Part shown: in pieces, positions 1-64,000 of the stretch
How the letters are laid out: the number at the start of each line of letters is the position of its first letter
Position numbering within the stretch: the stretch's first letter is position 1
Origin: a virus
Direction: 5' to 3' (one strand)
IMG/VR virus record: IMGVR_UViG_3300045988_023742
Coordinates: 37,448-101,447 of that record
DNA: 64,000 nucleotides
The notes under the pieces: generated by a model
What the model was told of the DNA's origin: nothing
The model's database searches: none
The model's input: the letters and a program-made list of their open reading frames with translations, nothing else
Position numbers and translations under genes: made by a program

Positions 1-321
1 AACTTGTAAGTTTTCCTAAGGCATCATCATACTCCATTAATCCACTACCAATATCTTTATTTAGAGTTGATAGTAACTTCTCTTGCTTAACATCTATCTT
101 AGCAAGTTTTCTTAGTGAGTTAAATGTTATCTCACCATTCTCATCAAATTTGGCTTTATCCCTAACTTTGTCTAGGAAGTTTTTATCAGTGCCAACTCTG
201 TAAAACTCCTTTGTCAAACCTCTATCAGAGAGGTGGTGAAGCAGGTCATTCCATAACCTGCTTTCAACCACTTCACCTTTAGAGTTTTTGACATGACCAA
301 TAATTGAACAACTATTACTCA
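1..321 (-). CDS. hypothetical protein, N-terminal 107 codons (runs off window start)
   Basis: ATG at 321-319, 11 nt after the giant ORF stop. Frame is open to position 1 (hand translated, no stops). Confidence 0.5.
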
Positions 322-332
322 TATCTTATAAA

Positions 333-3300
333 CTAACATGCTTTCATTGGATTACCATTTTCATCAAGAACCACAACACCATCTACTCTACAAGCTTGTC
401 TAAGCTCTTCTACAGAAGCTTTCAAATCAGCTTCTTCAGTATTACTTAAAGCAGCTTTAAGAACATTTGCTGTATAAAGTTCTCCTTGGTCATCTCTAAT
501 ACCTGCTTTCTCATAGGCTTTACTCATTTCTTCTGCTATTTCATTTATAACAGCTTCTCTGTTAAAGCTCTCTACAGTAGACTCTCTTTCTTCAGAACTT
601 TCTGATGTTGAACCTTCTTCAAAAGTTTCAGATACTTCTGTATCTTCTACTATATCTGAAGAAATATTATCACCAAAATACTGAAGAGACTGACCTTTAG
701 TACCAAGTTTATCTACCTTATGATATGTCATTACAGAAGTCTTTGTTTCATCAAAACTATCTGCCATATAGACAACTTGACCCTGACCAGTATTAATCTT
801 AATCATAGGAACAAATTGTCTTGACTTAGCCATCTTATTTTCTTTTAAAATGAAGTATTTACCATTTTCTTTATCAATCTTTGACAAATCTAAGGTAAAT
901 TCATTTCTAGCAACACCAGCCTGAATAGCAAGTGGCTTAAGAATATCTAAAACAGTTTTACTTTTAGCATCTAAGCCAAATCTCTTATTATCCAAGTGAT
1001 TAAGCATATACTGTCTAGCAAATGTTTCAGCATTGATGTTAAACTTATCTTCCATTATATCATTCATAAAGTCTACATAGCTTCTATCACCATCAGCAGT
1101 TGGTACTTTAATGTTCTCTTTAACTTCAGTAGGAGCAAGATTCATAAAAGCTTTAGGGCTAAAATTAAAACCTAACTTATAGAAGTTATATAAGAACAAA
1201 TCAGTAGCAATCTGTGAAGTCTCAGGATTTCTTGCTAAGTCTGCCCAGCTTTCTCTAATTTCATCCTTCATATAAGGAGCTAATCCTCCAATACCTTGGA
1301 TATTAATACTAATTTCATCAGTACTTTCACCAGTAGCAGGATTCTTAACTTCTTTAACTTCAGGAATCATATAAGCAAAGATAGGTATAGACTTCATTTG
1401 AGGATTAGCCTCTAAGTGATTAAGCAAATCTTTTGCAAACCATTTAGTGTAATACTCTCTTGTAGTCATTAAACCATGCTGAGTTTGTTTAGGAAGAGAA
1501 CCATTAAACTCACTTCTTTCTTGGTTACTTAACAAATAGACCATCATATCACTATGAATACTATTTATAGTATCAGCATCAAGACTTCCATAATTGACAA
1601 GTCCATTTAGAGTATTTCTAGCATTAACATAAGCCATCTTATTATAAGGGAAATATTTACTTAAAATCTCTAATGACTTTCTATTAGCATCAAACATAGC
1701 CTGCTCATAAGCAAATGGGTTACCCATCATAGTATCAAGATAATCTGAATTGCTCATAGTAGTAAGACTATTATCATCCATAATAGGAGAGTCAAGCTTG
1801 TCTGTCACTTCCATCTCAACATGACTTGCATCAGTACCAACTTCACTAAGATACTTTTGAACTTTAAGCTGCTGAGCATAAAGGTCACCAAATGTAGAAC
1901 CAACTGCATTAGATGCAGTAAACTTTGTTGATGTTACAAACTTAGATACATCATTAGCAACTGCTGAAATATCATTGAACAAATCAAGAACTTCAAGTTG
2001 TTCAGTAGCAAATGTATTGTTATCCATAACATTACTGCCTTTTTCTCTGAGAACTCTATCATTCAAAATATTCTTAGCAAGTTTATCCATAGAGAAATGT
2101 TCAGGATTTAGAGGCTCCTTTCTACTTCTAACAGATGCACCTTGATTCTTATACTTTTCTCTTACCTCTCTGATAGCAGTATCAATTCCTACACTATTAT
2201 TAAAGCTATATTCACATACCTCCTTGATAATAGGCTGATTAAACAGCATACCAATTTCAGTAGTAGTATAACCAATTCTAGCAAGAACTGCACCTGCATC
2301 AGCAGTAAGAGTATTAAGATTCATAAAGTTAAGAACAGGGTCTTTTACAGCATCCACAGAAGCAGACAGAAATTCAGCTACATTCAAGTCTACATCAACT
2401 CCATTAGGAGCATGAAGGAAGTCACTAAATCTACCATCACCGTAACTATGACCAGCAAACTCAATAGGCTTAGAAATCTTAAAAGACTTCATAAGACTAG
2501 CAAAAGCATGATTAGTATTTTGATTAGCAAATATACCAATAAGTTTACCTGCTACTTGATTCTGCTGATTATAAGTGATAATAGTCATAGGGTCAGAAGG
2601 GTCATAATTAGGCTCTGGGTCATTGGATTTATCCTTAGCTCTGTTATTAAGAGCTTCCCAATTAACCTTCTTATTATCATCTATAATACCCTCAGTACTA
2701 CCATATAGTAACTCTCTCATGATTCTAGCAGACTTAGAAGCATTAGCAAAACCACCTGGAGTAGTTCTTTGCTTCATAGTCTCTGGGTCCATCAATCTTT
2801 GTTGAATAAGATTAATAAGCATATTATTTCTAGCAGCTCTAGTATTTTCAAGCGGAGACTTATTAAAGTCATACTCTTCAAAATCTATAAGCTTAGAAGT
2901 ATCATCTGAGAATACAGCAGATAGTAGTGCATCAGTAGCTTCATCTGTAGATTGTTTCTTTAATGCTTTATATTCTCTTCTCATAAAGTAGAGCTTATCA
3001 ACATCAAAGTCAAAACCTGCAATAGTAGTTCCTTGAGCTGGTACTTTAATAGTACCTCCTGCTGTCTTTTGACTAAACCTCTTAACTCTAAGATTAAGCA
3101 TTGAATAGTCTCTCTCAGTTGGGATTCTATACGCTAGAAGACTTGTAGAACCAGGAAATCTATGCTCAAGTAATGAAATCTTCTTACCCTCAGATTCAAT
3201 CATCTTAAGAGTTCCATCAGGATTACAATATTCATTGAAATCAAGATGAACTTCATTACCTTCGCTATCCTTATATGATATGTCAAATGGAATCTCACAT

Positions 3301-6300
3301 TCTGCATAAAGAATATTTCCTTTACCATCTGTTACATACTTTAAATCTCCATCTTCTTCATAGCCTTTAATACCCATTGCAGAAACCTGAACAGCAGAAC
3401 CTCCTTTTATTTGCTGCTTATTCACAATCTTCTTGAACATACTGAAAGCCATAGCAGCAGCATCATGCTCCAAACCACCTTCAAACAAAGGCATAGCAAA
3501 CTTACCATTATCAACAGCATAGGCTAGAACATTGTCCATAGACTCTCTACTGTTATTAATAACACCTTGAATCAATTTCTCACTAAGTTTATTAGCATCT
3601 GAAATACCATCCTTAAAGCTATCAAATGATTCTAAGATGTTGGCAACTATCAATCCATTATAGAATGATACTAGGTTTCTACCATTGAGTTTAACTCTAC
3701 CATGATTTCCACCAAGATTTACAGTACCATCACCACCAATATAATTCATATAATGGTAGTCATCCATATTGATATTTGCCATAATAAGCTTTCTAACCTG
3801 TGTACCAAAGAGTTGAGAGCTATTAATATGCTCAGGAACATTAGTCTGTATTCTATAATCACCATAACTTAATTGGTGAACATAGGCTTTACTTAGAGCT
3901 TCACCTAGACTCTTTGCATCAGAAGCTTTTGAAATGTCAGTAGAACCAAATCCACCAACCTTAACAATTTTAGTAGAACCAACTAGGTCTACATTGTTAT
4001 CATCCATCCAATAAGCCATATCTCTAAGCTTACTACCTTTAGGTAAAAGTTCGGGAATTAACACTGCTTCAGCATACTTATGCTGAACTGGAATAATAAC
4101 TTTGTCCTTATCATTAAGAGCAAGCTTTTCATGAGTAAACATATAAGGTTTAATAGGCTGAAATACTACTGCCATAGATGCTATTTCAGCAAGTTTTTCT
4201 GATGGAATAGATTTTCCATTATAATCAACTTTAAGCTGTTCAATAGCCTCATATACTTTCTGCATTTCTTCAGTCCATTGTCCTGCCATACCCATTACTT
4301 TTCTATATGACCTAAGAGTTCTATAGCCTTGTCCATCAGTCAAAGTATTCTTTTTGTATGCATCATATACATCAGAATCTTTTCCATGAACAGCAGCAAT
4401 AGCTTCCATAAATTCAGGATTTGATTGTTCTGCATTTATATTAATATCATCAAAATAAACACATCTTTCAATACCATCCTCAGAGAATTTCTTACCATTA
4501 CTATCAATAGCTGAAAGACTTAATAGAGAACCAGGAGCATGAATCTCTTTGTATCTCTTCTGAAGGTCTTTAGTGCCTTTATAGAATGAAGTATCAATAG
4601 TCATGAGTTGAAGCTGATTAATAGTAGCAAACTTAACATTGTTATAAAACTCTGCAAGTTTCTCATCTAAGTTTTCAGATGTAACATCTTCTCCTAGATA
4701 AGTATATCTTTCAACCTCTACTTGCTTATTATTCCTATCAATCTCCTTTACCTTTACAGTTTCAAGAAGACCTAAGTTAGTTAACTGCTTCTTGAAATCT
4801 ATAAGAGCATCAGATAAATATGCAGATATAGCCTTCTTAACCTCTGTTTCAGTCGGTCTATCACTAAGCATACTAGAATACTTTCCTACTGTACCATCAG
4901 ATGCCTTATAATCTTTATTAAGGAATCCAAGAATACTAAAGGTATCTTCACTATCAGAAAAGTTTTCCACTTTACTATAGTTTCTAGAATCAAGCCATTC
5001 ATTAGTAGCTTTGACTAACTCTTGTCTTCTTCTTTCCTGTTCATAAGCATTATAGAGACCATCCATAATCTCTTCATTGCTGTATCTCTTAGCTCTAATA
5101 TATTTGCTTACACCGCTATCACCAAGAATAAATACAGGATATAATGCAGTATCAGCTTTATTGCTAAGTTCTTTGTCACTTCTGAACTCTGTAAGCATAT
5201 CAATCATGTGCTGTTTGCTAGTAAAGTTCTCAAAACTCATATCAGAGGTTCCTAAGAATCTCAGATAATCAAATTGAGCAGCAAATGTATCTTCTAAGCT
5301 TACATTAGTAGGAGTATCACAACACTTAAGCAATTCTTCAAGCCACTTATTTAATACCTTACCATTATAAGAGAAGAAAGGAGAGTCAAGATATTCATTA
5401 GCTAGGAAAGACCTAAGACCAGCTTTGTCATTTGCTTTAACATAGCTTTGAATCTTATCAAACTTATCACCCATAAAAGATGGATTTACCTGAGAGAAAA
5501 GAGTAATGTTGTTACCTTTGCTATCCTTATGTCTTACTCTAGACTCAAGTCTCAAGCCTTCTCTATTCTTGGTAATCATTTCATGTATCTTTCTGATTTT
5601 CTCCTCAAATACACCTTCTTTCCTGGAGTTCTGACCTTTAGCTCTAACCAATGACTTATATGGAATCTTTTCACCAGCTTCAAGTTTCTTCAACTGATTC
5701 TCAGATACACCATATTGAGCTAGTTCTTGGAGAGCATTAGTAAGTTTTCTAAGGTCTTTAGAATGATTCATTATCTCATCTAGAGTATCAGCATCCACTT
5801 CTACTCCAAGAGACTCTAAACTAGTTCTAAGGAACTCTCTTCTTTCAATAGAAGAGCCACCTCTAGAGTAGAACTTGCTTTGCTTTCCTCCTCCATACTG
5901 TTTTTGCTTATCAAAGATACTTCCAGTATTTTCCTTAGGCTGAGCAAGCCACTCATTTATCTGACTTAGAGTGTTCTTTAAGTTAGATACATTGACATTT
6001 CCTTTAGTATCAAATACAGAGGTCTTCTCATTAAGAGGCTTTCCAAGTATAATTCTAGACATAAAGGAACCTCCTAACAAATCTTCAACTCTATTAAGAA
6101 GTTTAGTCTTATACTTTCTAAGACCTTTCTTAGAAGCTTCCTTATCTTCAACAAGAATGGAATAAGGCTGAAAGTTCTTCTTGAAATCCCTAAAGAATTG
6201 TGTTCTAAGTTGAGGATTCTTTGTTAGAGCATCTAAAATTGGAATCATCCATACAGATTTAGCTTGTCCAGTTCTAGGATTTCTAAAAGCTCCCATCATT

Positions 6301-7214
6301 TGAGCTTCAGAGGTAATACCTCTAAGTAACTCCATAAGAGCTTGATGTACCTTAGTAGGGTCTAATGTCTGTACAAATCCAAGGTCATCTCTTTTAGGCT
6401 GAGCTTTTTGCATTACTCTACCATCAGCAGCAGTTACATCTACTATCTCCATAACAGGAAGACTGCTAATAAGTCTTCTTACCTGATGTCCTACAGAACC
6501 AAATGAAGATTCAAGACCATTAGATGTTTGCCAAGCTTCTCTAACAGATTCATTTGGGTCAATAAGTTGAGAGAGGTCATTATCTCCATAATTAAGTTCA
6601 TCTGTCTCATCAACAAACTCCATCTTATTACCCAATTTAATTCCCTCAGTATCTCTGAGTTTCATTCTAGCAAATGCTGTTAAAGCTGACCAATTAGAGA
6701 GAACCTGATTGAACTTTGAAGCTTTCTCCATGTCACCTTTAGCTCTGAACATAGACTGCATCTGCATTATCTGATTATAGACCTTTTCAAACAGATTAAA
6801 CTCTCCAACCTTTGTATCAATAATAGCTCTTCTACTAAGCTGTGGATTATTCTTCTGAATTTCATCTACAACAGCAGAAAACATAGCAGCAATCATATTT
6901 ACTCTATTAAAGCGTTCTTCTGCTGTAAATACTTTTCTCAATCTTTTATAGCTTGGAGCTAAATTAGTACCAATACTATTAATTTTAGCTTGATTTCCAA
7001 TCTTAATCTCCTGTCTGAATTTAGCAAGAGTTAATGCAGCTTCATCAAGGTTAGTTGTGTCTAGAGGATTATTTTGATTAACTTCATCATACATACCTCT
7101 AAGTGTAGCAACTCTAAAGGGGTTAAACTTATCACTAGCATTACCTCTCCATCCTAATTTAGTTGCTAATACATCATCTATTCCCTTTTGTGGGATATAA
7201 CAAAAATTTGCCAT
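333..7214 (-). CDS. giant virion-type RNA polymerase (crAss-like gp66-type), 2293 aa
   Basis: AGFDFDVDKLY contains a DxDxD metal-binding motif (nt 2997-3011), as in double-psi beta-barrel RNAPs. Size and context are typical of crAss-like phages. Confidence 0.7.
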   Translation of the reverse strand: MANFCYIPQKGIDDVLATKLGWRGNASDKFNPFRVATLRGMYDEVNQNNPLDTTNLDEAALTLAKFRQEIKIGNQAKINSIGTNLAPSYKRLRKVFTAEERFNRVNMIAAMFSAVVDEIQKNNPQLSRRAIIDTKVGEFNLFEKVYNQIMQMQSMFRAKGDMEKASKFNQVLSNWSALTAFARMKLRDTEGIKLGNKMEFVDETDELNYGDNDLSQLIDPNESVREAWQTSNGLESSFGSVGHQVRRLISSLPVMEIVDVTAADGRVMQKAQPKRDDLGFVQTLDPTKVHQALMELLRGITSEAQMMGAFRNPRTGQAKSVWMIPILDALTKNPQLRTQFFRDFKKNFQPYSILVEDKEASKKGLRKYKTKLLNRVEDLLGGSFMSRIILGKPLNEKTSVFDTKGNVNVSNLKNTLSQINEWLAQPKENTGSIFDKQKQYGGGKQSKFYSRGGSSIERREFLRTSLESLGVEVDADTLDEIMNHSKDLRKLTNALQELAQYGVSENQLKKLEAGEKIPYKSLVRAKGQNSRKEGVFEEKIRKIHEMITKNREGLRLESRVRHKDSKGNNITLFSQVNPSFMGDKFDKIQSYVKANDKAGLRSFLANEYLDSPFFSYNGKVLNKWLEELLKCCDTPTNVSLEDTFAAQFDYLRFLGTSDMSFENFTSKQHMIDMLTEFRSDKELSNKADTALYPVFILGDSGVSKYIRAKRYSNEEIMDGLYNAYEQERRRQELVKATNEWLDSRNYSKVENFSDSEDTFSILGFLNKDYKASDGTVGKYSSMLSDRPTETEVKKAISAYLSDALIDFKKQLTNLGLLETVKVKEIDRNNKQVEVERYTYLGEDVTSENLDEKLAEFYNNVKFATINQLQLMTIDTSFYKGTKDLQKRYKEIHAPGSLLSLSAIDSNGKKFSEDGIERCVYFDDININAEQSNPEFMEAIAAVHGKDSDVYDAYKKNTLTDGQGYRTLRSYRKVMGMAGQWTEEMQKVYEAIEQLKVDYNGKSIPSEKLAEIASMAVVFQPIKPYMFTHEKLALNDKDKVIIPVQHKYAEAVLIPELLPKGSKLRDMAYWMDDNNVDLVGSTKIVKVGGFGSTDISKASDAKSLGEALSKAYVHQLSYGDYRIQTNVPEHINSSQLFGTQVRKLIMANINMDDYHYMNYIGGDGTVNLGGNHGRVKLNGRNLVSFYNGLIVANILESFDSFKDGISDANKLSEKLIQGVINNSRESMDNVLAYAVDNGKFAMPLFEGGLEHDAAAMAFSMFKKIVNKQQIKGGSAVQVSAMGIKGYEEDGDLKYVTDGKGNILYAECEIPFDISYKDSEGNEVHLDFNEYCNPDGTLKMIESEGKKISLLEHRFPGSTSLLAYRIPTERDYSMLNLRVKRFSQKTAGGTIKVPAQGTTIAGFDFDVDKLYFMRREYKALKKQSTDEATDALLSAVFSDDTSKLIDFEEYDFNKSPLENTRAARNNMLINLIQQRLMDPETMKQRTTPGGFANASKSARIMRELLYGSTEGIIDDNKKVNWEALNNRAKDKSNDPEPNYDPSDPMTIITYNQQNQVAGKLIGIFANQNTNHAFASLMKSFKISKPIEFAGHSYGDGRFSDFLHAPNGVDVDLNVAEFLSASVDAVKDPVLNFMNLNTLTADAGAVLARIGYTTTEIGMLFNQPIIKEVCEYSFNNSVGIDTAIREVREKYKNQGASVRSRKEPLNPEHFSMDKLAKNILNDRVLREKGSNVMDNNTFATEQLEVLDLFNDISAVANDVSKFVTSTKFTASNAVGSTFGDLYAQQLKVQKYLSEVGTDASHVEMEVTDKLDSPIMDDNSLTTMSNSDYLDTMMGNPFAYEQAMFDANRKSLEILSKYFPYNKMAYVNARNTLNGLVNYGSLDADTINSIHSDMMVYLLSNQERSEFNGSLPKQTQHGLMTTREYYTKWFAKDLLNHLEANPQMKSIPIFAYMIPEVKEVKNPATGESTDEISINIQGIGGLAPYMKDEIRESWADLARNPETSQIATDLFLYNFYKLGFNFSPKAFMNLAPTEVKENIKVPTADGDRSYVDFMNDIMEDKFNINAETFARQYMLNHLDNKRFGLDAKSKTVLDILKPLAIQAGVARNEFTLDLSKIDKENGKYFILKENKMAKSRQFVPMIKINTGQGQVVYMADSFDETKTSVMTYHKVDKLGTKGQSLQYFGDNISSDIVEDTEVSETFEEGSTSESSEERESTVESFNREAVINEIAEEMSKAYEKAGIRDDQGELYTANVLKAALSNTEEADLKASVEELRQACRVDGVVVLDENGNPMKAC

Positions 7215-7237
7215 ATAGTATAATTAAAATTTTAGTG

Positions 7238-7269
7238 CAAAGTTAATTAAATTTGCTCAGTTTACCAAA
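7238..7269 (-). promoter_or_regulatory. Bacteroidota-type promoter for the giant RNAP gene
   Basis: Minus strand reads TTTG (7269-7266), 20 nt, TAACTTTG (7245-7238). Confidence 0.6.
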
Positions 7270-7299
7270 TAAATAAGAGCAAAAGTTGATTGTTTTAAG

Positions 7300-7332
7300 A
7301 AAAAATAAGGGAAGAGTATAAGCTCTTCCCTT
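7300..7332 (-). terminator. rho-independent terminator
   Basis: AAGGGAAGAG-6 nt-CTCTTCCCTT followed by ATTTTTT on the minus strand. Confidence 0.7.
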
Positions 7333-7344
7333 ATATATTATAAA

Positions 7345-7971
7345 TTATATGTATATGCTGTCAGGATAATACAATAAAGTTCCCATGGAGTTCTTATGAA
7401 CATCTACATCAGGAAAATTACTATTAAACTCTTTAAGATTAAAGGGTCTTACAAGTAAGTGACAACCTTGTTTTGTTGGTATAATACCAGTAAGATATAA
7501 CTCTTCCCTAGTATCGCAGAATGGTAATGTAGGGTCTAACTTAAAATAGTTATCAAACCATCCTAAGAGTAACTCCTTTATTTCCATATTATCAACATCT
7601 ACAATCCATACAGGATTCCTTGAAGTTAATGCTCCTGCTGCACTATTAAGAGTCTTTCTTGGATTCTGAATATTACCTTCACATACTAATGAAGCAAGTT
7701 TTACTAACATAAGTTTCTGTAACTTTTCAAAGCTCTTTGGGCTTATATTAATATATGCTCTTGCTCCATAGTGTTCACAAAGAAGAATCACCTCAGGCAT
7801 TATTTTCCTGAGATGCTCTTCATTCTTTATGAAGTATGTTTTAATAGCTCCTTCCTTTACTTTTTCATCCTTATAGTCTTTTGCTCTACACACTATTTGC
7901 ATATGGCAGAATACCTTTGGATTATCCTTTGGTAGTAAAGGAGCTATTAGTTCTAGATTATTGATTATCAT
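7345..7971 (-). CDS. hypothetical protein (208 aa, start trimmed to MIINN...)
   Basis: The listed 268-aa ORF overlaps thyX by about 190 nt. The internal ATG at 7971 overlaps the thyX stop by only 14 nt. Confidence 0.55.
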   Translation of the reverse strand: MIINNLELIAPLLPKDNPKVFCHMQIVCRAKDYKDEKVKEGAIKTYFIKNEEHLRKIMPEVILLCEHYGARAYINISPKSFEKLQKLMLVKLASLVCEGNIQNPRKTLNSAAGALTSRNPVWIVDVDNMEIKELLLGWFDNYFKLDPTLPFCDTREELYLTGIIPTKQGCHLLVRPFNLKEFNSNFPDVDVHKNSMGTLLYYPDSIYI

Positions 7972-8827
7972 AACCAAGTTCTTTAAATCTTTTCTGTAAT
8001 GGAATAGCAATCTCTCTTGCCATAGGATGAGCATCATTAGCGCATCTTCTGTAAAAGAAATTCTCCCAAGCATCTTTAAATCCACATGAAATAAGCTCCG
8101 ATTTAACTGATAGAGGAAGAACTTCTCTTGCTTGTTGAGGAGTCCAACCAAGTTTTAATAAAGATAAATAAGAATTTTGAGCATTTTGTAGTGCATCCAT
8201 AAATATTATTTCATCTTCATTAATTTCAAATGGAGGATAATTCTGTTCAGACCCTTCTTTAAGAGAATTACACCAATTTGGAATAACAAAAGTTACTTGG
8301 TTATCAAATTTATCCTTAGAATAATTACAATATCTAGTACTCTCAGCAAGATGACTTAAACCTACATGAGTTCTAAATTCATCCATTATTCCTCTAGAAA
8401 GAACCATGTGAACTGTATATCTACTAGGATAATAACAATTGTCCTGCTCTGTAAAATACTCAGCTATATAAGGGCACTTCTTTATAATTTGAAGATAATG
8501 TCTATAGTTAGTTGTTATATAAGTATACTCTGGAAGTTCCTTGTACTTAATCCATGCAGGATTATATAATTTACAATCTACTAGGTCTTGCAAAAACTCC
8601 TCAAATAGCATTCCAGAGCTTATCTTAAGATGTACAGTACCAAACTCAAGTGGTCTAGCATGGTCTCTCTTCACAAGCATATTTACAAACTTCTCATAGG
8701 AATCATCTGTAATTCTATCTTCAGATTTGTAGCATACTCTGCCACATCTTTCAATGAACTTCTTAATGCCTATAAGACTAAAATCCTTCTGTTCAAGAAT
8801 CTCAAAACTTTGTTTAATTAGTTTCAT
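7958..8827 (-). CDS. thyX: FAD-dependent thymidylate synthase ThyX
   Basis: RDHARPLEFGTVH and FRTHVGLSHLAESTRY resemble the ThyX GHxSxLEH and RHRxxSxxxQSxRY signatures. Confidence 0.7.
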   Translation of the reverse strand: MKLIKQSFEILEQKDFSLIGIKKFIERCGRVCYKSEDRITDDSYEKFVNMLVKRDHARPLEFGTVHLKISSGMLFEEFLQDLVDCKLYNPAWIKYKELPEYTYITTNYRHYLQIIKKCPYIAEYFTEQDNCYYPSRYTVHMVLSRGIMDEFRTHVGLSHLAESTRYCNYSKDKFDNQVTFVIPNWCNSLKEGSEQNYPPFEINEDEIIFMDALQNAQNSYLSLLKLGWTPQQAREVLPLSVKSELISCGFKDAWENFFYRRCANDAHPMAREIAIPLQKRFKELGYDNQ

Positions 8828-9071
8828 ATTCCTTAATCTTACTGTTAATAACCTCTGACTTTACAATGCCATGCCAAGTCTCTAATACTTCTTCTTTATC
8901 ATTAAGAAGTAGAATAGTAGGAAGACCTTTAACATTGTACTTGTCAGCTACTTCAGGATTCTCCACTACATTAATATCCTTAACAGGAGCATCAATAGGA
9001 TGGTCCTTAAACTCCTTTGCTACAACTTTACATTGTCCACAACAAGGAGAATAAAACTTCATTACTTTCAT
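8814..9071 (-). CDS. thioredoxin-like protein
   Basis: 85 aa with an N-terminal CGQC (CxxC) motif and thioredoxin-like ...GLPTILLL... pattern. Sits next to RNR and ThyX genes. Confidence 0.7.
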   Translation of the reverse strand: MKVMKFYSPCCGQCKVVAKEFKDHPIDAPVKDINVVENPEVADKYNVKGLPTILLLNDKEEVLETWHGIVKSEVINSKIKEYETN

Positions 9072-9283
9072 TTTCTGTAACTATCTAGTTGTTTATTTAA
9101 AGCATCCATTAGTGCCTGAAAACACTTGCTTACTTCAGGATTTACAACCTTTGCTTCTATAGTCATGGCACTATTGTTATAGGTCATTTTCATATCAGCA
9201 ATAGGTTTAGCAAAGTGTTTATAAATTATATTAAATTTTACCTTATCTTGCATATTATCAAAACTCTTCAATATAATCAGCAT
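9068..9283 (-). CDS. hypothetical protein
   Basis: 71-aa ORF whose start and stop overlap its neighbours in the operon. Confidence 0.45.
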   Translation of the reverse strand: MLIILKSFDNMQDKVKFNIIYKHFAKPIADMKMTYNNSAMTIEAKVVNPEVSKCFQALMDALNKQLDSYRK

Positions 9284-9401
9284 TTGGGAATGTCATATAA
9301 ACATCATCCCATGCAGCATCTCTTTCATGCTCATCATTCTCATCATAATGGTTACTATAGGGTTCCCTATGTCCATCTTTAAAGTGAATTATAAATGTCA
9401 T
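9258..9401 (-). CDS. small acidic hypothetical protein (47 aa)
   Basis: Hand-translated MTFIIHFKDGHREPYSNHYDENDEHERDAAWDD.... It fills the gap between flanking ORFs and is below the ORF-track cutoff. Confidence 0.3.
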   Translation of the reverse strand: MTFIIHFKDGHREPYSNHYDENDEHERDAAWDDVYMTFPNADYIEEF

Positions 9402-9402
9402 A

Positions 9403-9705
9403 TCATTCCTCCAAATTTACTTCAAAATCATCTTCAACCCAATCATTAAACTCTCCTACACTATTAGGGAGAGTTACTTGGTCCCTAACTGCTTGCTTTA
9501 AGTCACACTCAGAATAATCATAGCTAATACCATGATAACCATCTTCATCAGAGTATTCTTCAGCAATATAGTCAGTAACCTCTACCTCTACTGTCTTACT
9601 TAGTGTTATAGATACAGTGACCTCAATCTTTCTTGGTTCAGGGTCTACTTGGTTCCAAGGAGCATCTGAGGTATCTGAGCCAATAGGATAATCATAATTA
9701 TTCAT
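9403..9705 (-). CDS. highly acidic hypothetical protein (possible HicA partner)
   Basis: 100 aa, rich in D and E. Its start overlaps the stop of the HicA-like ORF (ATGA). Confidence 0.45.
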   Translation of the reverse strand: MNNYDYPIGSDTSDAPWNQVDPEPRKIEVTVSITLSKTVEVEVTDYIAEEYSDEDGYHGISYDYSECDLKQAVRDQVTLPNSVGEFNDWVEDDFEVNLEE

Positions 9706-9905
9706 TTTCTTCGCCTTTTAATGTTTACATCTAAGTTATTTTCTTTAATAAGTCTATGAGCTATAACACTTTCTAGTTTATGAGGGATAGAGATATGTCT
9801 TCCCTTATCATTAACATATATAGCATGGTCACCACTATGTCTACTATAAGAGAATCCATTCTTCTCTACTACCCTTATAAACTCTAATTGTGTGTATTGC
9901 TTCAT
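9702..9905 (-). CDS. hicA: HicA-like mRNA interferase (RNase toxin fold)
   Basis: 67 aa. ...KNGFSYSRHSGDHAIYVNDKGRHISIPHK...I.HRLIKE matches the HicA pattern G(F/W)...GSHh.....vP.H. Confidence 0.55.
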   Translation of the reverse strand: MKQYTQLEFIRVVEKNGFSYSRHSGDHAIYVNDKGRHISIPHKLESVIAHRLIKENNLDVNIKRRRK

Positions 9906-10630
9906 TTATACTTAGGATTATCAGGCTGTTCAGGATTTGTATTATCCCCATACACAGCCTTAAATTTTTCAAAATCACAGTACTTTATCTTGGTAATAAC
10001 CCTCTCTCCGTTTCTAAACCTAAGACCACAGGTAGTTCTAAGAACTAAGCCCTCTGCATTAAGGTCTTTATCTTCAGAAATCTTAGACTTAAAGCCTTTC
10101 TTAACAAACTCTACAGCCTGTGGAATAGTCATATAGCCAATAAGAGGAACCATAGGTACATTACATTTCTTAGCAATATCTTCACAGTCTTCTCTTTTAA
10201 GCCACCAGTCATTAATCTTGACATCAAAAAGAATGAAATCTACATCCTTGCTTATATACTTTCCACCACACTTTTGAATGCCTGCACCATAGCCTTCACC
10301 ATATATACATACAGTATCTTCAGGTGTCAATACAGGAAATACTTTAGCCCAGTCTACCTTGAAGAAAATACTTTCAAGCTTCTTAACAAGCTTACTAGGA
10401 AGCTCTGCTCTATTAGTTCGACCCTTGATAGTCACACCATAAATCCAAGGTTCTTTACCTTCTCCTGCTACCATAGTTACATAGATTCTGATGTTAGTGC
10501 CATCAATCTTCTCTGTACATTCCCAAAGGCAATCCTTTAAATAACTGAACTCTTCACAAGTATACTGTGAGGGAATAATAACATTCTTACCATCCCTCTT
10601 GAATAATGTATTAATTTTCTGATATTCCAT
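9902..10630 (-). CDS. ATP-dependent RNA ligase (Rnl2-like nucleotidyltransferase)
   Basis: Motif I EKIDGTN, motif III IYGEGYG, motif IV AEGLVLR, motif V ITKIKY. At 242 aa it is too small for a typical DNA ligase. Confidence 0.65.
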   Translation of the reverse strand: MEYQKINTLFKRDGKNVIIPSQYTCEEFSYLKDCLWECTEKIDGTNIRIYVTMVAGEGKEPWIYGVTIKGRTNRAELPSKLVKKLESIFFKVDWAKVFPVLTPEDTVCIYGEGYGAGIQKCGGKYISKDVDFILFDVKINDWWLKREDCEDIAKKCNVPMVPLIGYMTIPQAVEFVKKGFKSKISEDKDLNAEGLVLRTTCGLRFRNGERVITKIKYCDFEKFKAVYGDNTNPEQPDNPKYK

Positions 10631-10850
10631 CTTCTTTTATTTTAATTAACCTATCTGGATAAATGTAATCTGTCCATATATTATTTGAAGTTCTAACAAC
10701 AACAACTTTCTTTGCACATAGCTTCTTTACTCTATACAATTCTACATTGTTGCTATAAGCATAGCCAATAACTAAGTCACCAACATGAAGTTGATGACCT
10801 AGTTTATCTTTGACTACTCTATGTAATTCTTCATATTCCTTCCTTGTCAT
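10611..10850 (-). CDS. hypothetical protein
   Basis: 79-aa ORF in an operon with overlapping ends. Confidence 0.45.
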   Translation of the reverse strand: MTRKEYEELHRVVKDKLGHQLHVGDLVIGYAYSNNVELYRVKKLCAKKVVVVRTSNNIWTDYIYPDRLIKIKEDGISEN

Positions 10851-11085
10851 TTTCTATTCTATTTATTTCATCATTGAGATAAAAGACAGCTTTCTTTAAG
10901 TCTTCTACTCTCTTTTGTTTATCACTCATTCCTTCTTCAGACTTATGACCTGACCTAAGAACATATTTAATTACATTTCCTAGATTGAAGTTCATGTGCC
11001 TAGTAATGTCAATGACCTCTATACCACATAACTTTTTAAGCCAAGTGTAATGAGAAGGATGATTTACTCTATCTGTATTTTCCAT
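10831..11085 (-). CDS. DUF3310-family phage protein
   Basis: NHPSHY...IEVIDI...GNVIKYVLRSGHK...DLKKAVFYL matches the DUF3310 pattern. Confidence 0.6.
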   Translation of the reverse strand: MENTDRVNHPSHYTWLKKLCGIEVIDITRHMNFNLGNVIKYVLRSGHKSEEGMSDKQKRVEDLKKAVFYLNDEINRIENDKEGI

Positions 11086-11096
11086 ATTTTACGCTT

Positions 11097-13157
11097 TTAA
11101 TGAATCCAATATGTTGGTAATGTTCCATCTTTAAGCCTAGATACCTCAGCATCAAGTGGGACAATCCTACAAATAAACTTTCCTGCTTTGACCATACACT
11201 CATGGAGTTTATTAGCAACTTCTTCTGCAATTTCTTCAGGAGCTTCAATATTAAACTCATCATGTGCTGGTATACAGAACTTAACCTTTCCAAACAATCC
11301 ATTCTTTACTACCCAATTGAATAGATTTACTGCACATATCTTAAATATGGCACTTCCCCTGCTCTGAATAGGATAGTTGATTGACTGTCTCTCAGAGGCA
11401 GACTTCCTTTTGAAATAGTGTCTTACCTCCTCGACAATAGGGTTAGTTGGGTCAGTAACTTTAAGTCTTCTGTAGGTATCCCAAAAGTCTTTACCAAACT
11501 TGTCTTGGGTAGACTTCAGCTCGTCATAGTCATATATATAAGCTCTATAACCAACTTCAGGACATGTGTTTATATAGCCTAGCTGCATCACTATCTTTCT
11601 CTGATAAGCTTGATATGCTGCAACTCCCTTGAAACCCTTTCTGTAGTTAGCTTCAATCTGCCTAGCTTCTTCCTCTGGTATATGGTCTCTACCTATAAGA
11701 GTATTAGCATCACCACCATAAGCAAATGTAAACTCAGGAGCCTTAGCTTTCTTTCTCAAGTCAGGTCTAAGCTTCTTAACATCCTCTACAGGAATATCAT
11801 GCAACTCTTCTGGATAAACCATCTTAGCTACCAAGCTATGCAAATCTCCGCAACCATTAGTAAACAAGTCAATCATTGCAGTATCTTTAGCAATATTGGC
11901 AAGGATTACTGATTCCTCTCCACTATAGTCTGCACTAATCCACTTGTTACCCTTCTCAGCACAGAAGCATGCTCTAGTCTCGGCATCAGCAGGAAGATTT
12001 TGTAGATTAACCAATGGTACTTTCTTGCCTGGAATAACCTCTTTATCTTCTCCTCCACCAGAGCTATATCTATGAGTATCTGTTCCTATCTGATTGAAAC
12101 TTGTATGTAATCTTCCAGTGACAGGATTTATAAGGTCAAGGAAGTTCTGACCATAAGTACTTGTTACTTTCTGAGCAGCCTTGAACTCAAGATAGACTTC
12201 AGCTATAGGATGAACACTCTTTTGTCCTTCAATGACTGTTGCATCTACAGATTTCTTTATATCTCCTGTTGCTTTATCTCTTGTCTCAAGCTTAAAACCC
12301 AGTGACTCTAAGAATGGAATTACTTGTCTAGAGCTATTCCAATTGATATTACAAGCTGGACCAGCTTTAACAAAACCAAATAAGTCAGGCTCTACAATCT
12401 TTATGAACTTAGAAAGACTCTTATCTTCCTTATACATATCAACAACAAAGTTATCAAGTCTTTCTTTAGCTTTATCTAGAGCTTCTTGGTCTTTAACCAT
12501 CTTAGCCTTCCACCTTTCAGCATCAAGATTAACTCCACAAAACTCAAAATATGCAGTAGGAAGAATAGCTCTATTTTCTACCTCAAGAGCAAGCTTCTGA
12601 CCTCTGGGGAGAAGAATTTCAAGCTGTTTGTTCATAATATCTTCTAGATACTTAACATCATTGGCAGAGTAAACTATAATCTTATCAGTGAGTTCATTTC
12701 TCCAAATGATTTCACCTCTGACAGATTTATCAAGTTCAATACCTAAATAGTTTTCTCCTGCTGACTTTAAGCTCAAACTATGCATACCACTAGGATAGCC
12801 AAGCCACCTCATCTTCTCAGCTATGAAACCATCATATAGTCTAGTAGGAACAATACCATGATAGAACAAGAACTTTACATCAAATTTCAGATTCCAACCT
12901 ATGAATAATCTGTCTGATTCTAGATATTCCTTATAGAGTGTAACATCAACAGTTGTACAGTCTATTACAACTTGGAAGTCTCGATTGCCAAGCTGTAATA
13001 ATAAGAGCTTCTTGAGAAATGGGCTGAAACCCTGAGTTTCAGTATCTAGACCTACAATAGTTAAAGGATTGAGGAGCCTCAATGACTCCTCAACACTTAT
13101 AACCTTATAGGTTTCACTCTCAAATAAAGTTCTCTGACTAGTTACTAAGTAAATCAT
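11097..13157 (-). CDS. DNA polymerase, family A, with 3'-5' exonuclease domain
   Basis: Exo I VGLDTET, Exo III YSANDVKYL, motif A DYSGEE, motif B RKKAKAPEFTFAYGG, motif C PAHDEF. Confidence 0.9.
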   Translation of the reverse strand: MIYLVTSQRTLFESETYKVISVEESLRLLNPLTIVGLDTETQGFSPFLKKLLLLQLGNRDFQVVIDCTTVDVTLYKEYLESDRLFIGWNLKFDVKFLFYHGIVPTRLYDGFIAEKMRWLGYPSGMHSLSLKSAGENYLGIELDKSVRGEIIWRNELTDKIIVYSANDVKYLEDIMNKQLEILLPRGQKLALEVENRAILPTAYFEFCGVNLDAERWKAKMVKDQEALDKAKERLDNFVVDMYKEDKSLSKFIKIVEPDLFGFVKAGPACNINWNSSRQVIPFLESLGFKLETRDKATGDIKKSVDATVIEGQKSVHPIAEVYLEFKAAQKVTSTYGQNFLDLINPVTGRLHTSFNQIGTDTHRYSSGGGEDKEVIPGKKVPLVNLQNLPADAETRACFCAEKGNKWISADYSGEESVILANIAKDTAMIDLFTNGCGDLHSLVAKMVYPEELHDIPVEDVKKLRPDLRKKAKAPEFTFAYGGDANTLIGRDHIPEEEARQIEANYRKGFKGVAAYQAYQRKIVMQLGYINTCPEVGYRAYIYDYDELKSTQDKFGKDFWDTYRRLKVTDPTNPIVEEVRHYFKRKSASERQSINYPIQSRGSAIFKICAVNLFNWVVKNGLFGKVKFCIPAHDEFNIEAPEEIAEEVANKLHECMVKAGKFICRIVPLDAEVSRLKDGTLPTYWIH

Positions 13158-13180
13158 GTCTTAACTTCTATTAGGTAGCT

Positions 13181-13693
13181 TTATTTTGTTCTCTTGCATT
13201 TTCTCTTAGAATAAGCTACAAGTTCTTTGAAATCCATAACATAGTCATATCTACTAAGGAAATCTCCACCAAGAACTCCATGTATTTCAATGTTAAAATC
13301 CTTCTTTATAGCTTCTAATTGCTGAGCAAGCTGTTCTGTAACTATAAAATCAGAATCATAGAACTCTTTATTATATTCTAACTTAAGAATACAATGCTTA
13401 TTATTGTTTAGCATGCCACCTGCACCTACAGTTTGAACATCCTCTCCAATATTCTCTAATTTTCCTCCTATATAGTTTACTGCTTCTGGACTTATATGAG
13501 AATATGAACTTCCTGAATCAAGAAGGAAATGCAATTTCTTCTCATTACAAACAAAGGTTATAATGGGAATGTTAAGTAAGTCCATAGTCTCCTTAAATGA
13601 AATCTTCCTATAATTTTCATGGTCTTCAACCATATTTATGAAGATTGCAATAAGAATAATTAGCAGAAATATAATTATCAGCTTAAATATCAT
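13181..13693 (-). CDS. membrane-anchored retropepsin-like aspartic protease
   Basis: N-terminal TM helix, FLLDSGSS (DSG active-site motif), and GVLGGDFL near the C-terminus. Confidence 0.5.
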   Translation of the reverse strand: MIFKLIIIFLLIILIAIFINMVEDHENYRKISFKETMDLLNIPIITFVCNEKKLHFLLDSGSSYSHISPEAVNYIGGKLENIGEDVQTVGAGGMLNNNKHCILKLEYNKEFYDSDFIVTEQLAQQLEAIKKDFNIEIHGVLGGDFLSRYDYVMDFKELVAYSKRKCKRTK

Positions 13694-14223
13694 TACTTAA
13701 CTCCTGTTTTTCCATGACCACCTCTGTCTGCATTACCAAGATTATCAACCCACTCAAACTCTATCTTACTAGAGAAAAGCCACTTAAGCTTCTGCCACAT
13801 GGTTGCAAACTGATTAGGCACAATTTCAAATTGACAAATTCTATCTCCCTTATGAATAGTAATATCATCTATTGAATAACAATAGAATCCCCACTCATCA
13901 TTATCTCCACAATACTTACCATCAATAAAGCCAGATGAAGCCATTACAAGTCTCAACTTCTTAGTGGTAGAACTCCTCTGCTTTATCTTTGTACTAAAGC
14001 CCTTAGGCAACTGCATTGCAATACCAAGCTTAATCAACTTCTCATCAAACTTGACCTTTCTCCTCTTGATACCATCTTTCTGTCTAAGAATATCTGCCAT
14101 AGGAGCTTCAAATGTATAGTCTTCTGCTGCTCTAAGGTCAATACAATCACCATCTGGGTTAATAAAGGGAGCCTCATTATTTGTATAAAGTCCCTTTACA
14201 AGTTCTTTTACTTTAATTTTCAT
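13693..14223 (-). CDS. dut: dUTPase
   Basis: IDLRAAE, SSGFIDGKY, GDRICQ and C-terminal RGGHGKTG resemble trimeric dUTPase motifs 1, 3, 4 and 5. Confidence 0.75.
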   Translation of the reverse strand: MKIKVKELVKGLYTNNEAPFINPDGDCIDLRAAEDYTFEAPMADILRQKDGIKRRKVKFDEKLIKLGIAMQLPKGFSTKIKQRSSTTKKLRLVMASSGFIDGKYCGDNDEWGFYCYSIDDITIHKGDRICQFEIVPNQFATMWQKLKWLFSSKIEFEWVDNLGNADRGGHGKTGVK

Positions 14224-14242
14224 TTTACTTTATTTTATACAG

Positions 14243-14265
14243 AAAAAGGTAGCATTTCTGCTACC
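14243..14265 (-). terminator. rho-independent terminator after nrdG
   Basis: GGTAGCA-4 nt-TGCTACC flanked by an A-run and a T-run (bidirectional shape). Confidence 0.55.
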
Positions 14266-14272
14266 TTTTATA

Positions 14273-14743
14273 TTATCTCCAAAATTTTGCTGTTATGTCT
14301 TTCTTAAAAACTTTACCTTGTATAACATCTATTTCAAGCATTACTTGATTAGTTGTTCTACAATTAAGGGGTCCCTTATCTTTAATATAAGGACCAAGCT
14401 TAATATAGTTAAAGTTTTCAAGTTCTATCTCTTTACTTAGTTCCTGCCTTCCACTATACCATGCTACCTTAAGCTCTGGATAATACTCCTTTATATCCTG
14501 TGCAATATCATCTACTTCACTTGGATTAGCATCACCTCCCATTATACAAACGCAACTTATTCCATTATTGCTATCAATAAGGTTGGTTAATGCTTCTAAA
14601 TTAAGAGATTTTCCTATATCTTCTGCTAGGTAAGAAGAATGACATTCTTCACAATGACAAGGGCAGTTGCTTATATTAATACATAGTGTGATTTCATCAG
14701 GAATTTCAGTAAAAGTAACTTTACTATCTACATATTTTAGCAT
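14273..14743 (-). CDS. nrdG: anaerobic ribonucleotide reductase activating protein (radical SAM)
   Basis: Cys cluster CPCHCEECH near the N-terminus. Lies immediately downstream of nrdD with ATGA-type coupling. Confidence 0.75.
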   Translation of the reverse strand: MLKYVDSKVTFTEIPDEITLCINISNCPCHCEECHSSYLAEDIGKSLNLEALTNLIDSNNGISCVCIMGGDANPSEVDDIAQDIKEYYPELKVAWYSGRQELSKEIELENFNYIKLGPYIKDKGPLNCRTTNQVMLEIDVIQGKVFKKDITAKFWR

Positions 14744-16917
14744 TACTCTATGTGTTCATAAATTCTTTTCTCAAACTCCTCTTGCCTAGGACTGCTCCAA
14801 TTATCTACTGCTGTAAGATACCCTATAATTCTTGTATAGTACTTTAAACTCTTACTGTGACAAATAGGACATTCCTTGATAGGGGCATTAACTATATGGT
14901 GACACTCCTTACACTCTGAGATAGGAATATTAAAGGTATAATAATTACAACCTTCTTCCTTAGCTATATCCATCAACTTAAGGTACTGTTCTTTGCTAAG
15001 ATGTGTATCTAAGTTAATATGACAAGCTTGACCTCCACTGAGTGCAGTGCTCACTTGCCTACCATGTAATTTAATCTTATCTAGTACTGAAGTATCATCC
15101 CAAGGATTATAGAAGTAACAGTTATAGAGATTTTGGTCTTCAGGAACAATATAACCATCCTTTTTATCCCACTTATACAACTTCACTCCTAGGTTTTCTC
15201 CAGGAATAGCTTCTATATTAAACAAGAAAGGTCTCTTTTTATCATTGATATTATGAGCTTTTACTTCCTCCTTAATAACATTAAATATAATAGAGAGGAA
15301 CTTCTTATATTCCTCATTATTATTAGTATTAATGCCTAAGAATTTAGCAGCTTCAAAATAACCAATAACACCTATGGTAGAGTATAGTTTCTTCATGTAA
15401 ATATAGCCACCATTAGATGAAGCAAGCATACCTTTATCCTCCATATCATACAACATTGTCTTATAAGCTATATGATACTTAAATACTCTCTCAAGTATAT
15501 CCTGGATATAAGCCCTAAGTCCCACATAAGGAATATCTTTATTCTTCCTAAACTCCTCAAGGTTATTCTCCTTATAGAAGTCTTGTATAATCCTATTAAG
15601 GTTAAGGGTAATAACATTACAACTGCCAGTCATTACACCTGTCATACCTGTTGTGGAGCTAAATATATTATCTGACATCTCATTGAGAACTCTACAGCAA
15701 CTTGCTAATGATGTAGGATTATCACTATTATAGCAGAAGAAGCTACCTCCTTTAGACCACTCTTCAGCACAGAGTTCCTTATAGTCTCTATCAAGAAACT
15801 CCTTATTATTGTGAACTAATGCCATAGTAGTTACAGGGAATGTAATAGGTTTAATAAGCCTTATACCTCTCATTAATTTCATAGACATTCTCTGCAAGGT
15901 ATCTATTGCTTTCCATTCAGGTTGTGTACCGTCTGGATAATAGAAATCACCAAATAATGACTCAAAGTAATATTTATCATACCAAGAGATATTAGTAAAT
16001 GGACTATTATAGCTTCTATTACCTGCTGGCTGATTAACTCCCCAAATGAATTGCTTCATTCCTTTTTCAATAGCATTTCTTATAGTTCTAGAGATAAGAC
16101 AATGGGGTGAAGTGACTTCACAGTCCAACTTTTCATACCATTTAGGTCCAAACTCCTTAACTACATAATAGTTGAGTGCAATAAAGTAGTCACCAAAAGC
16201 AACTGCTCCCTTACATTGAGAAGACAATAAGAATGCTAAGTTAGTAATCTGACCACTAAATGATTGAATATCATTAGGCTCAGTAGGAGTGACCCCATCA
16301 ATATTACCAACACCCTCAAGCATCAATGGATAAAGAGTTACTGCCATACAATAAGGCTTCAATACAGGAGTAGAGGCTTCATCATGGGTATAAATAATAT
16401 GATGTTCCAAGTCTACTTCATATTGTTTTGCAACCTCAGGAAATATCCTATAGAGCATATCTTTCATCCTCTGTCTTTGAATAATCCTATTGGTACTCTT
16501 GTAAACCTCACCCTCAAGATTAGCTACATTCTTTGAAGCTACATTTGAATTAGGGTCAGTCTCTGAAGAACTAGCAGCATTATCATCAGAATCTGCATAG
16601 TTAGACATATAATCAATCCTTTCTCTAATAAATCTAGACTCTTCATGCTTATTTCTATAAATAATATAAGCCTTTGCTACATCATAAGGTGCTAAATCCA
16701 TAAGAATCTTCTCTACTTCTGTCTGTATAGTAGCAACTCCTACTGTACTAGCCCCTACATGATAAGAAGGAATATAGGCTAATTCCTTCAAAACTTCTTC
16801 ATCAGGCTCTTTACCTTGAGAAGCATAAGCCTTCTTGACAGAATTGATTATTTTATTCAAATCAAACTCTTCAAGTTGGCTTGCTTTATCTTTCTTTGTT
16901 CTTTTTAATACTTTCAT
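14743..16917 (-). CDS. nrdD: anaerobic (class III) ribonucleotide reductase
   Basis: 724 aa with an N-terminal ATP-cone-like region, a C-terminal CKECHH...CPICHS zinc site and a glycyl-radical-type RIIGYL. Confidence 0.85.
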   Translation of the reverse strand: MKVLKRTKKDKASQLEEFDLNKIINSVKKAYASQGKEPDEEVLKELAYIPSYHVGASTVGVATIQTEVEKILMDLAPYDVAKAYIIYRNKHEESRFIRERIDYMSNYADSDDNAASSSETDPNSNVASKNVANLEGEVYKSTNRIIQRQRMKDMLYRIFPEVAKQYEVDLEHHIIYTHDEASTPVLKPYCMAVTLYPLMLEGVGNIDGVTPTEPNDIQSFSGQITNLAFLLSSQCKGAVAFGDYFIALNYYVVKEFGPKWYEKLDCEVTSPHCLISRTIRNAIEKGMKQFIWGVNQPAGNRSYNSPFTNISWYDKYYFESLFGDFYYPDGTQPEWKAIDTLQRMSMKLMRGIRLIKPITFPVTTMALVHNNKEFLDRDYKELCAEEWSKGGSFFCYNSDNPTSLASCCRVLNEMSDNIFSSTTGMTGVMTGSCNVITLNLNRIIQDFYKENNLEEFRKNKDIPYVGLRAYIQDILERVFKYHIAYKTMLYDMEDKGMLASSNGGYIYMKKLYSTIGVIGYFEAAKFLGINTNNNEEYKKFLSIIFNVIKEEVKAHNINDKKRPFLFNIEAIPGENLGVKLYKWDKKDGYIVPEDQNLYNCYFYNPWDDTSVLDKIKLHGRQVSTALSGGQACHINLDTHLSKEQYLKLMDIAKEEGCNYYTFNIPISECKECHHIVNAPIKECPICHSKSLKYYTRIIGYLTAVDNWSSPRQEEFEKRIYEHIE

Positions 16918-17966
16918 ATTTTATTAATCCAATCTTCAAGTTGATTAGGACTTACCTTACTTATACCATCTGGAACAGTAGGTTTATCCTTTAGGTAATG
17001 TGACAGTTCCTCACCTATTGTAAATGGGTCTCTAAGAATTATCTTTGTAACCTTGCCAAGTGTTAAGTCTCCCATAGTTTCAGTTGACCTAAAATTCCAT
17101 ACAAGTGGTGTTAGAGTTCTTTTATTTGCTACTATGAACTTATAAGGAGCTAATTTGAAATCCTTAAAATAAGGGTCTCTATCCATATTGTCTCTTATGA
17201 TTCTCCAATATAGTCTAGCCTGTATGTCATAATGCCATTCAATGAAACTCTTATAGAAATCCCACTCTGTTTTAGAACTAGTCTTTAAATCTACAGGGAC
17301 AACTAATTTCTTATCATGAAATACAATTATCTCATCAGCCATACATCTGTAATCAATACCATTGAAAGTTGCTTTGAACTTTAACTGATAAAACCTTTGT
17401 ATACTATCATCAAACATATTGTCTGGCTCAAAGTAGAATTTGGTTGCATCAGAAGTCTCAAGCTTATCTACAGTATTTTGAACATCATTATAAGTCTGAG
17501 TACTGATAATTTTCTTTCCATCAGCTAAATATAATAGACCATAGTACCCAGCACAGTCTTCTTTAATCTTCTTAGCTCTTGTCTTGGGTAACCAATGATT
17601 ATTCCACTGTATATCTTCGATAGATGTTATAATATCATCATCAGGAATATCCTTTAGTGCATGATATTTATCCTTGAAGTCATTAAACAGCTTCTTAACA
17701 ATGGTAACAAGAGTATCTGAAAGACTATTGTCAAGCTCTGCTACCATAAATAGTTGATTAAACTCTTCCTCATTACCAGTAATAAGAGTATCAACACAAG
17801 AGCCAAAAACAAGAGAAGGAGTATCTATCCTATCAAATAGTTTGTCTAGGTTATTAAATCCTTCTCTTTCATAGCGTGCTAAAGTACTATATGACAAGGC
17901 AGGGTCTGCTCTATAAGTAGGCTCATCTACCCGCCAAGATATGTCTCTTAAGCTTTTTCTTTCCAT
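16914..17966 (-). CDS. PD-(D/E)XK-type nuclease (RecB/YqaJ-like)
   Basis: MADEII...VVPVDLKTS fits D...(D/E)xK. Sits in the replication/recombination gene context. Confidence 0.45.
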   Translation of the reverse strand: MERKSLRDISWRVDEPTYRADPALSYSTLARYEREGFNNLDKLFDRIDTPSLVFGSCVDTLITGNEEEFNQLFMVAELDNSLSDTLVTIVKKLFNDFKDKYHALKDIPDDDIITSIEDIQWNNHWLPKTRAKKIKEDCAGYYGLLYLADGKKIISTQTYNDVQNTVDKLETSDATKFYFEPDNMFDDSIQRFYQLKFKATFNGIDYRCMADEIIVFHDKKLVVPVDLKTSSKTEWDFYKSFIEWHYDIQARLYWRIIRDNMDRDPYFKDFKLAPYKFIVANKRTLTPLVWNFRSTETMGDLTLGKVTKIILRDPFTIGEELSHYLKDKPTVPDGISKVSPNQLEDWINKI

Positions 17967-18250
17967 TAAAATTCCTCTTCTAAGTCATTAGAAATATCAG
18001 ATAAATCCAAGTAAGAGGTATACTCTCTTACATCAAGAGTTAGCTGCTCTAACTGACCTCTATCCACATTTAACCACTTATCTTTATGTACATCTTTGTA
18101 ATCATCCCTCTTCTTCATAATAAGACAAGATTCTACTATTTCAAGAAGATTCTCAAATTGTCTATTCCTTAGGAACTGATTACATAGCTCTACATCTTTA
18201 GGTGGTAGACATTGTAGATTCTGTTGAATCCTTTGATAAAGTTGGTTCAT
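17966..18250 (-). CDS. hypothetical protein
   Basis: 94-aa ORF, start/stop coupled to the downstream gene. Confidence 0.45.
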   Translation of the reverse strand: MNQLYQRIQQNLQCLPPKDVELCNQFLRNRQFENLLEIVESCLIMKKRDDYKDVHKDKWLNVDRGQLEQLTLDVREYTSYLDLSDISNDLEEEF

Positions 18251-18737
18251 ACTCCCTGATTATTTCTATAGCTTGAAGTAGCTGTTTCTTAGTATATATC
18301 TCGAAGTATATTGAATGTTGTTTGGTTTTAATAAACCAATCATCTAGGTACTTTATAAACAGTTTCTTCTTTATATAGAAGACATCATTTTCTATACCTT
18401 TAGCTTCAATATATACATCTAATTTACCATACCTAAAGTAGAAGTCTGGTGTATATCTAATACCAACAATCTTACCTGTCTTTAATACCAACATTCTATT
18501 TTTTACAGTGTCACCACCTTCAATTCTCTTAGCCTGCTGAGTATCTGTTTCTTTATCATAGAATGGAGTTAATGGCATGAATCCACCCCATAATTCATAG
18601 GTTCTAGGCTCATATTGTGGATTAAATCCCTGCTCTACAAGAGTATTATAAACACTCTTTTCAAGCTGGGATTTAAAGGTCAGATTGCCAGACTTGCACT
18701 CTGTGGCATTTCTGATTTTCTTATTACTTTTAGGCAT
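18198..18737 (-). CDS. T7 endonuclease I-like Holliday junction resolvase
   Basis: FKSQLEKSVYNTLVEQGF..., RYTPDFYF and VYIEAKG parallel T7 gp3 (FRSGLEDKVSKQLESKGI, YTPDF, VETKG). Start trimmed to MPKSNKK. Confidence 0.7.
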   Translation of the reverse strand: MPKSNKKIRNATECKSGNLTFKSQLEKSVYNTLVEQGFNPQYEPRTYELWGGFMPLTPFYDKETDTQQAKRIEGGDTVKNRMLVLKTGKIVGIRYTPDFYFRYGKLDVYIEAKGIENDVFYIKKKLFIKYLDDWFIKTKQHSIYFEIYTKKQLLQAIEIIREYEPTLSKDSTESTMSTT

Positions 18738-19260
18738 TACTGAAAATTGACTTAAGATGCTCTCTGATAAGACTGAAAGCAATCTTAGCATCCTCAATAC
18801 TTCTGAAAGCAGGAAATGCCTTATAATTCTTTACAGTCTTCTTGTTGACTTCATGAATCCTTCCATCCTGAGGAGAGATAGCATAAATCTTCTCACTCTT
18901 ATTGATGTGGTCATCATATTTCTTATCAAGCTCAATGGCAATCTCTCTCAACACCATCTGGGTTGCAGCCCAAGGATTAGCAAGGTGAAGAGTAGCAAGG
19001 ATATTCAAGAGTTTCTCCTCCTTCCAATTAGTTTTCTTAGCAAGGCTCTTGATAGCATCATTCCAAATCTTATTGATACCATTCTCCTCTACTACATTTA
19101 CTTTACCATCCTTAATAAGCTTACCCATAAGCTCCTTGGTAACAACAGCAACTCTCTGAACTTTTGCTACACTAAGAGGAGTATTTACATTTTCTATAAT
19201 AAGGACTTTATCACCAAAATTAATCTCTTTGCCACTATTGGCTAAAATAAACTTCTTCAT
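18730..19260 (-). CDS. hypothetical protein
   Basis: 176-aa ORF. The plus-strand ORF 18757-19245 is its antisense shadow. Confidence 0.5.
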   Translation of the reverse strand: MKKFILANSGKEINFGDKVLIIENVNTPLSVAKVQRVAVVTKELMGKLIKDGKVNVVEENGINKIWNDAIKSLAKKTNWKEEKLLNILATLHLANPWAATQMVLREIAIELDKKYDDHINKSEKIYAISPQDGRIHEVNKKTVKNYKAFPAFRSIEDAKIAFSLIREHLKSIFSNA

Positions 19261-19277
19261 CTTTTCTTTGTATTTAA

Positions 19278-19955
19278 TTAAAACTTTTCTTCTTTAAACC
19301 ACTCTATCCTTTCTCCATAAAGGTCATAGAGTATTTTATTTATATCCTTCCATATATGATAAGGCATCTTTTTGTTTGTTCTTGCAAAGTATGCAGGATG
19401 TTCAATCTTGAGCACATAATTGTTCTTACTGATATAAGGCTCTAATATCTGAGCTTGACTACCAAATAAAACATAGATAATTCCTGGATTAATCATTGAC
19501 ATCTGCTTTAAGAAAGCAATCATAAAGGGTCTCCATTTCATCATGTGAACACCTATCTTACCAACCTCTGTAGTCAATGCTGAATTAATCATAAGAATAC
19601 CTTGTTTAGCCCAACTCTCTAAAGTGGGGTCAAAGGTAATCAAATTATGTGGAATCTCAAAATTTATAACTGATTCTTTTATTATTTGTAAGGAAGGAGA
19701 TAATTTATTTTCTGGAGTATCAGATGAATTACCAAATAGAACTCCCTGAGCCACACCTCTTTGAGGATATGGGTCTTGACTTATAAAGACAACTCTACAT
19801 TTATTATAAGAACAAAGCTTGAATGCTTTAAACACATCTTTTATTGATGGGCATAGAGTAGATTGATTAATATTTCTTAACCAACCCATTATCTTCATAG
19901 TTTCATTTCTATCTAGTACTTTCATCCAATCTCCAAAATACTCATCTATTGTCAT
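19278..19955 (-). CDS. ung: uracil-DNA glycosylase (family 1-like)
   Basis: SQDPYPQRGVAQGVLFG resembles GQDPYH...AHGLCFS, and EHPA resembles the HPSPLS region. Confidence 0.65.
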   Translation of the reverse strand: MTIDEYFGDWMKVLDRNETMKIMGWLRNINQSTLCPSIKDVFKAFKLCSYNKCRVVFISQDPYPQRGVAQGVLFGNSSDTPENKLSPSLQIIKESVINFEIPHNLITFDPTLESWAKQGILMINSALTTEVGKIGVHMMKWRPFMIAFLKQMSMINPGIIYVLFGSQAQILEPYISKNNYVLKIEHPAYFARTNKKMPYHIWKDINKILYDLYGERIEWFKEEKF

Positions 19956-20914
19956 AGTTCCCTACATACAATACACTCCTTGGCAATCTCAAGAAGCTTA
20001 TCCTGTATGCTTTCAACTGTAATTCCAGGTATCTCAGGAATGTTAATCTTATAAGTAGAATCTTCCTTTGTTCCCATAGTACCTTCATAGATTACCTTAG
20101 TAACATAACTACAGTCAAAACCATCTTCTACATCCAATGGAATAACATTTGATGTTTCATCATAATGTATAATATCCATAGGAAGATAAGCACAAGTTCT
20201 AAGCTTTCCATAATTATCATAAGGAGGAACAGCAACTACATCAGCAGGATTAATAAGACAAGCTAATCCAGTATCACCATAGTAATTCTTCTTCAGCCAT
20301 CCTCTACCTCCAATATGAAGTCCTGTACTACAAGTATTCTCTTGTACAGTATCACACTTATCTCTGTCCATAGTAACCATCTCACCAATTCTAATCTTGA
20401 AAGTGTGAGAATGATGGTCAGTAAATACATTTTCCTCCTCTGTTTTATCTACATTTCTGTAGCCAACAAAGAAACCACACCTTGAGATAGTCATACCATA
20501 CTTCTGCAAGAACCAAAATAGATTCTTTCTACATCTTTCATCGGGATTAAGTGACATAAGAGTCCAGAAGTTTCTATAAGTAGAAATCTTCAACTCATTA
20601 TGCTCTTCCTCAGCCTTTATAATAGCTTTTGCAAGCTCTTCAGGCACAGAAAGACAAGACACTTCTTCCCAATAAACAACATCACCTCTCATACTGAGGA
20701 GTTTAGACTTTTGTATCTTCTCAATTAGAGTCAAAGCATTATTATGTGACTCTATGCTCTTTTGATATTCTGGGCATAGAAGCTTTAATACTTCTTCATC
20801 TGTTTGAGCTTCAACAACCTTCTTGAACTCATCTTCAGTAACTTCTTTCTCTAAGACTTCTCCATTTTCAAGAAAGACAGTGACTTTGTTGTCAATTTTA
20901 ATTACTTTCTGCAT
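19952..20914 (-). CDS. hypothetical protein
   Basis: 320-aa ORF, translationally coupled on both sides. Confidence 0.5.
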   Translation of the reverse strand: MQKVIKIDNKVTVFLENGEVLEKEVTEDEFKKVVEAQTDEEVLKLLCPEYQKSIESHNNALTLIEKIQKSKLLSMRGDVVYWEEVSCLSVPEELAKAIIKAEEEHNELKISTYRNFWTLMSLNPDERCRKNLFWFLQKYGMTISRCGFFVGYRNVDKTEEENVFTDHHSHTFKIRIGEMVTMDRDKCDTVQENTCSTGLHIGGRGWLKKNYYGDTGLACLINPADVVAVPPYDNYGKLRTCAYLPMDIIHYDETSNVIPLDVEDGFDCSYVTKVIYEGTMGTKEDSTYKINIPEIPGITVESIQDKLLEIAKECIVCREL

Positions 20915-23085
20915 AATACTCTTAAAAGTTTGTTGTTCTTTACTTTGTTATATATTTTAGGGTTAACCCTATAAGCTTTACTTCTAACTATAACTGCTGC
21001 CATAAGTAAACCTTTCAATGGTTCCTCTCCATCAATCTTAAGTTCAACTTCCTTACTAAGATTATTGTATATCTCAATATGGTCCTTAAACTTTTCACAC
21101 ATTGATTTAACATAAGGGTCTATCTTTGTGCATTTACTTGCAACTTCCATGTAAGTCCTGTTTTCACTATACTTATAATAGAAGTTAATTATGTCTTTGA
21201 ATTTACTCTTTAATGGAGGAGGAACAGTGTTTAACATTTCAAAGCTACTATAATTAGTTGGCATACCTACATCCTTGAAAGACTCAATTATGGTATGAAG
21301 CTTAACTATAGTAGGGTCTTCCTTTAATACCCAGTCTTTATTAACCAAGAATGTTGGCTTAAGCTCATGAAAAGCATCTATTATCTCTTTTCTAGCTCTA
21401 ATAAATACAAATCCTCTAGCTTCTGCAATACTATACCAACTATCTGATTCCTTCATATCAGCAAGTATGACACCTTTCTTCAGGCTCTTTATATACTTTA
21501 TACAGCAATCAATGTCCTTAAAGTATCTTCTTTCTCTATACTCAGGACTTTTCTGAATGTACAATATAAAGTCTTTAATCTTAACTACAGGTATCTTATT
21601 GGACTTTAATTCTTCTTTATAAGCTAAAAACTCAGTATTTGTATCTAAGTTTATAATTTTTACTTTAGACATAATGTAATCATACATATAGCCTATAAGT
21701 ATATCCTTAGATGGATAAAACTTCAAGTTTATGATATTAGCTTCTATATAACTTGTAAACTGAGTCTTATCAAAGCTTGTAATTATAGTATATTCGTCAT
21801 AGTTCTCTTGTAGCCAAGACTTAGCTGCTGCTGTTAATCTAGGACTATCAATTAAAATAATTGAAGCTTCTCCCATCTTTGTTCTATCTTGTGCATTAAA
21901 TGGAATCTTGTTTTGATAGAATCTATCATTATAGAATAGTCCCTTAAAGTTAGGGAGTTCCATACCAAAGAAAGAACTAAGAAAGTTCTTACAATCTCTG
22001 AGAATTGTAGAACCCTTGAATGTTAGAGTACTAGAATCAACAATAGAGCAATAGCCTTTTACTCCATAATAAGAATATACTCTGATAGGATAATAGGAAT
22101 CATCCAAGGGATTATAACATATCTTGTTTGATGTTACTTTATAGTATTCATAAAGATTGTCATAGTCTTTACTGAATTTATTGCTTATCATAGCATCCAG
22201 TTCATTCCTAGCTGCTTTGATTCTGTCTTCTATTTTGCTTATTGTATCACTTGAATAAATAATACTTTCTCTATTAGGAGTAATACTTATTTCTCCAACA
22301 TTAAACTTGATTACAATTCCTGAAGATTCTATATTATTCAAGAAATCCTTTGATGCAACAGACAAGAGTCTAGTATTACAAGGATAGAGTATATTACCTA
22401 AAAGAATCTTAGTGTCTATAGACTCTGAAGCTACAGCGAAGTTATTGAATCTTTTAAGTTTAGTGTTATTTACTTTATTATCAATACCATCAACATAAAC
22501 ATTAGGAAAGAAAACTATATACTTTAAAGCTTTCTTATATGGGTCTATATTAGATATGTTCTTGATAGTTACTTCAACACCATTCTTTTCTTCTGTTGGC
22601 TTCTCCATTACTAAGTTAGTGGTAATTGTATTTCCACTCTTAACCATAACATAGAGAAATGCTGTACCTTCATAGTAAGAAGTTATATATACTGTATTAG
22701 TACAAGCTAAACTTGAGTACTTTCCAATACCAAAACCTCCAATGAACTCATTACTTTCTCTCTTAGTACTACTTCCAATATTGCAATAGACTTCTTGGAA
22801 TCTCTCTGGGCTAAGACCTGTACCAAAATCTCTAATAGTTACTTCCCAACCATTATTACCTTTCTTAAATCTGACAATAACAGGGGTATCTGTTGTTCCT
22901 GCTTCTACATGACTATCCCAAGCATTACTAACAATCTCTCTAATGAATGATTGCTCTGGGTCAGAATATAAGTTAGATGATAACAATGTGGTAATAAACT
23001 CAAGATTCTTTGGGTCTATTGAGGTCTTAAATTCTCGGATGTCTCCTAAAACTTTTATATTACCTTTATCTGCATTTATTATCAT
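20902..23085 (-). CDS. GHKL-superfamily ATPase (Hsp90/MutL/rIIA-like N-domain)
   Basis: N-box EIVSNAWDS, G1 box RDFGTGL, G2 box GGFGIGKYS. Confidence 0.55.
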   Translation of the reverse strand: MIINADKGNIKVLGDIREFKTSIDPKNLEFITTLLSSNLYSDPEQSFIREIVSNAWDSHVEAGTTDTPVIVRFKKGNNGWEVTIRDFGTGLSPERFQEVYCNIGSSTKRESNEFIGGFGIGKYSSLACTNTVYITSYYEGTAFLYVMVKSGNTITTNLVMEKPTEEKNGVEVTIKNISNIDPYKKALKYIVFFPNVYVDGIDNKVNNTKLKRFNNFAVASESIDTKILLGNILYPCNTRLLSVASKDFLNNIESSGIVIKFNVGEISITPNRESIIYSSDTISKIEDRIKAARNELDAMISNKFSKDYDNLYEYYKVTSNKICYNPLDDSYYPIRVYSYYGVKGYCSIVDSSTLTFKGSTILRDCKNFLSSFFGMELPNFKGLFYNDRFYQNKIPFNAQDRTKMGEASIILIDSPRLTAAAKSWLQENYDEYTIITSFDKTQFTSYIEANIINLKFYPSKDILIGYMYDYIMSKVKIINLDTNTEFLAYKEELKSNKIPVVKIKDFILYIQKSPEYRERRYFKDIDCCIKYIKSLKKGVILADMKESDSWYSIAEARGFVFIRARKEIIDAFHELKPTFLVNKDWVLKEDPTIVKLHTIIESFKDVGMPTNYSSFEMLNTVPPPLKSKFKDIINFYYKYSENRTYMEVASKCTKIDPYVKSMCEKFKDHIEIYNNLSKEVELKIDGEEPLKGLLMAAVIVRSKAYRVNPKIYNKVKNNKLLRVLCRK

Positions 23086-23096
23086 ATCTTAGTGAA

Positions 23097-23132
23097 ATAA
23101 AAAAGGTGAGTAGGACTTAAATCCCACTCACC
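23097..23132 (-). terminator. rho-independent terminator
   Basis: GGTGAGTGGG/CCTACTCACC stem (1 mismatch) followed by TTTTTTA on the minus strand. Confidence 0.6.
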
Positions 23133-23142
23133 TAGTACTTTG

Positions 23143-23400
23143 TTAAGAGTTGATATATGCAACTTCTGAGCCAAGAAGAATGTGTTTCTTCTTCAAGACT
23201 TCAATGAGCTTATCACACTTACAGCCTTTACCACAACCACCCTTTACTCCTCCTGTAGTTGAAGACTTATCTGTATACTTTGCAATAATAGCTTCAAGCT
23301 CTGTGTTGCCTACTCTAGTATAGTTATCACCATACTTCTTTTTAATCTCCTCTTGAAGGTTAAGCTCCTTAACCTTTGCATAAAGTTCTTTTCTACTCAT
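23143..23400 (-). CDS. hypothetical protein (Cys-rich centre)
   Basis: 85-aa ORF containing GGCGKGCKCD. Followed by a terminator hairpin. Confidence 0.45.
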   Translation of the reverse strand: MSRKELYAKVKELNLQEEIKKKYGDNYTRVGNTELEAIIAKYTDKSSTTGGVKGGCGKGCKCDKLIEVLKKKHILLGSEVAYINS

Positions 23401-24380
23401 TTGAATAAACTTAAAATTGTTTGTTTGAACTGTTCCTTATTACCTAGAACCTTATATAGGTCACTGATGTCCTTACCACCTTTGAATTGAGGAATTACTA
23501 CATTAATGAAACCTGTTTTATTGGCTAAATGAACTCCATCCTTTAAGCCAGCTTTATCATTATCAAGACAGATGTAGATTTTGTTAAATCTTCTTTTTAG
23601 TTCATTAATAGCAGTATCACTCATTCCATAGCCCTCACCTTGAATAGATAATGATGGAATACCTGTATTAGCCCATAGACATAAAGCATCTTTCAAGGAG
23701 GAACATATACATATTTTATCTCCTTCCTTAGGTACTTTTGTCCATAGACTAATAACAGACCTATCATGTCTATTTGACCATTTGAAACCATTCTTATTAA
23801 ATGGTTGATATATTTTCAATGTAGTTCTTCCTTCCTTAAACTCTACATAAGCATAAGCATATTTGTCAGCTCCAAAAGCATAGCTCTTGTTGTCCTTGAT
23901 AACTATCTTATGTGATATAGGATATACATCTGCATATTTCAACCATTTTAATGATATTCCATAAGAACCCCAGTACTCTAAGTCATAATCTCGCCATTCT
24001 CTTACCTTACATTGTAGGTCAATCTGAGTATTTATCTTACAATGTCTTGTCTCAAAACTACCAACACCAACCTTAGTACCATAGGACTTATCACCTAAAT
24101 CATTGTATACTCTAGCAGCTGCTTCAGCAACACTACAATTCCACATTTTAGTTAATAAAGTCCATATAGTACCTGACTCTCCAGTACTGAAATCTCTATA
24201 ATTAACTTCAGTACCTTTAGGACAGTATAAAGCAAAAGAAGGCTTAGTATCTTGCCTTAGTGGACTATGTATTAAGCTAGGAATAGACTTAATATTTAGG
24301 TAGTAAGCAGCAATATCAGCTTGAGTTAAGTTACTCAAGTTTAAATAAGGTTCTTTTGATTTGCTGCCTTTACCTATCAT
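23397..24380 (-). CDS. DNA primase (Toprim domain)
   Basis: SIQGEGYG (Toprim Glu) and YICLDNDKAG (DxD) motifs. Confidence 0.6.
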   Translation of the reverse strand: MIGKGSKSKEPYLNLSNLTQADIAAYYLNIKSIPSLIHSPLRQDTKPSFALYCPKGTEVNYRDFSTGESGTIWTLLTKMWNCSVAEAAARVYNDLGDKSYGTKVGVGSFETRHCKINTQIDLQCKVREWRDYDLEYWGSYGISLKWLKYADVYPISHKIVIKDNKSYAFGADKYAYAYVEFKEGRTTLKIYQPFNKNGFKWSNRHDRSVISLWTKVPKEGDKICICSSLKDALCLWANTGIPSLSIQGEGYGMSDTAINELKRRFNKIYICLDNDKAGLKDGVHLANKTGFINVVIPQFKGGKDISDLYKVLGNKEQFKQTILSLFK

Positions 24381-24386
24381 AGTTTA

Positions 24387-25334
24387 CTATGCAAATGGGT
24401 CAGTTGCATCCTCTGAAGGACCATCAAATGGCATATCACCTGATGGTGCAGCCTCAGGAGCAGCAGAGAAGTTAGTAGGAGTTACAGAATACTCATGAAC
24501 TGTCTCAGCAGAATACTCTGTATTAAGTACCTTATTGTTCTCAGCAGCATAAGATGCATCTGCCTGCAACATCTTGTCAAGGCTGTTATAGTTTGTAGAG
24601 GCATTGCTCATAAACTTCTTAGTATATACAGACTGGAACAACTTACCAGAGTTTGCATCTGTTCTTACACCAAGACAAACCTTTACCTTATTATTAGGCT
24701 GGAATCCAAGAATCTCCTTAATCTCTGAGAAATCACCCTTGAAGAGCTTCTCAAATGATTCTATTTCAAGCCTACACTCACAATCCTCAGGATTAACATC
24801 ATTGTCAGGAACCATGCACTTTTCATCATTGTCCCACTTTGTAATATTAGGAATACACAGGAATGCTTTGATGAAAGCAGTGAGGTCTTCCTCACCAACA
24901 AAGGCAATTCTATAATCATTGCTAATGTCAGCCTTCTTACCATTGCTGTATGTAGGAATCTCCTTGGCAGAAATCTCTGCTCCTGTTGCCCAAGCAAATC
25001 TACCATACTTATCTACCACCTGATACTTACCAGACTTAGCACCAAACTGCTTCTGATTGGTAACAAAGAGAGGCATAGTTACAAGAGGCATCTCAAAGCC
25101 AATCTTCTTCACATCAGGCTGCATTACTATACTGATTCTTACATTCTTATAGGAGTTGCCCTCAGCATCCTCTTTATCCTGTACATAAATAGGAGCTTCC
25201 TCCAAGGTAGTGTTAAAGAGCTTCTCATGCTCTGTCTTGTTAGGATTTACTGCCTTAACAAACACTGGACAAACACCAATGTATCTCTTAAACTCCTGAG
25301 CCTCCTTTGAGGCATTTCCTTTACTAATTGCCAT
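24387..25334 (-). CDS. single-stranded DNA-binding protein (putative)
   Basis: Position between primase and recombination ATPase. Acidic C-terminal tail ...DMPFDGPSEDATDPFA is like SSB tails. Confidence 0.4.
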   Translation of the reverse strand: MAISKGNASKEAQEFKRYIGVCPVFVKAVNPNKTEHEKLFNTTLEEAPIYVQDKEDAEGNSYKNVRISIVMQPDVKKIGFEMPLVTMPLFVTNQKQFGAKSGKYQVVDKYGRFAWATGAEISAKEIPTYSNGKKADISNDYRIAFVGEEDLTAFIKAFLCIPNITKWDNDEKCMVPDNDVNPEDCECRLEIESFEKLFKGDFSEIKEILGFQPNNKVKVCLGVRTDANSGKLFQSVYTKKFMSNASTNYNSLDKMLQADASYAAENNKVLNTEYSAETVHEYSVTPTNFSAAPEAAPSGDMPFDGPSEDATDPFA

Positions 25335-25362
25335 AATTTATATTCTATTTAGTTGTTTATTA

Positions 25363-25761
25363 TTAGAGTGTTTCTGCTACTTCTGTTGCCTTCTCACTTG
25401 TCTCCTCATCATTTGCTATAGTCTCCTCAGTGTCAACAGGAGCTTCTTCCTCAGTTACAGGAGGAACAATAGTGTCAGGATAAATAAACTCAAATGTGAC
25501 CTTCTTGATGATGTTACCATTCTTATCTACCTGGTCAGTAGGAGTCACTACTTTCTTGATAATGTCCTCTGTATGATAACCAGTCATAGCTACAGTAGGA
25601 GCATCAGTAAGTTCAATCTGCTGATTAATAACTGCTAATTCCTCCTCAATCTTAGCCTTTTTCTCTTCCAACTTGTTCTTCTGCTTGAGAAAACCCTCAA
25701 CATTCTGAGCTGTTCTCTTCATTCTTGCCAGCTCAAACTTTGTAAATTCTTTCTTTGCCAT
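25363..25761 (-). CDS. hypothetical protein (coiled-coil, acidic C-terminus)
   Basis: 132-aa ORF. Confidence 0.45.
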   Translation of the reverse strand: MAKKEFTKFELARMKRTAQNVEGFLKQKNKLEEKKAKIEEELAVINQQIELTDAPTVAMTGYHTEDIIKKVVTPTDQVDKNGNIIKKVTFEFIYPDTIVPPVTEEEAPVDTEETIANDEETSEKATEVAETL

Positions 25762-25773
25762 TGTTTATAATGA

Positions 25774-26580
25774 TTAATTATTAATAAATACTTTTGAAGC
25801 ATCAAACTTTACTTCATTATTCTCATTAGATTCTGCTACTAAAATCTTTTTACCTCTAAGATGTGGACATCTAGCCTCTCTTATTGTATTATCTCCTCCT
25901 TCAAAAGATATATAGGTCTTATTTCCATCTCTATAGATTAATCCTATTGCATCTGCTTCTCCACAGATAATGTCTGCTGCTTTACCAGCTAAATCCACTG
26001 ACATTTCAGACATTTCTTGAGAATCTTTTCTAATCTGTTTATCTTTTACATGAGTAACTAGGATTAAAGTCTCACAGAGTGGTTTAAACATATCTATCAT
26101 TTGTCTGATAGCTTTCCTTAAGTAGAGATAACCACTACCATTAGGTAGAAGCCTAACATCAGCTTTAGGGTCTATTACAGGTTGACCTGTCTTAGGGTCT
26201 TTATAAAGCATACCTTTATTATCCTTTAGATAACCCCAACCAGCTCCCATAGGAGTATTTCTATAAAGCTCTGCTGCATAGGGAATACTCATTTCTTCAA
26301 GTCTAGTAGCATTATCAATAGTTATGAACCTATAAGGAGCTTTGTGTAGTTCTTTACCTTTAGCTATAATAGCAGATTTAATTTCCTGCAAGTCTTTCAT
26401 TGACCTAGCTTGTACTTTCATTACAGACAATGCTCTATATCCATCCTCTAAGTCAATAATAAGATTATCATCAATAGCTGCTATAAATGAGCTTTTTCCT
26501 TGTTTTGGTCTACCCATTATAATGAGTAGTTTAGGATTGTAGTTATCTACTACACTCCTTTCTGTTGGTAATTGAATCAT
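25774..26580 (-). CDS. RecA-fold ATPase (AAA_24/Sak4-like)
   Basis: Walker A GRPKQGKS and a hydrophobic-D Walker B (LIIDLED). Confidence 0.55.
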   Translation of the reverse strand: MIQLPTERSVVDNYNPKLLIIMGRPKQGKSSFIAAIDDNLIIDLEDGYRALSVMKVQARSMKDLQEIKSAIIAKGKELHKAPYRFITIDNATRLEEMSIPYAAELYRNTPMGAGWGYLKDNKGMLYKDPKTGQPVIDPKADVRLLPNGSGYLYLRKAIRQMIDMFKPLCETLILVTHVKDKQIRKDSQEMSEMSVDLAGKAADIICGEADAIGLIYRDGNKTYISFEGGDNTIREARCPHLRGKKILVAESNENNEVKFDASKVFINN

Positions 26581-27772
26581 TGTGTATAAATTTATTTATT
26601 CTTGTGAACATAAAAGCTAACAATGTCACCTTAGACATCTTTGCCTTCTTCTTTCTTTCTAGTACTTCATATACCCTCTGCATACCTGCATAATCATCTG
26701 GCTTAGGCAGCTCTTTGAAGAAAGAAACTGCACCATCAAAGTATAGAGGACATATGTTGCCATTAGCTCCATAGTCTCTATCTTCAATGACTTCCATAAA
26801 CCTAATATGATTTCTAAACTTGGTAATATCATACTTCTCATACTCAGTAAGACCATATTTGAAAGGACTATAGAGTCCTATTACCATATTAGCATCTCTA
26901 GTGGTAGTCTTACAATCTGCAAGACCATCAGAAGACGGTTTAATCCTATTGAGTTTGAAGTTTTCAATACCTTCTTGAGCTTGAGCTTGATGCTGAATAC
27001 ATACAATAGTGAAGTTAAGCTGGTCTCTAAGAGTAATAAAGTACTTTGACATCTTTTCTACAGTCTCCATTTTCTTCATTCCACTCTCAGTAGACAAGTT
27101 AGAAGTATTATCAAGTATTGCTATTCTATATTCTTCAGAATCATCAGCAGTATAGGGATTAACTGGGTCTACAATCTTCCTCTTAGATGTAGTACCATCA
27201 AGTTCCTTAACATCTACTTCTTTAAAGTTAAGATGACCATGACTCAAAGCATAGTCTCTACACTTTTTATTGATACCTGTAGGATTCTTCTCACTATCAA
27301 TATATTCTACCATCTCTTCAAACTTCTTGATATATCTTTGATACCTTTCAGAATCAAGCTTATCAAGTATTTCTTGAGGTACAGGATGGTCTTTGTCTGT
27401 ACTTTCCAGTTCTGTTGGGGATATTTCTATCCTATCTAATCTATAAAGTAAATGACATAGAAACTCAGTATACTTCTTTCTTGGACTCTCCTCAAGACAG
27501 AAATAAAGTATCTTTACTCTTACTTCAGGATGCTCTATTATAAAGAATAAAGTTTCATAGACATAAACAAAATCACAGAACTTAGTCTTTCCTACCTTTT
27601 GATTGGCAGTGCATATTATATACTTTCCCATTTGAGTTCCAGGTAAGAATACTTTAAACCTAGGAAATGGAAATGGTATACAATTATATAAGCCACTTAA
27701 AGCTCTTTGCCTTTTGTTCAATAGGAAGGACTTAACACTATCATAGTAACTCATACCATTGTAGACATCCAA
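26543..27772 (-). CDS. DnaB-like replicative helicase
   Basis: Walker A ANQKVGKT, Walker B IAILDNTSN. Size and context fit. Confidence 0.55.
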   Translation of the reverse strand: MDVYNGMSYYDSVKSFLLNKRQRALSGLYNCIPFPFPRFKVFLPGTQMGKYIICTANQKVGKTKFCDFVYVYETLFFIIEHPEVRVKILYFCLEESPRKKYTEFLCHLLYRLDRIEISPTELESTDKDHPVPQEILDKLDSERYQRYIKKFEEMVEYIDSEKNPTGINKKCRDYALSHGHLNFKEVDVKELDGTTSKRKIVDPVNPYTADDSEEYRIAILDNTSNLSTESGMKKMETVEKMSKYFITLRDQLNFTIVCIQHQAQAQEGIENFKLNRIKPSSDGLADCKTTTRDANMVIGLYSPFKYGLTEYEKYDITKFRNHIRFMEVIEDRDYGANGNICPLYFDGAVSFFKELPKPDDYAGMQRVYEVLERKKKAKMSKVTLLAFMFTRINKFIHNDSITNRKECSR

Positions 27773-28356
27773 TCATCCTTTAAATTCTTCTCATCCTTAG
27801 CATTTTCAATAAATGCAGCAAGGTCTGAGACTTCTTCAATGTAACCTTCTCCCTCAGAATTAACTTTCCTTGTATCTTTCCAAATAAAGTACTTCAACAC
27901 TCTCATGTACTGATACTTTCCATTATGAGAACTAACATAATTTTTAGCAGCTTCAATCATCTGCTCATCAGTATATTTATCCCCATAAAGTTTAAAGAAT
28001 TTAGCCAATCTAAGGGTATTATCTCGTAAATTACCTTTCCAATATTGACTTGTACCTTCCTTCTTTCCAGCAGGAAAAACTTCCATTAGAGATTTTGCAA
28101 GGTTCTCAAGTCTTTTATTATCAGGTACTGATTTATCAGCAGATAGGAGTGCCTTATCAGAAAGGTCACTCCATCTCTGGGTTACTAGAAGATTTGTTCC
28201 TAAAAGAGTGTGCTCTTCAACAAGTATCTGCTTCTCTTTCATTTGCTTTAACAGAGTCTCTATGTTTACTCCAGTTTTAACCAAAGTAATCATTAAGACT
28301 TCTGGAAGAGAAAGTTTTACCTTTTTACAAGCATCCTCATCTATAGTTATCTTCAT
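27751..28356 (-). CDS. hypothetical protein
   Basis: 201-aa ORF coupled to both helicase genes. Confidence 0.45.
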   Translation of the reverse strand: MKITIDEDACKKVKLSLPEVLMITLVKTGVNIETLLKQMKEKQILVEEHTLLGTNLLVTQRWSDLSDKALLSADKSVPDNKRLENLAKSLMEVFPAGKKEGTSQYWKGNLRDNTLRLAKFFKLYGDKYTDEQMIEAAKNYVSSHNGKYQYMRVLKYFIWKDTRKVNSEGEGYIEEVSDLAAFIENAKDEKNLKDDWMSTMV

Positions 28357-29528
28357 ATCTTAATCTCTTTGTAATCATTAATTACAGTAACAAGCTTAGG
28401 ATTATAATTCTCAAGCATCTTATTAGCCAACTCTTCATCTCTTGTACCTACAAAATAAGGAACAATAAGAACAGGGTTCTCATGCCTAAGTAATCTACCC
28501 ATCCTTTGCTTCACAATAGTGTCAGAGCTATTCAAGTTAGCATAAATACCAACTTGACAATTTACAAGATTCATTCCTTCGTTGAGCATATTACAAGCAG
28601 TAATATGGTCTATCTTACCTTTATTAAAGGCTTCAAGATATTCCACAGACTTCTTATTCTTGCTGTTAATACAGTATTCTCCAAGCATCTCTGTCTGCTC
28701 AATACTGTTACAGAATATTAATGTTCTATGCTCACTAAGGTGTAACAAGATTTGTTGTACATAAGGAGTCTTCTTATCACTTAACCACTTCAATCTGTCA
28801 CCACATAATCTAAGCCATTTGTTCTTAGCTATTTCACTTCTTGACCTTAAATACCTTTTCTTCCAGTACTCAATCTGATTATCCAAGTCAGTAATATATT
28901 GCTTCTGAGTACAATAAATCTTAACTGGATTAGTCTTTTGTTTCATATAGCCCCACCTCATAGCCCAAGAAGATTCTATTAATCTTCCTTTGGCTTTAGG
29001 ATTCTTCCAAATAACTTCTGTTGGTAAGTCAGCCCTAAGATTTAATGGTAACATATATACTATTGGGTCTGGTAGAATATCATCATCTATCACATCCCTC
29101 AAGTCTTTCTTATATGATGTTAAATCATCAAATACTTCAATTAGTTCATCCTTGAGTTTATTACTTACTGTTGCTGACAAAAGTACACTATGCTTAATGT
29201 CAAAGTAACATAAAGCTTCTCTGCATCTTTCTGATAAGTGATGACACTCGTCAAATATAGCACAATCATACTTTCCTGCATATTTAGGAAGAGAAACATA
29301 AGTAGTCATAGTAATCTCCATATTACAGTTTGACCACCACTTCTTAATTTCATCAGCCCAATTCTGCTTATGAACATTTCTATTCACTACAAGCAACAGA
29401 GTCTTACCTCCCAATGATTTAACTTTTTCTAGAGCTAATCTAGACTTTCCTGTACCAGTGGCTAATTCAAGTAGCCAATTATTTCCTTCAAGCGAAAGAA
29501 TCTCTTTCAGTATGTCCTCTCTTGTCAT
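28353..29528 (-). CDS. SF2 DEAD/DEAH-box helicase
   Basis: Motif I ATGTGKS, motif II FDECHH, motif III LSAT, motif VI QRMGRLLR. Confidence 0.8.
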   Translation of the reverse strand: MTREDILKEILSLEGNNWLLELATGTGKSRLALEKVKSLGGKTLLLVVNRNVHKQNWADEIKKWWSNCNMEITMTTYVSLPKYAGKYDCAIFDECHHLSERCREALCYFDIKHSVLLSATVSNKLKDELIEVFDDLTSYKKDLRDVIDDDILPDPIVYMLPLNLRADLPTEVIWKNPKAKGRLIESSWAMRWGYMKQKTNPVKIYCTQKQYITDLDNQIEYWKKRYLRSRSEIAKNKWLRLCGDRLKWLSDKKTPYVQQILLHLSEHRTLIFCNSIEQTEMLGEYCINSKNKKSVEYLEAFNKGKIDHITACNMLNEGMNLVNCQVGIYANLNSSDTIVKQRMGRLLRHENPVLIVPYFVGTRDEELANKMLENYNPKLVTVINDYKEIKI

Positions 29529-29533
29529 ATTTT

Positions 29534-30034
29534 CTATTTTTTTACAATTTCTTTTAATAATCTTGTATAACTCTTTCCTTCTGCATAGTTTATCTCTTCA
29601 AGAAAAGCATAGTAATTATTCGGAGGTTGATATTTCTTTTGAATCCACTCCTTATAAGCTACAACACTTTCAGTCCAATGCTTGAACTTACAATATCTCT
29701 TTTCTTTACTATTATAAAGACCAAAGAGATTATTGTATTTCAAACATACCTTAGACTTGAAATGTCCTGTTTCAAGAACAGCTTGAGCATAGACAATATC
29801 TTTATGCTCTAAACCATAATAAGACAAAGCCTCCTCCAGACCCTCCTTAGGGGTCTGAGAGAAGAACTTTGGTTGCTCATTAATAATGGTATCAGCTACC
29901 TCTATTACAGGGACAGTTTCAACCTTTGGCTGTTGAGAAACTATACTCTTAACTTGCAAGAGTAATGCAATTACTACACTCCACGGCACTACTGTAGCTG
30001 CTACAATGAGTGCTTTCAACCATTTATTTCTCAT
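29534..30034 (-). CDS. peptidoglycan hydrolase (GH73 glucosaminidase-like endolysin) with N-terminal TM/signal anchor
   Basis: YAQAVLETGHFKS...YNNLFGL matches the glucosaminidase domain signature. Confidence 0.65.
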   Translation of the reverse strand: MRNKWLKALIVAATVVPWSVVIALLLQVKSIVSQQPKVETVPVIEVADTIINEQPKFFSQTPKEGLEEALSYYGLEHKDIVYAQAVLETGHFKSKVCLKYNNLFGLYNSKEKRYCKFKHWTESVVAYKEWIQKKYQPPNNYYAFLEEINYAEGKSYTRLLKEIVKK

Positions 30035-30336
30035 ATCTTTCTTGAAAAGAATTTATCCTTGAATCTCCAATATGTGTACCAATCATTACTATACAATCCA
30101 TTAGGGTATGAGTAGTATTTTAACCATATAGCCCAAAATCCAATGACCTCTATTATATTAACAAATGGTATAATACAAGTAATCAGCATGATAAGTGCTA
30201 TCCACAATGGAATACCTATCTTTTCAGCTTTTTCCCAATCAAAGTGGAAGTCACCTTTTATTGTGATTGTATAAGTATGTTTTAGTACATATATCTGGAT
30301 TATGAAGGATATTAAACCAATTATAGCCCAAGTCAT
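30031..30336 (-). CDS. membrane protein (holin candidate)
   Basis: 101 aa with about three hydrophobic segments, adjacent to the endolysin. Confidence 0.4.
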   Translation of the reverse strand: MTWAIIGLISFIIQIYVLKHTYTITIKGDFHFDWEKAEKIGIPLWIALIMLITCIIPFVNIIEVIGFWAIWLKYYSYPNGLYSNDWYTYWRFKDKFFSRKI

Positions 30337-30338
30337 AG

Positions 30339-31124
30339 TTACTCAATGCCTTTAAACAATGTAGGCAAACTACCATATATAGGAAGCTTACCATCCCATT
30401 TATCAATCCACTGCTGCTTAAGAATCATAGGAGTCAAAGCCTGTGTTCTAAGTCTATTAGCTTCTGCTTCAGCCTGTGCTGCAACTACCTTTTTCTCTGC
30501 CTCTGCCTTTACTACAGCTAACTCATTCTGAGCCTTTTGTGCCTTTTGAATCGCAGCATTTTTGGCATTAACTGCATCAACAATAGACTGAGGATACTTC
30601 AATCCTGAAGTAAGTTGTTCTAGCTGAAAATTCTCCTTGAGCAATGCTTTAGACAGATGTGCTTCAATAGCCTTCTCTACCATATCTCTGTTTGATACAA
30701 TCTCATCAGTAGTATACTTATTGAGCTGGATTCTAAAGGCATCTTTTACATAGTTAAAGAGAGTTCCATTGATTACATCTTTCAGTTCCTTCCTATACTT
30801 CTTGAATACCTGAGGTGACTTACCATCAGCAATCTTCAATGAAATAGTAGGGTCAATACTAAACTCTGAACCATCCTTTGCATTAATTGTGAAAGCAGGA
30901 TAGTCTACTGTCTGGACATAAGTAGGATACTCATAAACCTGCTCAGTGAATGGATTATACCACACTGCACCAGTAACCAAAGATACATCATCTACACCCT
31001 TGTCAGAGCCATAGAGATTCACTTTAATACCTTCACAACCTGCATCTACTCTCTCATAACCACATGAGGACATTCCCAACATGGTAAATACTGCCATAAG
31101 GCACATAATTACTTTACTCTTCAT
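30339..31124 (-). CDS. SPFH/band-7 family lipoprotein
   Basis: Lipobox MLGMSSC and an Ala/Glu/Lys-rich coiled C-terminal half typical of SPFH proteins. Confidence 0.5.
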   Translation of the reverse strand: MKSKVIMCLMAVFTMLGMSSCGYERVDAGCEGIKVNLYGSDKGVDDVSLVTGAVWYNPFTEQVYEYPTYVQTVDYPAFTINAKDGSEFSIDPTISLKIADGKSPQVFKKYRKELKDVINGTLFNYVKDAFRIQLNKYTTDEIVSNRDMVEKAIEAHLSKALLKENFQLEQLTSGLKYPQSIVDAVNAKNAAIQKAQKAQNELAVVKAEAEKKVVAAQAEAEANRLRTQALTPMILKQQWIDKWDGKLPIYGSLPTLFKGIE

Positions 31125-31305
31125 TTTCTTTTGTTTTAATTAATTTAATTATTACTTCTACACCTATCCATATAGCTACTATGAACAATACAATTCCTGC
31201 AATGTTAGCAGCTGTATTACTCATGGTGAGTAATTGAGTAACAGCATTTAGTGCTATGAATAAACACAGCACTAAACATACTACCTTGATAATGAATTTT
31301 CTCAT
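31114..31305 (-). CDS. small membrane protein
   Basis: 63 aa with two hydrophobic helices. Confidence 0.4.
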   Translation of the reverse strand: MRKFIIKVVCLVLCLFIALNAVTQLLTMSNTAANIAGIVLFIVAIWIGVEVIIKLIKTKENEE

Positions 31306-31309
31306 ATTA

Positions 31310-31516
31310 TTAGTCCCAAAACCAAATATACCTAGCCACCATCTTCCTCATAGATATATGACCTTCTAAAGTCTTCCAGAGTTTTTTGTGTCTAAAGTAC
31401 TTAAACTTTGCTTTCTCCCTATTTTTACCACCTATTACCTTGTATCTATGCCATGTTCCACGTTGATATTTACGAAGGTATTTGTGTGGTATTTTATACT
31501 TCTTTCCTTTACTCAT
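31310..31516 (-). CDS. small basic protein
   Basis: 68 aa, rich in K, R and W. Confidence 0.35.
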   Translation of the reverse strand: MSKGKKYKIPHKYLRKYQRGTWHRYKVIGGKNREKAKFKYFRHKKLWKTLEGHISMRKMVARYIWFWD

Positions 31517-31704
31517 ATTGTAAATAGATGTATATAACTTCTTACCACTTCTGGCTTATTGATAAGATAGTTCCATTGGTGCTTGTTATACCATAGTAGA
31601 ACCTTATACCTATTATCTACTACTATTATATCTATTGATGGCTCATAATGATTAAATAGGACCATCACGTATATTATGAGTATTACTATAATACATATCT
31701 TCAT
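31513..31704 (-). CDS. small membrane protein
   Basis: 63 aa with an N-terminal TM helix. Confidence 0.35.
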   Translation of the reverse strand: MKICIIVILIIYVMVLFNHYEPSIDIIVVDNRYKVLLWYNKHQWNYLINKPEVVRSYIHLFTI

Positions 31705-31722
31705 AATTAAATTACTGTGTAC

Positions 31723-31763
31723 AAAAAGAAGAGCTAAGTAGGATTTGTACCCTACAAAGCTCT
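31723..31763 (-). terminator. rho-independent terminator
   Basis: AGAGCT..GTAGG / CCTAC..AGCTCT stem followed by a TTCTTTTT run on the minus strand. Confidence 0.5.
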
Positions 31764-31769
31764 ATTGGT

Positions 31770-32168
31770 TTAATCTCCAAGGATATTATAGCTAAAGCCT
31801 ATAGCACCCATATCATGAGCAATGAGTTCACAATGCTTCTTGATTCTAGCATCTTCTGACATTGTGTCCCATACTCTGATAAGTTTGCCTTTAACCTTGG
31901 CAATAACCTTGTTGTACTTAGGACTTGTTGATTCTTCAAGCATAGCTTCATAAGCTTCTTGAGACATCTTCAATACCTGTTTTGCAGGCATTGACTTTCT
32001 TGTCCTAAATGTAATAACCTCAGGACCTTTGTCCTTCTTTGATTTGTAACTCTTAAAGAGCATCTTATGCTCTTCAGTTAACTCTTCTGGTTTGTTTTCA
32101 GCCACCTGCTGGCTTACCATAATACTTCCTGGAAGTACTAAGATAAGACTCAATTTTGGTTCTATCAT
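31770..32168 (-). CDS. hypothetical protein
   Basis: 132-aa ORF. A terminator hairpin follows. Confidence 0.45.
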   Translation of the reverse strand: MIEPKLSLILVLPGSIMVSQQVAENKPEELTEEHKMLFKSYKSKKDKGPEVITFRTRKSMPAKQVLKMSQEAYEAMLEESTSPKYNKVIAKVKGKLIRVWDTMSEDARIKKHCELIAHDMGAIGFSYNILGD

Positions 32169-32171
32169 AAA

Positions 32172-32513
32172 TTAGTTGTAAATGTCATTGTCTGCACCCT
32201 TCTTCACCTTCTCCTTAAGGATTTCCTTTATAACTTCAAGGAACTTTGCCTTAGATATTGACTTTGCAGTATCCATAAGTGCCATAAACTCTTTTGGAGG
32301 CATAGCAATCATTACAGAGATGATAACAGTCGATACAAGAAGAGCACTCTTTCCAGAGAAGCCTTTAGTGAGGTTTACTACATCCTCAATCTTAACATTC
32401 TCTTCTTCGTACTGTTTCTTGTTCTCTTTATAAGCTGACTTAAATGCTTCAAGTACCTTCTTGATGTCTTCTTCATTGATGATAGACATCTGGTTTTTTT
32501 TGTTTGTTGCCAT
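32172..32513 (-). CDS. hypothetical protein
   Basis: 113-aa ORF directly downstream of the tRNA-like array. Confidence 0.45.
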   Translation of the reverse strand: MATNKKNQMSIINEEDIKKVLEAFKSAYKENKKQYEEENVKIEDVVNLTKGFSGKSALLVSTVIISVMIAMPPKEFMALMDTAKSISKAKFLEVIKEILKEKVKKGADNDIYN

Positions 32514-32563
32514 AATTTTGTTTATTAAAATTAATATGAAATTAATAAATGTTTTCTAAAAAT

Positions 32564-32675
32564 AGCTACTTAATTGATACATTTGAAGTGTATTGCATTA
32601 ACCACTATGCTAATTATCCATTCAGAAGAATAATATAGGACTTGAACCTATGAAATAATAGTATTGTAAGTAGCT
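32564..32675 (-). ncRNA. circularly permuted tRNA-like element with UCA anticodon, closed by module M7 helix
   Basis: Order on the minus strand: T-arm ATAGG-TTCAAGT-CCTAT, acceptor 3' ATTATTC, 8-nt linker, acceptor 5' GGATAAT, D-arm GCAT/ATGC, anticodon arm ATACA-CTTCAAA-TGTAT. Confidence 0.6.
32659..32671 (-). repeat. box M7 ACTTACAATACTA; helix 32667-32675 with 32564-32572
   Basis: AGCTACTTA is the reverse complement of TAAGTAGCT. Encloses the permuted tRNA-like element. Confidence 0.75.
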
Positions 32676-32679
32676 GAAG

Positions 32680-32805
32680 TAAGGCAGAGAAGAATCGAAC
32701 TTCTGTTACAGGTACTAAATTTTTATTAATATAAATTAGTATTGTAAGTATCATTAGATACTAATATTATTATAACCTGTGTCCTGACCACTAGACGACT
32801 GCCTT
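32680..32805 (-). ncRNA. tRNA-like gene (Glu-type scaffold) whose anticodon stem closes a 61-nt region carrying module M6
   Basis: AAGGCAG-TC-GTCT-AGTGGTCA-GGAC-A-CAGGT [61 nt] ACCTG-TAAC-AGAAG-TTCGATT-CTTCT-CTGCCTT-A. Confidence 0.6.
32737..32749 (-). repeat. box M6 ACTTACAATACTA; local hairpin 32757-32762 with 32747-32752
   Basis: AGTATC-TAAT-GATACT lies immediately 5' of the box. Confidence 0.7.
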
Positions 32806-32825
32806 ATGAAATTGGCACTATTCTT

Positions 32826-32899
32826 TATGCACTGATGGGATTGAACCATCTCTGATTGTACCAAAAAACAATTGTCCTAACCAATTAGACTAAACGCAA
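32826..32899 (-). tRNA. tRNA-Gln(UUG)-like with 8-nt anticodon loop, enclosed by module M5
   Basis: Stem ATTGT/ACAAT closes the loop TTTTTGGT (8 nt). D and T arms are canonical. Confidence 0.45.
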
Positions 32900-32903
32900 A
32901 ATT

Positions 32904-32916
32904 TACTATTGTAAGT
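32904..32916 (-). repeat. box M5 ACTTACAATAGTA; helix 32914-32921 with 32812-32819
   Basis: TTGGCACT is the reverse complement of AGTGCCAA. Encloses the Gln-like tRNA. Confidence 0.75.
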
Positions 32917-32925
32917 GCCAAAAAG

Positions 32926-33036
32926 TGGGGAAGGTAGGACTCGAACCTACATAGTGATAGTTTATGAAACCTATTGCTTATTGATTTAGTATTGTAAGTA
33001 TCTAAGATACTATTAAACCATTTTAGCTACTTCCCC
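32926..33036 (-). ncRNA. tRNA-like gene interrupted after the D-arm by module M4
   Basis: 5' part GGGGAAG-TA-GCTA-AAATGGTTTAA-TAGT. 3' part GTAGG-TTCGAGT-CCTAC-CTTCCCC-A. Acceptor is perfect; no clean 5-bp/7-nt anticodon arm. Confidence 0.5.
32987..32999 (-). repeat. box M4 ACTTACAATACTA; local hairpin 33005-33011 with 32997-33003
   Basis: AGTATCT-T-AGATACT lies immediately 5' of the box. Confidence 0.7.
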
Positions 33037-33053
33037 TTGTATAGTCACTATTT

Positions 33054-33126
33054 ATATACATGTTAGAATCGAACTAACTACACTTGAATTACAAATTCAA
33101 TGCTCTACCAAATGAGCTAATGCTAT
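33054..33126 (-). tRNA. tRNA-Thr(UGU)-like with weak acceptor stem, enclosed by module M3
   Basis: Perfect D, anticodon (TTGAA-TTTGTAA-TTCAA) and T arms. Acceptor ATAGCAT/ATGTATA pairs at only 4 of 7 positions. Confidence 0.45.
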
Positions 33127-33139
33127 TAGTATTGTAAGT
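33127..33139 (-). repeat. box M3 ACTTACAATACTA; helix 33137-33143 with 33043-33049
   Basis: AGTCACT is the reverse complement of AGTGACT. Encloses the Thr-like tRNA. Confidence 0.75.
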
Positions 33140-33165
33140 GACTGAATATCTGTAGACACTAAATT

Positions 33166-33239
33166 ATCACATTGTTGGAATCGAACCAACTACTATCTGC
33201 TTAAAAGGCTGATGCTCTAACCAAATGAGCTAAATGTTA
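33166..33239 (-). tRNA. tRNA-Lys(UUU), enclosed by box-helix module M2
   Basis: D-arm GCTC/GAGC, anticodon loop CTTTTAA, T-arm GTTGG-TTCGATT-CCAAC. Mismatches A29:A41 and A2:G71. Confidence 0.65.
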
Positions 33240-33242
33240 TAA

Positions 33243-33255
33243 TAATATTGTAAGT
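33243..33255 (-). repeat. box M2 ACTTACAATATTA; helix 33253-33260 with 33153-33160
   Basis: TAGACACT is the reverse complement of AGTGTCTA. Encloses tRNA-Lys. Confidence 0.75.
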
Positions 33256-33265
33256 GTCTAATGGT

Positions 33266-33296
33266 GAATGTAGGAGGTCTCTCTCCTCCTACATTC
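33266..33296 (-). other. perfect 12-bp GC-rich hairpin between units M1 and M2
   Basis: GAATGTAGGAGG-AGAGAGA-CCTCCTACATTC. No U-tract on either strand. Confidence 0.6.
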
Positions 33297-33299
33297 TAT

Positions 33300-33369
33300 T
33301 GATACTTGTTGTTGAACATTAATACGCTATTCTAATCTATGAAATACAGTTATAATGTTGTAAGTATCA
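33300..33369 (-). ncRNA. structured non-tRNA unit enclosed by module M1
   Basis: Outer helix TGATACTT/AAGTATCA and inner helix AACATTA/TAATGTT. No T-loop or D-loop signatures. Confidence 0.3.
33353..33365 (-). repeat. box M1 ACTTACAACATTA; helix 33362-33369 with 33300-33307
   Basis: TGATACTT is the reverse complement of AAGTATCA. Confidence 0.7.
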
Positions 33370-33377
33370 TTAGGTCC

Positions 33378-35201
33378 TTAAAGGACATTTTCTCTCACTA
33401 TGTCATATCTATTACTCCTGAACAATGACTGTAAAGGAGTATAAACATCCATAATATCCATATCTTTGAAGTTAGTTAAGAACTGCTCAATCTGTGCTAC
33501 ATTAGCAGGGATATAAATCATGTTCTCAATACCTTCAAATCTGTTGATAGAAGCACTTCTGAAGCCCCAATCACCATCTACATCAATAGCTACAATATAT
33601 GGCTTAAATCCAAAGTATCTTTGACACTTCATCATAAAGTCATTCATTGAAGCTTCAGGAGACCACAATGAGTTCCACTCACCATCACTGATGATAGTCC
33701 ATACAGGATAGTTCTTCAGAGCATCAAGTATCTGAGGGTTATTCTGACACTCCCTATGCAAATCATCAGGTATTTTACTTATGTTAGTACCACCACCTTG
33801 GAATACTGCATTACAGAAGTTCCTAATAGATTGATAGTTCTCACAGAAGCTCTTCTTAGGGTCAACAAAAGGAGTCTGCTTTACCTTTACTGTTTCACTT
33901 CTGATGAAAGAGTTTACAGAGTTATTCTTTCTGTCTATACAAGTATGCCAATGACTATTAGTATTGAAGAAACCAAGTAAGTTTCTACCATCATCATCTG
34001 GGTTCTTACATAAACATACAGAAGCTAAGAATGTAGCAAAGTTGAAAGGTTTACCTCTCATAGAACCTGAATCATCTATGATTACAAGACTATTATAAGG
34101 AAGATTGACCTTAGTCATGAAGGTTTCAAGCTTTAGCTCATCTACATTGTCATTACAGATGTCATTATATAGCTCTTTGAAATTAGTAGCTCCTGTATTG
34201 ACCTTAGCCTGCTTTGCAACTTTCTTCAACTTGATTTTATCCTCTTCTGTAGCTTGCCCCTGTCTAACTTTTTCCTCTAGAACTCTCTGTTCCTCTTGTT
34301 TAGACTCCTTGTACTTCTCCCATTCAGTGAGCCAAGGCTGGAACTTAGAATATTTATCCTTCTCAGTATCTTTAATCTTACTGTAAAGGATTCTATTCTT
34401 AACTCTAAACCTTGCCTGTGAAGGAAGCTTGTCAAACCAATCAATAAATGATTGTTTGTCAAACTCATTGATTTTACCTGTAGAGAATAGTACTGACTCA
34501 AGGTCACCATTGTAATCCTTTCTCCACTTCCTATAGTCCTTGAAGTTAGCATAGTTCTCATTTACTTCATACTCCCAACCCATAAGTTCTGAGAGCATTA
34601 TAAGCAACTTAACCTTATCTTCCATTACCTTTTTAGTCTCAGGAAGCATCTTGCTATGACCACTTCTTTTGCTTACTCTAGGAAGTGTCAAGAATTTAGC
34701 AACAAGAGTTTTATTGAAAGGATTATTACCATTGATAACCTTATAGAGATAGCTTGCAATAACCTCCCTATATTTTGCCTCAGCAAAGAGATTATGTATT
34801 CTAATAACTCTAGAGCCTTTAGTCTGTACTCTATTTCTGAACAGCAAATCAAAGCAAGTATATTCATTGAATAAACCTGCTTCAAGGAACTTCACAAATT
34901 GAGCTTGATGCTTATTCCACATCCAATCAAGAACTACTTGGAAACCTTCTCTATTGGCATTACCACCACTATCCTTCTTAACACCCTTAAAGATGTTATG
35001 CTGTCTAGCTGTAATATCACCAATTGAGAAAAGTAAACTAAAGAACATTTGCTTATGTTCTTTATTTCCTCGAACTTCTGACCAGCAAGCATCAAGTAAT
35101 GATGCATCAATTGTGTTGCCTACACTCTGAAAGAGTTTAAGGCAATTTCTTAATCCATAAAAAGGATTATCGTTACTTTTGTTTAACTTTACCTGTACCA
35201 T
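33378..35201 (-). CDS. vWA/MIDAS-domain protein with helical N-terminal domain (DUF2828- or TROVE/Ro60-like architecture)
   Basis: VIIDDSGSM (DxSxS MIDAS), later GGGTN and ISDGE. N-terminal roughly 370 aa carry the LLDACW...FFSLLFSIGD...DWMW...FDLLF pattern. Confidence 0.6.
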   Translation of the reverse strand: MVQVKLNKSNDNPFYGLRNCLKLFQSVGNTIDASLLDACWSEVRGNKEHKQMFFSLLFSIGDITARQHNIFKGVKKDSGGNANREGFQVVLDWMWNKHQAQFVKFLEAGLFNEYTCFDLLFRNRVQTKGSRVIRIHNLFAEAKYREVIASYLYKVINGNNPFNKTLVAKFLTLPRVSKRSGHSKMLPETKKVMEDKVKLLIMLSELMGWEYEVNENYANFKDYRKWRKDYNGDLESVLFSTGKINEFDKQSFIDWFDKLPSQARFRVKNRILYSKIKDTEKDKYSKFQPWLTEWEKYKESKQEEQRVLEEKVRQGQATEEDKIKLKKVAKQAKVNTGATNFKELYNDICNDNVDELKLETFMTKVNLPYNSLVIIDDSGSMRGKPFNFATFLASVCLCKNPDDDGRNLLGFFNTNSHWHTCIDRKNNSVNSFIRSETVKVKQTPFVDPKKSFCENYQSIRNFCNAVFQGGGTNISKIPDDLHRECQNNPQILDALKNYPVWTIISDGEWNSLWSPEASMNDFMMKCQRYFGFKPYIVAIDVDGDWGFRSASINRFEGIENMIYIPANVAQIEQFLTNFKDMDIMDVYTPLQSLFRSNRYDIVRENVL

Positions 35202-35219
35202 TCTGCTAATGTTTTATTT

Positions 35220-35232
35220 TATTTTTGTAAGT
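35220..35232 (-). promoter_or_regulatory. box M8 ACTTACAAAAATA in vWA-gene leader; helix 35230-35236 with 35171-35177 encloses the start codon
   Basis: CGTTACT is the reverse complement of AGTAACG (codons 8-10). The ATG at 35201 lies inside the enclosed 47 nt. Confidence 0.5.
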
Positions 35233-35288
35233 AACGTAGTTAGGATATTCTTTTCTATCTTTGAACTATATATGTCTTCCTTATACTA

Positions 35289-35732
35289 CTAGAAAGTTTC
35301 AGTTTCACTCATAGCTGAAAGCTCTGCTTCAAGCTCCTTAATCTTATCTTCAGGTGACTTCTGAGATTCTTTAAGAGCTTTAAGTTTAGCTGTAAGTTCA
35401 GCTTTCTTCTGAGCATTTTCCTCAACTTCCATTCTATGCCTCTTGTAACCTATTACTAGGTTTACAAGCTCCTTCTGTTCCTTAGCAGTATCTAACTGCC
35501 TTGCATTAGAATTGCTTGCAACCCACTCATCTTGACTTTCAAGCTGCTTAATCTTGTTAGATAAAGCAAGTCTGATGTTATTAAGAGAGTTGATTGTAGT
35601 AGTGTGGAGCAACTCAACTACATTGATAGGTGTGCCAAGCTTAGAATTTACTGTGTCGTTGCTAAGCAACATAGTAAGAAGCAATGAACACATCTTATCA
35701 AAGTGTTCTTTTGTGAAATTAATCTTTGCCAT
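35289..35732 (-). CDS. hypothetical protein (coiled-coil C-terminus)
   Basis: 147-aa ORF. Its start overlaps the stop of the upstream small ORF (TAATG). Confidence 0.45.
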   Translation of the reverse strand: MAKINFTKEHFDKMCSLLLTMLLSNDTVNSKLGTPINVVELLHTTTINSLNNIRLALSNKIKQLESQDEWVASNSNARQLDTAKEQKELVNLVIGYKRHRMEVEENAQKKAELTAKLKALKESQKSPEDKIKELEAELSAMSETETF

Positions 35733-35896
35733 TAGATATTGATTTTATAGTATTCTTTACCATTTTCCTTGAGTTCCTTGACATACTCAATGTCAATCTT
35801 ATCATTACATGAGTAGGAGTTTACAATCATAACTTCCTTACTCTCATCAAGGTTCTTCAATGCCTCTCGAAGGTCTTTTACTGTAAATTTTGCCAT
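35732..35896 (-). CDS. small hypothetical protein (54 aa)
   Basis: Hand-translated MAKFTVKDLREALKNLDESKEVMIVNSYSCNDKIDIEYVKELKENGKEYYKINI. Below the ORF-track cutoff. Confidence 0.35.
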   Translation of the reverse strand: MAKFTVKDLREALKNLDESKEVMIVNSYSCNDKIDIEYVKELKENGKEYYKINI

Positions 35897-36036
35897 AGTT
35901 TTCTAACTTAATAAGTTATTCTACATAGAAGTAAGTAAATGTTATAAGCTACTTTATAATTGGGATGCTCATTACAGAAACATCCCAATTTACTTATAAA
36001 CTCTCTTAAGTCTACTTTGTACTTATACATGACTTC

Positions 36037-36699
36037 TTAGTAGCCACTAATAATTTCAAAGTCTACCATATCACCATACTTGGCTTCAGTGATAAGCATA
36101 CCAAAGTACTTTCCAAGATGCTGAGCAATCTCTTTATTTGCACAACCTAGGAACCCGATATTAGCATTAGCATCACCCACACCATTGCTAGAGTTGAAGT
36201 AACCCAAGCCAGCATTACCACCATTATAAGCGTAGCCACCAAGAACATTATATTCTTCCCCTTCACTCTTAATCTTGCCTATTACCTCTATTTTACCTGA
36301 GTTAATCTCACTCTTATAGTAAGTAGAACTCTTAGTTACAAATGGATTGTAAGGATAATAGATGTAAGAGTCTTCTGGGTCTTTTGTGAGATGCAAATCC
36401 TGACCTAAGTTAAGAGCTTTTCTGATGATGTTTAACTTGAACATAGCAGCAGATGCTTTACTAATTGTGGCTATGTTGTTAGCATTAATAAGACATAACA
36501 TATAATCAAGATTAAGAGCCATACAAGCCTTCTTAAAAGTTGTAATGCTCTTAAAGTTATATGTCAACTCATCTTTGTCAAAGGCTTGAAGTGCAATCTC
36601 TTTGAGTGTTGCATTTCCACTGTTGAACCACTCTTTAGCCTTATTAAGAGTGACAGTTACATTTCTTTCTTTCATGTTATTTATATTAATTAATCCCAA
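36037..36699 (-). CDS. hypothetical protein
   Basis: 220-aa ORF with a Gly/Asn-rich segment. Confidence 0.45.
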   Translation of the reverse strand: MGLININNMKERNVTVTLNKAKEWFNSGNATLKEIALQAFDKDELTYNFKSITTFKKACMALNLDYMLCLINANNIATISKASAAMFKLNIIRKALNLGQDLHLTKDPEDSYIYYPYNPFVTKSSTYYKSEINSGKIEVIGKIKSEGEEYNVLGGYAYNGGNAGLGYFNSSNGVGDANANIGFLGCANKEIAQHLGKYFGMLITEAKYGDMVDFEIISGY

Positions 36700-36875
36700 A
36701 TATACGCTTCATACTCACATCTAAGCTCCATTTCAGCTTGCTTAGCTTCTTCAAGATATATACTTAAGAAGTGTGAACATTCATCAAAACTTTCAATGTT
36801 TCCATCAAATTCAATGTACAACCATTGTTCACAGTATCTTACTGCTGATTGTTGCTTTTCAGTTGACTTTCTCAT
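36690..36875 (-). CDS. hypothetical protein
   Basis: 61-aa ORF overlapping the next gene's start. Confidence 0.35.
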   Translation of the reverse strand: MRKSTEKQQSAVRYCEQWLYIEFDGNIESFDECSHFLSIYLEEAKQAEMELRCEYEAYIWD

Positions 36876-36976
36876 TAGTTCTAGATATTAGATATTCCTC
36901 AAAGATATTCCCTATTACAGGTCTATCCTTGAGAAATATTGTTCTACTTCAATCCTATTAGCTTTTTGATTCTAGC

Positions 36977-37258
36977 CTATAGTGTATTCTTCTCTGGCTG
37001 AACAGTAGAACTTCCACTATTCTTTCTGTTCTTATAGATAGTCTTAGGACCTACTGCTAAGAAACTTACACCCAATTTAGCTGGATTATTTGCAGGAGCT
37101 ATAACTTGATACCAATGTATATAACAGGCATTACTTGTTCTACCTTCAAGCTTAGTTGCAGCATATCTGCAAGCTTCTTTAATGTTATGAGGATTAGCTG
37201 TAATAGCCTGGACTAGAATATTATTCTCCTCATCAGTCCATCTTTTCTTTGTTATCAT
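36977..37258 (-). CDS. SANT/Myb-like DNA-binding protein
   Basis: KRWTDEENNIL...KLEGRTSNACYIHWYQ fits the Myb repeat W-T-x-E-E-D..L....GRT..QC..RW. Confidence 0.55.
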   Translation of the reverse strand: MITKKRWTDEENNILVQAITANPHNIKEACRYAATKLEGRTSNACYIHWYQVIAPANNPAKLGVSFLAVGPKTIYKNRKNSGSSTVQPEKNTL

Positions 37259-37296
37259 ACTCTTGTTTGCTTTATTATTCTTATTTCTTGTTTTTG

Positions 37297-37368
37297 TGCC
37301 CTTAGTAAGACTCGAACTTACATTCCAAGTTTAGGAAACTTGTGCTCTATCCATTGAACTATAAGGAC
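37297..37368 (-). tRNA. tRNA-Arg(CCU)
   Basis: Minus-strand cloverleaf. Acceptor GTCCTTA/TAAGGGC, anticodon loop TTCCTAA. Confidence 0.8.
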
Positions 37369-37499
37369 AGTTGGGGCTTTTTATTCTTCAAGTGTGTGCC
37401 CTCTTCTATTCCTTCTTCACACTTATGGCTATAGAAGTAACTAGCTAGCTTAGTACTTTAGATTCACCATACTCTTTACACTTTGCAACCCTCAAAGTG

Positions 37500-37679
37500 T
37501 CAGTTAGAAAACAATGCTATTACATCTTCAAAAGTATATTCAACCTTATTTAAATCTAGTGATTTAGTAGGTTTAATAACCTTTGAAGACTCTTTATTGT
37601 ATTCTCTAGCAACAACATCAACCTCTTCATCTAATAAAGAATGGTTTATTGCAAAGTAATATAGTTCTTTAATTGTCAT
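37500..37679 (-). CDS. small hypothetical protein (59 aa) between tRNA genes
   Basis: Hand-translated MTIKELYYFAINHSLLDEEVDVVAREYNKESSK.... A stop-proximal hairpin follows at 37478-37500. Confidence 0.35.
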   Translation of the reverse strand: MTIKELYYFAINHSLLDEEVDVVAREYNKESSKVIKPTKSLDLNKVEYTFEDVIALFSN

Positions 37680-37694
37680 AACTATTAACTTTTG

Positions 37695-37768
37695 TGCATC
37701 CAGTGAGACTCGAACTCACAACCCACAGCTTAGAAGGCTGTTGCTCTAATCCATTGAGCTATGGATGC
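37695..37768 (-). tRNA. tRNA-Arg(UCU), second copy
   Basis: Acceptor GCATCCA/TGGATGC, anticodon arm ACAGC-CTTCTAA-GCTGT. Confidence 0.8.
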
Positions 37769-37833
37769 TTCAATTAGATTATTTCTAAACCATGTATGTT
37801 ACAGTATTTATCAGCTAGCTCTCTTAATGCAAG

Positions 37834-37907
37834 TGGGTCAATAGGGACTTGAACCCTAAACCTTCACATTATGAGTGTGCTGCTCTAACCACTTGAGCTA
37901 TAGACCC
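37834..37907 (-). tRNA. tRNA-Met/Ile2(CAU)
   Basis: Anticodon loop CTCATAA, T-arm TAGGG-TTCAAGT-CCCTA. Confidence 0.75.
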
Positions 37908-37974
37908 TAAATGCTATTACTTCACAGTAATAGCACATCCTAAAAACAATCTTTAACCTTATAATAACTAAAAC

Positions 37975-38214
37975 CTAATCTTTATCTAGTTTAAGTGTCT
38001 TATTAAATAGATTATAACCAGACACTATCTTGTACTCTTCTTTAGTAATAGTATAGAAACAAGCTAAAATGAGCATAATATTTAATACTATCATACCAAA
38101 GAACCAACCATAACCTTTGTATGCAATACTATCTATACCACAAACAGAGAGTATTACTATGAGTGCTGAAACCCATAGTAATATACCTTTGAGAATTAAC
38201 TTAATACTTTTCAT
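37975..38214 (-). CDS. membrane protein
   Basis: 79 aa with two TM helices. Confidence 0.4.
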   Translation of the reverse strand: MKSIKLILKGILLWVSALIVILSVCGIDSIAYKGYGWFFGMIVLNIMLILACFYTITKEEYKIVSGYNLFNKTLKLDKD

Positions 38215-38510
38215 GATTTCTTAAAGTTTAATTCTTTCTGTATTTGCTCTTTTACCTCTTTTGAGAGGTATTGCTTGTAGTCTTTTCCAGTCTTTGCAGA
38301 CTTTCTATTGATATATACTGCACCACTCTTGGTAATATAGATAGGATATTTATTACCTTTCTTATCTTCCCAAGTATATTTAGTTTGCTGTCCTTCACTC
38401 TTTGTAGTTTGAGTAGTTGTAGACTTAAAAGTATTACCTTCTCTTGCTACTTGAGCATAGCTTGTACAGCTTAATAAAGCCATAAACAAGCAGAAAATGA
38501 GCTTTTTCAT
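38211..38510 (-). CDS. secreted/lipoprotein-like small protein
   Basis: Signal peptide MKKLIFCLFMALLSCTSYAQ. Confidence 0.45.
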   Translation of the reverse strand: MKKLIFCLFMALLSCTSYAQVAREGNTFKSTTTQTTKSEGQQTKYTWEDKKGNKYPIYITKSGAVYINRKSAKTGKDYKQYLSKEVKEQIQKELNFKKS

Positions 38511-38725
38511 TATTTATTTTGCTGATTTTTACTTTCCATTATGATGTAAATTACAAGCCAAAAGACTATATTTGCACCAATGATTACTGTTGTATCTTCC
38601 ATTGTTTCAGTAAAAATAGTTATGAATAACCATTTAACTTTTGCTTTTGCTTAGGAGAGAAAGGCAATAAGGTAGGGAGAGATATAGTCAACCTCTCCTA
38701 CCTATTACCTTATGACTTCAAAGCA

Positions 38726-39010
38726 TTAAGCCTCAACTCTGAAGATGTCAGACTCACCTGACTTCTCAAGAGTGAGAAGCTTAGCAGATGCCAAGTCAAT
38801 AGAATCACCTACTGCCTTAGCTGAGTTCTGTGACAGTGGGATGAATGTCTGTCCACCACCTACCATAGTAAAGCAAACTGAATTGCCATACTGTGATGCC
38901 ACTACTACTGCTGATGCAACTGCTGCAACTTCCTCTGGTGAGAAAGCTCGTGAAGACTTAAGATTCCACTTACCAGCATACACTCTCAATGAACTAAAGA
39001 TATTAGCCAT
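38726..39010 (-). CDS. hypothetical protein, paralog A of tandem pair
   Basis: MANIFSSLRVYAGKW...QYGNSVCFTMVGGG...LEKSGESDIFRV is clearly alignable with ORF 39474-39755. Confidence 0.55.
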   Translation of the reverse strand: MANIFSSLRVYAGKWNLKSSRAFSPEEVAAVASAVVVASQYGNSVCFTMVGGGQTFIPLSQNSAKAVGDSIDLASAKLLTLEKSGESDIFRVEA

Positions 39011-39057
39011 ATTATTTCACCTATGCCCTTAGGATTTATTTTGGTATCTAGCACACC

Positions 39058-39083
39058 TGTTGTTTGTTGAATGTTGTTTGTTG
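39058..39083. repeat. tandem 12-mer TGTTGTTTGTTG x2 separated by AA
   Basis: Copies at 39058-39069 and 39072-39083 are identical. Confidence 0.8.
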
Positions 39084-39117
39084 TATAACCCCAATGCCCT
39101 TGGGGTTGTCAGTAGCC

Positions 39118-39135
39118 AAGGAGGAGTAATTAGCC
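39118..39135. repeat. 18-nt perfect direct repeat, copy 1
   Basis: AAGGAGGAGTAATTAGCC, identical to 39196-39213. Confidence 0.85.
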
Positions 39136-39195
39136 AAAGAGATAAGAAATATATAATATCTTTTGGCAATGACTTACTTCGCCTTGTCAAGAGCA

Positions 39196-39213
39196 AAGGA
39201 GGAGTAATTAGCC
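39196..39213. repeat. 18-nt perfect direct repeat, copy 2
   Basis: AAGGAGGAGTAATTAGCC. Confidence 0.85.
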
Positions 39214-39420
39214 TAACTTAATACACATTGCAATTAGCTCCTTGCTACTACCTTTCCCTTACCTTTATCTCTTTGCTTTTGGCTCTTGCTTCTGCCTCCC
39301 ATTCCCTTGATAAGAAAGAAAAGAACCAAAAGAAAGAATTAATCCTAACTATAACTATTATTTTCTTTATATATTTCTTTTCTTTATATTACTTTCTTTT
39401 CTTGCTTCTATCTAAGGGGA

Positions 39421-39459
39421 GAAAAAAGAAAGGGCAAGAAGACTAATGTCTTCTCACCC
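39421..39459 (-). terminator. rho-independent terminator after paralog B
   Basis: GGGTGAGAAGAC-ATTA-GTCTTCTTGCCC followed by TTTCTTTTTTC on the minus strand. Confidence 0.6.
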
Positions 39460-39473
39460 AAAGATGCTAACTA

Positions 39474-39755
39474 TTATATAGTAACTCTATAAATGTCAGC
39501 TTCACCACTCTTCTCAAGAGTAGTGAGTTTAGCCTTAGTGAGGTCTATAACCTCACCAGTAGCACAGTTAGAGTTCTGGTCAAGTGGAATATAAGTTAAT
39601 CCACCACCAACCATAGTGAACTGAACTGAGTTACCATACTGTGATGGTACTACTACAGCCTGAGAAACCTGTGAGATTTCCTCATCAGTAAAGTTTCTAG
39701 TCTCTTTAACAGACCACTTACCAGCATAAACACGAAGATTACTAAAGATATTCAT
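39474..39755 (-). CDS. hypothetical protein, paralog B of tandem pair
   Basis: MNIFSNLRVYAGKW...QYGNSVQFTMVGGG...LEKSGEADIYRV. Start trimmed to the Met that aligns with paralog A. Confidence 0.55.
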   Translation of the reverse strand: MNIFSNLRVYAGKWSVKETRNFTDEEISQVSQAVVVPSQYGNSVQFTMVGGGLTYIPLDQNSNCATGEVIDLTKAKLTTLEKSGEADIYRVTI

Positions 39756-39825
39756 AATAAAATGACGGTTCACCTAAGCACCGTAAGGTTCAAAGTTAAT
39801 ATTAAAGTTCAAGAAGAGAGGAGGA

Positions 39826-40074
39826 TTAATTAGCCTCCTGAAAGAGAGAGTCTAGTTTAGCTCTAGACTCATAATAATTATGAGGGTCAAAAGCATCAAC
39901 CCAATCATACTGAGCATCAAGAGTGTCAAGCAACTCCTCAGTGTGCTTATTATAAGAATCATAAGCATCAATGAGTTCATTATTTTCTCTTACAGTGATG
40001 TTTTGGCACACCAAAAAGCCTGCACAAAATGCTACTATAGCAGCAAGTGTGCAAAGTACTAGTGACTTTCTCAT
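39826..40074 (-). CDS. membrane-anchored small protein
   Basis: 82 aa with an N-terminal TM helix. Confidence 0.4.
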   Translation of the reverse strand: MRKSLVLCTLAAIVAFCAGFLVCQNITVRENNELIDAYDSYNKHTEELLDTLDAQYDWVDAFDPHNYYESRAKLDSLFQEAN

Positions 40075-40215
40075 TTACTTTAAATTAATGGTTTTAGTGT
40101 TCAATCTCTTAAGATATTCATCATACTTCTGAGCCTCTTCCTTATTAACGGGAAGCTCCTCATAAACACCATCAGACACATAAACTCTAGTAACAAATCT
40201 ATCAAAGATATTCAT
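40075..40215 (-). CDS. small hypothetical protein (46 aa)
   Basis: Hand-translated MNIFDRFVTRVYVSDG.... Shares the MNIF..(R)VY N-terminus with the paralog pair. Its stop abuts the next ATG. Confidence 0.3.
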   Translation of the reverse strand: MNIFDRFVTRVYVSDGVYEELPVNKEEAQKYDEYLKRLNTKTINLK

Positions 40216-40280
40216 TTTAATAATATTTTAGTTAATAATTAAATCAAAGTAGAAGGAGGAGATATTAGCTTCTCCAATAT

Positions 40281-40457
40281 TTATTTAAAGTTTAAGTCAT
40301 ACTCCTCTTCAGTGAGGATTTCTTCTGCTAGACTGACTGCTTCTGTAACAGGCATATCATAGCACTGCTTGACTTCATTCCAAGTTCCATACTCTTCTGT
40401 GATGTGTCTCAAGAGACTTAGACCATGCTTGGTCTTCAAGAAATTGTTTGTTTTCAT
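40281..40457 (-). CDS. hypothetical protein (58 aa, start trimmed to MKTNNF)
   Basis: The N-terminal extension of the listed ORF runs into the G-rich intergenic island. Confidence 0.35.
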   Translation of the reverse strand: MKTNNFLKTKHGLSLLRHITEEYGTWNEVKQCYDMPVTEAVSLAEEILTEEEYDLNFK

Positions 40458-40641
40458 TTGTCTTGTATTTAAAAAGTGAAACAATGTGACAAGAGCCAGG
40501 GGAGTGACCCAAGTCAAGCAAGGGGGAGGGGTGGTTAGCTGGTATTATCAACCACTTCTATAAATACCAAACTTCAAAAAAAATTTCAGAAAATTTTTCT
40601 CAAAGTACCTCTAAACATAAATAATTTACTTATAGTATGAA

Positions 40642-40691
40642 AAAAGTTACTGAAAAATTTGGTAGTTTCAAATATTATTTGTACCTTTGCA
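40642..40691 (+). promoter_or_regulatory. Bacteroidota-type promoter cassette, copy 1 (tRNA array)
   Basis: TTTG 40658-40661, 20 nt, TACCTTTG 40682-40689. About 41 of 50 nt identical to 42890-42939 by my count. Confidence 0.65.
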
Positions 40692-40707
40692 CTCAGTTAA
40701 TAAACAA

Positions 40708-40779
40708 TGCCTCTTAGTGTAATGGTTAGCACACAAGTTTTTGGCACTTAGAGTAGGGGTTCAAATCCTCTAGGGGCAA
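40708..40779 (+). tRNA. tRNA-Gln(UUG)
   Basis: Cloverleaf by eye. Anticodon loop TTTTGGC, T-loop TTCAAAT. Confidence 0.75.
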
Positions 40780-40852
40780 CTAGAAAGTTAGTTGTTTGTT
40801 TGTTGTTTATATTGATTAACCTCCTTAATCTGTGAAGATGAAAGAGGTGCAT

Positions 40853-40924
40853 AGAGCTATCATCTAGTGGTAAGGATGCAAGGTTTTCAACCTTGTCACA
40901 GGGGTTCAAATCCCCTTGGCTCTA
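40853..40924 (+). tRNA. tRNA-Glu(UUC)
   Basis: Acceptor AGAGCTA/TGGCTCT, anticodon arm CAAGG-TTTTCAA-CCTTG. Confidence 0.8.
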
Positions 40925-40930
40925 CTATAT

Positions 40931-41003
40931 AGGCTATGTGGTGTGATGGTTTGCATATCACACTGTCAATGTGAATGATAGGGTTCAATTCCCTCATAGT
41001 CTG
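40931..41003 (+). tRNA. tRNA-Asp(GUC)
   Basis: Anticodon arm TCACA-CTGTCAA-TGTGA. Ends uncertain by +/-1 nt. Confidence 0.7.
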
Positions 41004-41007
41004 CAAT

Positions 41008-41098
41008 GGAGGTTTAAGCCTAATTGGTAAGGCAGTAGTCCTGAAAACTACTAGTAATCACTAATAGTGATGTGCAAGTTCGAGTCTTGTAGCCTCCT
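41008..41098 (+). tRNA. tRNA-Ser(UGA), class II
   Basis: Long variable arm (ATCACT/AGTGAT). Anticodon loop reads CCTGAAA, i.e. C at position 33. Confidence 0.65.
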
Positions 41099-41102
41099 CA
41101 AT

Positions 41103-41186
41103 GGAGAGTAAATCCTAGAGGTCTAGGAACCAATCTGCTAAATTGTGTGCTAATTAATAAGTGTATTTCGAGTATACTTCTCTCCG
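41103..41186 (+). tRNA. tRNA-Ser(GCU), class II
   Basis: Anticodon loop CTGCTAA, long variable region, T-loop TTCGAGT. Confidence 0.65.
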
Positions 41187-41193
41187 CTTTAAT

Positions 41194-41266
41194 ATAGTAG
41201 TAATGCAATAGGTAGCATACTGCATTTGGGATGCAGTAGTTGTAGGTTCAAGTCATATCTACTATA
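41194..41266 (+). tRNA. tRNA-Pro(UGG)
   Basis: Acceptor ATAGTAG/CTACTAT, anticodon arm CTGCA-TTTGGGA-TGCAG. Confidence 0.8.
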
Positions 41267-41270
41267 CTAT

Positions 41271-41344
41271 GGGGCAAGTGATGTAATTGGCTAACATACT
41301 TCCTTTGCAAGGAAGAATTAAGGGTTCAAGTCCCTCTTGCTCCA
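41271..41344 (+). tRNA. tRNA-Ala(UGC)
   Basis: Anticodon arm CTTCC-TTTGCAA-GGAAG, T-loop TTCAAGT. Confidence 0.75.
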
Positions 41345-41404
41345 CACTAACTATAGTGATAGTTAAGTTGATAATTCACATTATTAACTCTAAATTATAT
41401 TGAT

Positions 41405-41509
41405 ATGAAAAAGATTTTATCTTTAATTAAGAAAGGTGTAAATGCTTATTTAAATGCTTTGGCTAAATGTCCTTACACACCATCAGGAACTATTCCAGTA
41501 GGAATCTAG
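41405..41509 (+). CDS. small ORF (34 aa) inside tRNA array
   Basis: MKKILSLIKKGVNAYLNALAKCPYTPSGTIPVGI. Its stop is embedded in a GGAACTATTCC/GGAATCTAGTTCC hairpin. Confidence 0.2.
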   Translation: MKKILSLIKKGVNAYLNALAKCPYTPSGTIPVGI

Positions 41510-41544
41510 TTCCTTTGATGTAGAGTTGATAATATAATATATTT

Positions 41545-41618
41545 GGGTCCTTAGCTCAATAGGTTAGAGCAATTGACTGTTAATCAATAGGTTGTGGGTT
41601 CAAGTCCCACAGGTCCCG
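41545..41618 (+). tRNA. tRNA-Asn(GUU)
   Basis: Anticodon arm ATTGA-CTGTTAA-TCAAT, T-arm GTGGG-TTCAAGT-CCCAC. Confidence 0.8.
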
Positions 41619-41625
41619 CATAAAT

Positions 41626-41697
41626 GGGTAGATAGTTTAATGGTAAAACCCTAGTCTCCAAAACTAGAAGATGTGAGTTCGAGTCTTACTCTATCTG
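41626..41697 (+). tRNA. tRNA-Trp(CCA)
   Basis: Anticodon arm CTAGT-CTCCAAA-ACTAG, D-arm GTTT/AAAC. Confidence 0.8.
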
Positions 41698-41701
41698 CAA
41701 T

Positions 41702-41774
41702 GGGAAAGTAGCAAAGATGGTCTATGCAGAGGACTGAAAATCCTTGGATGTAAGTTAGATTCTTACCTTTCCCA
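41702..41774 (+). tRNA. tRNA-Phe(GAA)
   Basis: Acceptor GGGAAAG/CTTTCCC, anticodon loop CTGAAAA. Confidence 0.8.
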
Positions 41775-41779
41775 CATAA

Positions 41780-41853
41780 GGGTATATAACTCAGTTGGTT
41801 AGAGTACTTGACTGATATTCAAGAAGTCATAGGTTCAAATCCTATTATACCCA
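41780..41853 (+). tRNA. tRNA-Ile(GAU)
   Basis: Acceptor GGGTATA/TATACCC, anticodon loop CTGATAT. Confidence 0.8.
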
Positions 41854-41855
41854 CT

Positions 41856-41928
41856 GTGTTAGTAGCTCAATTGGCAGAGCAAAGGTTTGTGGTTCCTTAG
41901 GTTGTGGGTTCAAATCCCATCTAACACC
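41856..41928 (+). tRNA. tRNA-His(GUG)
   Basis: Acceptor GTGTTAG/CTAACAC, anticodon loop TTGTGGT. Confidence 0.75.
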
Positions 41929-41947
41929 CTAATTATGTATATATAAT

Positions 41948-42253
41948 ATGGTAGTAACAGACAACACTATAATAGAATCAGCTACTCCAAAGTATCCTGA
42001 ATTAATGAGTTCAGATGCTGAAGATAAGCTAAAGAAAGCTTTCTACAATCTAAGAGAAAGTAAATCTAAACTATCTAAACTTCGTATGGAAGTAATAGAA
42101 TTAGAGACAAAAGTTAAGAAAGAAGAAGAGTCATATAGGAATATATCTGACCTATTTGAAATAACATTTGCTAAGAAAGAAATACAAGAAATAAAGAATA
42201 CAGTTAATATGGGGATTATTAATCCAAGTGACTATAGAAATACTAATATATAA
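41948..42253 (+). CDS. hypothetical protein (coiled-coil)
   Basis: 101-aa ORF embedded between tRNA sub-clusters. Confidence 0.45.
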   Translation: MVVTDNTIIESATPKYPELMSSDAEDKLKKAFYNLRESKSKLSKLRMEVIELETKVKKEEESYRNISDLFEITFAKKEIQEIKNTVNMGIINPSDYRNTNI

Positions 42254-42254
42254 T

Positions 42255-42485
42255 ATGTGGTTATTGGAAAGTAATAGACCTAAACATCTACTCTATGCAA
42301 TACCTTCAGCCTTCATAGGTACTATATTATTCAGTACTGGTTTAGCTTTTGGTATGGAGTTTAAAGACAAACAATATGGTGGTAAGTTTGATTGGATTGA
42401 TATAGCTGCCACAGAAATAGGTGGATTAATAGGTCAATCTTTGCAGATTATCTTTATTCTAGTACTAAAGAATCTACTAGTATAA
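42255..42485 (+). CDS. small membrane protein
   Basis: Start moved to the ATG right after the upstream stop (MWLLESNRPK...). Two hydrophobic helices. Confidence 0.4.
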   Translation: MWLLESNRPKHLLYAIPSAFIGTILFSTGLAFGMEFKDKQYGGKFDWIDIAATEIGGLIGQSLQIIFILVLKNLLV

Positions 42486-42493
42486 ATAATGAT

Positions 42494-42579
42494 GCCTCCA
42501 TGTTGGAATAGGTATACAAGAGGCACTTAAAATGCCTTGAGCAGTAATGCTCATGTGGGTTCAAGTCCCACTGGAGGTA
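42494..42579 (+). tRNA. tRNA-Leu(UAA), class II
   Basis: Anticodon arm AGGCA-CTTAAAA-TGCCT, variable arm GAGCA-GTAA-TGCTC. Confidence 0.8.
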
Positions 42580-42584
42580 CTTAT

Positions 42585-42656
42585 GCTTCCTTAGTTCAAT
42601 GGATAGAACAAGACACTTCTAATGTTTAAATGAAAGTTCGATTCTTTCAGGAAGTA
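42585..42656 (+). tRNA. tRNA-Arg(UCU)
   Basis: Acceptor GCTTCCT/AGGAAGT, anticodon loop CTTCTAA. Confidence 0.8.
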
Positions 42657-42792
42657 CCTAATAAAGCTATAAATTCTAGAATAATGTAGCAACGTAACTC
42701 TTAGGGTTTCTGAGTATAAAATACTTGTAGAGTAAGACTAGTCCCTTTTGGATGTCGTAGAATCCACCTTTAGCCAAGGGAGTTGGCTATAT

Positions 42793-42874
42793 ACCCTCTT
42801 GATGGAATGGTAGACATAAAGGTCTTAGAAGCCTTGACCATAATGGTGTAAGAGTTCGAGTCTCTTAGGGGGTA
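42793..42874 (+). tRNA. tRNA-Leu(UAG), class II
   Basis: Anticodon arm AAGGT-CTTAGAA-GCCTT, variable arm ACCA-TAA-TGGT. Confidence 0.8.
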
Positions 42875-42889
42875 CTAAAAATAATTGTA

Positions 42890-42939
42890 AAAAGTTGCTA
42901 AAAAGTTTGGTAGTTTCAAATAAATTGCTTACCTTTGCA
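42890..42939 (+). promoter_or_regulatory. Bacteroidota-type promoter cassette, copy 2 (tRNA-Thr/Met)
   Basis: TTTG 42906-42909, 20 nt, TACCTTTG 42930-42937. Confidence 0.65.
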
Positions 42940-42951
42940 ACTGTTAAAGAT

Positions 42952-43024
42952 GGTCTTTTAGTATAAAGGTTTAGTATCCTTGCTTTGTAACCAAGGGATG
43001 TAAGTTCGAGTCTTACAGGGACCT
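42952..43024 (+). tRNA. tRNA-Thr(UGU)
   Basis: Acceptor GGTCTTT/AGGGACC, anticodon loop TTTGTAA. Confidence 0.75.
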
Positions 43025-43026
43025 CT

Positions 43027-43101
43027 ACTATAAAATAGATTGTATAGGTTAATGCGGTAATATCTATACACTCTATGCCTACTGGAGAACTATTTTATAG
43101 T
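43027..43101 (+). ncRNA. candidate 75-nt three-way-junction RNA between tRNA-Thr and tRNA-Met
   Basis: P1 ACTATAAAATAG/CTATTTTATAGT (12 bp), P2 TGTATAG/CTATACA (16-nt loop), P3 CTCTA/TGGAG (7-nt loop). Confidence 0.3.
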
Positions 43102-43117
43102 TTATTGTAGGCTATAT

Positions 43118-43191
43118 ACAGGGATGTTAGCAGTGGTAGCTAGTTAGCCTCATAAGCTAAAGGTCGTGGGTTCGACTCCCACTCCCTGAAG
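43118..43191 (+). tRNA. tRNA-Met/Ile2(CAU)
   Basis: Anticodon arm TTAGC-CTCATAA-GCTAA, T-arm GTGGG-TTCGACT-CCCAC. Position 1:72 is an A:A mismatch. Confidence 0.7.
43174..43190 (+). repeat. 17-bp direct repeat copy 1 (3' end of tRNA-Met)
   Basis: GACTCCCACTCCCTGAA, identical to 43386-43402. Confidence 0.9.
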
Positions 43192-43263
43192 ACTTACATA
43201 GAAAGAACCTCCACGTGGTGTAAGTTGGGTAATGCTAATCTTTCTAGTTTAATTCTCAAAAGA

Positions 43264-43401
43264 ATGAAACATGGGGTACATATATCAAATGGATATGCAA
43301 AAACCCTTAATGGAGGAGTTAGACAGAAAATAAGTAGGTGTGCTAAGGGAAAACTGAAAACTGCTTATAAATTTATTTGGAAGATGACTCCCACTCCCTG
43401 A
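43264..43401 (+). pseudogene. remnant of homing-endonuclease C-terminal DNA-binding module (NUMOD1-like)
   Basis: MKHGVHISNGYAKTLNGGVRQKISRCAKGKLKTAYKFIWKMTPTP resembles the ...ISxCxxGKxKTAxGFxWKY tails of phage HNH/GIY-YIG endonucleases. The frame is open back into the tRNA. Confidence 0.4.
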
Positions 43402-43402
43402 A
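43386..43402 (+). repeat. 17-bp direct repeat copy 2
   Basis: GACTCCCACTCCCTGAA, 212 bp downstream of copy 1. Confidence 0.9.
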
Positions 43403-43415
43403 CTATATAAATAAT

Positions 43416-43553
43416 ATGATGCAAATATTAAATGCACCTAATCTAAGACAGCTTGTAAGACAAGCAAATGATTTAGGTATAACTAAGGAAGAAGTAGTAA
43501 CTATCCAACAATCTCAAGGACAGTTCTACTTAGTATATTATAGTAAAGAATAA
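43416..43553 (+). CDS. small hypothetical protein (45 aa)
   Basis: Hand-translated MMQILNAPNLRQLVRQANDLGITKEEVVTIQQSQGQFYLVYYSKE. Confidence 0.3.
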   Translation: MMQILNAPNLRQLVRQANDLGITKEEVVTIQQSQGQFYLVYYSKE

Positions 43554-43558
43554 CTACT

Positions 43559-43762
43559 ATGGCGGATAATAATGAGTTCAATAATGAACCTGTCTTTTAT
43601 TGCAAGCATTGTCTATCACTAAAAATAAAGTCAGTTCCTGGTATGGAAGAACTAGATTATTGTGATGAATGTGGTGCTACAGATATTGGTAAAACTGATA
43701 TAAACACATGGAGACAGATGTATATAGATAAATTTGGTTTTGATTATTTAGACAAATTTTAA
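43559..43762 (+). CDS. zinc-ribbon protein
   Basis: CKHC...CDEC pairs of cysteines in 67 aa. Confidence 0.45.
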   Translation: MADNNEFNNEPVFYCKHCLSLKIKSVPGMEELDYCDECGATDIGKTDINTWRQMYIDKFGFDYLDKF

Positions 43763-43763
43763 T

Positions 43764-43994
43764 ATGGAAGAGACAAAAATGACAGTAGAGCAGGTTAAAT
43801 CTGCTGCAAATGAACAAATTAGTATTCTGTATCAGAAGTTGCAGGAGGCTAATCTAGCTAACACTTTCAAAAGACTTGACTATCTATTTAAGATAGTTGA
43901 AGGTAATTTTAGTGAGGAATTGAAGGCTAAGGCAAGAGTGGAGATTGACCACATTGTATTTGGTTATCCTCAGGAAGATAAGAAAGAGGAGTAA
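43764..43994 (+). CDS. hypothetical protein
   Basis: 76-aa ORF, tightly packed in the operon. Confidence 0.45.
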   Translation: MEETKMTVEQVKSAANEQISILYQKLQEANLANTFKRLDYLFKIVEGNFSEELKAKARVEIDHIVFGYPQEDKKEE

Positions 43995-43997
43995 ACA

Positions 43998-44384
43998 ATG
44001 GTTGGGAAAGTTAATAATGTTATAGGACTTTCCCAATCACCATTAGGTGATGAGTTCTTTAAGTGCTGGTTTATATTCTTAAGACCTCTACATCATCTTA
44101 CTGATAGGGAGATAGATGTTATAGCATCATTCACTAAGCATAGATATGAACTATCAAAAGTAATTACTGACAGTTCATTACTAGATACAGTACTTATGAG
44201 TGAAGAGACTAAGAGAAAGGTTAGAGAAGACTGTAATATAACACTGGCACACTTTCAAGTTATAATGGGTAAATTGAGGAAGAATAAAGTTATCATAGAT
44301 AATAAGATTAATCCTAAATTAATACCTAATATAAGTGAAGATTCAAAGAGCTTACAACTTCTAGTTATATTTCCTATAAAATGA
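43998..44384 (+). CDS. hypothetical protein
   Basis: 128-aa ORF. Confidence 0.45.
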   Translation: MVGKVNNVIGLSQSPLGDEFFKCWFIFLRPLHHLTDREIDVIASFTKHRYELSKVITDSSLLDTVLMSEETKRKVREDCNITLAHFQVIMGKLRKNKVIIDNKINPKLIPNISEDSKSLQLLVIFPIK

Positions 44385-44653
44385 AAAAGAACATTATCTT
44401 AAGTGTCTCTAAGGATTTAGGAATATCACCTGATGTTGTTGAGAAAGTATATAGAGCTTATTGGTTGTATATTAAAACAACCATAGAAGCCTTACCTCTG
44501 AAAGAAGACCTTACAGAGGAAGAGTTCCTTAAGTTAAGGACTAATTTCAACATTCCTTCACTGGGGAAATTAAGTTGCACTTTGGATAAATACAAAGGAA
44601 CTAAGAGTAGATTTAAATTAATAGAGAAGTTTAGAAATGCTGAAAATAAATAG
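44381..44653 (+). CDS. HU/IHF-like DNA-binding protein (tentative)
   Basis: 90 aa. The pattern ...LGISPDVVEKVYRAY...I...L...FNIPSLGKL is loosely HU-like. Confidence 0.3.
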   Translation: MKKNIILSVSKDLGISPDVVEKVYRAYWLYIKTTIEALPLKEDLTEEEFLKLRTNFNIPSLGKLSCTLDKYKGTKSRFKLIEKFRNAENK

Positions 44654-45059
44654 TATTAAACCACTGTTTAACAAGATAGTAACTACTTGTGATACTTATG
44701 AGTCTGATAAGACAGAGGGTGGTATTATTGTTAAAACAGATGGTACAATTAAGGAGTATCAAAGAGTTGAGGCAATTGGTTCAACTGTAAGAGATATAAA
44801 GGTTGGAGACCTTGTACTTATTAATCCTAAGAGATACATTGTGCCTCAACATAAGGAGAAGAGAGATGAATCTCTGAAGGGTGTTATTGGTGATGAATTA
44901 ACTATGGGTGTAAACTTCCCTATGGTTGAGTATGGTGGTAAGAGACATCTACTTATTTATGACCAAGATATTGATTATATTATTGATGGAGAGGAAGTTA
45001 AAGATGAGCAGCCTAAGTCATCATTGATACTCCCAGAGGACAAGAAGATTATTGTTTAA
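44637..45059 (+). CDS. GroES/gp31-like co-chaperonin
   Basis: IKPLFNKIV, KTEGGIIV, RVEAIGS and IKVGDLVLI parallel GroES I(R)PL.DRV, GGI, G.V.AVG and VKVGD.V. Confidence 0.55.
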   Translation: MLKINSIKPLFNKIVTTCDTYESDKTEGGIIVKTDGTIKEYQRVEAIGSTVRDIKVGDLVLINPKRYIVPQHKEKRDESLKGVIGDELTMGVNFPMVEYGGKRHLLIYDQDIDYIIDGEEVKDEQPKSSLILPEDKKIIV

Positions 45060-45062
45060 CAT

Positions 45063-45093
45063 AAAGCTCATGATTAAATTCATGAGCTTTTTT
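45063..45093 (+). terminator. rho-independent terminator after GroES-like gene
   Basis: AAAGCTCATGA-6 nt-TCATGAGCTTT followed by TTT. Confidence 0.6.
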
Positions 45094-45106
45094 AGTTTAT
45101 AGAAAT

Positions 45107-45658
45107 ATGAAGTTATTTAAATATGAAGGATATAAAGTAGTTATATCTGAAGAAGCTTTTGCTTTAAAAGTATTTAGACAAATATGGAATAGAGACAGAA
45201 GTGTAAATAAGGATAAAGCTATTATGGAGTTGGGTTACATCTATTTTATGGTTGACCCTAGAAGTGACTATCAATATCTAGTAGATGAAGATGAGAGGTC
45301 TAAAGCTATAATAGAAGGAGAAGGATTGCCTAATGGATGGAAGCCTGATAAAGTCATAACTGAGGCTATGGAGTTCTATTCTAGGTTTAAACCAACTGCT
45401 GCATTGCTACTTGAGGATACAAGATATGCTGTGGATAAACTTAGAAAACTGCTAAGAGAAATAGACTTGAATCAACTAGATGATAAGGGAAAACCTATTT
45501 ATACACTTAACTCTGTTACTGCAACTATTAAGCAAGTACCTAGTTTAGCTAAAGACCTAGATGAAGCAGAAAAGGCTCTTGCATCTGAAATGAGAAGTGA
45601 AGGTAAGATGAGAGGTCAAGGTGAGAAGACAATATTTGAAGATAACTTGGATTTATGA
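45107..45658 (+). CDS. hypothetical protein
   Basis: 183-aa ORF. Confidence 0.45.
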   Translation: MKLFKYEGYKVVISEEAFALKVFRQIWNRDRSVNKDKAIMELGYIYFMVDPRSDYQYLVDEDERSKAIIEGEGLPNGWKPDKVITEAMEFYSRFKPTAALLLEDTRYAVDKLRKLLREIDLNQLDDKGKPIYTLNSVTATIKQVPSLAKDLDEAEKALASEMRSEGKMRGQGEKTIFEDNLDL

Positions 45659-45951
45659 TAAGGGTAGAAGATATTGTAGAGGCTATAGGTAAAGACTTAA
45701 ATACTACTTTAGTATTACACAAGAGTATAGAAACTCATCCTAGATTTAAAGTATATAAAATATATTCCTATGGTCTATATGCTATAGAAGATGATAAAAT
45801 TATGTTACTTTCATTCAAAGTAAATAAAAATTCATCTACTGATAACATGGCAGAAGCTTGGGATGATTGTGACAAACAGTTTATCAGTTATATAGTAAGT
45901 TGGTTGTCAAGTGACATATATAAGAAATTGAAGAATGATAGAAGTAAATAA
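45655..45951 (+). CDS. hypothetical protein
   Basis: 98-aa ORF overlapping both neighbours. Confidence 0.45.
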   Translation: MIRVEDIVEAIGKDLNTTLVLHKSIETHPRFKVYKIYSYGLYAIEDDKIMLLSFKVNKNSSTDNMAEAWDDCDKQFISYIVSWLSSDIYKKLKNDRSK

Positions 45952-48187
45952 ATACCAAACACCTCTTACTGATAAACTACTTGATACTTTACCAGATGAA
46001 GTAAGAGACCAACTATTTGACATTATTAATAATGTAGAGTTTGTCAAGAGGTTAATATCTCCTAGTAGAGGTTATGCTAAGGACAGACCAAGAGATGAAA
46101 GTGGAAAGATTATTGTAGATTTAGCTAATCCACATATATTAGAGAACATGGATTACTTTAGACCAACAGCTTTACATTATGAAAAATATGGTACTCTTAC
46201 TAATTTGAGACCTAATGCTAATCCAAATAGTGCTTATGGTAAATGGGTAAGAGAGGAGAAGAGAAGATGTTGGGAAGGTTATGTAAGAGAGAGTGATGGA
46301 GAATGGGTTACAGGTTATATGTATTGGTTCTTAAATTACTCTCCTATTATGTTATCTAAAATAAGAAAAGGTTCTAAAAGAGCAGATAGAATTGAGGCTC
46401 TACCAGAGTGTTGGGAAGGAATTTATTGGAGATTTCATTGTATGGACCAAGCTTCAAATGGTGGTATATACAATAATTTCCAAGGAGGTCAGCACATGGC
46501 TGAACTTGCATCTAGAGGTAAGGGTAAGAGTTATAGTTTAGCATCTATACTTAATCATATCTTTGTATTAGGAGAGAATGAAGAAGCACATGAGAAGGTA
46601 AAAGGTATTGTTACTGCTTATCAGAAAGAATATCTTACAAAGGATGGTGTATTAAATAAGTTTGTAGATATGGCTAATTTCTGTGCATCTAATACTCAAT
46701 TTCCTAGAAAGAGATTGAAAAACTCATTACAAGAAATGACTTGGATAATGGGTTATAAAGATGCAGAACTTGATATTGAGAAGGGTACTCAGAATACAGT
46801 ACTTGGTGTATCATCAAAGGATGATGAATCTAAGTTGAGAGGTAAGAGAGCTGCTAAAATACTTATAGAAGAGTTTGGTACATTTCCTAGATTAACAGAC
46901 CTTTATAATGTGTTGTTACCTTCTGTTCAAGAAGGTGATATTGTATTTGGTCAGATATATATGCTTGGTACTGCTGGTGATAATGAATCAGACTTTGCTG
47001 GTGCTCAGGAAATTATGTATAACCCAAAAGGTTATAATATGTATGCATTACCTAATGTGTTTGATAAATTTAATCAAGGAAGACCATACTTTGTATTTTT
47101 CTTTCCTGGTTATATAAATAGAAAGGGATGTTACAATCATGATGGAGTATCTGATGTAATCAAAGCCTTAATAGAGATTCTATTAAATAGGTATAGAGTA
47201 AAGTATAATTCTACTGACCCTAATACAATCATTAAAACTATTGCTGAAGTCCCTATTACTCCAGCAGAAGCTATTGTAAAGACAGGTGTTAATATGTTCC
47301 CTGTTGCTGACCTTACAGAAAGATTAGGTCAATTAGATAGTAACCCAAGAGAATATGATGATGTATATACTGGAGATTTAACTCTTAATAATAGTGGTAT
47401 AGTAGAATTTAGACCTACAAGTGATATGCCTATTAGAGAGTTTCCTCATAAGGACAATAAGATTGAGGGTGCATTTGAGATATTCCAAATGCCTGAAATA
47501 GATAAAAGAACAGGAAAGGCTTATAATGCTAGATACATACTTGGCTGTGACCCTTATGATGATGATGAATCAAATACTATGTCTCTAGGTTCTGTTTGGG
47601 TACTAGACCTATGGACTGATAAGATTGTAGCTGAGTATACTGGTAGACCCCCCTTTGCTGATGATTTCTTTGAGAAAGTAAGAAGACTATGCTTATTTTA
47701 TAATGGTAGAATGAACTATGAGAATAATAAGAAAGGTCTATTTGCGTATTTCTCTAGAATGAATTGTACCTATCTTTTAACAGACCAATTAGAGTTCTTG
47801 AAGGATAAACAGATGATTAAAGATACTGGTTATGGTAATAAAGCTAAAGGTACTAATGCTACAGAAGCTATAAATGCTTTTGCTAGGAATAGACTTAGAG
47901 CTTGGTTGCTTAAACCAACTACAGTCATACAAGTTGTAGATGGAGAAGAAACTGAAGTTGATATTCCAAATCTATTTACACTTAGAAGTAGAGCATTCAT
48001 TAAAGAGCTAATAAATTATAATAGTGAAGGTAACTTTGATAGAATATCAGCAGCAGGAATGTTGATGCTTCTTAGAGAAGATAGAATAATTCTTTATCAA
48101 GGAAAGGTATCTAAGGAAAAGCAAGAAGCTGCTAATTCTAGCTATTTAGGTAATGACCCATTCTTTAAGAGGAACTATAAACAGTAA
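45935..48187 (+). CDS. terL: terminase large subunit
   Basis: Walker A ASRGKGKS, Walker B AKILIEEFG, nuclease-region LGCDPYDDD. At 750 aa it lies directly upstream of the portal-sized gene. Confidence 0.75.
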   Translation: MIEVNKYQTPLTDKLLDTLPDEVRDQLFDIINNVEFVKRLISPSRGYAKDRPRDESGKIIVDLANPHILENMDYFRPTALHYEKYGTLTNLRPNANPNSAYGKWVREEKRRCWEGYVRESDGEWVTGYMYWFLNYSPIMLSKIRKGSKRADRIEALPECWEGIYWRFHCMDQASNGGIYNNFQGGQHMAELASRGKGKSYSLASILNHIFVLGENEEAHEKVKGIVTAYQKEYLTKDGVLNKFVDMANFCASNTQFPRKRLKNSLQEMTWIMGYKDAELDIEKGTQNTVLGVSSKDDESKLRGKRAAKILIEEFGTFPRLTDLYNVLLPSVQEGDIVFGQIYMLGTAGDNESDFAGAQEIMYNPKGYNMYALPNVFDKFNQGRPYFVFFFPGYINRKGCYNHDGVSDVIKALIEILLNRYRVKYNSTDPNTIIKTIAEVPITPAEAIVKTGVNMFPVADLTERLGQLDSNPREYDDVYTGDLTLNNSGIVEFRPTSDMPIREFPHKDNKIEGAFEIFQMPEIDKRTGKAYNARYILGCDPYDDDESNTMSLGSVWVLDLWTDKIVAEYTGRPPFADDFFEKVRRLCLFYNGRMNYENNKKGLFAYFSRMNCTYLLTDQLEFLKDKQMIKDTGYGNKAKGTNATEAINAFARNRLRAWLLKPTTVIQVVDGEETEVDIPNLFTLRSRAFIKELINYNSEGNFDRISAAGMLMLLREDRIILYQGKVSKEKQEAANSSYLGNDPFFKRNYKQ

Positions 48188-48208
48188 ATTTAGTAAAAAA
48201 TAGTAAAT

Positions 48209-48243
48209 AATTCACTTAGATTCTTGTCTAAGTGAATTTTTTT
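48209..48243 (+). terminator. rho-independent terminator after terL
   Basis: AATTCACTTAGA-TTCTTG-TCTAAGTGAATT followed by TTTTT. Confidence 0.7.
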
Positions 48244-48254
48244 ATGTACCTTTG
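48223..48254 (+). promoter_or_regulatory. Bacteroidota-type promoter for portal gene
   Basis: TACCTTTG 48247-48254, with CTTG 20 nt upstream. Confidence 0.5.
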
Positions 48255-48277
48255 CAGAGTTAAATTATTAAAGAGCT

Positions 48278-50689
48278 ATGAGTGAATTTTTGCAGTTTCC
48301 ACCTCAGCAGCTTCCTATGAGTAAGAAGACAAAGAAATGGAGAAAGCAGATTCTTGATTGGGGTTCTAATAGAGCTACAATTACTAGTTCATTAGTTAGG
48401 AAAAGTGTAATACACAAAAGGATTAATTATGACTTGTTGAATGGTATAGTACATCTTAATGATATGATGACTATTATCAATCCAGATAATATACAGGCAC
48501 AATTCATTCCTAGTAAGATTCAACATTATCCTATTATGAACTCTAAACTCAATGTTCTGAGAGGTGAGGAGTCTAAAAGAGTCTTTGACTTTAGGGTTGT
48601 TATTACTAATCCTAACTCTATCTCAGAGATTGAGAATAACAAGAAGCAAGCTTTACTTCAAGACTTACAACAAGCAGTTGCTGATACTTCTCAGTCAGAG
48701 GAGGAATTTAATGCTAGGCTAGAAAAGTTAAATGATTATTATACATTTGAGTGGCAAGATATGAGAGAGATAAGAGCTAATGCTCTACTTAATCATTATT
48801 CTAAAGAATATAATATGCCACTTATGTTCAATAAGGGGTTCATGGATGCTATGACAGTTGCAGAAGAGATATATCAATGTGACATTGTAGGAGGTGAACC
48901 TGTTATTGAAAGACTTAATCCAAACAAGGTTAGAGTCTATAAGTCAGGATATTCTAATAGAATAGAAGATGCTGATGTTATTGTTATAGAAGACTATTGG
49001 AGTCCAGGTAAGATAATTGATACATACTATGATGTTCTTAGTAAGAAGGATATGGAGTATATTGAAAAATTACCTAATAAAATGGACCAAGGTTCAATAG
49101 ATTCTATGGATAATGTAGACCCAAGACATGAGTTCATTAGAGTTAATGATGGAGTTGCAGGAGATGCTATTTATAAGGATGGTTTCTTCTGGAGTCCAAA
49201 TGGAAATGCTAGTGGTGAAAGTGATTCTATGTTACCTTATGATATAGAAGGAAACATTAGAGTTGTTAGAATGTTTTGGAAGTCTAGAAGGAGAATTAAG
49301 AAGATTAAATACTATGATGAACATGGTGAAGAGCAATTTAAGTTTAGGGATGAAAACTATGTAGCTAATACTGATTTAGGTGAAGAAGAGCAAATACTTT
49401 ATATTAATGAAGCTTGGGAAGGTACTAGAATAGGTGAGGACATCTATGTTAATATGAGACCAAGAGTAGTTCAATATAATAGATTAAGTAATCCTTCAAG
49501 ATGTCACTTTGGTATTATAGGTTCTATTTATAATCTTAATGATGATAAACCATTTTCATTAGTAGATATGATGAAGCCATTTAGTTATCTTTATGATGCT
49601 ATCCATGACAGACTCAATAAACTATTAGCCAAGAATTGGGGTAAGATAGTTACTCTAGACCTAGCTAAAGTTCCTGCTGGATGGGATGTAGAGAAATGGC
49701 TTTATTTTGCAAAGACAAATAACATTGCAGTAGTAGATAGTTTCAAAGAAGGTAACATTGGTGCAGCTACTGGTAAATTAGCTGGTGCTATGAATAATGC
49801 TTCTAGTGGAGTTATTGATGCTGAGCTTGGTAACTCTATACAACAGAACATTAATCTACTTGAATTTATCAAGATGGAAATGTCTGATGTAGCAGGCATT
49901 TCTAAGCAAAGAGAAGGTCAGATTTCAAATAGAGAAACTGTAGGTGGTGTAGAAAGAGCTACATTGCAATCTTCACATATTACTGAATGGCTATTTATAA
50001 TCCATGAGGATGTTAAGAAAAGAGTTTTGGAGTGCTTTCTTGAGACAGCTAAGATAGCTCTTAGAAGTAGAAGTAAGAAGTTCCAATATATTCTTTCTGA
50101 TGGCTCTATGAAGGTTATGGACATTGATGGTGATGAATTTGCTGAGGCTGATTATGGTCTTGTAGTTGATAACAGTAATGCTATACAAGAGTTACAACAA
50201 AAAATGGATATGTTGGCTCAGGCAGCTCTACAAAATCAAACATTAAACTTCTCTACTATCATGAAACTATATAATAGTTGTTCTATGGCTGAGAAACAAA
50301 GAATGGTTGAGAGAAATGAACAGGAGCTAATACAGAGACAACAAGAAGCACAGCAGCAGCAACTTCAACAGCAGCAACAACAAGCTGAAATGGAAGCTCA
50401 AGCTAAGGAACAAGAGATGCAATTGAAAGATATGATGAATCAAAGAGATAATGAAACTAAGATTCTAGTAGCTACAATATCTGCTAACTCAAATCAGGAG
50501 AGTGATGATGGTATTCAAGAGCAACCATTCTCAGAAGAAGCTAGAGCTAATCTTATGGAAAAGATGAGAGAGTTTGATGCTAAGTTAAAGCTTGATAGAG
50601 AGAAACTCAACTTAGATAGAGAGAGGGCTAAAACTGATGCTGAATTAAAAAGAAAGGCACTTAATAAGAAACCTCAAACTAGTAAATAA
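48278..50689 (+). CDS. portal protein (putative)
   Basis: 803 aa, immediately after terL, with its own promoter. Gln/Glu-rich coiled C-terminus. Confidence 0.55.
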   Translation: MSEFLQFPPQQLPMSKKTKKWRKQILDWGSNRATITSSLVRKSVIHKRINYDLLNGIVHLNDMMTIINPDNIQAQFIPSKIQHYPIMNSKLNVLRGEESKRVFDFRVVITNPNSISEIENNKKQALLQDLQQAVADTSQSEEEFNARLEKLNDYYTFEWQDMREIRANALLNHYSKEYNMPLMFNKGFMDAMTVAEEIYQCDIVGGEPVIERLNPNKVRVYKSGYSNRIEDADVIVIEDYWSPGKIIDTYYDVLSKKDMEYIEKLPNKMDQGSIDSMDNVDPRHEFIRVNDGVAGDAIYKDGFFWSPNGNASGESDSMLPYDIEGNIRVVRMFWKSRRRIKKIKYYDEHGEEQFKFRDENYVANTDLGEEEQILYINEAWEGTRIGEDIYVNMRPRVVQYNRLSNPSRCHFGIIGSIYNLNDDKPFSLVDMMKPFSYLYDAIHDRLNKLLAKNWGKIVTLDLAKVPAGWDVEKWLYFAKTNNIAVVDSFKEGNIGAATGKLAGAMNNASSGVIDAELGNSIQQNINLLEFIKMEMSDVAGISKQREGQISNRETVGGVERATLQSSHITEWLFIIHEDVKKRVLECFLETAKIALRSRSKKFQYILSDGSMKVMDIDGDEFAEADYGLVVDNSNAIQELQQKMDMLAQAALQNQTLNFSTIMKLYNSCSMAEKQRMVERNEQELIQRQQEAQQQQLQQQQQQAEMEAQAKEQEMQLKDMMNQRDNETKILVATISANSNQESDDGIQEQPFSEEARANLMEKMREFDAKLKLDREKLNLDRERAKTDAELKRKALNKKPQTSK

Positions 50690-50691
50690 AT

Positions 50692-53600
50692 ATGGCATTA
50701 TTTATAACAAATGAAGACCTAGAAAGGATAAAGCAGTACCTTATTGAAAATGGTATTAAGGATTCACAGTTTGAGGAACAATCTCAAATTAGAGGTGATG
50801 ATTGGATAACATTAGTAGGTACTGAGGGTAACAAGAAACTCAAGATGAAAACATTGCTCAACCTTATTATTAAGGAAGGTCAACATGACTTTAATAAGAG
50901 TGGTGTTATGGTAGTTGATACCTTAATAGAGCTTGAAAATTTTGATGCTAAGATATATGGTAACCTTGTTTATGTAAGAGAAACTGATAGCTACTATAGC
51001 TATAGTAAAACAGGACAATGGGAACAAATACTTAAAGTCTATGTAGGACATGAAGAGCCAAAAGACCCAAATGTTCTATGGATAGACTTAGAGGATGATA
51101 CTACATTATCTGCATCTGCCGATAATGAAGTTTTAGAACTTCAGAAACAAGTGCAGGAACTTACTTTGAAAGTAAAGGATATTAGTAGATTAGTAACTAC
51201 TGGTATTGTTCCAGGTGATGTAAAGCACAGCTATAGAAGAGCTATAATGTCTACAGCAGAACCCATTAAACCTGATGATGCAGAGGGTGGTGAAGAAGAG
51301 GATGATAGTGAATGGAAACCTGATACTGAAGTATCAGAACCTACTGTATTTCATAATGCTGCAAAGCAAGATACTTCAATAAATTTTGCTCAAAATAAGC
51401 AAGACTTAGTAGATGGTGAAATGCTCTTCTATACAGATAAGAAGAAGTTTGTAATCTACTATGGAGGTAAATTCTATGCTGCTTCTTCTGGAGGTAATAC
51501 AGGAGGTGGCAGTGGAGTTACAGCAGAAGAATTACAGGACTTAGCTTTAGACCACATGACTTTTGCTTGTGGAACTAAGCAATTTAGAGCTAGATGTAAT
51601 TCTGATGGTATTTGGACAGTAACAGAATATAATGCTGAAGAAACAGCTCCAGGTAGTCCATTAGCATCTTGGGGAGTTTATATAGAACATCTGTTATGTA
51701 TAAACTCTGTATTCTGTGGAGGAGAAGGTTCTGAAGAAGCTTTAGTATCACATAACTTTGTAGAATTAGCTAATGGTTCTAAGGAGGATATTAATCTTAA
51801 AGGACTATATCTATTGTATACAGATGGTTCAAGAGAGAATGCTTCAGACATTGGTTATATTTGGAAAGTGCTACCACTTGAAGGTGTGATAAAAGCTGGC
51901 TCTACATTCTTAATTAGAGGAAATCAGTGTAACACATTAAAGTCTAGTATGATAAAAGTAGATAGCTCTGATATGGAATGGGATATATCATTCAATCAAG
52001 GTAATTCTAGCTTCTACTTATGTGCTGGAATAGGATTTCAAGAATTACTTGATAATAATACCTTAGGTAACCCTTGGGTTAAGAACCAAGTAAAAGTAGG
52101 TTATATTGATTCTTGTGGCTTTGGAGAAGGTTCTGTTGGTGAAGGTTCTAAGCAATTCCTTGTAGATAGTGACTGGAATAAGGTGTTGTTTGTAAGATGG
52201 TTTATGCTTGAACCTGCTAAACAAGGTAATAAAGCCTATGCAGCAAGACAGACTACAGCTCTGTGGACATATATAGACTTGGAGAGGCAGTCTACTAGAG
52301 AAGGTAATAGTGTTCAGTACTACTATCCAGATTATATGAAAGAGAGATTTGCACCTATGGCTTCAACAAAAGGTAAGACCTTCTTCACTAATAAGACTAC
52401 ATTTAATCCAAGACAAGCTAATTATCTTAATACTACCTTTGGTATTCAAGCTACAGATAATGGAAATGGTGCTACTAGATGTTTTAACTGGGTATCTGTT
52501 GGTTACTATGATGAATATGTTGAAATAAGAAAGAAAGGAATTTCTGATTGGACTAGACATTATTCTATAACAGAAAAGAATAGCAGCAATACTGCTACTA
52601 TCAATAAGTTTATCGAGCATTATAAGAGGTTAAGATGGATAGCATCTGATGGAACTATAGTCACTACTCATAAATGTATTGTAAGTGGTCTTACAAAAGG
52701 AGACTATGAGTACAGAGTTGGTAGAGATGATGACCCATATTATGTAAATGAACCATTGGAGTTTAAGGTATTAGCTAATAGTGATGTTACAAGTTTTACT
52801 TATGCTCAAGTAACAGACCAACAAGGGTTCAATTGGGCAGAATATCAAGCTTGGAAAAAGTCAGCTATGATGCTTTCAAGAGAAGAGCCAGATATTCAAT
52901 TCACTGTTAATACAGGTGATATAACTCAAAGTGGTAATAGAGTAAGTGAGTGGTTAGATTATTATGATGGAAGGAAATCACTCAACAATCTAGTTGAAAT
53001 GTTCTCTATTGGTAATAATGACTTGTGTGGTCACAATGCAACAGAGCTTACTGATGGAGAGGATGCAACTTCTAAGTATAATCATATCAATGTTCTTAGA
53101 TACTTTACATTTGAGCTGGACCCAGATAATACTTATGAAGTAGAGTGGAATGGAGTTAAGTATCCTATATACTCTTTATATTCATTTAATTATGGTGATT
53201 TCCACTTTGTATCTTTAAATTCAGAGATAGCAATAGCATCCAGTAAAATGTACAAGGACTGGAGTAGTGATACTTATGCAGGTGATAGAACATTTGCTGA
53301 GGCAGCTAATGCACAGATAGAGGCTTGGTTTATTAAAGACCTTCAAAAGTGGTCTGGTAAAGACACTCCAACTGACTGTGCTAAGTGTATAGTTTATATG
53401 CATGAAATGCCTTTTACCATTGTTACTTATGACTTTATGCAAGGTTCTGGCTCAAGAGCAGGTTCTCACTTAAATACTCTTAATGCTAATGGTAACTATA
53501 GATTCTCTAGACTATTCAAGAAGTTTGGTATAAGGCTTGTAATGGGTGGACATAAGCATACTTATTGTCTAAGTAAACCTATATATGATGCTCCTTCAAA

Positions 53601-54135
53601 CTATATTACAGCAGCTAATAAAGTAGATAGTACTATTGACATTATGGGTGCTATGGAGGATAGCTTATCTAGAAAGCCTGTTATACAAGTTACAAGTGCT
53701 AAGGATGTTCAAACCAATGACTATGCTAGATATGAAGTAGTAGATAAAATTACTGCTCCTACTTATGTAATGTCTCAAGCTACTGGTTACAAACTAGTAT
53801 CAAATAAGGAGCAACCATCAGGAAATGCTTATACAATACCTTGGTTGATGGCTTACTTTAAAGCTAGTACAAATGCTAGTAGTCCTACTGAAAATGTAGC
53901 TCAGCATAAACCTATGTACATTAGATATGATGTTACTCCTACTGAAATCAAGGTTACAGCAACACAAGTAGAGAATGTGTGGAATGTAAATACTGAGAAT
54001 AATACAAAATCTCTTGATATGAATAAACAGCTATCTGATTTAAGTATAACTAAGATGACACTTAGTACTACTTCAAATGAAGATATTGCTGCATATAATA
54101 TAACTGATATAAAATCTTACACAATAACTTTGTGA
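50692..54135 (+). CDS. large virion protein with C-terminal calcineurin-like metallophosphoesterase motifs
   Basis: NTGDITQSGN, IGNNDL, YMHEMP and GGHKHTY follow the GD / GNxD / H / GHxH order. Confidence 0.4.
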   Translation: MALFITNEDLERIKQYLIENGIKDSQFEEQSQIRGDDWITLVGTEGNKKLKMKTLLNLIIKEGQHDFNKSGVMVVDTLIELENFDAKIYGNLVYVRETDSYYSYSKTGQWEQILKVYVGHEEPKDPNVLWIDLEDDTTLSASADNEVLELQKQVQELTLKVKDISRLVTTGIVPGDVKHSYRRAIMSTAEPIKPDDAEGGEEEDDSEWKPDTEVSEPTVFHNAAKQDTSINFAQNKQDLVDGEMLFYTDKKKFVIYYGGKFYAASSGGNTGGGSGVTAEELQDLALDHMTFACGTKQFRARCNSDGIWTVTEYNAEETAPGSPLASWGVYIEHLLCINSVFCGGEGSEEALVSHNFVELANGSKEDINLKGLYLLYTDGSRENASDIGYIWKVLPLEGVIKAGSTFLIRGNQCNTLKSSMIKVDSSDMEWDISFNQGNSSFYLCAGIGFQELLDNNTLGNPWVKNQVKVGYIDSCGFGEGSVGEGSKQFLVDSDWNKVLFVRWFMLEPAKQGNKAYAARQTTALWTYIDLERQSTREGNSVQYYYPDYMKERFAPMASTKGKTFFTNKTTFNPRQANYLNTTFGIQATDNGNGATRCFNWVSVGYYDEYVEIRKKGISDWTRHYSITEKNSSNTATINKFIEHYKRLRWIASDGTIVTTHKCIVSGLTKGDYEYRVGRDDDPYYVNEPLEFKVLANSDVTSFTYAQVTDQQGFNWAEYQAWKKSAMMLSREEPDIQFTVNTGDITQSGNRVSEWLDYYDGRKSLNNLVEMFSIGNNDLCGHNATELTDGEDATSKYNHINVLRYFTFELDPDNTYEVEWNGVKYPIYSLYSFNYGDFHFVSLNSEIAIASSKMYKDWSSDTYAGDRTFAEAANAQIEAWFIKDLQKWSGKDTPTDCAKCIVYMHEMPFTIVTYDFMQGSGSRAGSHLNTLNANGNYRFSRLFKKFGIRLVMGGHKHTYCLSKPIYDAPSNYITAANKVDSTIDIMGAMEDSLSRKPVIQVTSAKDVQTNDYARYEVVDKITAPTYVMSQATGYKLVSNKEQPSGNAYTIPWLMAYFKASTNASSPTENVAQHKPMYIRYDVTPTEIKVTATQVENVWNVNTENNTKSLDMNKQLSDLSITKMTLSTTSNEDIAAYNITDIKSYTITL

Positions 54136-54136
54136 T

Positions 54137-57100
54137 ATGAGTAATATAAAGAAACAAAATTCAAATGGTAAATGGGATGTTTTAGCTTCGGGGAAAGCCA
54201 CAGGAATAGCTGTGACTAACCCCAAGCTACTCCAAGAGGGTGAAACTATTGACTCTGTAGATGGAGTTCTTGAGAAGCACCAAGATGCCATTGACAAGTT
54301 ACAGCACAATGTCTCTTGGCTAGCTAAGCATGGAGGTGGAGGCTCAGGAGGCTCTGGTGGTGGAGGTGGTAGTGATGTAACTGAAGCTACTTGTGATATT
54401 ACAGTTAATGACCAATTAACTGGTAGTGATATTCTTATTGATGAGAATGGATTGAAGATTAGTCTTACTAACATTAGTGTAAAGGTTACAAAGCCTTGGA
54501 ATGTAACAGTGAGAATTGGTGCTACCCAAATAGCTTCTACAGTTCTATCTTTTACTGCAAATACATTCTATCTAAGCTTAAGTAAGATTTCTCCTTATCT
54601 TACTAATCATACTGGTAACCTTACTATTGGAGCTTCTTATGAAGATGAGACTAATGGTATATATGGTTCATCTTCATGGTCAGGAACTGTTCTTGAGGCT
54701 GTGGTTAATGTTAAAACTAGTAACTATAGTTTTAACTTAGATAAGCTTGATACTGCTCAATTAGTATATAACTACTCTGTTGGTATTGTAGGAGCTTATA
54801 CAATGACTATTTTAGTTGAAAAGGGAGGAATTGAGCTTGCTAGAAAAGAAATTCCTATTACAGTTAATAGTACTTCAGCTCAGGTTAAAACCATTGACTT
54901 AAGTAATATCATTCCAACAGGAATAGATTCTACTCAAATAGTTGGTGTATATAATATAACTACTACATTGTCCTATGATGTTAATCCACTTGTTCAAGGA
55001 AGTACTAAGAGTACAATTACCATTGTAAGTGATGAGATTCTTATTGCTTCTACTGTAATGAGTGAATCTCAAGATAAGCCTACTGAAGTAAGTCTTAGTG
55101 CATCTATAAATGTAGTATTCACTGCATACCTGCAAGGTGCTACTACTTTTAAGTATAAGCTACAAATAGCTAATACTATTGTCAAGCAAGATACTATAGG
55201 TTATTTTGGAACAGAAGTTAATGAATATCTTCCTGTTAATGGAGATTGGGCTGTAGAAAATGCAGTAGTTCCATTAATTCTAACAGTATCATCAGGTGAA
55301 AGGGTAGTAGAAAAGACATATTACATTAAGTTTGTAAAAGCTACAGATACTTTCTTAAGTGTATCATCTGCATCAAGAGTTCACTTGATAAGCGAAATGT
55401 TAGCTAGAAACTATAATACAGGTGAGTCTAAGTTTAACCTTACAGCAAGTGGCTATGAGCAAGGAGGTAGTAGTTATGATTTAACATCTGTTCTACAAAC
55501 ACTTAATGGAAATAACTTAAGTACTATAACTAAGCTTAGCAATGGTCTTCCATACTTAAGATTAAGTAATAGTGCTTATGCTAGTCTAGGTTCTTTTAAG
55601 TACAATGATAAGACATTTACACTTCCTAATCTTATAGTGACAGATGCCTTTACAATGTCTATATGCTTTAAGGCTGATTATCATCCAGATGATGATAGAA
55701 CTATATTATTCTGTGGTAATACTGATGCTACAACAGGAACTCTTACAAGTGGTATTTCTATTGATGCTCATGATATTTATATCAATAATAGAAGTGTTGC
55801 TAAATTAACTGATGAATCTATTAACTCTGTTGATGTTACTTGTCAGAAAGTAACAGCTAAAGATATAAATGATAAGGGTGAAGAAATTACTTATGATACA
55901 TTTATCATTAAGGTATATGTTGATGGTGTATTAACAGCAGTTACTAAGGAAGCTTCCTTCCCATCTCTATCAGATAGCGTATATTTTGGTGGAAGAATAG
56001 CAGGAAATAAGCCTACATATCTATGTGATTGCAATATCTATAATTTTCAATTATATGATACTGCTCTTACTGATTTTGACATAATGATTAACTATATTAA
56101 TAATAAGGTTAGTACATCTTATATTAATAACCAACCTAACTTCTCAATTATAACAGAAGAGTTAAAAACTAATTTCTGTGAAAGAGCAAGTAATGGTTCA
56201 GTTACTTCATATATGTTTAAGAATGGTGAATATACTATTGACTTCTTACTTGATGGTAGTTCTCACTTGGATGTAACAAAGCTGAATAACTACGCTAAGG
56301 TATTAGGTATTCCAATTATGTTGATAGATGTTAGTACTGATGCTAACTGGACATTTAATGCCTTTGTTACCCAGCAAACAGCTGGTAATGTATCTCTTCC
56401 AGAGACTTCTGGTAGAACTATTCAATATTGGGACCCTAATGGAGCTAATACATCTATTATTAATATTACTAATGCTTCAGTAAAACTTCAAGGTACTTCT
56501 ACACTATCTGACTCTGTAAAGAACTTGAATATAACAGTTCCTGAAGATACAGTATTTATTCCTAAGGATACTTGGTTCCCTGAACAAACCTATACTCTTA
56601 AAGCTGATGTTGTAGATAGTTCACATAGTAATAATGCAGCTATTGGAGGATTTATTAATGAGAAACTTGGATATGATGAACAGACAGGTGCTTTCTTCCC
56701 ATTTGATAAAAATGCAATAGATAATGTATACACTTCTGACTATAAAAAGAAACAACAGCCTACAGTAACATTAAAGCATACTGTAGAAGGTTTTCCAGTA
56801 TTCTTGATAATGAAGTTTAATACCAATACTTCAAGTACTATCTCAGTTACTCCACTTGGTATTTATTCATTTAATATTGGTAGAGATGCTTATAGAAACT
56901 TAGGTTTTAAAAAGGTCAATAGTATTAGTGATTCTGTTGGTGATGTTCCTGAAATAAAGACATTCCCCTATCTTCTTGAGAGAGCTAGAATTAGTGAAAC
57001 TGACTCTGATGCTAACTGGATTGAAATTAAAGATACTACATCTATAAAGGATTTGATTAAAGTTACCAATGCACTTCCTGAAAACTTTGATTGTTCAAAA

Positions 57101-60100
57101 GGTGACTTTTGGCAAGATGATACATCAATTCTTGATGCTAGATATGAGGTTAGATTTGGTAATAAGACTGTTCCTTCTCAATATGAGAACTTTAAAACCT
57201 TTGTTAAGAATATAATGTCTCTTCCTATTGAAGGATGTAGTACAACAGATGTTCTTGGTAATAGAGACCAAAGTCAGATAACAGGAAGCTATGATAAGTA
57301 TCAAGTAGATAATAAGAGTAATTATACTAAGACAGGATTGAAAAATGAATTTGTTACAGATAGTAACTCATTACCTGCTAACTTAGGATTTAATACTGAT
57401 AGTTTCTACAAATACTTTGTTATTGGCTTATTGTTTGGACTTATTGATAACTTTGGTAAGAATAGTACTTATAGAAGTTGGTTAGGTGGACAATACTATA
57501 TAGACTTCTATGACCTTGACTGTGCTCTTAAGGGTGATAACCAAGGAGACTTATCTGTAACTCCTGACCTTTGGATTAAGTACTTATATAATAGTATTCA
57601 AGAAGGTAAGAACTATGGTTATGTTTGTGAGTCATTTGACCTTAATAAGACTTATATAGGTAATGGTTCTAATAGAAGACAAACAGGTTCTGGAACAGTA
57701 GTTTCTGCTAATCATAATAAGCTATGGCTATCTCTTGATACCCCTTTCTTTAGAGGTTATAGTGGTGATACTAGTAACTCTGTTTATACTAAGTATTGGT
57801 ATCAATTAAGAGAGAAGATGGATGCTCTTGCAAGTGCCGCAGGTTATGATAACTTTGCTGATTACTTTATTGATGAGTTCTATATAAAGCAAACTAAGAG
57901 TTGTGGCCCACTTTTATTTAACTATGACTATAAACTAAAGTATTTACTTCAATTTAGAGGTAATGAGTATAACACTACAAAAGACCTATCTAAATTACAT
58001 GGTAGAAAAATTGCTGTTGCTAGAGATTGGCTAAAGAAGCATATTTCCTTCATGGATAGTTTATTCTATTGGAGAGATAATGGACAGACTCTAAACTTTA
58101 AGAATGACTTGGATAGTAGAGGTTCTAACACTGTTCTTAATACTCCTGAGAGCTTACCAATGGTATCAAATACTCCATTACTTATATATAATAGTGTTGG
58201 TGATTCAGCTAAAACATTCTACTTCATGCAGACTAACATGAAGACCTATGTTAATACAGCTGGCAATAGCTCTAACTCTCCACTTACTTGGAACTTCTCT
58301 AACTCTCCTAATATCATTGAATTTGGTGATTCAGAGACTCCACTTAGTTCTATGAATATTAAGATTCTATCTTCTACTCCTAATAGTAGAAATTTGAATA
58401 GTATTGGTTACCCTTCTATAACTGACCTTCTGTTAGGTAATAATAGGAGTTTTGCTTCTTCATTCAGTTTGGAATCTTTCTCTAAAGCTAAGGTTTCAGA
58501 GTTGAGAACTATAGACTTAAGTAATACTTCTGGTGAGTCATTTACTCTAAATCTTGTAAATACAGCAAGTAACGGTTCTACTTATACTAAGTTTAGCAAG
58601 CTTACTAGTATCAATATTGGTAATAGCTCTTGTGTATCTAACATTACTATTCCAACTATTCCTCTTAATGAGTTAGTATTGGTAAATTCATCAATTACTA
58701 ATTTCAATCTTGCTAATCAGAAGTATATTACAGGTGTTGATTTAACAGGATGTAATAAGCTTAGAACTATAGAAATCAATAAGTGTGATAGCTATAAGGA
58801 ATTAAGAGTTTCTAATCTTGCTAACTTGGAAACTGTAAAGGTAGTAAGTTGTGCTGATATATTAAATATTGTTATTACAAACTGTCCTTTACTTAAAACA
58901 GTTAATATTGAGTATTGTGATAAACTTACTACAATTCAGATTAATAGCTGTGAATCACTTGTTGGTGGAACATCTGATAACTATATCAGAATATCAGATT
59001 GTAATAGCATCAATTCTTTGGATTTAAGCAATAACTTGAATCTCAAGAAAGTATCTATTGATGGCTGTGATAGAGCAAAAATTGAAATCCTTAAGATACA
59101 TCAAACTAATATAACTGACGTGTCTTCAAGTACTAGCTTGAGTGATAATATGAAACTTGACTTGACTGAGTTCTCTCAACTTAAGACATTTACTTGCTAC
59201 TACAATAAGAGTGTTAAGTATATTGCTTTTGCAAATAACCAAAATACTCCTATTCCTATTACAAGTACATTCCAAGAATGTTCTAACCTTGAAAGAATCT
59301 ATGGTTGTGTTGAGTTAAGTAACTCTTCTTATAGTGGAAACTACGGTCTGTTTAGAGGTTGTAGTAAGTTCAGTGTTCATGGAGTTACTACTACAATATG
59401 GAAAGGCAAAAGCATTAAAAAGGGCGCTGTTTGGTGTACTCCTTGGGAGTTACTTAGAGCTAATCCAAGTGAATATAATACAGTAACTTGGGCTGAAACA
59501 TTCACAACAGGTTCTACAGCTACTAATATAAGGTTTGCTAATAGGTCTGGTCAGTTGGAAAGTCTATTTAGAGGTACAGCTTTGACACAGTTTGATGTCT
59601 ATTATATCTTATGTGTTCTAGCCCTATCTAATGTAACTATTAGTCAATCTGCTAACTTTACCTTCAGAGAGATAACTCCTGCTATGTTTGATTGGAGTAC
59701 AGGTAATCAGCCTAATAGATATATGTTCTATGGATGCTCTATGATAACTAGCTTTGGAAACACATTTAGTACAAATGGTTCAACATTCCTATATTCTCCT
59801 ACAGTAGAGAATGGAGTAGTTACTGCTGATGATGGTTTATTTAGTCCTCTTACTAACCTATCTAGTATAGGTTCTATGTTTGGTTCTATAGTTTGTAGCA
59901 AGTACTTATTTCACAGAAAGAATGGTACTTATCCTATTACAGCACTATCTTATGAAAGTGTAAGAAGAATCTATGATTCTGATAAAGAAGGTGAAGTTTA
60001 TTCTAACATGAGTAATACTACATTCTTAATGAACAACTATTCTAAGATAGGTAACTATGATGGATTCTTTGACTATATGCCTAACTTAAGAAGTATATCT

Positions 60101-61867
60101 CACTTTGGTTCAGGTGATTTTATAAACTTCTCTAAATTAGTTATACCTACAACAGTTACACAGGTTCTTGTATCATTTAATTCAAGTAGTGGTCAAGGTA
60201 CAATGGACTTAAGAAAGATATTTACTGCTGGCAGTCAATGCACTAAGATAGTAAATAGCTTTAAGGTTTCATTAAATACAACAGTTGCAAATGTACTAGG
60301 AAAGGTTAAATTTCCTATTGCCAATGATACCTTTACTAACCTTAAGAATCTTGTTTCAGTAGGTTATAATTCTGCTATAGATGGTGGTGGTTCAGAGACA
60401 GAAACTTCATTTATGGGTGATGGTCTTGATAAATATATTGAGGGTAGTACATTCCCAATTAATATAGTTTCTTTATTACCTAATCTAGAGATATTCTCAG
60501 GTTTCTTTAGAGATGTAAGAGGTGACTTATCAAGTCCTCCTACTATCCCTGGAAAGATGTTTGAAAAGAATACTAAGCTTAGAGATGTATCATCCTTGAT
60601 GTATAATACAAGTATACAATTTACCTTAAGTGGTGATGGTTTTAAGAATTGTCCTAACTTAACTAATGTTGCATATTTCTGTTACCATGATGTTACTTCT
60701 AAAACAAGTAATAGAAGTAAGCTTATAGGAAGTATTCCTTATCACATGTTCTATCATGGAACTAATGGTAATGAGAATAAGGTCTTTAGAGGAACCAATC
60801 AGGAAGCTAAACCTGATGAAACATTTAATATGCAGAATCTGTTAAGTGAGACTTTGACCTTCCCAATAATAAGGAGAAATATAACTAATATGACTAGATG
60901 CTTCTATGGTTGTGTTGGTCTTGAATCTTATTCTATGAGTACTCAAGATGTTGAATCTAACCCAGATTATTCTCCATTTAAGTGGATGTATAATGAACAG
61001 AATGACTCTTGGTATGAAGGAACAGATAACAGAAAGGTAGATGCTTCTTGGAGTTATGATGGTGCTTCTTCACAGACTTCTGGTTATAGGTATCTTGATA
61101 CAGGTGCTAGTAGAGTTACAGCTAATGTTCTAGATAAGGTGGAGACTTTACATTATATGTGTCCTCCTGATTTATTTAGATATTGTACAAATCTTAATAG
61201 CACAAAAATACAGGGTGTCTTCGAGAACTGTGGTCTTAACTATTCAGTTAGTGCTGGTGGTTGGATAAATACTAATGAAGGATATTACTCAACAGGTATT
61301 ACAGGTAGGATTCCTCCTTATCTATTAAGACCTTTGTCTAATATTACAGATATTAGTTATATGTTCAAAAACTGTAAGAGACTAAGTTCTTATATGAAAG
61401 ATTCATTGATATATCAAGTTCCAAAGGACTTCTTTAGTTATGCTCCTAAAATTACAAGCCTAGTAGAAACATTCCAAGGATTGGCTTTTATTCCTAATAC
61501 TAACCTAACTGTATTTAGTGCATTAACAAGTGCTCTTGACATTAGATGTATAATGCAATCTTGTATTTGGGGTAAAGATGATGTTACTTGGAATATATCA
61601 GGTATATTTGGAACCAATACTATTGCAAGAATATCAGGTGCTTTCTCCATGAAAGACTTGAACATAAGCAGTAGTGATATACTTGGTGTTTCTGTTCCAG
61701 AGTATAGAACTATTAGTATTCCTAATTCTACTACGATGGGTAGTAACTTTGGAACTAATAGTACTAAGATTCCTGCTCCTACAGCCACAGGTTATGTATA
61801 TTATCTATGGGGAAGTAAGGCTAATGACTCTCTGATAAATGATGAGAATGGTAACTATAATAACTAA
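54137..61867 (+). CDS. giant multidomain tail/host-interaction protein (2576 aa)
   Basis: Gly-rich linker. LamG/ConA-like segment (FTMSICFKAD...VYVDGVL...NIYNFQLYD). CotH-like segment (YYIDFYDLDCAL). Leucine-rich repeats (LTGCNKLRTIEINKCDSYKEL...). Confidence 0.5.
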   Translation: MSNIKKQNSNGKWDVLASGKATGIAVTNPKLLQEGETIDSVDGVLEKHQDAIDKLQHNVSWLAKHGGGGSGGSGGGGGSDVTEATCDITVNDQLTGSDILIDENGLKISLTNISVKVTKPWNVTVRIGATQIASTVLSFTANTFYLSLSKISPYLTNHTGNLTIGASYEDETNGIYGSSSWSGTVLEAVVNVKTSNYSFNLDKLDTAQLVYNYSVGIVGAYTMTILVEKGGIELARKEIPITVNSTSAQVKTIDLSNIIPTGIDSTQIVGVYNITTTLSYDVNPLVQGSTKSTITIVSDEILIASTVMSESQDKPTEVSLSASINVVFTAYLQGATTFKYKLQIANTIVKQDTIGYFGTEVNEYLPVNGDWAVENAVVPLILTVSSGERVVEKTYYIKFVKATDTFLSVSSASRVHLISEMLARNYNTGESKFNLTASGYEQGGSSYDLTSVLQTLNGNNLSTITKLSNGLPYLRLSNSAYASLGSFKYNDKTFTLPNLIVTDAFTMSICFKADYHPDDDRTILFCGNTDATTGTLTSGISIDAHDIYINNRSVAKLTDESINSVDVTCQKVTAKDINDKGEEITYDTFIIKVYVDGVLTAVTKEASFPSLSDSVYFGGRIAGNKPTYLCDCNIYNFQLYDTALTDFDIMINYINNKVSTSYINNQPNFSIITEELKTNFCERASNGSVTSYMFKNGEYTIDFLLDGSSHLDVTKLNNYAKVLGIPIMLIDVSTDANWTFNAFVTQQTAGNVSLPETSGRTIQYWDPNGANTSIINITNASVKLQGTSTLSDSVKNLNITVPEDTVFIPKDTWFPEQTYTLKADVVDSSHSNNAAIGGFINEKLGYDEQTGAFFPFDKNAIDNVYTSDYKKKQQPTVTLKHTVEGFPVFLIMKFNTNTSSTISVTPLGIYSFNIGRDAYRNLGFKKVNSISDSVGDVPEIKTFPYLLERARISETDSDANWIEIKDTTSIKDLIKVTNALPENFDCSKGDFWQDDTSILDARYEVRFGNKTVPSQYENFKTFVKNIMSLPIEGCSTTDVLGNRDQSQITGSYDKYQVDNKSNYTKTGLKNEFVTDSNSLPANLGFNTDSFYKYFVIGLLFGLIDNFGKNSTYRSWLGGQYYIDFYDLDCALKGDNQGDLSVTPDLWIKYLYNSIQEGKNYGYVCESFDLNKTYIGNGSNRRQTGSGTVVSANHNKLWLSLDTPFFRGYSGDTSNSVYTKYWYQLREKMDALASAAGYDNFADYFIDEFYIKQTKSCGPLLFNYDYKLKYLLQFRGNEYNTTKDLSKLHGRKIAVARDWLKKHISFMDSLFYWRDNGQTLNFKNDLDSRGSNTVLNTPESLPMVSNTPLLIYNSVGDSAKTFYFMQTNMKTYVNTAGNSSNSPLTWNFSNSPNIIEFGDSETPLSSMNIKILSSTPNSRNLNSIGYPSITDLLLGNNRSFASSFSLESFSKAKVSELRTIDLSNTSGESFTLNLVNTASNGSTYTKFSKLTSINIGNSSCVSNITIPTIPLNELVLVNSSITNFNLANQKYITGVDLTGCNKLRTIEINKCDSYKELRVSNLANLETVKVVSCADILNIVITNCPLLKTVNIEYCDKLTTIQINSCESLVGGTSDNYIRISDCNSINSLDLSNNLNLKKVSIDGCDRAKIEILKIHQTNITDVSSSTSLSDNMKLDLTEFSQLKTFTCYYNKSVKYIAFANNQNTPIPITSTFQECSNLERIYGCVELSNSSYSGNYGLFRGCSKFSVHGVTTTIWKGKSIKKGAVWCTPWELLRANPSEYNTVTWAETFTTGSTATNIRFANRSGQLESLFRGTALTQFDVYYILCVLALSNVTISQSANFTFREITPAMFDWSTGNQPNRYMFYGCSMITSFGNTFSTNGSTFLYSPTVENGVVTADDGLFSPLTNLSSIGSMFGSIVCSKYLFHRKNGTYPITALSYESVRRIYDSDKEGEVYSNMSNTTFLMNNYSKIGNYDGFFDYMPNLRSISHFGSGDFINFSKLVIPTTVTQVLVSFNSSSGQGTMDLRKIFTAGSQCTKIVNSFKVSLNTTVANVLGKVKFPIANDTFTNLKNLVSVGYNSAIDGGGSETETSFMGDGLDKYIEGSTFPINIVSLLPNLEIFSGFFRDVRGDLSSPPTIPGKMFEKNTKLRDVSSLMYNTSIQFTLSGDGFKNCPNLTNVAYFCYHDVTSKTSNRSKLIGSIPYHMFYHGTNGNENKVFRGTNQEAKPDETFNMQNLLSETLTFPIIRRNITNMTRCFYGCVGLESYSMSTQDVESNPDYSPFKWMYNEQNDSWYEGTDNRKVDASWSYDGASSQTSGYRYLDTGASRVTANVLDKVETLHYMCPPDLFRYCTNLNSTKIQGVFENCGLNYSVSAGGWINTNEGYYSTGITGRIPPYLLRPLSNITDISYMFKNCKRLSSYMKDSLIYQVPKDFFSYAPKITSLVETFQGLAFIPNTNLTVFSALTSALDIRCIMQSCIWGKDDVTWNISGIFGTNTIARISGAFSMKDLNISSSDILGVSVPEYRTISIPNSTTMGSNFGTNSTKIPAPTATGYVYYLWGSKANDSLINDENGNYNN

Positions 61868-61879
61868 GTAATAAGTAAT

Positions 61880-61921
61880 AAAGGAATCCACTTATATTAT
61901 TGTATAGGTGGTTCCTTTTTA
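61880..61921 (+). terminator. rho-independent terminator after 2576-aa gene
   Basis: AAAGGAATCCACTTATA...TATAGGTGGTTCCTTT stem followed by TTTA. Confidence 0.6.
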
Positions 61922-61930
61922 TTACTTTTG
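61899..61930 (+). promoter_or_regulatory. Bacteroidota-type promoter for tail fibre gene
   Basis: TACTTTTG 61923-61930, with ATTG 20 nt upstream. Confidence 0.5.
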
Positions 61931-61966
61931 CAAACTGAAATGTACATAAATTATAATTTATAGTGT

Positions 61967-64000
61967 ATGAAAAGAACAATTGAATCACTAACTCCTCCTG
62001 AGAATAAGCAGGTAATGTGGTTGGATGTATCTGGTAAAGTTAAGCAACTTAAAGTTTACATTAATGGTGAATGGGTAGTTGTTAATGATGATACTGAAAA
62101 TAATGAGGAGATAGTAAAGAAAGTATTAGAAAAGATTGATAAGGACTTTGAGTCTTATATCAAGAAAGAAGATGCTGACAATACTTATGCTACTAAGGCT
62201 GCCCTTGATGGGAAAGTAGATGTAGTAGCAGGTAAAGGATTATCAACAGAAGATTTTACTAGTGCTGAAAAAACAAAGCTAGGAGGTATAGCTGAAGATG
62301 CTACTAGGGTTATAGTAGATGATACTATTAAGGATTCTGTTAATGCTGTACAGAATAGTGCAGTTAAGAAAGCTCTTGATGGTAAAGCTGCTAATTCAGT
62401 ATTTACTGCATCTGCTAATGGTCTAGTACCTAAGGCTGACACTACTGCTGAAAAGTCTACTGCTGTCCTAACTGCTGAGGGTAAATGGATGTCATCTTAT
62501 GATGCATCTAAGTCTAGAACTAAAAGAACTTTTTTGGCTGCACCAATTGATGCAGATGGTAAAGCTGATTTTAGAGCTATTGCTGCTGAAGATTTGCCTG
62601 ATGATATTAAGGTTAGTGTCTTAGACCTTATGTCCTATGGCATTTCTTGGAAGCCAAATGTAGCTGACCCTGTTGTTACTAGGGTAGGTAATATGTCTTA
62701 TCATAAGACTCTCCCTATTCAAAATAATATGAGAGGCTGTATTGCTCAAATGAAGGATGGTGCTAAGATTATGTATTTCTTAGACCCGACAGATTGGAGA
62801 TGGAGAGAAAATCCTAGAGGTAGTATACTTAAGAGCCAAGCACTAACTGTAACTGCAAGTACTTACACTCTTACTAATGCTATATTTAGTACCTTCCAAT
62901 ATGAAGGTCAATGGCTAAAGATTAATGATATTCCTTGTCAAGTACTTGTTATTGATACTTCAACCAATACTGCTACTATTAAGCCTGATTCTCCTATAGA
63001 TGCAGGTAACTATGATGTAGAACTAGGTGCTGTACTTAATGGTTATGATGGCGAAGTAATGGTGCTTATTCCTGAATTTTGGATTAAATCATGGGATACT
63101 GCAATACAAAGAGAAGTAAGAATAGCACCTTCAAAGATTGATGATACTTGGGAACATCAGCCTAAGTTATTAGTTGCTGCTTATCATGATACAGTGCTTA
63201 ATACTATCCCTGAGAATATGGGTTACTTAAGTACATTGGAAGCTAACTCAGCTCTATCTGTAATGAATACCAATAGCTATTGTAGGGGTGGTAATAATTC
63301 ATCTACCTATGATGCTTATATTACTTCTGATAGATTCAGAAGTATGCTTGGTAAGCCTAGAACATCTATTTCAAGAGATACTATGAGAGCTAATTGTAGA
63401 AGGTCTGGTAAGGAAATTCTCAGCTATTTACAGTATAAGAGAGTACTATATTGGCTATACTTTATTGAGTATGCTAACTTCAATTGCCAAGCTAGATTTA
63501 ACTCTGAACTTACTTCTGAAGGCTTTAGACAGGGAGGTCTTGGTAATGGTATTACTACTGTCAATAGTAGTTATTGGAACTTCTATAATGGTTACAATCC
63601 ATTGACTCCTAACGGCTATACAAATGAATTTGGTAATGGGACTAACATTAAGGCAATGACAATAGTAATGCCTACTGTTAGTGGTGGTGAACCTACTTCT
63701 TCTACAACTCAATATGTACCTAGATGGCATGGTATTGAGAATCCATTTGGTGACATTTGGAATAATGTTGATGGCATTATCATTAATTCTTCTAGTATAG
63801 TTGAAAATGGTAAGAAATATAGTGAAGTCTATACTACTGAAGACCCATTACTCTATAGTGACTCTGATTATAGTAAGATGAGAGTAGTTGGTATAGAGCT
63901 TAATGAAGAGGGCTATGTAAAGGAATGGGATTTAGGTAATACAGCAGAGATTATTCCTAGATTAAATGGAGGTAATACAACACAATATAAGTGTAATTAT
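61967..64000 (+). CDS. tail fibre protein, N-terminal 678 codons (runs off window end)
   Basis: ATG at 61967, hand-checked open to 64000. Repeated tail-fibre motif ...GLSTEDFTSAEKTKLGGIAEDA.... Absent from the ORF track because it has no stop. Confidence 0.5.
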   Translation, partial: MKRTIESLTPPENKQVMWLDVSGKVKQLKVYINGEWVVVNDDTENNEEIVKKVLEKIDKDFESYIKKEDADNTYATKAALDGKVDVVAGKGLSTEDFTSAEKTKLGGIAEDATRVIVDDTIKDSVNAVQNSAVKKALDGKAANSVFTASANGLVPKADTTAEKSTAVLTAEGKWMSSYDASKSRTKRTFLAAPIDADGKADFRAIAAEDLPDDIKVSVLDLMSYGISWKPNVADPVVTRVGNMSYHKTLPIQNNMRGCIAQMKDGAKIMYFLDPTDWRWRENPRGSILKSQALTVTASTYTLTNAIFSTFQYEGQWLKINDIPCQVLVIDTSTNTATIKPDSPIDAGNYDVELGAVLNGYDGEVMVLIPEFWIKSWDTAIQREVRIAPSKIDDTWEHQPKLLVAAYHDTVLNTIPENMGYLSTLEANSALSVMNTNSYCRGGNNSSTYDAYITSDRFRSMLGKPRTSISRDTMRANCRRSGKEILSYLQYKRVLYWLYFIEYANFNCQARFNSELTSEGFRQGGLGNGITTVNSSYWNFYNGYNPLTPNGYTNEFGNGTNIKAMTIVMPTVSGGEPTSSTTQYVPRWHGIENPFGDIWNNVDGIIINSSSIVENGKKYSEVYTTEDPLLYSDSDYSKMRVVGIELNEEGYVKEWDLGNTAEIIPRLNGGNTTQYKCNY

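Follow-up and report, generated by a model that had tools for sequence, protein, structure and literature searches.

The DNA analysed here, a 64-kb viral stretch (hereafter the window), carries an array of tRNA and tRNA-like genes in which one short motif recurs, and the question raised by this locus is what the recurrent element is and which process it might serve. A previous sequence-only reading had listed seven minus-strand copies of a box and an eighth at 35.2 kb, had described a helix formed by the flanks of each copy, and had proposed an RNA-level protein-binding or processing module. All seven coordinates were borne out by our analysis (Table 1), with six exact copies and one mismatch in the remaining copy (unit 5, 32916-32904), and the eighth was recovered as a match to the core, ACTTACAA, at 35232, 19 nt upstream of the ATG of a 607-aa gene. 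The core occurs eight times in the window, on the minus strand only and between 32.6 and 35.2 kb. At the heads of the units, the box is a compact, AT-rich and strongly conserved motif of ~12-16 nt, and, as had been noticed, it does not resemble host-type TTTG-N-TAnnTTTG promoters, which precede the canonical plus-strand tRNA arrays. A caveat attached to the earlier proposal was that short AT-rich 7-mers may recur by chance. Dinucleotide-preserving shuffles gave a mean of 1.34 box matches, and none of 100 reached seven; this result, together with the swap and covariation tests described below, rules out such an explanation.

Each of the eight boxes in the window is preceded by an arm of 6-9 nt that is complementary to a nearby AGT-led arm. 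The arm pairs reported before were all present, and the eighth copy adds a pair that had not been listed (CGTTACTT/AAGTAACG). Evidence from a single site is weak, as all ACT sites in the window give a probability of 0.18 for an arm of at least 7 nt and of 0.066 for one of at least 8 nt. Across 26 related loci, the helix holds at 151 of 177 box sites, and among the 156 unique sites of these loci a complement of at least 7 nt was found in 84% of cases with a site's own flank vs 11.5% with swapped flanks. When 18 units were aligned with MAFFT without regard to structure, covariation was seen at the two central pairs (AU in nine units, UA in seven and CG in two for one pair; CG in nine and UA in eight for the other), and the observed covariation score was reached by 0 of 500 shuffles. 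The compensatory arm variation that had been suggested is supported by covariation, but the variable part consists of essentially two base pairs only: the stem is 7 bp long (AGxyACU / AGUy'x'CU), and everything except the two central pairs is largely fixed. The 5' strand of the stem continues into a conserved single-stranded tail, UACAAUAYUA, and mismatches and long single strands flank the stem. Minimum free energy (MFE) folds of all window units are closed by the module stem. In the window's lineage, the helix breaks off at T.T, A.A and C.A; no excess of G.U was seen at helix ends in this lineage, and counts of G.U versus A.C at these positions were uninformative as a discriminator between RNA and DNA. 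Stem and box are one portable module. Regarding the earlier proposal of an RNA-level protein-binding or processing module, the conserved structure stands, whereas the protein-binding or processing part stays putative.

Table 1. Positions of the module units and of the adjacent 607-aa gene in the window
Feature	Position	Strand	Arm 1	Box or core	Arm 2	Description
Unit 1	33300..33369	(-)	33369-33362 (TGATACTT)	box 33365-33353	33307-33300 (AAGTATCA)	
Unit 2	33153..33260	(-)	33260-33253 (TAGACACT)	box 33255-33243	33160-33153 (AGTGTCTA)	
Unit 3	33043..33143	(-)	33143-33137 (AGTCACT)	box 33139-33127	33049-33043 (AGTGACT)	
Unit 4	32926..33036	(-)	33003-32997 (AGATACT)	box 32999-32987	33011-33005 (AGTATCT)	
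Unit 5	32812..32921	(-)	32921-32914 (TTGGCACT)	box 32916-32904	32819-32812 (AGTGCCAA)	
Unit 6	32680..32806	(-)	32752-32747 (GATACT)	box 32749-32737	32762-32757 (AGTATC)	
Unit 7	32564..32675	(-)	32675-32667 (AGCTACTTA)	box 32671-32659	32572-32564 (TAAGTAGCT)	
Unit 8	35171..35236	(-)	35236-35229 (CGTTACTT)	core 35232-35225	35178-35171 (AAGTAACG)	gene leader
607-aa gene	33378..35201	(-)				helical N-terminal part and C-terminal vWA domain (DxSGS MIDAS motif)

The module occurs in several topologies: it flanks whole tRNAs, lies inside tRNA-like genes, closes permuted tRNAs, encloses short non-tRNA RNAs and encloses a start codon. The arms are adjacent in two of the eight window units (loops of 1 and 4 nt) and separated by 50-94 nt in the others. 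Unit 1 encloses 54 nt of non-tRNA sequence (52 nt in the previous count), with an MFE fold closed by the arms (z = -2.3), and unit 2 encloses tRNA-Lys(UUU) at 33240-33165 (MFE fold z = -3.8). The cargo of unit 3 is a tRNA (33126-33055) with anticodon UGU and a weak acceptor stem, which was not detected by ARAGORN and matches the Rfam tRNA model with 51 bits; its anticodon varies among orthologues (TGT, GGT, TAT and CAT). Unit 5 contains a tRNA (32900-32825) with an 8-nt anticodon loop. Its arms show a compensatory change from GGCA/TGCC to GGTA/TACC in three related loci (L007, L009 and L010) and persist in four loci (L002, L005, L007 and L010) in which the cargo has been swapped for 34-49 nt. 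The two units in which the module had been placed inside tRNA-like genes are unit 4, where it is inserted in the D loop of a gene with acceptor GGGGAAG/CUUCCCC and CAU in an 8-nt anticodon loop, and unit 6, where the anticodon loop carries an insert of ~52 nt and the MFE structure is a cloverleaf with a hairpin within that loop (z = -3.3). Four helices had been described as enclosing tRNA or tRNA-like bodies, and for unit 7 this needs correction, since the body is a circularly permuted tRNA: a T arm (32651-32635), a closed acceptor hairpin (32634-32613), a D arm (32610-32595) and an anticodon arm (UCA, 32593-32577) follow one another, the MFE fold is a five-way junction of these four elements and the closing stem, and the Rfam tRNA model matches the 5' half only.

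The module is also linked to the 607-aa gene next to the array. The region enclosed by the stem of unit 8 comprises the 5' UTR and the start codon (ATG, 35201), and arm 2 lies in codons 8-10 of this gene. Related loci likewise have a module ahead of the homologous gene, with compensatory changes such as that from CGTT/AACG to TGTT/AACA; arm 2 has been relocated to different codons in L013 and L014, and in L016 the box ends one base before the ATG. Gene order in the window is syntenic with that of phage crAss001, where the counterpart of the 607-aa gene is gp96, a protein with Pfam TROVE (5.5e-13) and vWA_Ro60 domains, whose gene is described as early and which is itself regarded as a possible part of a ribonucleoprotein (PMC8375218). 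Downstream of gp96, ~900 nt of non-coding DNA contain four same-strand TTACTTCAA boxes, two of them inside tRNA-like genes, and no further same-strand copy was found elsewhere in the 102.7-kb genome. Folding and comparison of variants revealed G.U pairs and compensatory changes in the homologous crAss001 stems, although a search for exactly complementary arms gives only a modest signal in this lineage; these G.U pairs would be A.C mismatches on the other strand. The cr116_1 genome, the nearest listed relative of the flanking genes, has neither the 607-aa gene nor the array, and no repeated box of this kind is present in phage phi14:2, where the early intergenic region, which is highly transcribed, contains a tmRNA-like sequence instead. 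In loci with a DUF2828-like protein, ACTTACAA was counted 169 times on the gene strand vs 8 times on the other, and in TROVE loci TTACTTCAA was counted 142 times vs 2 times, the motif on the 5' strand being ACUUACAA in the window and UUACUUCAA in the crAss001 lineage. By these counts, the box variant tracks the protein family. Considering that lineages with different boxes also differ in all other phage proteins, including the virion RNA polymerase, such co-variation is not specific to the Ro60-like protein.

Related loci also show how the cargo changes around the module. Permuted units, in which the 3' half precedes the 5' half, are present in many loci, and some of them encode CCA; in close relatives, anticodons change or the cargo is deleted while the module persists. 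Anticodon loops stay canonical although the triplet changes. Most module insertions in tRNA-like genes are in the variable region, and acceptor stems of many different sequences pair across the inserted module, implying that functional RNAs must contain the box. Scanning the collection for pairs of boxes 75-105 nt apart gave so many chance single matches that the result was left unused.

Such cassette-like behaviour, with units present, absent or replaced in close relatives while arms and box persist, might be expected if the module were a DNA-level recombination site of mobile tRNA cassettes, similar to integron attC sites or invertible segments, whose arms site-specific recombination would have produced or would act on. 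The enclosure of cargo by the arms fits this idea, and permuted gene orders are what a circle integrating via an internal site would produce. As a recombination site, however, the module would have very short arms (7 bp, with five positions fixed), the neighbouring genes examined yielded no recombinase, and, unlike in integrons, the arms enclose the cargo rather than forming a compact attC at cassette ends. Permuted and interrupted forms are kept across diverged genomes and fold as coherent RNAs. Moreover, the maintenance of arm 2 within a coding region by codon relocation fits RNA pairing better than a DNA recombination site, and the G.U pairs of the crAss001 stems point in the same direction. 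We regard a recombination site as very improbable.

The position of the box at the heads of units also suggests a promoter, in which case the box would be the initiation region of the virion RNA polymerase, the units and the 607-aa gene would be separate early transcripts, and the inverted repeat would act at the DNA level or be secondary. The array region is syntenic with the early region of crAss001 (PMC8375218), no host-type TTTG-N-TAnnTTTG promoter was detected on the array strand between 32 and 36 kb, and the box resembles the AT-rich motif of virion-polymerase promoters of Thermus phage P23-45 (bioRxiv 10.1101/2022.12.01.518664). The array and such promoters have in common a strand-specific AT-rich motif that is confined to the early region and adjoined by an inverted repeat. 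The promoters of the phage N4 virion polymerase are DNA hairpins, and two window units have a hairpin directly upstream of the box. A single-stranded template is required by the crAss-type virion polymerase (bioRxiv 10.1101/2020.03.07.982082). However, arm 1, which is located upstream of the box, covaries with a partner 35-115 nt downstream, usually beyond the cargo, and would be missing from an RNA that starts after the box. These long arm loops are not N4-like, and the layout of N4-type hairpin promoters (a stem of 5-7 bp with a loop of ~3 nt just upstream of the start) was not found. The pairing of acceptor stems across the box in interrupted tRNA-like genes also indicates that functional RNAs span it, and in L016 the box abuts the ATG. 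In crAss001, the box is confined to the non-coding gap and absent before other early genes, gp96 is served by a host-type promoter of its own, and the G.U pairs of the stems again favour the RNA strand. No common motif was reported upstream of the early transcripts of phi14:2 (bioRxiv 10.1101/2020.03.07.982082). The role of the box as a phage-polymerase promoter is weakened by these observations, and we consider it unlikely.

If the module acts in RNA, the neighbouring protein may be its partner. The model of the 607-aa protein predicted by AF2 (pLDDT 81.7) has D. radiodurans Ro/Rsr (2nvo) as its best PDB fold match, over the full length (E=2.4e-5), with a TM-score of only 0.30-0.35; in BFVD, it has full-length matches to DUF7788/vWA proteins (TM 0.5-0.64) and a match to a TROVE protein at E=1.2e-4. 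Sequence profiles are less informative: the protein has no Pfam match and resembles PHROG 850, annotated as 'RNA-binding protein' (E=5.6e-4), one homologue matches DUF2828 (E=1.2e-5), and Pfam TROVE was found neither in the protein nor in 12 homologues. Pfam, a PDB profile search, tblastn against INPHARED and Pfam scans of distant representatives returned only vWA, one DUF2828 and weak 'RNA-binding protein' matches. A single distant query retrieved no distant relatives, whose alignment is too divergent for a locus search, and in profile-profile comparison (hhalign), the alignment of this family with the TROVE family of crAss001 was limited to the vWA MIDAS stretch. The 607-aa protein is a candidate Ro60/TROVE-like partner of the module.

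The explanation that we find best, and to which we assign about an even chance, is that the module is an RNA-level handle for this Ro60-like protein, that is, a crAss-type Y-RNA system, and we infer a binding partner, RNA ends and a biological role as follows. Small phage RNAs carrying the handle, encoded on the same strand as the Ro60/TROVE-like gene and probably co-transcribed with it, would form a family of whole tRNAs, tRNA mimics with the handle in a loop, permuted tRNAs with a closed acceptor and hairpin RNAs of ~50 nt. The Ro60-like protein would recognise the handle in the way that Y RNAs are bound by Ro60/Rsr, at their terminal stem and the motif on their 5' strand; binding would define and protect the ends of units cut from a long early transcript, and tRNA-like ribonucleoproteins would be assembled. 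The variable central pairs could serve as an address by which each unit pairs with itself within a multi-unit transcript. The resulting particles might take part in the quality control or repair of RNA, or they might stand in for tRNAs, or act as their decoys, in infected cells. The leader copy around the start codon of the protein may provide translational feedback; the crAss001 gp96 leader has no box, and such autoregulation would therefore not be general. This proposal draws on the Rsr-like fold of the adjacent protein, synteny with the crAss001 TROVE gene, the joint absence of gene and array in cr116_1 and the YrlA-like topology of unit 7, as well as on the unit-specific helix, the presence of the box inside functional RNAs, the tracking of protein family by box variant and the persistence of the handle as its cargo varies. 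Against it stand the lack of a Pfam TROVE match, the low TM-score, the restriction of the profile alignment to the MIDAS stretch, the lack of a known Ro motif or Rfam match, the lack of a G.U excess at helix ends in the window's lineage, and the whole tRNA units in canonical order, for which no described Y RNA offers a parallel.

Among known systems, the Ro60/Rsr-Y RNA (YrlA) ribonucleoprotein is the closest. YrlA RNAs are circularly permuted tRNA mimics encoded beside Ro60 in bacteria and phages, and Ro60 mainly contacts their 5' strand (PMC4201824; bioRxiv 10.1101/312249). As with Y RNAs, the small RNAs of the window adjoin a gene for a protein with predicted helical repeats and a vWA domain, and the stem, which would close the RNA, carries a conserved motif on its 5' strand; phage-encoded examples are known for Y RNAs, such as that of Thermus phage phiRo60 (PMC12135203). 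Unit 7 has the YrlA order of terminal stem, T arm, closed acceptor hairpin and D arm, while other units differ in topology; in addition, the Salmonella rsr-yrlA operon contains rtcB, and the window genome likewise encodes an RNA ligase. However, the box is unrelated to the Ro-binding motifs GGUCCGA / GNCGAA despite its analogous position, and the Rfam models Y_RNA and YrlA had no match in the array (at E<=10) or in the crAss001 gap, the sole YrlA match in the window (E=0.48) overlapping ordinary tRNAs. The window protein is DUF2828/DUF7788-like by fold and not a Pfam TROVE member, and the window genome has at least seven units vs one or two in Ro60-Y RNA systems. Also unlike Y RNAs, the module flanks complete canonical tRNAs, enters tRNA loops and sits on the mRNA leader of the protein, and the anticodons of its cargo are hypervariable. 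Two-piece tmRNAs, which come from circularly permuted ssrA genes, are similar in having a permuted tRNA-like gene and a tRNA-like domain built from non-contiguous paired parts, but the units have neither an mRNA-like tag region nor the Ala identity pair, and the handle is not found in tmRNA. The earlier statement that no such element had been described holds for the module itself, since the literature searched describes neither the motif nor interrupted or permuted tRNAs of crAss-like phages; nevertheless, the YrlA RNAs, as permuted tRNA mimics with a terminal stem, come close.

Interrupted and permuted genes further raise the possibility that the module is a cut-and-rejoin signal, at which a phage or host endoribonuclease would cut and an RNA ligase would join the exons; interrupted tRNAs would then be spliced, and permuted ones circularised and opened by RNase P and RNase Z, as a counterpart of archaeal bulge-helix-bulge (BHB) splicing. 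To our knowledge, disrupted and permuted tRNA genes have so far been found only in archaea and some algae. As in BHB processing, one structural motif serves many tRNA positions, flank pairing unites the halves, and circularly permuted gene order is included; the module is seen in all archaeal BHB topologies (leader-trailer, D, anticodon and variable loops, and permuted tRNA ends). Some permuted units encode the discriminator base and CCA, followed by a short linker, and anticodon loops keep their canonical form as the triplet changes. An RNA ligase in the window (PF09414, E=6.5e-18) adjoins a protein with a HicA-like RNase domain, crAss001 encodes a polynucleotide kinase/phosphatase, and in three hand-parsed cases (units 4 and 7, and position 7165 of L012), where taking out a defined segment would leave a canonical tRNA, the 3' exon starts 17-18 nt after ACT. 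However, this rule fails for unit 6 and for position 9470 of L013, and the 5' boundary varies by 0-12 nt, so that exon boundaries are inconsistent; an ARAGORN junction scan of 51 interrupted or permuted units had no sharp optimum, a result attributable to the permissiveness of ARAGORN. Unlike in BHB systems, the module is a fixed-sequence stem with a single-stranded box, the host is bacterial, and the geometry of 3-nt bulges around a 4-bp helix was not seen at the module. Cutting the module out of the gene leader would destroy the mRNA, and whole-tRNA units and 50-nt non-tRNA units need no splicing. Most insertions would not need to be removed, as the variable region in which they lie tolerates an extra arm, and a non-exhaustive search found no homologue of a splicing endonuclease. 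A cut-and-rejoin signal therefore appears rather unlikely to us, and more doubtful still is a protein-catalysed tRNA cut-and-ligate system in which stem and box would mark the sites of an endoribonuclease and the phage RNA ligase, with the Ro60-like protein as a platform; it would mean that a bacterial virus, too, matures disrupted and permuted tRNA genes.

Crassvirales are among the most abundant human gut viruses, and hardly anything has been described of their early non-coding RNAs. A portable handle would give the TROVE/Ro60-like early protein of crAss001 a concrete function, which can feasibly be tested because this phage has been cultured. With such a handle, it would also become understandable that several tRNA-like genes of these genomes are overlooked or wrongly called by tRNA scanners. 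That anticodons are hypervariable while the scaffold is conserved hints at conflict with host defences that target tRNAs. Should the handle guide the cutting and ligation of RNA, tRNA genes would be organised in a way new to the bacterial world; if our preferred reading as a handle for the Ro60-like protein is true, the Ro60-Y RNA paradigm would come to include RNA families that are modular and multi-copy.

Seven minus-strand copies of a conserved 13-nt box, ACTTACAAYAYTA (six exact and one with a single mismatch), lie in the interval that separates the 607-aa gene, which encodes a helical protein with a C-terminal vWA domain, from the next gene; each copy is exactly where the sequence-only reading had placed it, and shuffled sequences contain 1.34 matches on average, with none of 100 shuffles reaching seven. 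Its 8-mer core, ACTTACAA, has eight copies in the 64 kb, all on the minus strand within 32.6-35.2 kb, the eighth of which precedes the 607-aa start codon by 19 nt. Sequence conservation around the box is limited to positions -3 to +12, and no conserved sequence was found upstream of it as far as -40. Each of the eight copies has a nearby segment that is the exact reverse complement of the 3-5 bases preceding the box plus ACT(TA), as had been proposed for the box flanks; in six units this segment lies 50-94 nt downstream, and in the other two it lies 1-4 nt upstream. MFE folds of all eight units close with the resulting arm helix. A single match of this kind is not rare, since 18% of all the ACT sites across the window reach 7 nt; support for the claim therefore comes from the full set of copies and from relatives. 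Among 26 IMG/VR loci retrieved with the 607-aa protein (49-98% identity), we identified 177 ACTTACAA sites, nearly all on the gene strand, 151 of which are matched by a complementary arm of 7 nt or more, at a distance of 34-116 nt on the downstream side or of a few nt on the upstream side. For 156 unique sites, such a complement was present for 84% of own flanks but only 11.5% when flanks were exchanged between units having different arms. Moreover, the arms fall in register when 18 flanked-tRNA units are aligned with MAFFT without reference to the arms, giving a 7-bp stem (AGxyACU/AGUy'x'CU) with five nearly invariant pairs and two central pairs that covary (AU 9, UA 7, CG 2; CG 9, UA 8). The covariation score of the central pairs was reached by none of 500 shuffles and collapses in slid registers, and compensatory changes are also seen between orthologous units (GGCA/TGCC to GGTA/TACC, CGTT/AACG to TGTT/AACA, and AGTC to AGTT). 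The covariation and the flank exchange both support the earlier suggestion that arm variation is compensatory. The six window units with far-apart arms use six different central dinucleotides, and the AT of unit 1 recurs only in the local hairpins of units 4 and 6; plausibly, the two variable base pairs would keep each unit self-pairing inside a multi-unit transcript.

Features of the box-carrying units and of related regions (window coordinates unless a genome is named)
Feature	Coordinates (strand)	Description
Unit 1		Cargo of 54 nt of non-tRNA sequence
Unit 2		Complete tRNA between arms, box in 5' leader
Unit 3	33055-33126, tRNA	As unit 2
Unit 4	32926-33036 (-)	tRNA-like gene with D-loop insertion: arm 2, short loop, arm 1, box (MFE fold)
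Unit 5	32825-32900 (-), tRNA	As unit 2
Unit 6		tRNA-like gene with insertion like that of unit 4, in anticodon loop (MFE fold)
Unit 7	32577-32593 (-), anticodon arm	Circularly permuted tRNA: closing stem, T arm, acceptor stem closed by 8-nt loop, D arm, anticodon arm (MFE fold)
Unit 8		Encloses 5' UTR, start codon and first 10 codons of 607-aa gene
607-aa gene	33378-35201	
Next gene	ATG at 32513	
Hairpin	33266-33296 (-)	Strong, 12 bp, GC-containing, GAATGTAGGAGG-AGAGAGA-CCTCCTACATTC; between units 1 and 2; no U run after
RNA ligase gene	9702-10630 (-)	Pfam PF09414, E=6.5e-18; PHROG 548; adjoins HicA-toxin-domain ORF
tRNA-Met	43117-43191	
HDV-F-prausnitzii match	43191-43247 (+)	23 bits against gathering score 44, E=0.98
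Bacteroides-type promoters	40658-40689, 41514-41545, 42906-42937 (+)	Perfect TTTG-N-TAnnTTTG
gp96 promoter	crAss001 10289-10370 (-)	Perfect host-type, TTTG-N20-TATCTTTG
Intergenic gap	cr116_1 7211-7269	58 nt
tmRNA-like sequence	phi14:2 4031-4502 (+)	Rfam tmRNA, 46 bits, gathering score 47

The sequence-only reading had recognized one unit with non-tRNA cargo, which stands, although its length had been given as 52 nt. The topologies of the window units were also found among related loci, where permuted tRNAs are numerous (some encode the discriminator base, CCA and a short linker) and interrupted tRNAs carry the module most often in the variable region and otherwise in the D loop, behind the D arm or in the anticodon region. 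The cargo evolves fast while the handle, i.e., box plus stem, stays. The unit-7 orthologue has the anticodon TCA, GTT, TTT, GTC or GAT in genomes encoding a 607-aa protein with 91-95% identity to that of the window, and the arm is deleted in other genomes; unit 3 and its orthologues have TGT, GGT, TAT or CAT; and the unit-5 tRNA is swapped for 34-49 nt in four loci, in which the arms persist. Since stems are identical between very close relatives while anticodon triplets change (unit 7 in L002-L005, and unit 3), these data suggest diversifying pressure on the anticodons of box-associated tRNAs. The anticodon loop is 8 nt long in two of the box-associated tRNA-like genes: for unit 5, ARAGORN reports a 4-base anticodon, tttg (the loop is 7 nt in relatives, with TTG or TGG), and unit 4 has UUUCAUAA.

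Several results place the box inside what would be a functional RNA. The acceptor stems of interrupted genes differ widely in sequence (GGGGAAG/CUUCCCC, GGGAGAG/CUCUCCC, GGGGAUG/CAUCCCC and others) and yet close across the module; in most loci the leader's arm 2 lies within codons 9-10 (AGU AAC), and in L013 and L014, where these codons are changed, a new AGUAAC appears about ten codons further on; one base separates the box end from the ATG in L016; and in the crAss001 lineage the stem beside the box contains G.U pairs, with variants showing G.U-to-A-U and U-A-to-A-U changes. These observations weaken the alternative that the box is a promoter for the phage virion RNA polymerase, which would nevertheless fit the lack of any host-type promoter on the minus strand at 32-36 kb, the lack of a G.U excess at helix ends in the window lineage, and the correspondence of the array region to the crAss001 early region. 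This class of virion RNA polymerase has a preference for single-stranded templates (bioRxiv 10.1101/2020.03.07.982082), and the P23-45 enzyme uses short AT-rich promoters (bioRxiv 10.1101/2022.12.01.518664). The RNA-level module with conserved structure proposed earlier is thus backed by covariation and cross-module pairing, but a promoter role is only weakened. Perfect Bacteroides-type promoters were observed ahead of the canonical plus-strand tRNA arrays, suggesting that the two tRNA sets of this genome differ in how they are expressed.

An independent replicate comes from crAss001, whose gene order is that of the window (helicase/nuclease, peptidoglycan hydrolase, SPFH protein, small ORFs, approximately 900 nt of non-coding sequence, and gp96). 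gp96 is a Pfam TROVE and Ro60-vWA protein, reported as an early gene product and possible ribonucleoprotein component (PMC8375218). In the non-coding gap, a related box, TTACTTCAA, has four same-strand copies, each after a variable arm and two of them inside tRNA-like genes with insertions of 80 nt or more; no further same-strand copy was found in the 102.7-kb genome. Across 54 loci of this lineage, TTACTTCAA has 142 gene-strand copies against two on the opposite strand, and the two box variants, ACTTACAA and TTACTTCAA, are lineage-specific. No box was found in the gp96 leader; the host-type promoter ahead of gp96 sits oddly with the assumption that the virion polymerase transcribes all early genes. 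In cr116_1, the closest listed genome for the flanking gene, the 607-aa gene is absent, no same-strand ACTTACAA was detected in the syntenic 14 kb, and a short intergenic gap occupies the place of the gene and the 0.8-kb array, which are gained or lost as a block. The box and stem are a real feature, conserved across at least two Crassvirales lineages. In Cellulophaga phage phi14:2, a tmRNA-like sequence was observed in a long unannotated stretch between annotated g004 and g006; intergenic regions near there have been reported among the most highly transcribed early RNAs (Drobysheva et al., bioRxiv 10.1101/2020.03.07.982082).

As the main RNA-level alternative, it is conceivable that the module is a signal for cut-and-ligate tRNA maturation, considering that all known archaeal BHB topologies are represented among its occurrences (permuted genes, leader-trailer pairings and introns at several positions in the tRNA), that an RNA ligase is encoded in the window beside a HicA-like protein, and that crAss001 likewise has HicA and polynucleotide kinase/phosphatase genes. 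However, the BHB geometry is absent, consistent exon boundaries could not be derived, most insertions are at sites tolerating an extra arm, and excision would destroy the gene leader, making this explanation unlikely. A weak HDV-like match begins at the last base of tRNA-Met and could be a ribozyme cleaving the 3' trailer, or chance.

The 607-aa protein has no Pfam match, a weak match to a PHROG annotated as RNA-binding protein, and one homologue matching DUF2828. Its AlphaFold model (pLDDT 81.7) comprises approximately 360 helical residues followed by a vWA fold. For the model as a whole, the Ro60 orthologue of D. radiodurans, Rsr, is the best and only significant full-length match among solved structures (E=2.4e-5, TM-score only 0.30-0.35); its matches among predicted viral structures are DUF7788/vWA proteins (TM 0.5-0.64) and, more weakly, a TROVE protein. 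No description of the box-stem module was found in our literature search, in line with the earlier statement that no similar phage tRNA-array element is known, but Ro60/Rsr with Y RNAs is close, and is the closest known system. Bacterial and phage YrlA RNAs are encoded beside the protein gene and have a closing stem with a protein-contact motif on its 5' strand and a circularly permuted tRNA mimic with closed acceptor stem as cargo, exactly the topology of unit 7; in M. smegmatis, RNase P can open the YrlA acceptor stem and CCA is added (PMC4201824; bioRxiv 10.1101/312249). In contrast to Ro-Y RNA, the motif sequence is another, the protein family is divergent, the array has many units per genome, and the handle also flanks whole tRNAs, interrupts tRNA loops and occurs in the leader of the protein gene itself; no match for Y RNA-type models in Rfam was obtained with the module array or the crAss001 gap. 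Because these differences are substantial, we place the module as one that may work like the Ro-Y RNA system rather than as a demonstrated member. As to mechanism, the reading we favor, with moderate confidence, is an inferred RNA handle common to a family of small RNAs and putatively bound by the adjacent Ro60-like protein.

What the first reader, a model, noticed from the sequence alone, without database searches (positions are those of the whole stretch)
32564..32675. Circularly permuted tRNA-like element carrying a UCA (opal-reading) anticodon
Read 5' to 3' on the minus strand, the order is:
- box M7
- T-arm ATAGG-TTCAAGT-CCTAT
- acceptor 3' strand ATTATTC
- 8-nt linker TTCTGAAT
- acceptor 5' strand GGATAAT (all 7 positions pair, with one G:U)
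- TA
- D-arm GCAT-AGTGGTTA-ATGC
- anticodon arm ATACA-CTTCAAA-TGTAT
- TAAGTAGCT, which pairs back to AGCTACTTA at the start of the unit

All tertiary-contact nucleotides are present (U8, A14, G18G19, the T54-C56 equivalents). No T-arm exists downstream. The RNA ends therefore fall in the variable-loop region, and the acceptor stem is closed by a loop.

This topology is known for permuted tRNA genes of the red alga Cyanidioschyzon. A closed acceptor with T-arm before D-arm is also the layout of bacterial YrlA Y RNAs. I am not aware of it in phage tRNA arrays.

The loop CUUCAAA gives anticodon UCA. That is the anticodon used by opal suppressors and by code-4 tRNA-Trp.
Basis: partly seen in the sequence, partly recalled or inferred. 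Interest (0 to 1): 0.8.

Follow-up and report, generated by a model that had tools for sequence, protein, structure and literature searches.

The report
Permuted tRNA mimic in crAss-like phage
A gut crAss-like phage carries a genuine, conserved tRNA-shaped RNA gene whose halves are in swapped order. It is the last of a row of "armed" tRNA-like RNAs encoded beside a ring-type (Ro60-like) protein gene, so it most likely acts as a tRNA mimic in an RNA-protein particle rather than as a stop-codon-reading tRNA.

Summary
On the minus strand, 32675-32564 folds as closing helix, T arm, loop-closed 7-bp acceptor, D arm, anticodon arm (UCA), closing helix. This is the minimum-energy fold. 17 diverged relatives support it: 96% of cells pair and 15 of 30 pairs show compensatory changes.

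It is not an opal suppressor by present evidence. TGA is a normal stop codon here, and terminase and portal are intact under the standard code. Among nine near-identical relatives the anticodon is TTT, TCA, GTT, GTC or GAT. Other relatives have lost the whole anticodon arm but keep the acceptor, T and D arms.

The arm flanks or interrupts every unit of a 7-unit RNA array. It also encloses the start codon of the adjacent 607-aa gene. That protein is an alpha-solenoid plus vWA domain, and its best PDB match is bacterial Ro60/Rsr, though weakly. Gene and array form one module that is absent from phage cr116_1.

Best reading: a YrlA-like tRNA-mimic RNA of a Ro60-like particle, working like that family but failing its membership tests. 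Main rival: a two-piece functional tRNA.

The parts
32667..32675 (-). Arm strand M1 (AGCUACUUA), the 5' strand of the closing helix.
   Evidence: Sequence. MFE fold. RNAalifold. The motif recurs 7 times in 32660-33365. 150 of 180 such motifs in 27 loci have a complementary AGUR+NNN partner, against 64 +/- 5.6 after shuffling.
32652..32666 (-). Single-stranded 'V region' CAAUACUAUUAUUUC. It holds the conserved UACAA of the arm and ends in C (32652), the Levitt-pair (C48) equivalent.
   Evidence: The C before the T stem is kept in 16 of 17 aligned units. Arm consensus aGnYACUUACAAua.
32635..32651 (-). T arm ATAGG-TTCAAGT-CCTAT.
   Evidence: 100% of cells paired, 3 of 5 pairs with compensatory change.
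32628..32634 (-). Acceptor 3' strand ATTATTC.
   Evidence: 99.1% of cells paired, 4 of 7 pairs with compensatory change. The pairing covaries even against a relative with 99% protein identity: AGATAAT/ATTATCT in L102.
32620..32627 (-). Linker or loop TTCTGAAT closing the acceptor. T32627 sits at the discriminator position.
   Evidence: The linker is 3-12 nt long and not conserved. In 6 of 34 distinct permuted units it starts with N-CCA, against 2 of 74 standard tRNAs in the same loci; chance is 1.2%, P = 2.6e-6. This window's copy has no CCA.
32613..32619 (-). Acceptor 5' strand GGATAAT. The predicted RNase P site lies between 32620 and 32619.
   Evidence: The RNase P site is an inference from M. 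smegmatis YrlA (PMC4201824).
32595..32612 (-). U8-A9 plus the D arm GCAT-AGTGGTTA-ATGC.
   Evidence: 4 of 4 D-stem pairs show compensatory change. A14, G15 and G18G19 are present.
32577..32593 (-). Anticodon arm ATACA-CUUCAAA-UGUAU (anticodon UCA, 32586-32584). This part is optional and hypervariable.
   Evidence: Canonical 5-bp stem and 7-nt loop. The anticodon varies among close relatives (TTT, TCA, GTT, GTC, GAT) and distant ones (TGT, AGG, TAC, CAT, CGA, GAA, GAG, CAA). The arm is absent in 7 of the 17 aligned units.
32564..32572 (-). Arm strand M2 (UAAGUAGCU), the 3' strand of the closing helix. It is the last element of the module.
   Evidence: Homology with phage cr116_1 resumes exactly at 32563.
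32558..32562 (-). U-run after the closing helix; possible terminator of the array.
   Evidence: The sequence AGTAGCTATTTTT is conserved in L001-L010. Its function is inferred.
32680..32805 (-). Unit 5: a tRNA-like gene (AAGGCAG...CTGCCTT-A). The arm is inserted as a hairpin in the anticodon-loop region: AGTATC 32762-32757, loop TAAT, GATACT 32752-32747, then TACAAT.
   Evidence: Read. Conserved in L002, L004, L007, L009, L102-L117. Not called by ARAGORN or Rfam.
32813..32920 (-). Unit 4: arm strands TGGCACT (32920-32914) and AGTGCCA (32819-32813) flank a tRNA with an 8-nt anticodon loop (32826-32899).
   Evidence: In L002, L005 and L007 the cargo is replaced by non-tRNA sequence, but the arm is kept and covaries (TGGTACT/AGTACCA).
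32926..33036 (-). Unit 3: a tRNA-like gene (GGGGAAG...CTTCCCC-A). The arm hairpin sits between the D arm and the anticodon arm: AGTATC 33011-33006, loop TTA, GATACT 33002-32997. The anticodon-like loop is UUUCAUA.
   Evidence: The acceptor covaries in relatives (GGGGAGG/CCTCCCC in L006, GGGGAAT/ATTCCCC in L012).
33043..33143 (-). Unit 2: arm strands AGTCACT and AGTGACT flank a tRNA (UGU anticodon, imperfect acceptor; Rfam 33055-33126).
   Evidence: In relatives the anticodon is TGT, GGT, TAT, CAT, GAT or TTT.
33154..33259 (-). Unit 1: arm strands AGACACT and AGTGTCT flank tRNA-Lys(UUU), 33165-33240.
   Evidence: In L001-L003 and L005 the same arm encloses a ~45-nt non-tRNA cargo.
33300..33369 (-). 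Unit 0: arm strands TGATACT and AGTATCA enclose a ~50-nt non-tRNA cargo. A conserved GC-rich hairpin follows at 33296-33266.
33378..35201 (-). Gene for a 607-aa alpha-solenoid + vWA (MIDAS DDSGS) protein, the candidate protein partner of the arms.
   Evidence: AF2 model, pLDDT 82.4. The best PDB match is D. radiodurans Rsr 2NVO: E 4.9e-5, full length, TM 0.31/0.35. Viral matches are VWFA/DUF7788 proteins (TM 0.51-0.64) and a TROVE protein. There are no Pfam, PHROG, NCBIfam or PDB-sequence hits. It lies next to arm arrays in 26 of 26 loci fetched by protein and in 11 of 13 loci fetched by DNA pattern that hold at least 3 M1 motifs on one strand.
35171..35236 (-). The same arm around the 607-aa gene's start codon: CGTTACT (35236-35230) + TACAAAA ... 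ATG (35201) ... AGTAACG (35177-35171, in codons 9-11).
   Evidence: It covaries in relatives: AGTTACT/AGTAACT in L013, TGTTACT/AGTAACA in L017, ATGTTACT/AGTAACAT in L020.
32564..35724 (-). The whole accessory module: most of the 147-aa ORF (35289-35732), the 607-aa gene and the 7-unit RNA array.
   Evidence: Phage cr116_1 (MT774389) is collinear on both sides (88-92% identity) and lacks exactly this 3,161-bp stretch.

Best explanation
The element is a YrlA-like tRNA-mimic non-coding RNA. It is the terminal unit of an array of seven 'armed' tRNA-like RNAs transcribed with, and downstream of, a gene for a Ro60-like (alpha-solenoid + vWA) protein.

Each RNA has two modules:
1. A conserved arm: helix aGnYACU / AGURnC, with the single strand UACAA leaving the YACU strand.
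2. A tRNA-like body.

The arm sits at different places on the body:
- at the acceptor end in standard-order units (units 1, 2 and 4; in unit 0 the arm encloses a non-tRNA cargo instead)
- as a capped hairpin in or beside the anticodon arm (units 3 and 5)
- at the variable-region or anticodon-stem position (unit 6, the finding)

In the last case the RNA's own 5' and 3' ends lie in the arm, and the acceptor is closed by a loop. That is why the gene looks circularly permuted.

Inferred mechanism:
- The 607-aa protein binds the arm, including the copy that encloses its own start codon (autoregulation).
- The acceptor/T/D 'top half and elbow' presents a tRNA shape to host tRNA-handling factors.
- The 7-bp acceptor hairpin can be opened by RNase P and trimmed to, or extended with, CCA, as shown for M. 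smegmatis YrlA.
- The anticodon arm is an optional, fast-changing add-on.

Shown: the structure, its conservation and covariation, the arm's ubiquity, the gene-array linkage, and the absence of recoding.

Inferred: protein binding, RNase P opening, and the cellular target.
For: - Fold and covariation of the unit.
- The module order is the same as in YrlA, next to the protein gene on the same strand (PMC4201824).
- Arm pairing is real. 150 of 180 motifs have a complementary partner, against 64 +/- 5.6 after shuffling. 35 G-U pairs point to RNA of this strand.
- The arm is transcribed: host-type TTG..TAnnTTTG promoters lie just upstream of the first arm in L012, L016 and L021.
- The arm is not the published crAss middle promoter.
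- Arms are kept and covary even where the cargo is replaced by non-tRNA sequence. So the arm itself is under selection.
- The arm encloses the protein's start codon, with covariation.
- The best PDB match of the protein is Rsr over its full length; all other hits cover the vWA domain only. A viral TROVE protein is among the BFVD hits.
- Gene and array co-occur and are gained or lost as one module.
- Units without an anticodon arm keep a covarying acceptor, T arm and D arm.
- Phage Ro60 with adjacent Y-like RNAs has precedent (PMC4201824, PMC12135203).
Against: - No Rfam YrlA or Y RNA hit, even at E <= 10.
- The arm lacks the CGAA / GNCGAAN0-1G motif that bacterial and phage Ro60 use (PMC4201824, PMC12135203).
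- The protein has no TROVE Pfam signal.
- The global TM-score to Rsr is only 0.31-0.35.
- The N-terminal domain alone matches only generic HEAT/ARM solenoids, E > 0.1.
- One array (L075) has no copy of the gene within 1.4 kb.
- Canonical anticodon loops and enriched N-CCA are more than a pure scaffold would need.
- No expression or binding data exist.
Confidence: 0.5

Rival explanations
1. It is a true permuted tRNA gene that matures into a working two-piece tRNA. RNase P cuts 5' of G32619. The upstream piece is trimmed to, or given, CCA. The two pieces stay together through the acceptor stem, the closing arm (which acts like a class-II long variable arm) and the elbow. The molecule is charged and decodes; in this phage it would read UGA.
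For: - 7-bp acceptor with a base at the discriminator position.
- Canonical 5-bp/7-nt anticodon arm with U33 and A37 in all units that have the arm, carrying at least 13 different anticodons.
- N-CCA directly after the acceptor 3' strand in 6 of 34 permuted units, against 2 of 74 ordinary tRNAs (P = 2.6e-6).
- Only the anticodon triplet varies while its flanks stay fixed.
- Precedents: M. smegmatis YrlA is cut by RNase P and gains CCA in vivo (PMC4201824). Two-piece tmRNA arises from permuted ssrA genes (established knowledge).
- crAss-like phages often carry suppressor tRNAs, sometimes without recoding (PMC7886860).
Against: - The anticodon arm is cleanly lost in many lineages that keep the rest under selection.
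- There is no TGA recoding, and TGA is a frequent stop.
- This window's copy has no CCA.
- The discriminator does not track the anticodon across relatives.
- A 15-nt single strand precedes the T stem, and the arm is bulky.
- No known example exists of a decoding tRNA split in the variable region.
Confidence: 0.2
2. The motif is a transcription signal, not an RNA arm. M1 (TACAAT as a -10-like box) would be a promoter for each small gene, and M2 (often followed by a T run) a terminator. The 'permuted tRNA' would then be a stand-alone tRNA-like decoy or fragment RNA without a closing helix or dedicated protein.
For: - TACAAT resembles a -10 hexamer and lies 4-12 nt before tRNA 5' ends and about 30 nt before the ATG.
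- M2 is followed by T runs in several loci.
- crAss middle promoters were reported upstream of tRNA genes.
Against: - Covariation between bases upstream of the supposed -10 box and bases 38-214 nt downstream cannot be explained by a promoter.
- No -35 partner is found.
- Bacteroidetes promoters use TAnnTTTG, and so do the published phi14:2 middle promoters, not this motif.
- Host-type promoters sit upstream of the first arm in three loci.
- In hairpin-type units M2 precedes M1 by only 3-4 nt.
Confidence: 0.1
3. It is a decaying leftover of a tandem tRNA duplication (the 3' half of one copy and the 5' half of the next) with no function.
For: - The permuted order is what such a deletion would give.
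- The array is a fast-evolving region with defective tRNAs: a bad acceptor in unit 2 and an 8-nt loop in unit 4.
- tRNA-tRNA junctions score weakly with the unit's covariance model.
Against: - The unit is conserved in phages whose partner protein is only 50-66% identical, with compensatory changes in all four tRNA-type helices (acceptor, T, D and anticodon stems; the closing helix is invariant within this class).
- The two 'halves' pair 7/7 with each other and covary together.
- Several independent permuted units occur per locus in other arm classes.
Confidence: 0.03

Closest known systems
YrlA-type bacterial and phage Y RNAs with Ro60/Rsr (S. Typhimurium, M. smegmatis, mycobacteriophages, Thermus phage phiLo Yrl1/2)
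   Same: - The 5' and 3' ends form a protein-binding stem.
- Order: V region, T arm, acceptor stem-loop, D arm.
- tRNA tertiary nucleotides are kept, including the 15:48 pair.
- Several RNAs lie beside a gene for a solenoid + vWA protein on the same strand.
- A 7-bp acceptor, as in M. smegmatis YrlA, which RNase P cuts (PMC4201824).
- Phage examples exist (PMC12135203).
   Different: - No match to Rfam models.
- The stem motif is aGnYACU-UACAA / AGURnC rather than CGAA-containing.
- Many copies carry a complete canonical anticodon arm with a changing anticodon.
- The same arm also flanks or interrupts ordinary-order tRNAs and the protein's own start codon.
- The protein shows no TROVE sequence signature and only weak fold similarity.
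- The host phage is a crAss-like phage of Bacteroidales.
Circularly permuted tRNA genes of Cyanidioschyzon merolae and some archaea; split tRNAs of Nanoarchaeum
   Same: - The 3' half is encoded before the 5' half.
- The acceptor ends are joined by a short linker.
- The termini pair with each other.
- The same terminal helix also occurs inside other tRNA genes of the same genome, like BHB introns.
   Different: - The terminal helix is continuous (7-9 bp) with no bulge-helix-bulge.
- No splicing endonuclease is known in bacteria or phages.
- Removing the hairpin from the interrupted units would not restore a normal tRNA.
- The break point lies in the variable region.
- The anticodon arm is dispensable.
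Two-piece tmRNA from permuted ssrA genes (alpha-proteobacteria, cyanobacteria, some phages)
   Same: It is a bacterial precedent for a permuted tRNA-like gene. The T arm and acceptor 3' strand are encoded upstream of the acceptor 5' strand, and the gene matures into two base-paired pieces.
   Different: There is no tag reading frame or pseudoknots. ARAGORN, which looks for permuted tmRNA, calls nothing here. The element is about 110 nt rather than about 300 nt.
Phage suppressor tRNAs of crAss-like phages
   Same: UCA anticodon in a canonical loop. The phage group is known for suppressor tRNAs (PMC7886860).
   Different: There is no recoding in this genome. The gene order is not contiguous. The anticodon is not conserved among relatives.

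Membership tests
YrlA / bacterial Y RNA | Module order: stem from the 5'/3' ends, V region, T arm, acceptor stem-loop, D arm, with tRNA tertiary nucleotides | tested here: met
   Compared with the description in PMC4201824.
YrlA / bacterial Y RNA | Match to the curated covariance models (Rfam YrlA / Y RNA families) | tested here: not met
   cmscan with permissive filters at E <= 10 on 32000-34000 and on 32540-32700 returns only tRNA.
YrlA / bacterial Y RNA | Ro60-binding motif GNCGAAN0-1G / CGAA in the stem-bulge | tested here: not met
   There is no CGAA in 32558-32678. The arm consensus is aGnYACUUACAA / AGURnC.
YrlA / bacterial Y RNA | Encoded next to a Ro60/Rsr (TROVE + vWA) gene | tested here: inconclusive
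   The adjacent 607-aa protein is a solenoid + vWA protein. Its best PDB hit is Rsr 2NVO (E 4.9e-5, full length) but TM is 0.31-0.35. There is no TROVE Pfam hit. The N-terminal domain alone matches only generic HEAT repeats.
YrlA / bacterial Y RNA | Bound by Ro60 in vivo | not testable with these tools
   Needs RIP or EMSA.
tRNA (RF00005) | Contiguous cloverleaf in the order acceptor, D, anticodon, T, acceptor | tested here: not met
   Rfam reaches 31.5 bits only by deleting the T arm and mis-pairing the acceptor. ARAGORN gives no call.
Permuted tRNA gene (Cyanidioschyzon / archaeal type) | 3' half upstream of 5' half, with acceptor strands complementary | tested here: met
Permuted tRNA gene (Cyanidioschyzon / archaeal type) | Bulge-helix-bulge motif at the termini for the splicing endonuclease | tested here: not met
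   The terminal helix is a continuous 9 bp with no 3-nt bulges.
Permuted tRNA gene (Cyanidioschyzon / archaeal type) | Circular intermediate and contiguous mature tRNA | not testable with these tools
   Needs RT-PCR across the junction, or RNA-seq.
Opal suppressor / code-4 tRNA-Trp | UCA anticodon in a canonical 7-nt loop | tested here: met
   CUUCAAA, 32588-32582.
Opal suppressor / code-4 tRNA-Trp | In-frame TGA in phage genes (recoding) | tested here: not met
   TGA terminates 17 of 62 ORFs of at least 80 aa. TerL (750 aa) and portal (803 aa) are full length under code 11.
Opal suppressor / code-4 tRNA-Trp | Anticodon conserved among orthologues | tested here: not met
   Nine close relatives carry TTT x4, TCA x2, GTT, GTC, GAT. 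The arm is absent in others.
Two-piece (permuted) tmRNA | Tag-peptide reading frame and detection by ARAGORN | tested here: not met
   No tmRNA is called in the window.

The most novel reading that the evidence does not exclude
crAss-like phages carry a portable RNA-protein toolkit: a Ro60-like ring protein plus a battery of arm-tagged tRNA look-alikes built in three circular permutations of one architecture. The anticodon triplets of these RNAs are swapped rapidly between strains.

The RNAs would act in one of two ways:
- as programmable decoys or sensors for host anticodon-directed defence nucleases and tRNA enzymes, or
- after RNase P opening, as two-piece chargeable tRNAs. This window's copy would then be an opal suppressor that escapes every tRNA finder.
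Probability: 0.25. Interest if true: 0.9.

Novelty: new variant of a known kind. Interest (0 to 1): 0.75.

Why it matters
- crAss-like phages are the most abundant viruses of the human gut, and their non-coding RNAs are almost unexplored.
- This locus would extend Ro60/Y-RNA-type particles, or a convergent analogue, to Bacteroidales phages.
- It offers a natural series of circular permutations of one tRNA-like architecture.
- It shows anticodon triplets turning over between near-identical phages while the rest of the RNA is fixed. That pattern points to an arms race over tRNA recognition.
- It shows that standard tRNA finders miss three of the seven RNA genes in this array. This bears on the reported mismatch between suppressor tRNAs and recoding in these phages (PMC7886860).
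- The arm motif gives a simple handle for finding all such RNAs and for pull-down experiments.

Tried and rejected
Searches that found nothing useful:
- ARAGORN and Rfam at gathering thresholds do not find the element as a whole.
- Rfam in E-value mode gives no Y RNA or YrlA hit.
- The 607-aa protein has no hit in Pfam, NCBIfam, PHROGs, PDB sequences or a PDB profile search, and none by tblastn against 50,697 phage records.
- A profile search of 1.84 billion representatives found only 195 family members. The ten most distant full-length ones have no Pfam family that places them (no TROVE or DUF2828; one sub-threshold VWA match).
- A fold search with the N-terminal domain alone gave only generic solenoids.

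Hypotheses considered and rejected:
- M1 as a sigma-70-type promoter: no -35 partner.
- M1 as the published crAss 'middle promoter': those are TTG..TAnnTTTG.
- TGA or TAG recoding.
- The arm hairpins in units 3 and 5 as introns: excising the hairpin leaves 20-30 nt of arm tail inside the tRNA, and there is no BHB.
- Mobile MITE-like cassettes: the arm classes keep the same order across L001-L010.

Technical caveats:
- The 18-nt DNA pattern scan of metagenomes returned mostly chance hits. Only about 15 of 69 were real arrays.
- Covariance-model hits below about 50 bits are tRNA-tRNA junction artefacts, a known pitfall (PMC4201824).
Full report
**Context.** The window is a crAss-like phage. Parts are 86-89% identical to IAS virus and to uncultured phage cr116_1. 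It encodes DNA polymerase, primase, NrdD, rIIA, terminase and portal. The finding lies in an 864-bp intergenic stretch (32514-33377) on the minus strand, between a 113-aa ORF and a 607-aa ORF.

**The observation.**
- The closing helix is AGCUACUUA (32675-32667) pairing with UAAGUAGCU (32572-32564).
- The T arm is at 32651-32635.
- The acceptor is ATTATTC / GGATAAT, joined by the 8-nt linker at 32627-32620.
- The D arm is at 32610-32595.
- The anticodon arm is at 32593-32577, with loop CUUCAAA.

ARAGORN does not call it. Rfam's tRNA model reaches 31.5 bits on 32563-32619 only by deleting its T arm. That confirms there is no T arm downstream. RNAfold gives exactly the proposed structure as the minimum-energy fold (-22.7 kcal/mol, z = -2.47).

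**Comparative test.** I fetched three sets of related DNA:
- 26 loci through the neighbouring 607-aa protein
- further loci by DNA patterns
- loci by exact-protein look-ups

The unit is present as the last element of the intergenic array in all close relatives. It is also present in phages whose protein is only 50-66% identical. In an alignment of 17 distinct units:
- 96.3% of cells pair, against 30-41% for slid controls.
- 15 of 30 pairs carry compensatory changes.
- 0 of 500 shuffles reach the observed values.

RNAalifold independently predicts the closing helix, T arm, acceptor hairpin and D arm. The acceptor covaries even between phages with 99% identical proteins: GGATAAT/ATTATTC here, AGATAAT/ATTATCT in L102.

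**The anticodon.** The UCA triplet is not a conserved feature.
- Among nine near-identical versions, the stem ATACA/TGTAT and the loop frame (C-T-NNN-A-A in eight of nine; L117 has A-T-NNN-A-A) are kept.
- The triplet itself is TTT (4), TCA (2), GTT, GTC or GAT.
- More distant units carry TGT, AGG, TAC, CAT, CGA, GAA, GAG and CAA.
- In L001 (98% protein identity), L006-L010, L032, L049 and others the whole arm is cleanly absent. Their acceptor, T and D arms stay intact and covary.
- The phage does not recode TGA. TGA ends 17 of 62 ORFs. TerL (750 aa) and portal (803 aa), the markers used to detect recoding in crAss-like phages (PMC7886860), are full length under code 11.

**'Box M7' is half of an arm.** The motif YACTTACAA occurs seven times in 32660-33365 and once 30 nt upstream of the 607-aa gene's ATG, always on the gene strand.
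- The bases just 5' of it pair with an AGUR+NNN sequence. That partner lies 38-214 nt downstream (133 cases) or a few nt upstream as a hairpin (19 cases).
- The consensus is aGnYACU-UACAAua with uAGURnCu.
- 150 of 180 motifs have a perfectly complementary partner, against 64 +/- 5.6 (maximum 80) when the variable bases are shuffled among sites.
- 35 G-U pairs indicate pairing in RNA of this strand.
- It is not the published crAss middle promoter. In phi14:2 that promoter is the Bacteroidetes type TTG..TAnnTTTG.
- It has no -35 partner.
- In L012, L016 and L021 a host-type promoter sits immediately upstream of the first arm, so the arm is transcribed.

**One architecture, three topologies.**
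- In units 1, 2 and 4 the arm flanks an ordinary-order tRNA. Unit 0 has a non-tRNA cargo.
- In relatives the same arm encloses non-tRNA filler and still covaries, for example TGGTACT/AGTACCA.
- In units 3 (32926-33036) and 5 (32680-32805) the arm is a capped hairpin (AGUAUC-loop-GAUACU-UACAAU). It is inserted between the D and anticodon arms, or in the anticodon loop, of a tRNA-like gene with an open acceptor. Neither unit is found by the tRNA tools.
- In unit 6, the finding, the arm holds the RNA's termini and the acceptor is capped.

Units 3, 5 and 6 are thus circular permutations of the same object: a tRNA-like body carrying the arm. Other loci hold several permuted units in different arm classes or runs of hairpin-type units (L075). 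Anticodon turnover is seen in all unit classes.

**The neighbouring protein.** The 607-aa protein has no sequence-level family. It belongs to a small family of 195 representatives.
- The AF2 model (pLDDT 82.4) shows an alpha-helical repeat domain followed by a vWA domain with a DDSGS MIDAS motif.
- The best PDB match is D. radiodurans Ro60/Rsr (2NVO): E 4.9e-5, 626 aligned columns. It is the only hit that covers both domains.
- However, TM is only 0.31-0.35.
- BFVD gives TM 0.51-0.64 to viral VWFA/DUF7788 proteins, plus a TROVE protein at E 3.9e-4.
- The N-terminal domain alone matches only generic HEAT/ARM solenoids.

True Ro60 homologues also superpose poorly: 5.8-6.5 Å between the phage, bacterial and frog proteins (PMC12135203). 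I therefore call homology inconclusive and the architecture Ro60-like.

**Linkage of gene and RNAs.**
- All 26 protein-fetched loci have arms at the gene's 5' end and arrays beside it.
- Of the 13 pattern-fetched metagenome loci with at least 3 M1 motifs on one strand, 11 hold the gene next to the motifs.
- The arm encloses the gene's own start codon, with covariation across relatives. This is the usual signature of an RNA-binding protein that regulates itself (inference).
- Phage cr116_1 is collinear on both sides and lacks exactly 32564-35724: most of the 147-aa ORF, the gene and the array. The boundary falls at the last base of the finding's closing helix.

**Comparison with known systems.** YrlA Y RNAs have the same layout: stem from the termini, V region, T arm, acceptor stem-loop, D arm. 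They are encoded beside rsr in more than 250 bacteria and phages. The M. smegmatis YrlA, with a 7-bp acceptor, is cut by RNase P and receives CCA in vivo (PMC4201824). A Thermus phage Ro60 binds two adjacent Y-like RNAs and host PNPase (PMC12135203).

The present element works like this family on every structural count. It fails three membership tests: the Rfam models, the CGAA motif and a TROVE signature. So I do not file it as a member. The Cyanidioschyzon-type pathway is unlikely because there is no bulge-helix-bulge.

**The main rival.** The unit could be opened by RNase P and act as a two-piece tRNA. This deserves respect.
- The anticodon loops are canonical.
- Only the triplet varies.
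- N-CCA follows the acceptor 3' strand in 6 of 34 distinct permuted units. It does so in only 2 of 74 ordinary tRNAs of the same loci (chance 1.2%, P = 2.6e-6). Ordinary tRNA genes of this phage do not encode CCA.
- Against it stand the repeated loss of the anticodon arm with retention of the rest, and the absence of recoding.

The phage also encodes an Rnl2-superfamily RNA ligase-like protein 22 kb away. This fits an RNA repair or processing theme but proves nothing.

**Verdict.** It is wrong, or at least unsupported, on opal decoding. The larger finding is a previously undescribed accessory module in crAss-like phages: a Ro60-like protein gene plus an array of arm-tagged tRNA mimics with fast-changing anticodons.

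Noticed in passing
window 32826-32899 (-): A tRNA with an 8-nt anticodon loop, UUUUUGGU. ARAGORN reports a 4-base anticodon 'tttg'. Relatives have 7-nt loops with TGG, CGG or TTG. It is either a +1 frameshift-suppressor-like tRNA or a defective copy.
   Followed up: partly
window 32926-33036 (-) and 32680-32805 (-): Two tRNA-like genes interrupted by the arm hairpin (AGTATC-loop-GATACT-TACAAT). ARAGORN and Rfam miss both. The anticodon-like loop of the first is UUUCAUA, a second UCA in this array.
   Followed up: partly
window 33266-33296 (-): A strong GC-rich hairpin, GAATGTAGGAGG-AGAGAGA-CCTCCTACATTC, between unit 0 and unit 1. It is conserved with compensatory changes in relatives and has no U run. 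Its role is unknown.
   Followed up: no
window 9902-10630 (-): A 242-aa ORF with a Pfam RNA_ligase domain (PF09414, 65.9 bits; phrog_548 'RNA ligase'; weak Rnl2 similarity). It could take part in RNA repair or joining.
   Followed up: partly
window 30339-31124 (-): An SPFH/Band-7 (prohibitin-like) gene about 1.4 kb downstream of the array, annotated as prohibitin family protein in IAS virus.
   Followed up: no
window 32564-35724: This 3,161-bp block (most of the 147-aa ORF, the 607-aa gene and the RNA array) is precisely absent from phage cr116_1 (MT774389), which is collinear on both sides. It is an accessory module.
   Followed up: yes
window 33055-33126 (-) and the same unit in L004, L005, L006, L116, L117: An ordinary-order tRNA with an almost fixed body but anticodon TGT, GGT, TAT, CAT, GAT or TTT in different phages. 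Anticodon switching is a property of the whole array, not only of the permuted unit.
   Followed up: partly
L075 5420-6400 (-): A metagenome contig with an array of a standard unit, four successive arm-interrupted tRNA-like units and a permuted unit (anticodon AGG). No copy of the 607-aa gene lies within the 1.4 kb available upstream.
   Followed up: partly
window 42521-42648, 41651-41766, 40949-41067 (+): The covariance model built from the permuted units scores 29-47 bits on junctions between adjacent ordinary tRNAs (T arm of one, D arm of the next). This is a known false-positive type for YrlA-like models.
   Followed up: yes
L020 7130-7229: A unit in which the arm helix (AGACACT/AGTGTCT) appears to replace the acceptor stem of a tRNA-Lys-like body. 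The D, anticodon and T arms are present, but there are no acceptor strands.
   Followed up: no

What the first reader, a model, noticed from the sequence alone, without database searches (positions are those of the whole stretch)
32680..33036. Two tRNA-like genes interrupted by the box-helix module at non-identical positions
Gene 32680-32805 (minus strand):
- It has perfect acceptor, D and T arms.
- Its scaffold is very close to bacterial tRNA-Glu (UC-GUCU-AG.GG.CA-GGAC-A ... UAAC-AG..G-UUCGAUU).
- Its anticodon stem CAGGT/ACCTG closes 61 nt instead of 7. Those 61 nt include the hairpin AGTATC-TAAT-GATACT plus box M6.
- No U33-anticodon context is recognisable at either end of the insert.

Gene 32926-33036 (minus strand):
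- It has a perfect acceptor (GGGGAAG/CTTCCCC), a D-arm and a T-arm.
- Hairpin AGTATCT-T-AGATACT plus box M4 lies between the D-arm and the rest of the gene.
- The remaining anticodon-region sequence folds only as ATAG/CTAT around GTTTCATAAA.

The inserts are far too short for group I introns, which are the only intron class known in bacterial or phage tRNA genes. These could be spliced by an unknown activity. Alternatively they are tRNA mimics in which the anticodon region is replaced by the box-helix module.
Basis: partly seen in the sequence, partly recalled or inferred. Interest (0 to 1): 0.7.

Follow-up and report, generated by a model that had tools for sequence, protein, structure and literature searches.

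The report
Phage Ro60-linked tRNA-like RNA array
The two "interrupted tRNA genes" are real and belong to a conserved array of tRNA and tRNA-like RNAs in crAss-like gut phages, each tagged with a helix plus a conserved box and always encoded beside a Ro60-like protein gene, so they are most likely phage Y-RNA-type tRNA mimics rather than tRNAs with a new kind of intron.

Summary
Both tRNA-like genes, their hairpins and their boxes lie at the stated coordinates. They are conserved, insert included, in relatives whose flanking protein is only 58% identical.

They are two of seven units in an 860-nt minus-strand array (32564-33368). Each unit carries the module G-NN-ACT + TACAATACTA paired to AGT-N'N'-C. 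The module forms either a hairpin inside a tRNA-like gene or a bracket around a whole tRNA, a non-tRNA payload, or a T-arm-first (permuted) tRNA-like unit.
- The helix covaries: 79 of 87 boxes have an exact partner, against a 9% null.
- The array starts 9 nt after a 607-aa gene, and 16 of 16 assessable array loci carry that gene.
- The only full-length solved-structure match of the protein is Ro60/Rsr.
- Its vWA domain matches the PhiCrAss001 TROVE protein (hhalign 94.5%), which sits at the syntenic position.
- PhiCrAss001 also has unannotated box-interrupted tRNA-like genes there.
- Anticodon arms are lost or change anticodon between orthologs.

The best reading is a Ro60-like RNP with tRNA-derived Y-like RNAs, which is a new variant of a known kind. 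Splicing or circularisation is not excluded (about 0.15). Interest is 0.65.

The parts
33378..35201 (-). 607-aa gene for a Ro60-like protein, with a helical N-terminal part and a C-terminal vWA domain carrying the MIDAS motif DDSGSM. It is the proposed protein partner of the RNA array.
   Evidence: - ORF listed.
- No Pfam hit; weak phrog_850 'RNA-binding protein' hit.
- AF2 model pLDDT 88, pTM 0.82.
- Best PDB fold hit is D. radiodurans Rsr 2nvo, E 1.7e-5, and it is the only full-length hit. An earlier, poorer model gave Ro60 2i91/1yvr as the top three.
- hhalign against the PhiCrAss001 TROVE family: 94.5% probability, E 7.6e-8, over the vWA domain.
- Syntenic with PhiCrAss001 Gp96 TROVE.
- Adjacent to the array in 16 of 16 assessable loci.
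33301..33368 (-). Unit 1. Bracket helix GATACT (33363-33368) + box ACTTACAACATTA (33353-33365), a 46-nt non-tRNA payload, then AGTATC (33301-33306). The unit starts 9 nt after the stop codon of the 607-aa gene.
   Evidence: bracket partner at +46. The MFE fold forms the helix. The unit is conserved in L002-L004, L054 and L093.
33270..33292 (-). Strong hairpin GTAGGAGG-agagaga-CCTCCTAC between unit 1 and unit 2. Its role is unknown.
   Evidence: It is conserved with sequence changes in relatives, for example TATAGGAGG...CCTCCTATA in L002-L004 and TATAAGAG...CTCTTATA in L028.
33154..33259 (-). Unit 2. AGACACT (33253-33259) + box (33243-33255), tRNA-Lys(TTT) at 33165-33240, then AGTGTCT (33154-33160). 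A 7-bp bracket helix encloses an intact tRNA.
   Evidence: ARAGORN; Rfam tRNA 55 bits; helix.
33044..33142 (-). Unit 3. GTCACT (33137-33142) + box (33127-33139), tRNA-Thr(TGT) at 33055-33126 with an imperfect acceptor, then AGTGAC (33044-33049).
   Evidence: Rfam tRNA 51.3 bits; bracket helix.
32926..33036 (-). Gene 2 of the finding. A tRNA-like gene with acceptor GGGGAAG/CTTCCCC, T arm, and anticodon loop TTCATAA at 32962-32968. It is interrupted near the D-loop by the hairpin AGTATCT-T-AGATACT (32997-33011) + box (32987-32999).
   Evidence: Seven near-identical orthologs carry the insert. The anticodon is CAT in most loci and TTT in L028, L035 and L054.
32814..32919 (-). Unit 5. GGCACT (32914-32919) + box ACTTACAATAGTA (32904-32916), a tRNA with an 8-nt anticodon loop at 32825-32900, then AGTGCC (32814-32819).
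   Evidence: ARAGORN 'tRNA-??? (tttg)'; Rfam 44.6 bits; bracket helix. The L004 ortholog is tRNA-Pro(TGG).
32680..32805 (-). Gene 1 of the finding. A tRNA-Glu-like scaffold whose anticodon loop is replaced by 61 nt. The insert contains the hairpin AGTATC-TAAT-GATACT (32747-32762) + box (32737-32749) and is closed by CAGGT (32775-32779) / ACCTG (32709-32713).
   Evidence: There are six distinct orthologs with an invariant tRNA body and a compensatory C-G to U-A change in the closing stem.
32564..32675 (-). Unit 7, a T-arm-first (circularly permuted, YrlA-like) tRNA-like unit. In order:
- AGCTACT(TA) at 32667-32675, with the box at 32659-32671.
- T arm ATAGG-TTCAAGT-CCTAT, 32635-32651.
- 3' acceptor strand ATTATTC, 32628-32634.
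- Loop, 32620-32627.
- 5' acceptor strand GGATAAT, 32613-32619.
- D arm, 32595-32610.
- Anticodon arm, 32577-32593, with loop CTTCAAA.
- (TA)AGTAGCT, 32564-32572.
   Evidence: - MFE fold gives exactly this structure.
- The acceptor hairpin has two compensatory pairs within the family.
- There are 15 distinct units of this type with 12 different acceptor hairpins, all 7/7 paired and all enclosed by a perfect 7-10-bp bracket (shuffled control 1.9%).
- Rfam sees only its D/anticodon half, as a T-armless tRNA at 32563-32619.

Best explanation
The region 32564-33368 (minus strand) is a co-transcribed array of seven small RNAs in the 3' region of a gene for a Ro60-like protein (helical domain plus vWA).

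Each RNA is a payload joined to a common handle. The payload is a real tRNA, a tRNA-like scaffold, a T-arm-first tRNA-like unit, or a short non-tRNA piece. The handle is a 6-9-bp helix (G-NN-ACT paired with AGT-N'N'-C) followed on one strand by the conserved single-stranded box TACAATACTA, which leads into the payload's own stem.

The handle closes as a hairpin when it is inserted into an exposed part of a tRNA-like body. In gene 1 that is the anticodon loop, and in gene 2 the D-loop region. It stays open-ended when it brackets the whole payload.

I propose that the handle is the binding site of the adjacent Ro60-like protein. The RNAs would then be the phage's counterparts of Y RNAs. The two interrupted genes are tRNA mimics of the YrlA kind with a different topology, not precursors of decoding tRNAs. 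The tRNA-like part would recruit or distract tRNA-recognising factors during early infection, such as RNase P, modification enzymes, PNPase or anticodon nucleases.

**Shown here:**
- the anatomy of the units;
- RNA-level helix covariation;
- conservation of the genes with their inserts;
- strict gene-array linkage;
- the same arrangement next to a bona fide TROVE gene.

**Inferred:**
- that the protein is a true Ro60 homolog;
- that it binds the handle;
- that no splicing occurs;
- the downstream function.
For: 1. **Helix covariation.** 79 of 87 non-identical boxes in 17 loci have an exact AGT+revcomp(NNN) partner, against a 9.3% null (binomial P about 1e-71). Seven different NN variants are each matched by their own complement. 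Most partners lie across the payload (56 of 74) rather than just upstream (18 of 74). MFE folds recover the helix in every window unit.
2. **Linkage to the protein.** 16 of 16 array loci long enough to judge have a homolog of the 607-aa protein (59-98% identity) beside the array, upstream or downstream. Twelve of these loci were found by the DNA box alone.
3. **Converse test.** Family members at about 25% identity also sit beside such RNAs. L134 has three tRNA-likes interrupted by ACTTACAA(A/T). L133 has a T-arm-first unit in a perfect 9-bp bracket.
4. **Concordant absence.** The cr116_1 syntenic region lacks the box and both proteins.
5. **Specificity within the window.** The other 18 tRNAs have no box.
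6. **Protein identity.** The only full-length solved-structure match is Ro60/Rsr, found with two independent models. The profile hits Ro60, Rsr and phage phiRo60 sequences at matching residue numbers. hhalign against the PhiCrAss001 TROVE family gives 94.5%. The gene is in the syntenic position of PhiCrAss001 Gp96 TROVE.
7. **PhiCrAss001-type loci.** PhiCrAss001, L136 and L138 have unannotated box-interrupted tRNA-like genes and bracket helices just downstream of the TROVE gene.
8. **No selection for decoding.**
   - The permuted unit lacks the anticodon arm in six loci.
   - That unit reads TCA, GTT, TTT or GAT in the four loci that keep the arm.
   - Gene 2 reads CAT or TTT.
   - Gene 1 has no anticodon.
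9. **Precedent.**
   - YrlA Y RNAs have the order T-arm, closed acceptor-like stem-loop, D-arm. Their ends form the Rsr-binding stem and they are encoded next to rsr in bacteria and phages (PMC4201824).
   - Thermus phage phiRo60 binds two adjacent Y-like RNAs (PMC12135203).
   - The PhiCrAss001 TROVE gene is an early gene (PMC8375218).
Against: - The 607-aa protein does not reach Pfam TROVE. Only its vWA domain aligns by sequence to TROVE proteins.
- TM-scores to Ro60/Rsr are low, at 0.30-0.35. Closer full-length folds are uncharacterised viral vWA/DUF7788 proteins.
- The conserved box has no resemblance to the CGAA/GNCGAA Ro-binding motif, and no Rfam Y-RNA model matches.
- Many units keep canonical 7-nt anticodon loops with U33 and a purine at position 37.
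- An anticodon stem split by the module covaries across the junction in L069 and L072 (ACG|GC..GCCGT versus ACG|GG..CCCGT).
- Some tRNA-likes encode CCA (L134).

The last three points would also fit precursors of working tRNAs. There is no expression or binding data for this phage. One distant family member (L135) has no obvious array.
Confidence: 0.62

Rival explanations
1. Splicing or circularisation signal. The helix-box module marks sites for an endonuclease and a ligase, by analogy with the archaeal bulge-helix-bulge system. Hairpin-type inserts would be removed as introns. Bracketed T-arm-first units would be circularised and then opened by RNase P and 3' processing. The result would be functional tRNAs.
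For: - The hairpin and bracket forms are topologically equivalent: both bring the 3' end of one segment next to the 5' end of another.
- Many units retain canonical anticodon loops with U33 and R37.
- The anticodon stem split by the module covaries across the junction in L069 and L072.
- Encoded CCA and a Thg1-family gene occur in L134.
- All 15 permuted units have 7-bp acceptor stems suited to RNase P.
Against: - Distances from the helix and box to the tRNA body are not fixed (0-23 nt), so no common cleavage register exists.
- Gene 1 would have no conserved anticodon after any excision.
- Anticodon arms are dispensable, and anticodons differ between close orthologs.
- No unique deletion restores gene 2.
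- The module also brackets non-tRNA payloads (unit 1; L083).
- I did not scan the whole proteome for an RNA ligase or splicing endonuclease. None was identified among the ORFs next to the array.
Confidence: 0.15
2. Transcription or processing punctuation. The box would be a phage promoter, and TACAAT does resemble a -10 element. Alternatively the helix would be an RNase processing stalk that releases each tRNA from a polycistronic precursor. The interrupted genes would be by-products of duplicating such punctuation into tRNA genes.
For: - The box lies 0-5 nt upstream of the 5' ends of three intact tRNAs.
- TACAAT resembles a -10 hexamer.
- The early genes of crAss-like phages are transcribed by a dedicated virion RNA polymerase (PMC8375218).
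Against: - The strand 5' of the box covaries with a partner 24-106 nt downstream, so it must be part of the transcript.
- The sigma-70-type scan finds nothing above chance, 6 sites against 7.9 expected.
- The 18 other phage tRNAs lack the box.
- The interrupted genes are conserved, with invariant tRNA bodies and compensatory changes.
- The linkage is to the Ro60-like gene, not to tRNAs in general.
Confidence: 0.12
3. Decaying tRNA pseudogenes hit by a small mobile repeat (MITE-like), or a DNA-level recombination site, with no RNA function.
For: - Some array tRNAs look damaged: the Thr acceptor deletion and the 8-nt anticodon loop.
- A-rich direct repeats flank the inserts in L083.
- Unit content differs between relatives. 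tRNA-Lys is present only in the window, and gene 1 is replaced by another interrupted gene in L002, L004 and L031.
Against: - Gene 2 differs by only 2-3 of 111 nt in loci whose flanking protein is 58-95% identical.
- The helix arms covary rather than being conserved in sequence, as transposon ends would be.
- The orientation is always the same.
- The system is conserved beside proteins that have diverged to about 25% identity.
Confidence: 0.05

Closest known systems
YrlA-type bacterial and phage Y RNAs with Rsr (Ro60) (Chen et al. 2014, PMC4201824)
   Same: - Small RNAs encoded next to the Ro60 gene.
- A tRNA-like domain in the order T-arm, closed acceptor-like stem-loop, D-arm.
- The 5' and 3' ends pair into a stem with a conserved motif.
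- A 7-bp acceptor-like stem, as in M. smegmatis YrlA, which is cut by RNase P and receives CCA.

Window unit 32564-32675 has exactly this layout.
   Different: - The conserved motif is TACAATACTA next to a G-NN-ACT/AGT-NN-C helix, not GNCGAA.
- There is no Rfam Y-RNA match.
- Up to seven units occur in tandem.
- The handle also brackets bona fide tRNAs and is inserted as a closed hairpin into non-permuted tRNA-like genes (genes 1 and 2).
- Many units keep a full anticodon arm.
- The partner protein is not recognisable as TROVE by sequence.
Thermus phage phiLo phiRo60 with Yrl1 and Yrl2 (PMC12135203; PDB 9KOP, 9L5Y)
   Same: - A phage-encoded Ro60 with HEAT repeats and a vWA domain.
- Y-like RNAs encoded immediately beside the gene.
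- A stem-bulge-stem RNA with a conserved motif in the bulge.
   Different: - The phiLo RNAs carry the CGAA motif. tRNA is barely mentioned in the paper (two occurrences in the main text), so I found no description of them as tRNA-like.
- There are two RNAs rather than an array.
- The protein is a clear TROVE member.
PhiCrAss001 Gp96 TROVE-domain early protein (PMC8375218; MH675552 96870-98288)
   Same: - Same syntenic position as the window's 607-aa gene.
- It is followed by a 905-nt stretch with interrupted tRNA-like genes, bracket and hairpin helices, and a related box (TACTTCAA).
   Different: - The protein is 472 aa, a recognised TROVE member, and alignable to the window protein only in the vWA domain.
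- The box sequence differs.
- The RNAs are not annotated or described in the record or in the papers I could search.
Split, intron-containing and permuted tRNA genes of archaea and Cyanidioschyzon merolae (BHB-dependent; review PMC4090602)
   Same: - tRNA genes interrupted at varied positions.
- 3'-half-before-5'-half gene order.
- A helix that brings the ends together.
   Different: - There is no bulge-helix-bulge geometry.
- The setting is a bacterial virus.
- The anticodon arm is dispensable or variable.
- The module also flanks intact tRNAs and non-tRNA payloads.
- No splicing enzymes were identified.

Membership tests
Ro60/Rsr-associated Y RNA (YrlA type) | Encoded immediately next to a Ro60/TROVE gene | tested here: met
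   - The array starts 9 nt after the stop codon of the 607-aa Ro60-like gene.
- 16 of 16 assessable loci show the same adjacency.
- The PhiCrAss001-type arrays follow a PF05731 TROVE gene.
Ro60/Rsr-associated Y RNA (YrlA type) | Partner protein is a TROVE/Ro60 family member | tested here: inconclusive
   - Against: Pfam TROVE is not matched.
- For: the only full-length PDB fold hits are Ro60/Rsr, but with TM 0.30-0.35.
- For: the vWA domain is homologous to the PhiCrAss001 TROVE family (94.5%).
- Against: the nearest predicted folds are viral vWA/DUF7788 proteins.
Ro60/Rsr-associated Y RNA (YrlA type) | tRNA-like domain in the order T-arm, closed acceptor-like stem-loop, D-arm, with the RNA ends forming a stem | tested here: met
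   - Met by unit 32564-32675 and by 14 further distinct units.
- Genes 1 and 2 of the finding have normal tRNA order, with the stem closed as a hairpin. They meet the mimicry but not the topology.
Ro60/Rsr-associated Y RNA (YrlA type) | Conserved GNCGAA/CGAA Ro-binding motif in the terminal stem or bulge | tested here: not met
   The conserved element is ACT|TACAATACTA. No CGAA-type motif occurs in the handle.
Ro60/Rsr-associated Y RNA (YrlA type) | Match to curated Y-RNA covariance models | tested here: not met
   cmscan of 32000-34000 at E<=10 returns only tRNA hits and chance hits. The PhiCrAss001 gap gives the same result.
Ro60/Rsr-associated Y RNA (YrlA type) | Physical binding to the Ro60 protein | not testable with these tools
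   This needs EMSA, RIP or cryo-EM.
tRNA gene with group I intron | Intron of about 200 nt or more with a group I core, inserted in the anticodon loop | tested here: not met
   The inserts are about 30-61 nt. There is no Rfam intron hit. The insertion sites differ (D-loop region, anticodon loop, anticodon stem, variable loop).
BHB-dependent tRNA introns and permuted tRNA genes | Bulge-helix-bulge (3-nt bulge, 4-bp helix, 3-nt bulge) at the junctions | tested here: not met
   The junction is a 6-9-bp helix with a 10-nt conserved single strand on one side and 1-12 nt on the other.
BHB-dependent tRNA introns and permuted tRNA genes | Precise excision or re-joining yields a canonical tRNA with a conserved anticodon | tested here: not met
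   - Gene 1 has no anticodon.
- The permuted unit has no anticodon arm in six loci and four different anticodons in the other four.
- The gene 2 deletion scan gives no unique solution.
Canonical decoding tRNA | Recognised by tRNA finders with a 7-nt anticodon loop | tested here: not met
   ARAGORN and the Rfam gathering threshold do not call gene 1 or gene 2.

The most novel reading that the evidence does not exclude
The helix-box module is a phage-specific RNA cutting and joining signal, and the Ro60-like protein acts as its scaffold or chaperone. Interrupted genes such as gene 2 would be spliced. T-arm-first genes would be circularised and re-opened at the acceptor. Both routes would give working tRNAs whose anticodons evolve rapidly, for example TCA, GTT, TTT and GAT. 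That could serve to outrun host anticodon nucleases or to support stop-codon recoding. It would be the first protein-dependent tRNA splicing, and the first permuted tRNA genes, in a bacterial virus.
Probability: 0.12. Interest if true: 0.92.

Novelty: new variant of a known kind. Interest (0 to 1): 0.65.

Why it matters
Ro60 and Y RNAs are conserved from bacteria to humans, yet their function in bacteria and phages is poorly understood. If this reading is right, then:
- The most abundant phages of the human gut carry a large, previously unannotated Y-RNA-like system.
- It has a new recognition module.
- It is arranged in tandem arrays that include true tRNAs, tRNA mimics of two topologies and permuted tRNA-like units.

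It would also explain an unannotated 0.9-kb gap in the model phage PhiCrAss001, next to an early-expressed TROVE gene. PhiCrAss001 has a culturable host, so the system could be tested there directly.

The rapidly changing anticodon loops on an otherwise conserved scaffold suggest an arms-race role. They may act as decoys for, or replacements against, tRNA-targeting host defences. That is a testable link between Ro60 RNPs and phage-host conflict.

Tried and rejected
- **Box-plus-helix 16-mer and double-box scans of viral contigs.** Most hits were coding D/T-Y-N-T repeats, with spacings in multiples of 3 and no T-loops. I filtered them out.
- **Pfam and direct PDB sequence searches with the single protein.** Nothing found.
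- **tblastn against GenBank phages.** No match. This turned out to be informative, because deposited crAss-like phages carry the TROVE version or neither version.
- **First AF2 model from a shallow alignment (pLDDT 70).** Replaced by the 80-sequence model.
- **MAFFT alignment of the permuted units.** It misaligned the 3' ends where the anticodon arm is missing. I counted only the well-aligned helices and used geometry-based detection instead. In one search, alignment files overwrote some loci, and this was corrected.
- **ARAGORN deletion scan of gene 2.** 483 of 871 constructs were called as tRNAs, with many different anticodons. It is therefore uninformative about an intron boundary.
- **A 7-bp second helix TGGTTTA/TAAATCA in the gene 2 MFE fold.** It is not conserved in orthologs, so I rejected it.
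- **Hammerhead-like CTGATGA in the L003 hairpin loop.** Not conserved, so rejected.
- **Sigma-70 promoter scan.** No enrichment.
- **N4-type promoter-hairpin idea.** Rejected, because most boxes pair across the payload rather than with an upstream neighbour.
- **Resemblance of the box to the 3' strand of vertebrate Y RNA stems or to the U1 snRNA 5' end.** This is recalled from memory only, was not tested, and is not used.
- **Distant family member P0245 (L135).** No array found.
Full report
**1. What the window is and what is at the coordinates.**

The window is a crAss-like phage. Its nearest deposited relative is cr116_1 (Steigviridae), which matches only the ORF downstream of the finding.

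On the minus strand, both tRNA-like genes are exactly as described.
- Gene 1 (32680-32805) has perfect acceptor, D and T arms of tRNA-Glu type. Its stem CAGGT/ACCTG encloses 61 nt, which contain the hairpin AGTATC-TAAT-GATACT and the box ACTTACAATACTA.
- Gene 2 (32926-33036) has acceptor GGGGAAG/CTTCCCC, a T arm, the hairpin AGTATCT-T-AGATACT plus the box, and an anticodon region that can be drawn with a canonical TTCATAA loop.

Neither ARAGORN nor Rfam at gathering threshold calls either gene. Replacing gene 1's insert with a 7-nt loop gives a clean tRNA-Glu call.

**2. The two genes are part of a larger array with one grammar.**

The box occurs seven times between 32659 and 33365, always on the minus strand. 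It occurs nowhere near the phage's other 18 tRNA genes.

I segmented the region box-to-box here and in related loci. The 3-4 nt upstream of each box (G-NN-ACT) are complementary to an AGT-N'N'-C motif. That motif lies in one of two places.
- **Hairpin type.** It lies a few nucleotides upstream, as in genes 1 and 2.
- **Bracket type.** It lies on the far side of a payload:
  - AGACACT...tRNA-Lys...AGTGTCT
  - GTCACT...tRNA-Thr...AGTGAC
  - GGCACT...tRNA with an 8-nt anticodon loop...AGTGCC
  - GATACT...46-nt non-tRNA payload...AGTATC
  - AGCTACTTA...T-arm-first unit...TAAGTAGCT

Across 17 loci, 79 of 87 non-identical boxes have an exact partner, against a 9.3% null. Seven NN variants are each matched by their own complement. 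Of 74 boxes, 56 pair across the payload and only 18 pair with an upstream neighbour. Unconstrained MFE folds recover the helix in all seven window units.

The module is therefore an RNA-level structure: a covarying helix, then a conserved single-stranded TACAATACTA, leading into the payload's own stem. Because the strand 5' of the box is in the helix, the box cannot be only a promoter. A sigma-70 scan is also at chance level.

**3. The last unit is a circularly permuted tRNA-like RNA.**

Unit 32564-32675 reads, in order:
- bracket strand plus box;
- T arm;
- ATTATTC, an 8-nt loop, then GGATAAT, which form a closed 7-bp acceptor stem;
- D arm;
- anticodon arm;
- bracket strand.

Rfam sees only its D/anticodon half, as a T-armless tRNA. 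Within its family, the acceptor hairpin shows two compensatory pairs.

A geometry-based scan of all loci finds 15 distinct units of this type, with 12 different acceptor hairpins. All are paired 7/7, and every one is enclosed by a perfect 7-10-bp bracket. The shuffled control rate is 1.9%.

**4. Conservation, and what is not conserved.**

Orthologous arrays exist in relatives whose downstream flanking protein is 95%, 79% and 58% identical, and in about ten further crAss-sized contigs.
- Gene 2 differs by only 2-3 of 111 nt in L002-L004, insert included.
- Gene 1's tRNA body is invariant in six distinct orthologs. Its closing stem shows a C-G to U-A compensatory change.

The parts that matter for decoding behave differently.
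- Gene 1's insert flanks are AT-rich and drift.
- The permuted unit has no anticodon arm in six loci. It reads TCA, GTT, TTT or GAT in the four loci that keep the arm.
- Gene 2 reads CAT in most loci and TTT in three.
- In L002, L004 and L031, gene 1 is replaced by a different interrupted tRNA-like gene. Its insert is closed by a helix that changes GAAGT/ACTTT to AAAGT/ACTTT.
- No unique deletion restores gene 2 to a canonical tRNA.

**5. The linked protein.**

The array begins 9 nt after the stop codon of a 607-aa ORF (33378-35201).
- All 16 array loci long enough to judge carry a homolog (59-98% identity) beside the array, upstream or downstream. Twelve of these were retrieved by the DNA box alone.
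- cr116_1 lacks the array, the box and the protein.
- The family has 179 representatives at 50% clustering.
- Pfam recognises only a vWA domain, and only in some distant members.
- A confident AF2 model (pLDDT 88, pTM 0.82) has D. radiodurans Rsr as its best hit among solved structures and its only full-length one (E 1.7e-5, TM 0.30-0.35).
- An earlier, poorer model had Xenopus Ro60 as its top three hits.
- The family profile hits Ro60, RO60, Rsr and phage phiRo60 sequences through the MIDAS/vWA segment, at matching residue numbers.
- In the viral predicted-structure library, the closest full-length folds are uncharacterised vWA/DUF7788 proteins (TM 0.45-0.67).

I therefore call the protein Ro60-like, not a proven TROVE member.

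**6. Cross-validation in PhiCrAss001.**

The literature notes that PhiCrAss001 expresses a TROVE-domain protein among its early genes, described as a possible ribonucleoprotein component (PMC8375218; review PMC10136315). That gene, Gp96, sits in the syntenic position of the window's 607-aa gene. In both genomes the HKD nuclease, hydrolase, SPFH and small-ORF genes lie downstream.

Gp96 is followed by a 905-nt stretch with no annotation, and the stretch contains several of the same elements.
- One tRNA-like gene scores 46.6 bits on Rfam tRNA, with an 82-nt insert at the anticodon.
- A second tRNA-like gene (GGGGATG...CATCCCC) has an insert of about 100 nt.
- There are four copies of a related box (TACTTCAA).
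- Bracket helices are present, for example AGACT...AGTCT and ACAACACT...GGTGTTGT.

Two PhiCrAss001-type relatives show the same arrangement. hhalign of the 607-aa family against the Gp96 family gives 94.5% probability (E 7.6e-8) over the whole vWA domain.

Members of the 607-aa family at about 25% identity are also flanked by such RNAs.
- L134 has three tRNA-likes interrupted by ACTTACAA(A/T), with encoded CCA and a Thg1-family gene nearby.
- L133 has a T-arm-first unit in a perfect 9-bp bracket.
- A third distant member (L135) shows none.

**7. Comparison with what is known.**
- YrlA Y RNAs of bacteria and phages are encoded next to rsr. They have the order T-arm, closed acceptor-like stem-loop, D-arm. 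Their ends pair into the Rsr-binding stem. In M. smegmatis they are cut by RNase P and receive CCA (PMC4201824).
- Thermus phage phiRo60 binds two Y-like RNAs encoded beside its gene and assembles with host PNPase (PMC12135203).

The window's permuted unit fits the YrlA layout. Genes 1 and 2 are tRNA mimics in which the same handle is closed as a hairpin, inside a body of normal tRNA order.

The system differs in several ways.
- The conserved motif is different: there is no CGAA.
- There is no Rfam Y-RNA match.
- Up to seven units are arranged in tandem.
- Bona fide tRNAs carry the handle.
- Many units have full anticodon arms.
- The protein has diverged beyond sequence recognition.

I found no paper linking Crassvirales to Ro60 or Y RNAs, or describing permuted tRNA genes in phages.

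**8. Verdict.**

The intron reading is not favoured, and the tRNA-mimic reading is supported and extended.
- **Best explanation (0.62):** a Ro60-like RNP system whose partner RNAs are tRNA-derived, Y-like RNAs carrying a helix-box handle.
- **Rivals:**
  - a splice or circularisation signal producing working tRNAs (0.15);
  - transcription or processing punctuation (0.12);
  - decay or a mobile repeat (0.05).
- **What is shown:** the anatomy, the helix covariation, the conservation, the gene-array linkage, and the parallel with PhiCrAss001.
- **What is inferred:** true Ro60 homology of the N-terminal domain, binding of the handle, absence of splicing, and the biological role.
- **Novelty:** a new variant of a known kind.
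- **Interest:** 0.65.

Noticed in passing
window 32825-32900 (-): This tRNA has an 8-nt anticodon loop (ARAGORN 'tRNA-??? tttg'). Its L004 ortholog is a normal tRNA-Pro(TGG), and L054 has yet another loop length. It may be a frameshift-type tRNA, or a tRNA drifting inside the Ro-linked array.
   Followed up: partly
window 33055-33126 (-): tRNA-Thr(TGT) scores 51 bits on Rfam, but it has a 1-nt deletion in the 3' acceptor strand and ARAGORN misses it. A second, normal tRNA-Thr(TGT) exists at 42952-43025.
   Followed up: no
window 33165-33240 (-): tRNA-Lys(TTT) occurs only in the Ro-linked array and not in the phage's two main tRNA clusters. It is absent from the orthologous arrays of L002-L004, where the same bracket holds a 40-nt non-tRNA payload.
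   Followed up: partly
L132 (PhiCrAss001 MH675552) 95965-96869: A 905-nt unannotated gap lies downstream of the TROVE gene Gp96 in a published, cultured phage. It holds at least two interrupted tRNA-like genes and four related boxes (TACTTCAA) with bracket and hairpin helices.
   Followed up: partly
L134 516-1331 and 2564-3000: A Thg1-family gene (tRNA 5'-end repair or editing type) lies two genes upstream of a distant Ro60-like gene. That gene's upstream gap holds three box-interrupted tRNA-likes with encoded CCA.
   Followed up: no
window 30339-31124 (-): An SPFH/band-7 family gene is conserved about 2 kb downstream of the array, as in PhiCrAss001 (Gp91). Whether it is functionally linked to the Ro60-like system is unknown.
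   Followed up: no
window 33270-33292 and 33374-33386 (-): There are two strong hairpins outside the module grammar. GTAGGAGG-agagaga-CCTCCTAC follows unit 1, and its sequence changes while pairing is kept in relatives. GTCCTTTAAGGAC spans the stop codon of the 607-aa gene.
   Followed up: no
viral contig loci L081, L098, L115, L119, L120, L130 and many others: The box sequence also occurs many times in unrelated viral contigs, as in-frame T-Y-N-T coding repeats with spacings in multiples of 3. These are false positives for the RNA motif.
   Followed up: yes
L083 3700-4200: In a 172-kb viral contig, the array lies upstream of the Ro60-like gene. It includes two tRNA-likes with complete anticodon arms whose variable loop carries the hairpin-box, flanked by A-rich direct repeats (CAAAAAAT / ACAAAAAT).
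   Followed up: no
window 36977-37258 (-): A 93-aa ORF has a Myb-like DNA-binding domain (Pfam E 9e-6). A similar gene lies upstream of the TROVE gene in the PhiCrAss001-type contigs L136 and L137.
   Followed up: no
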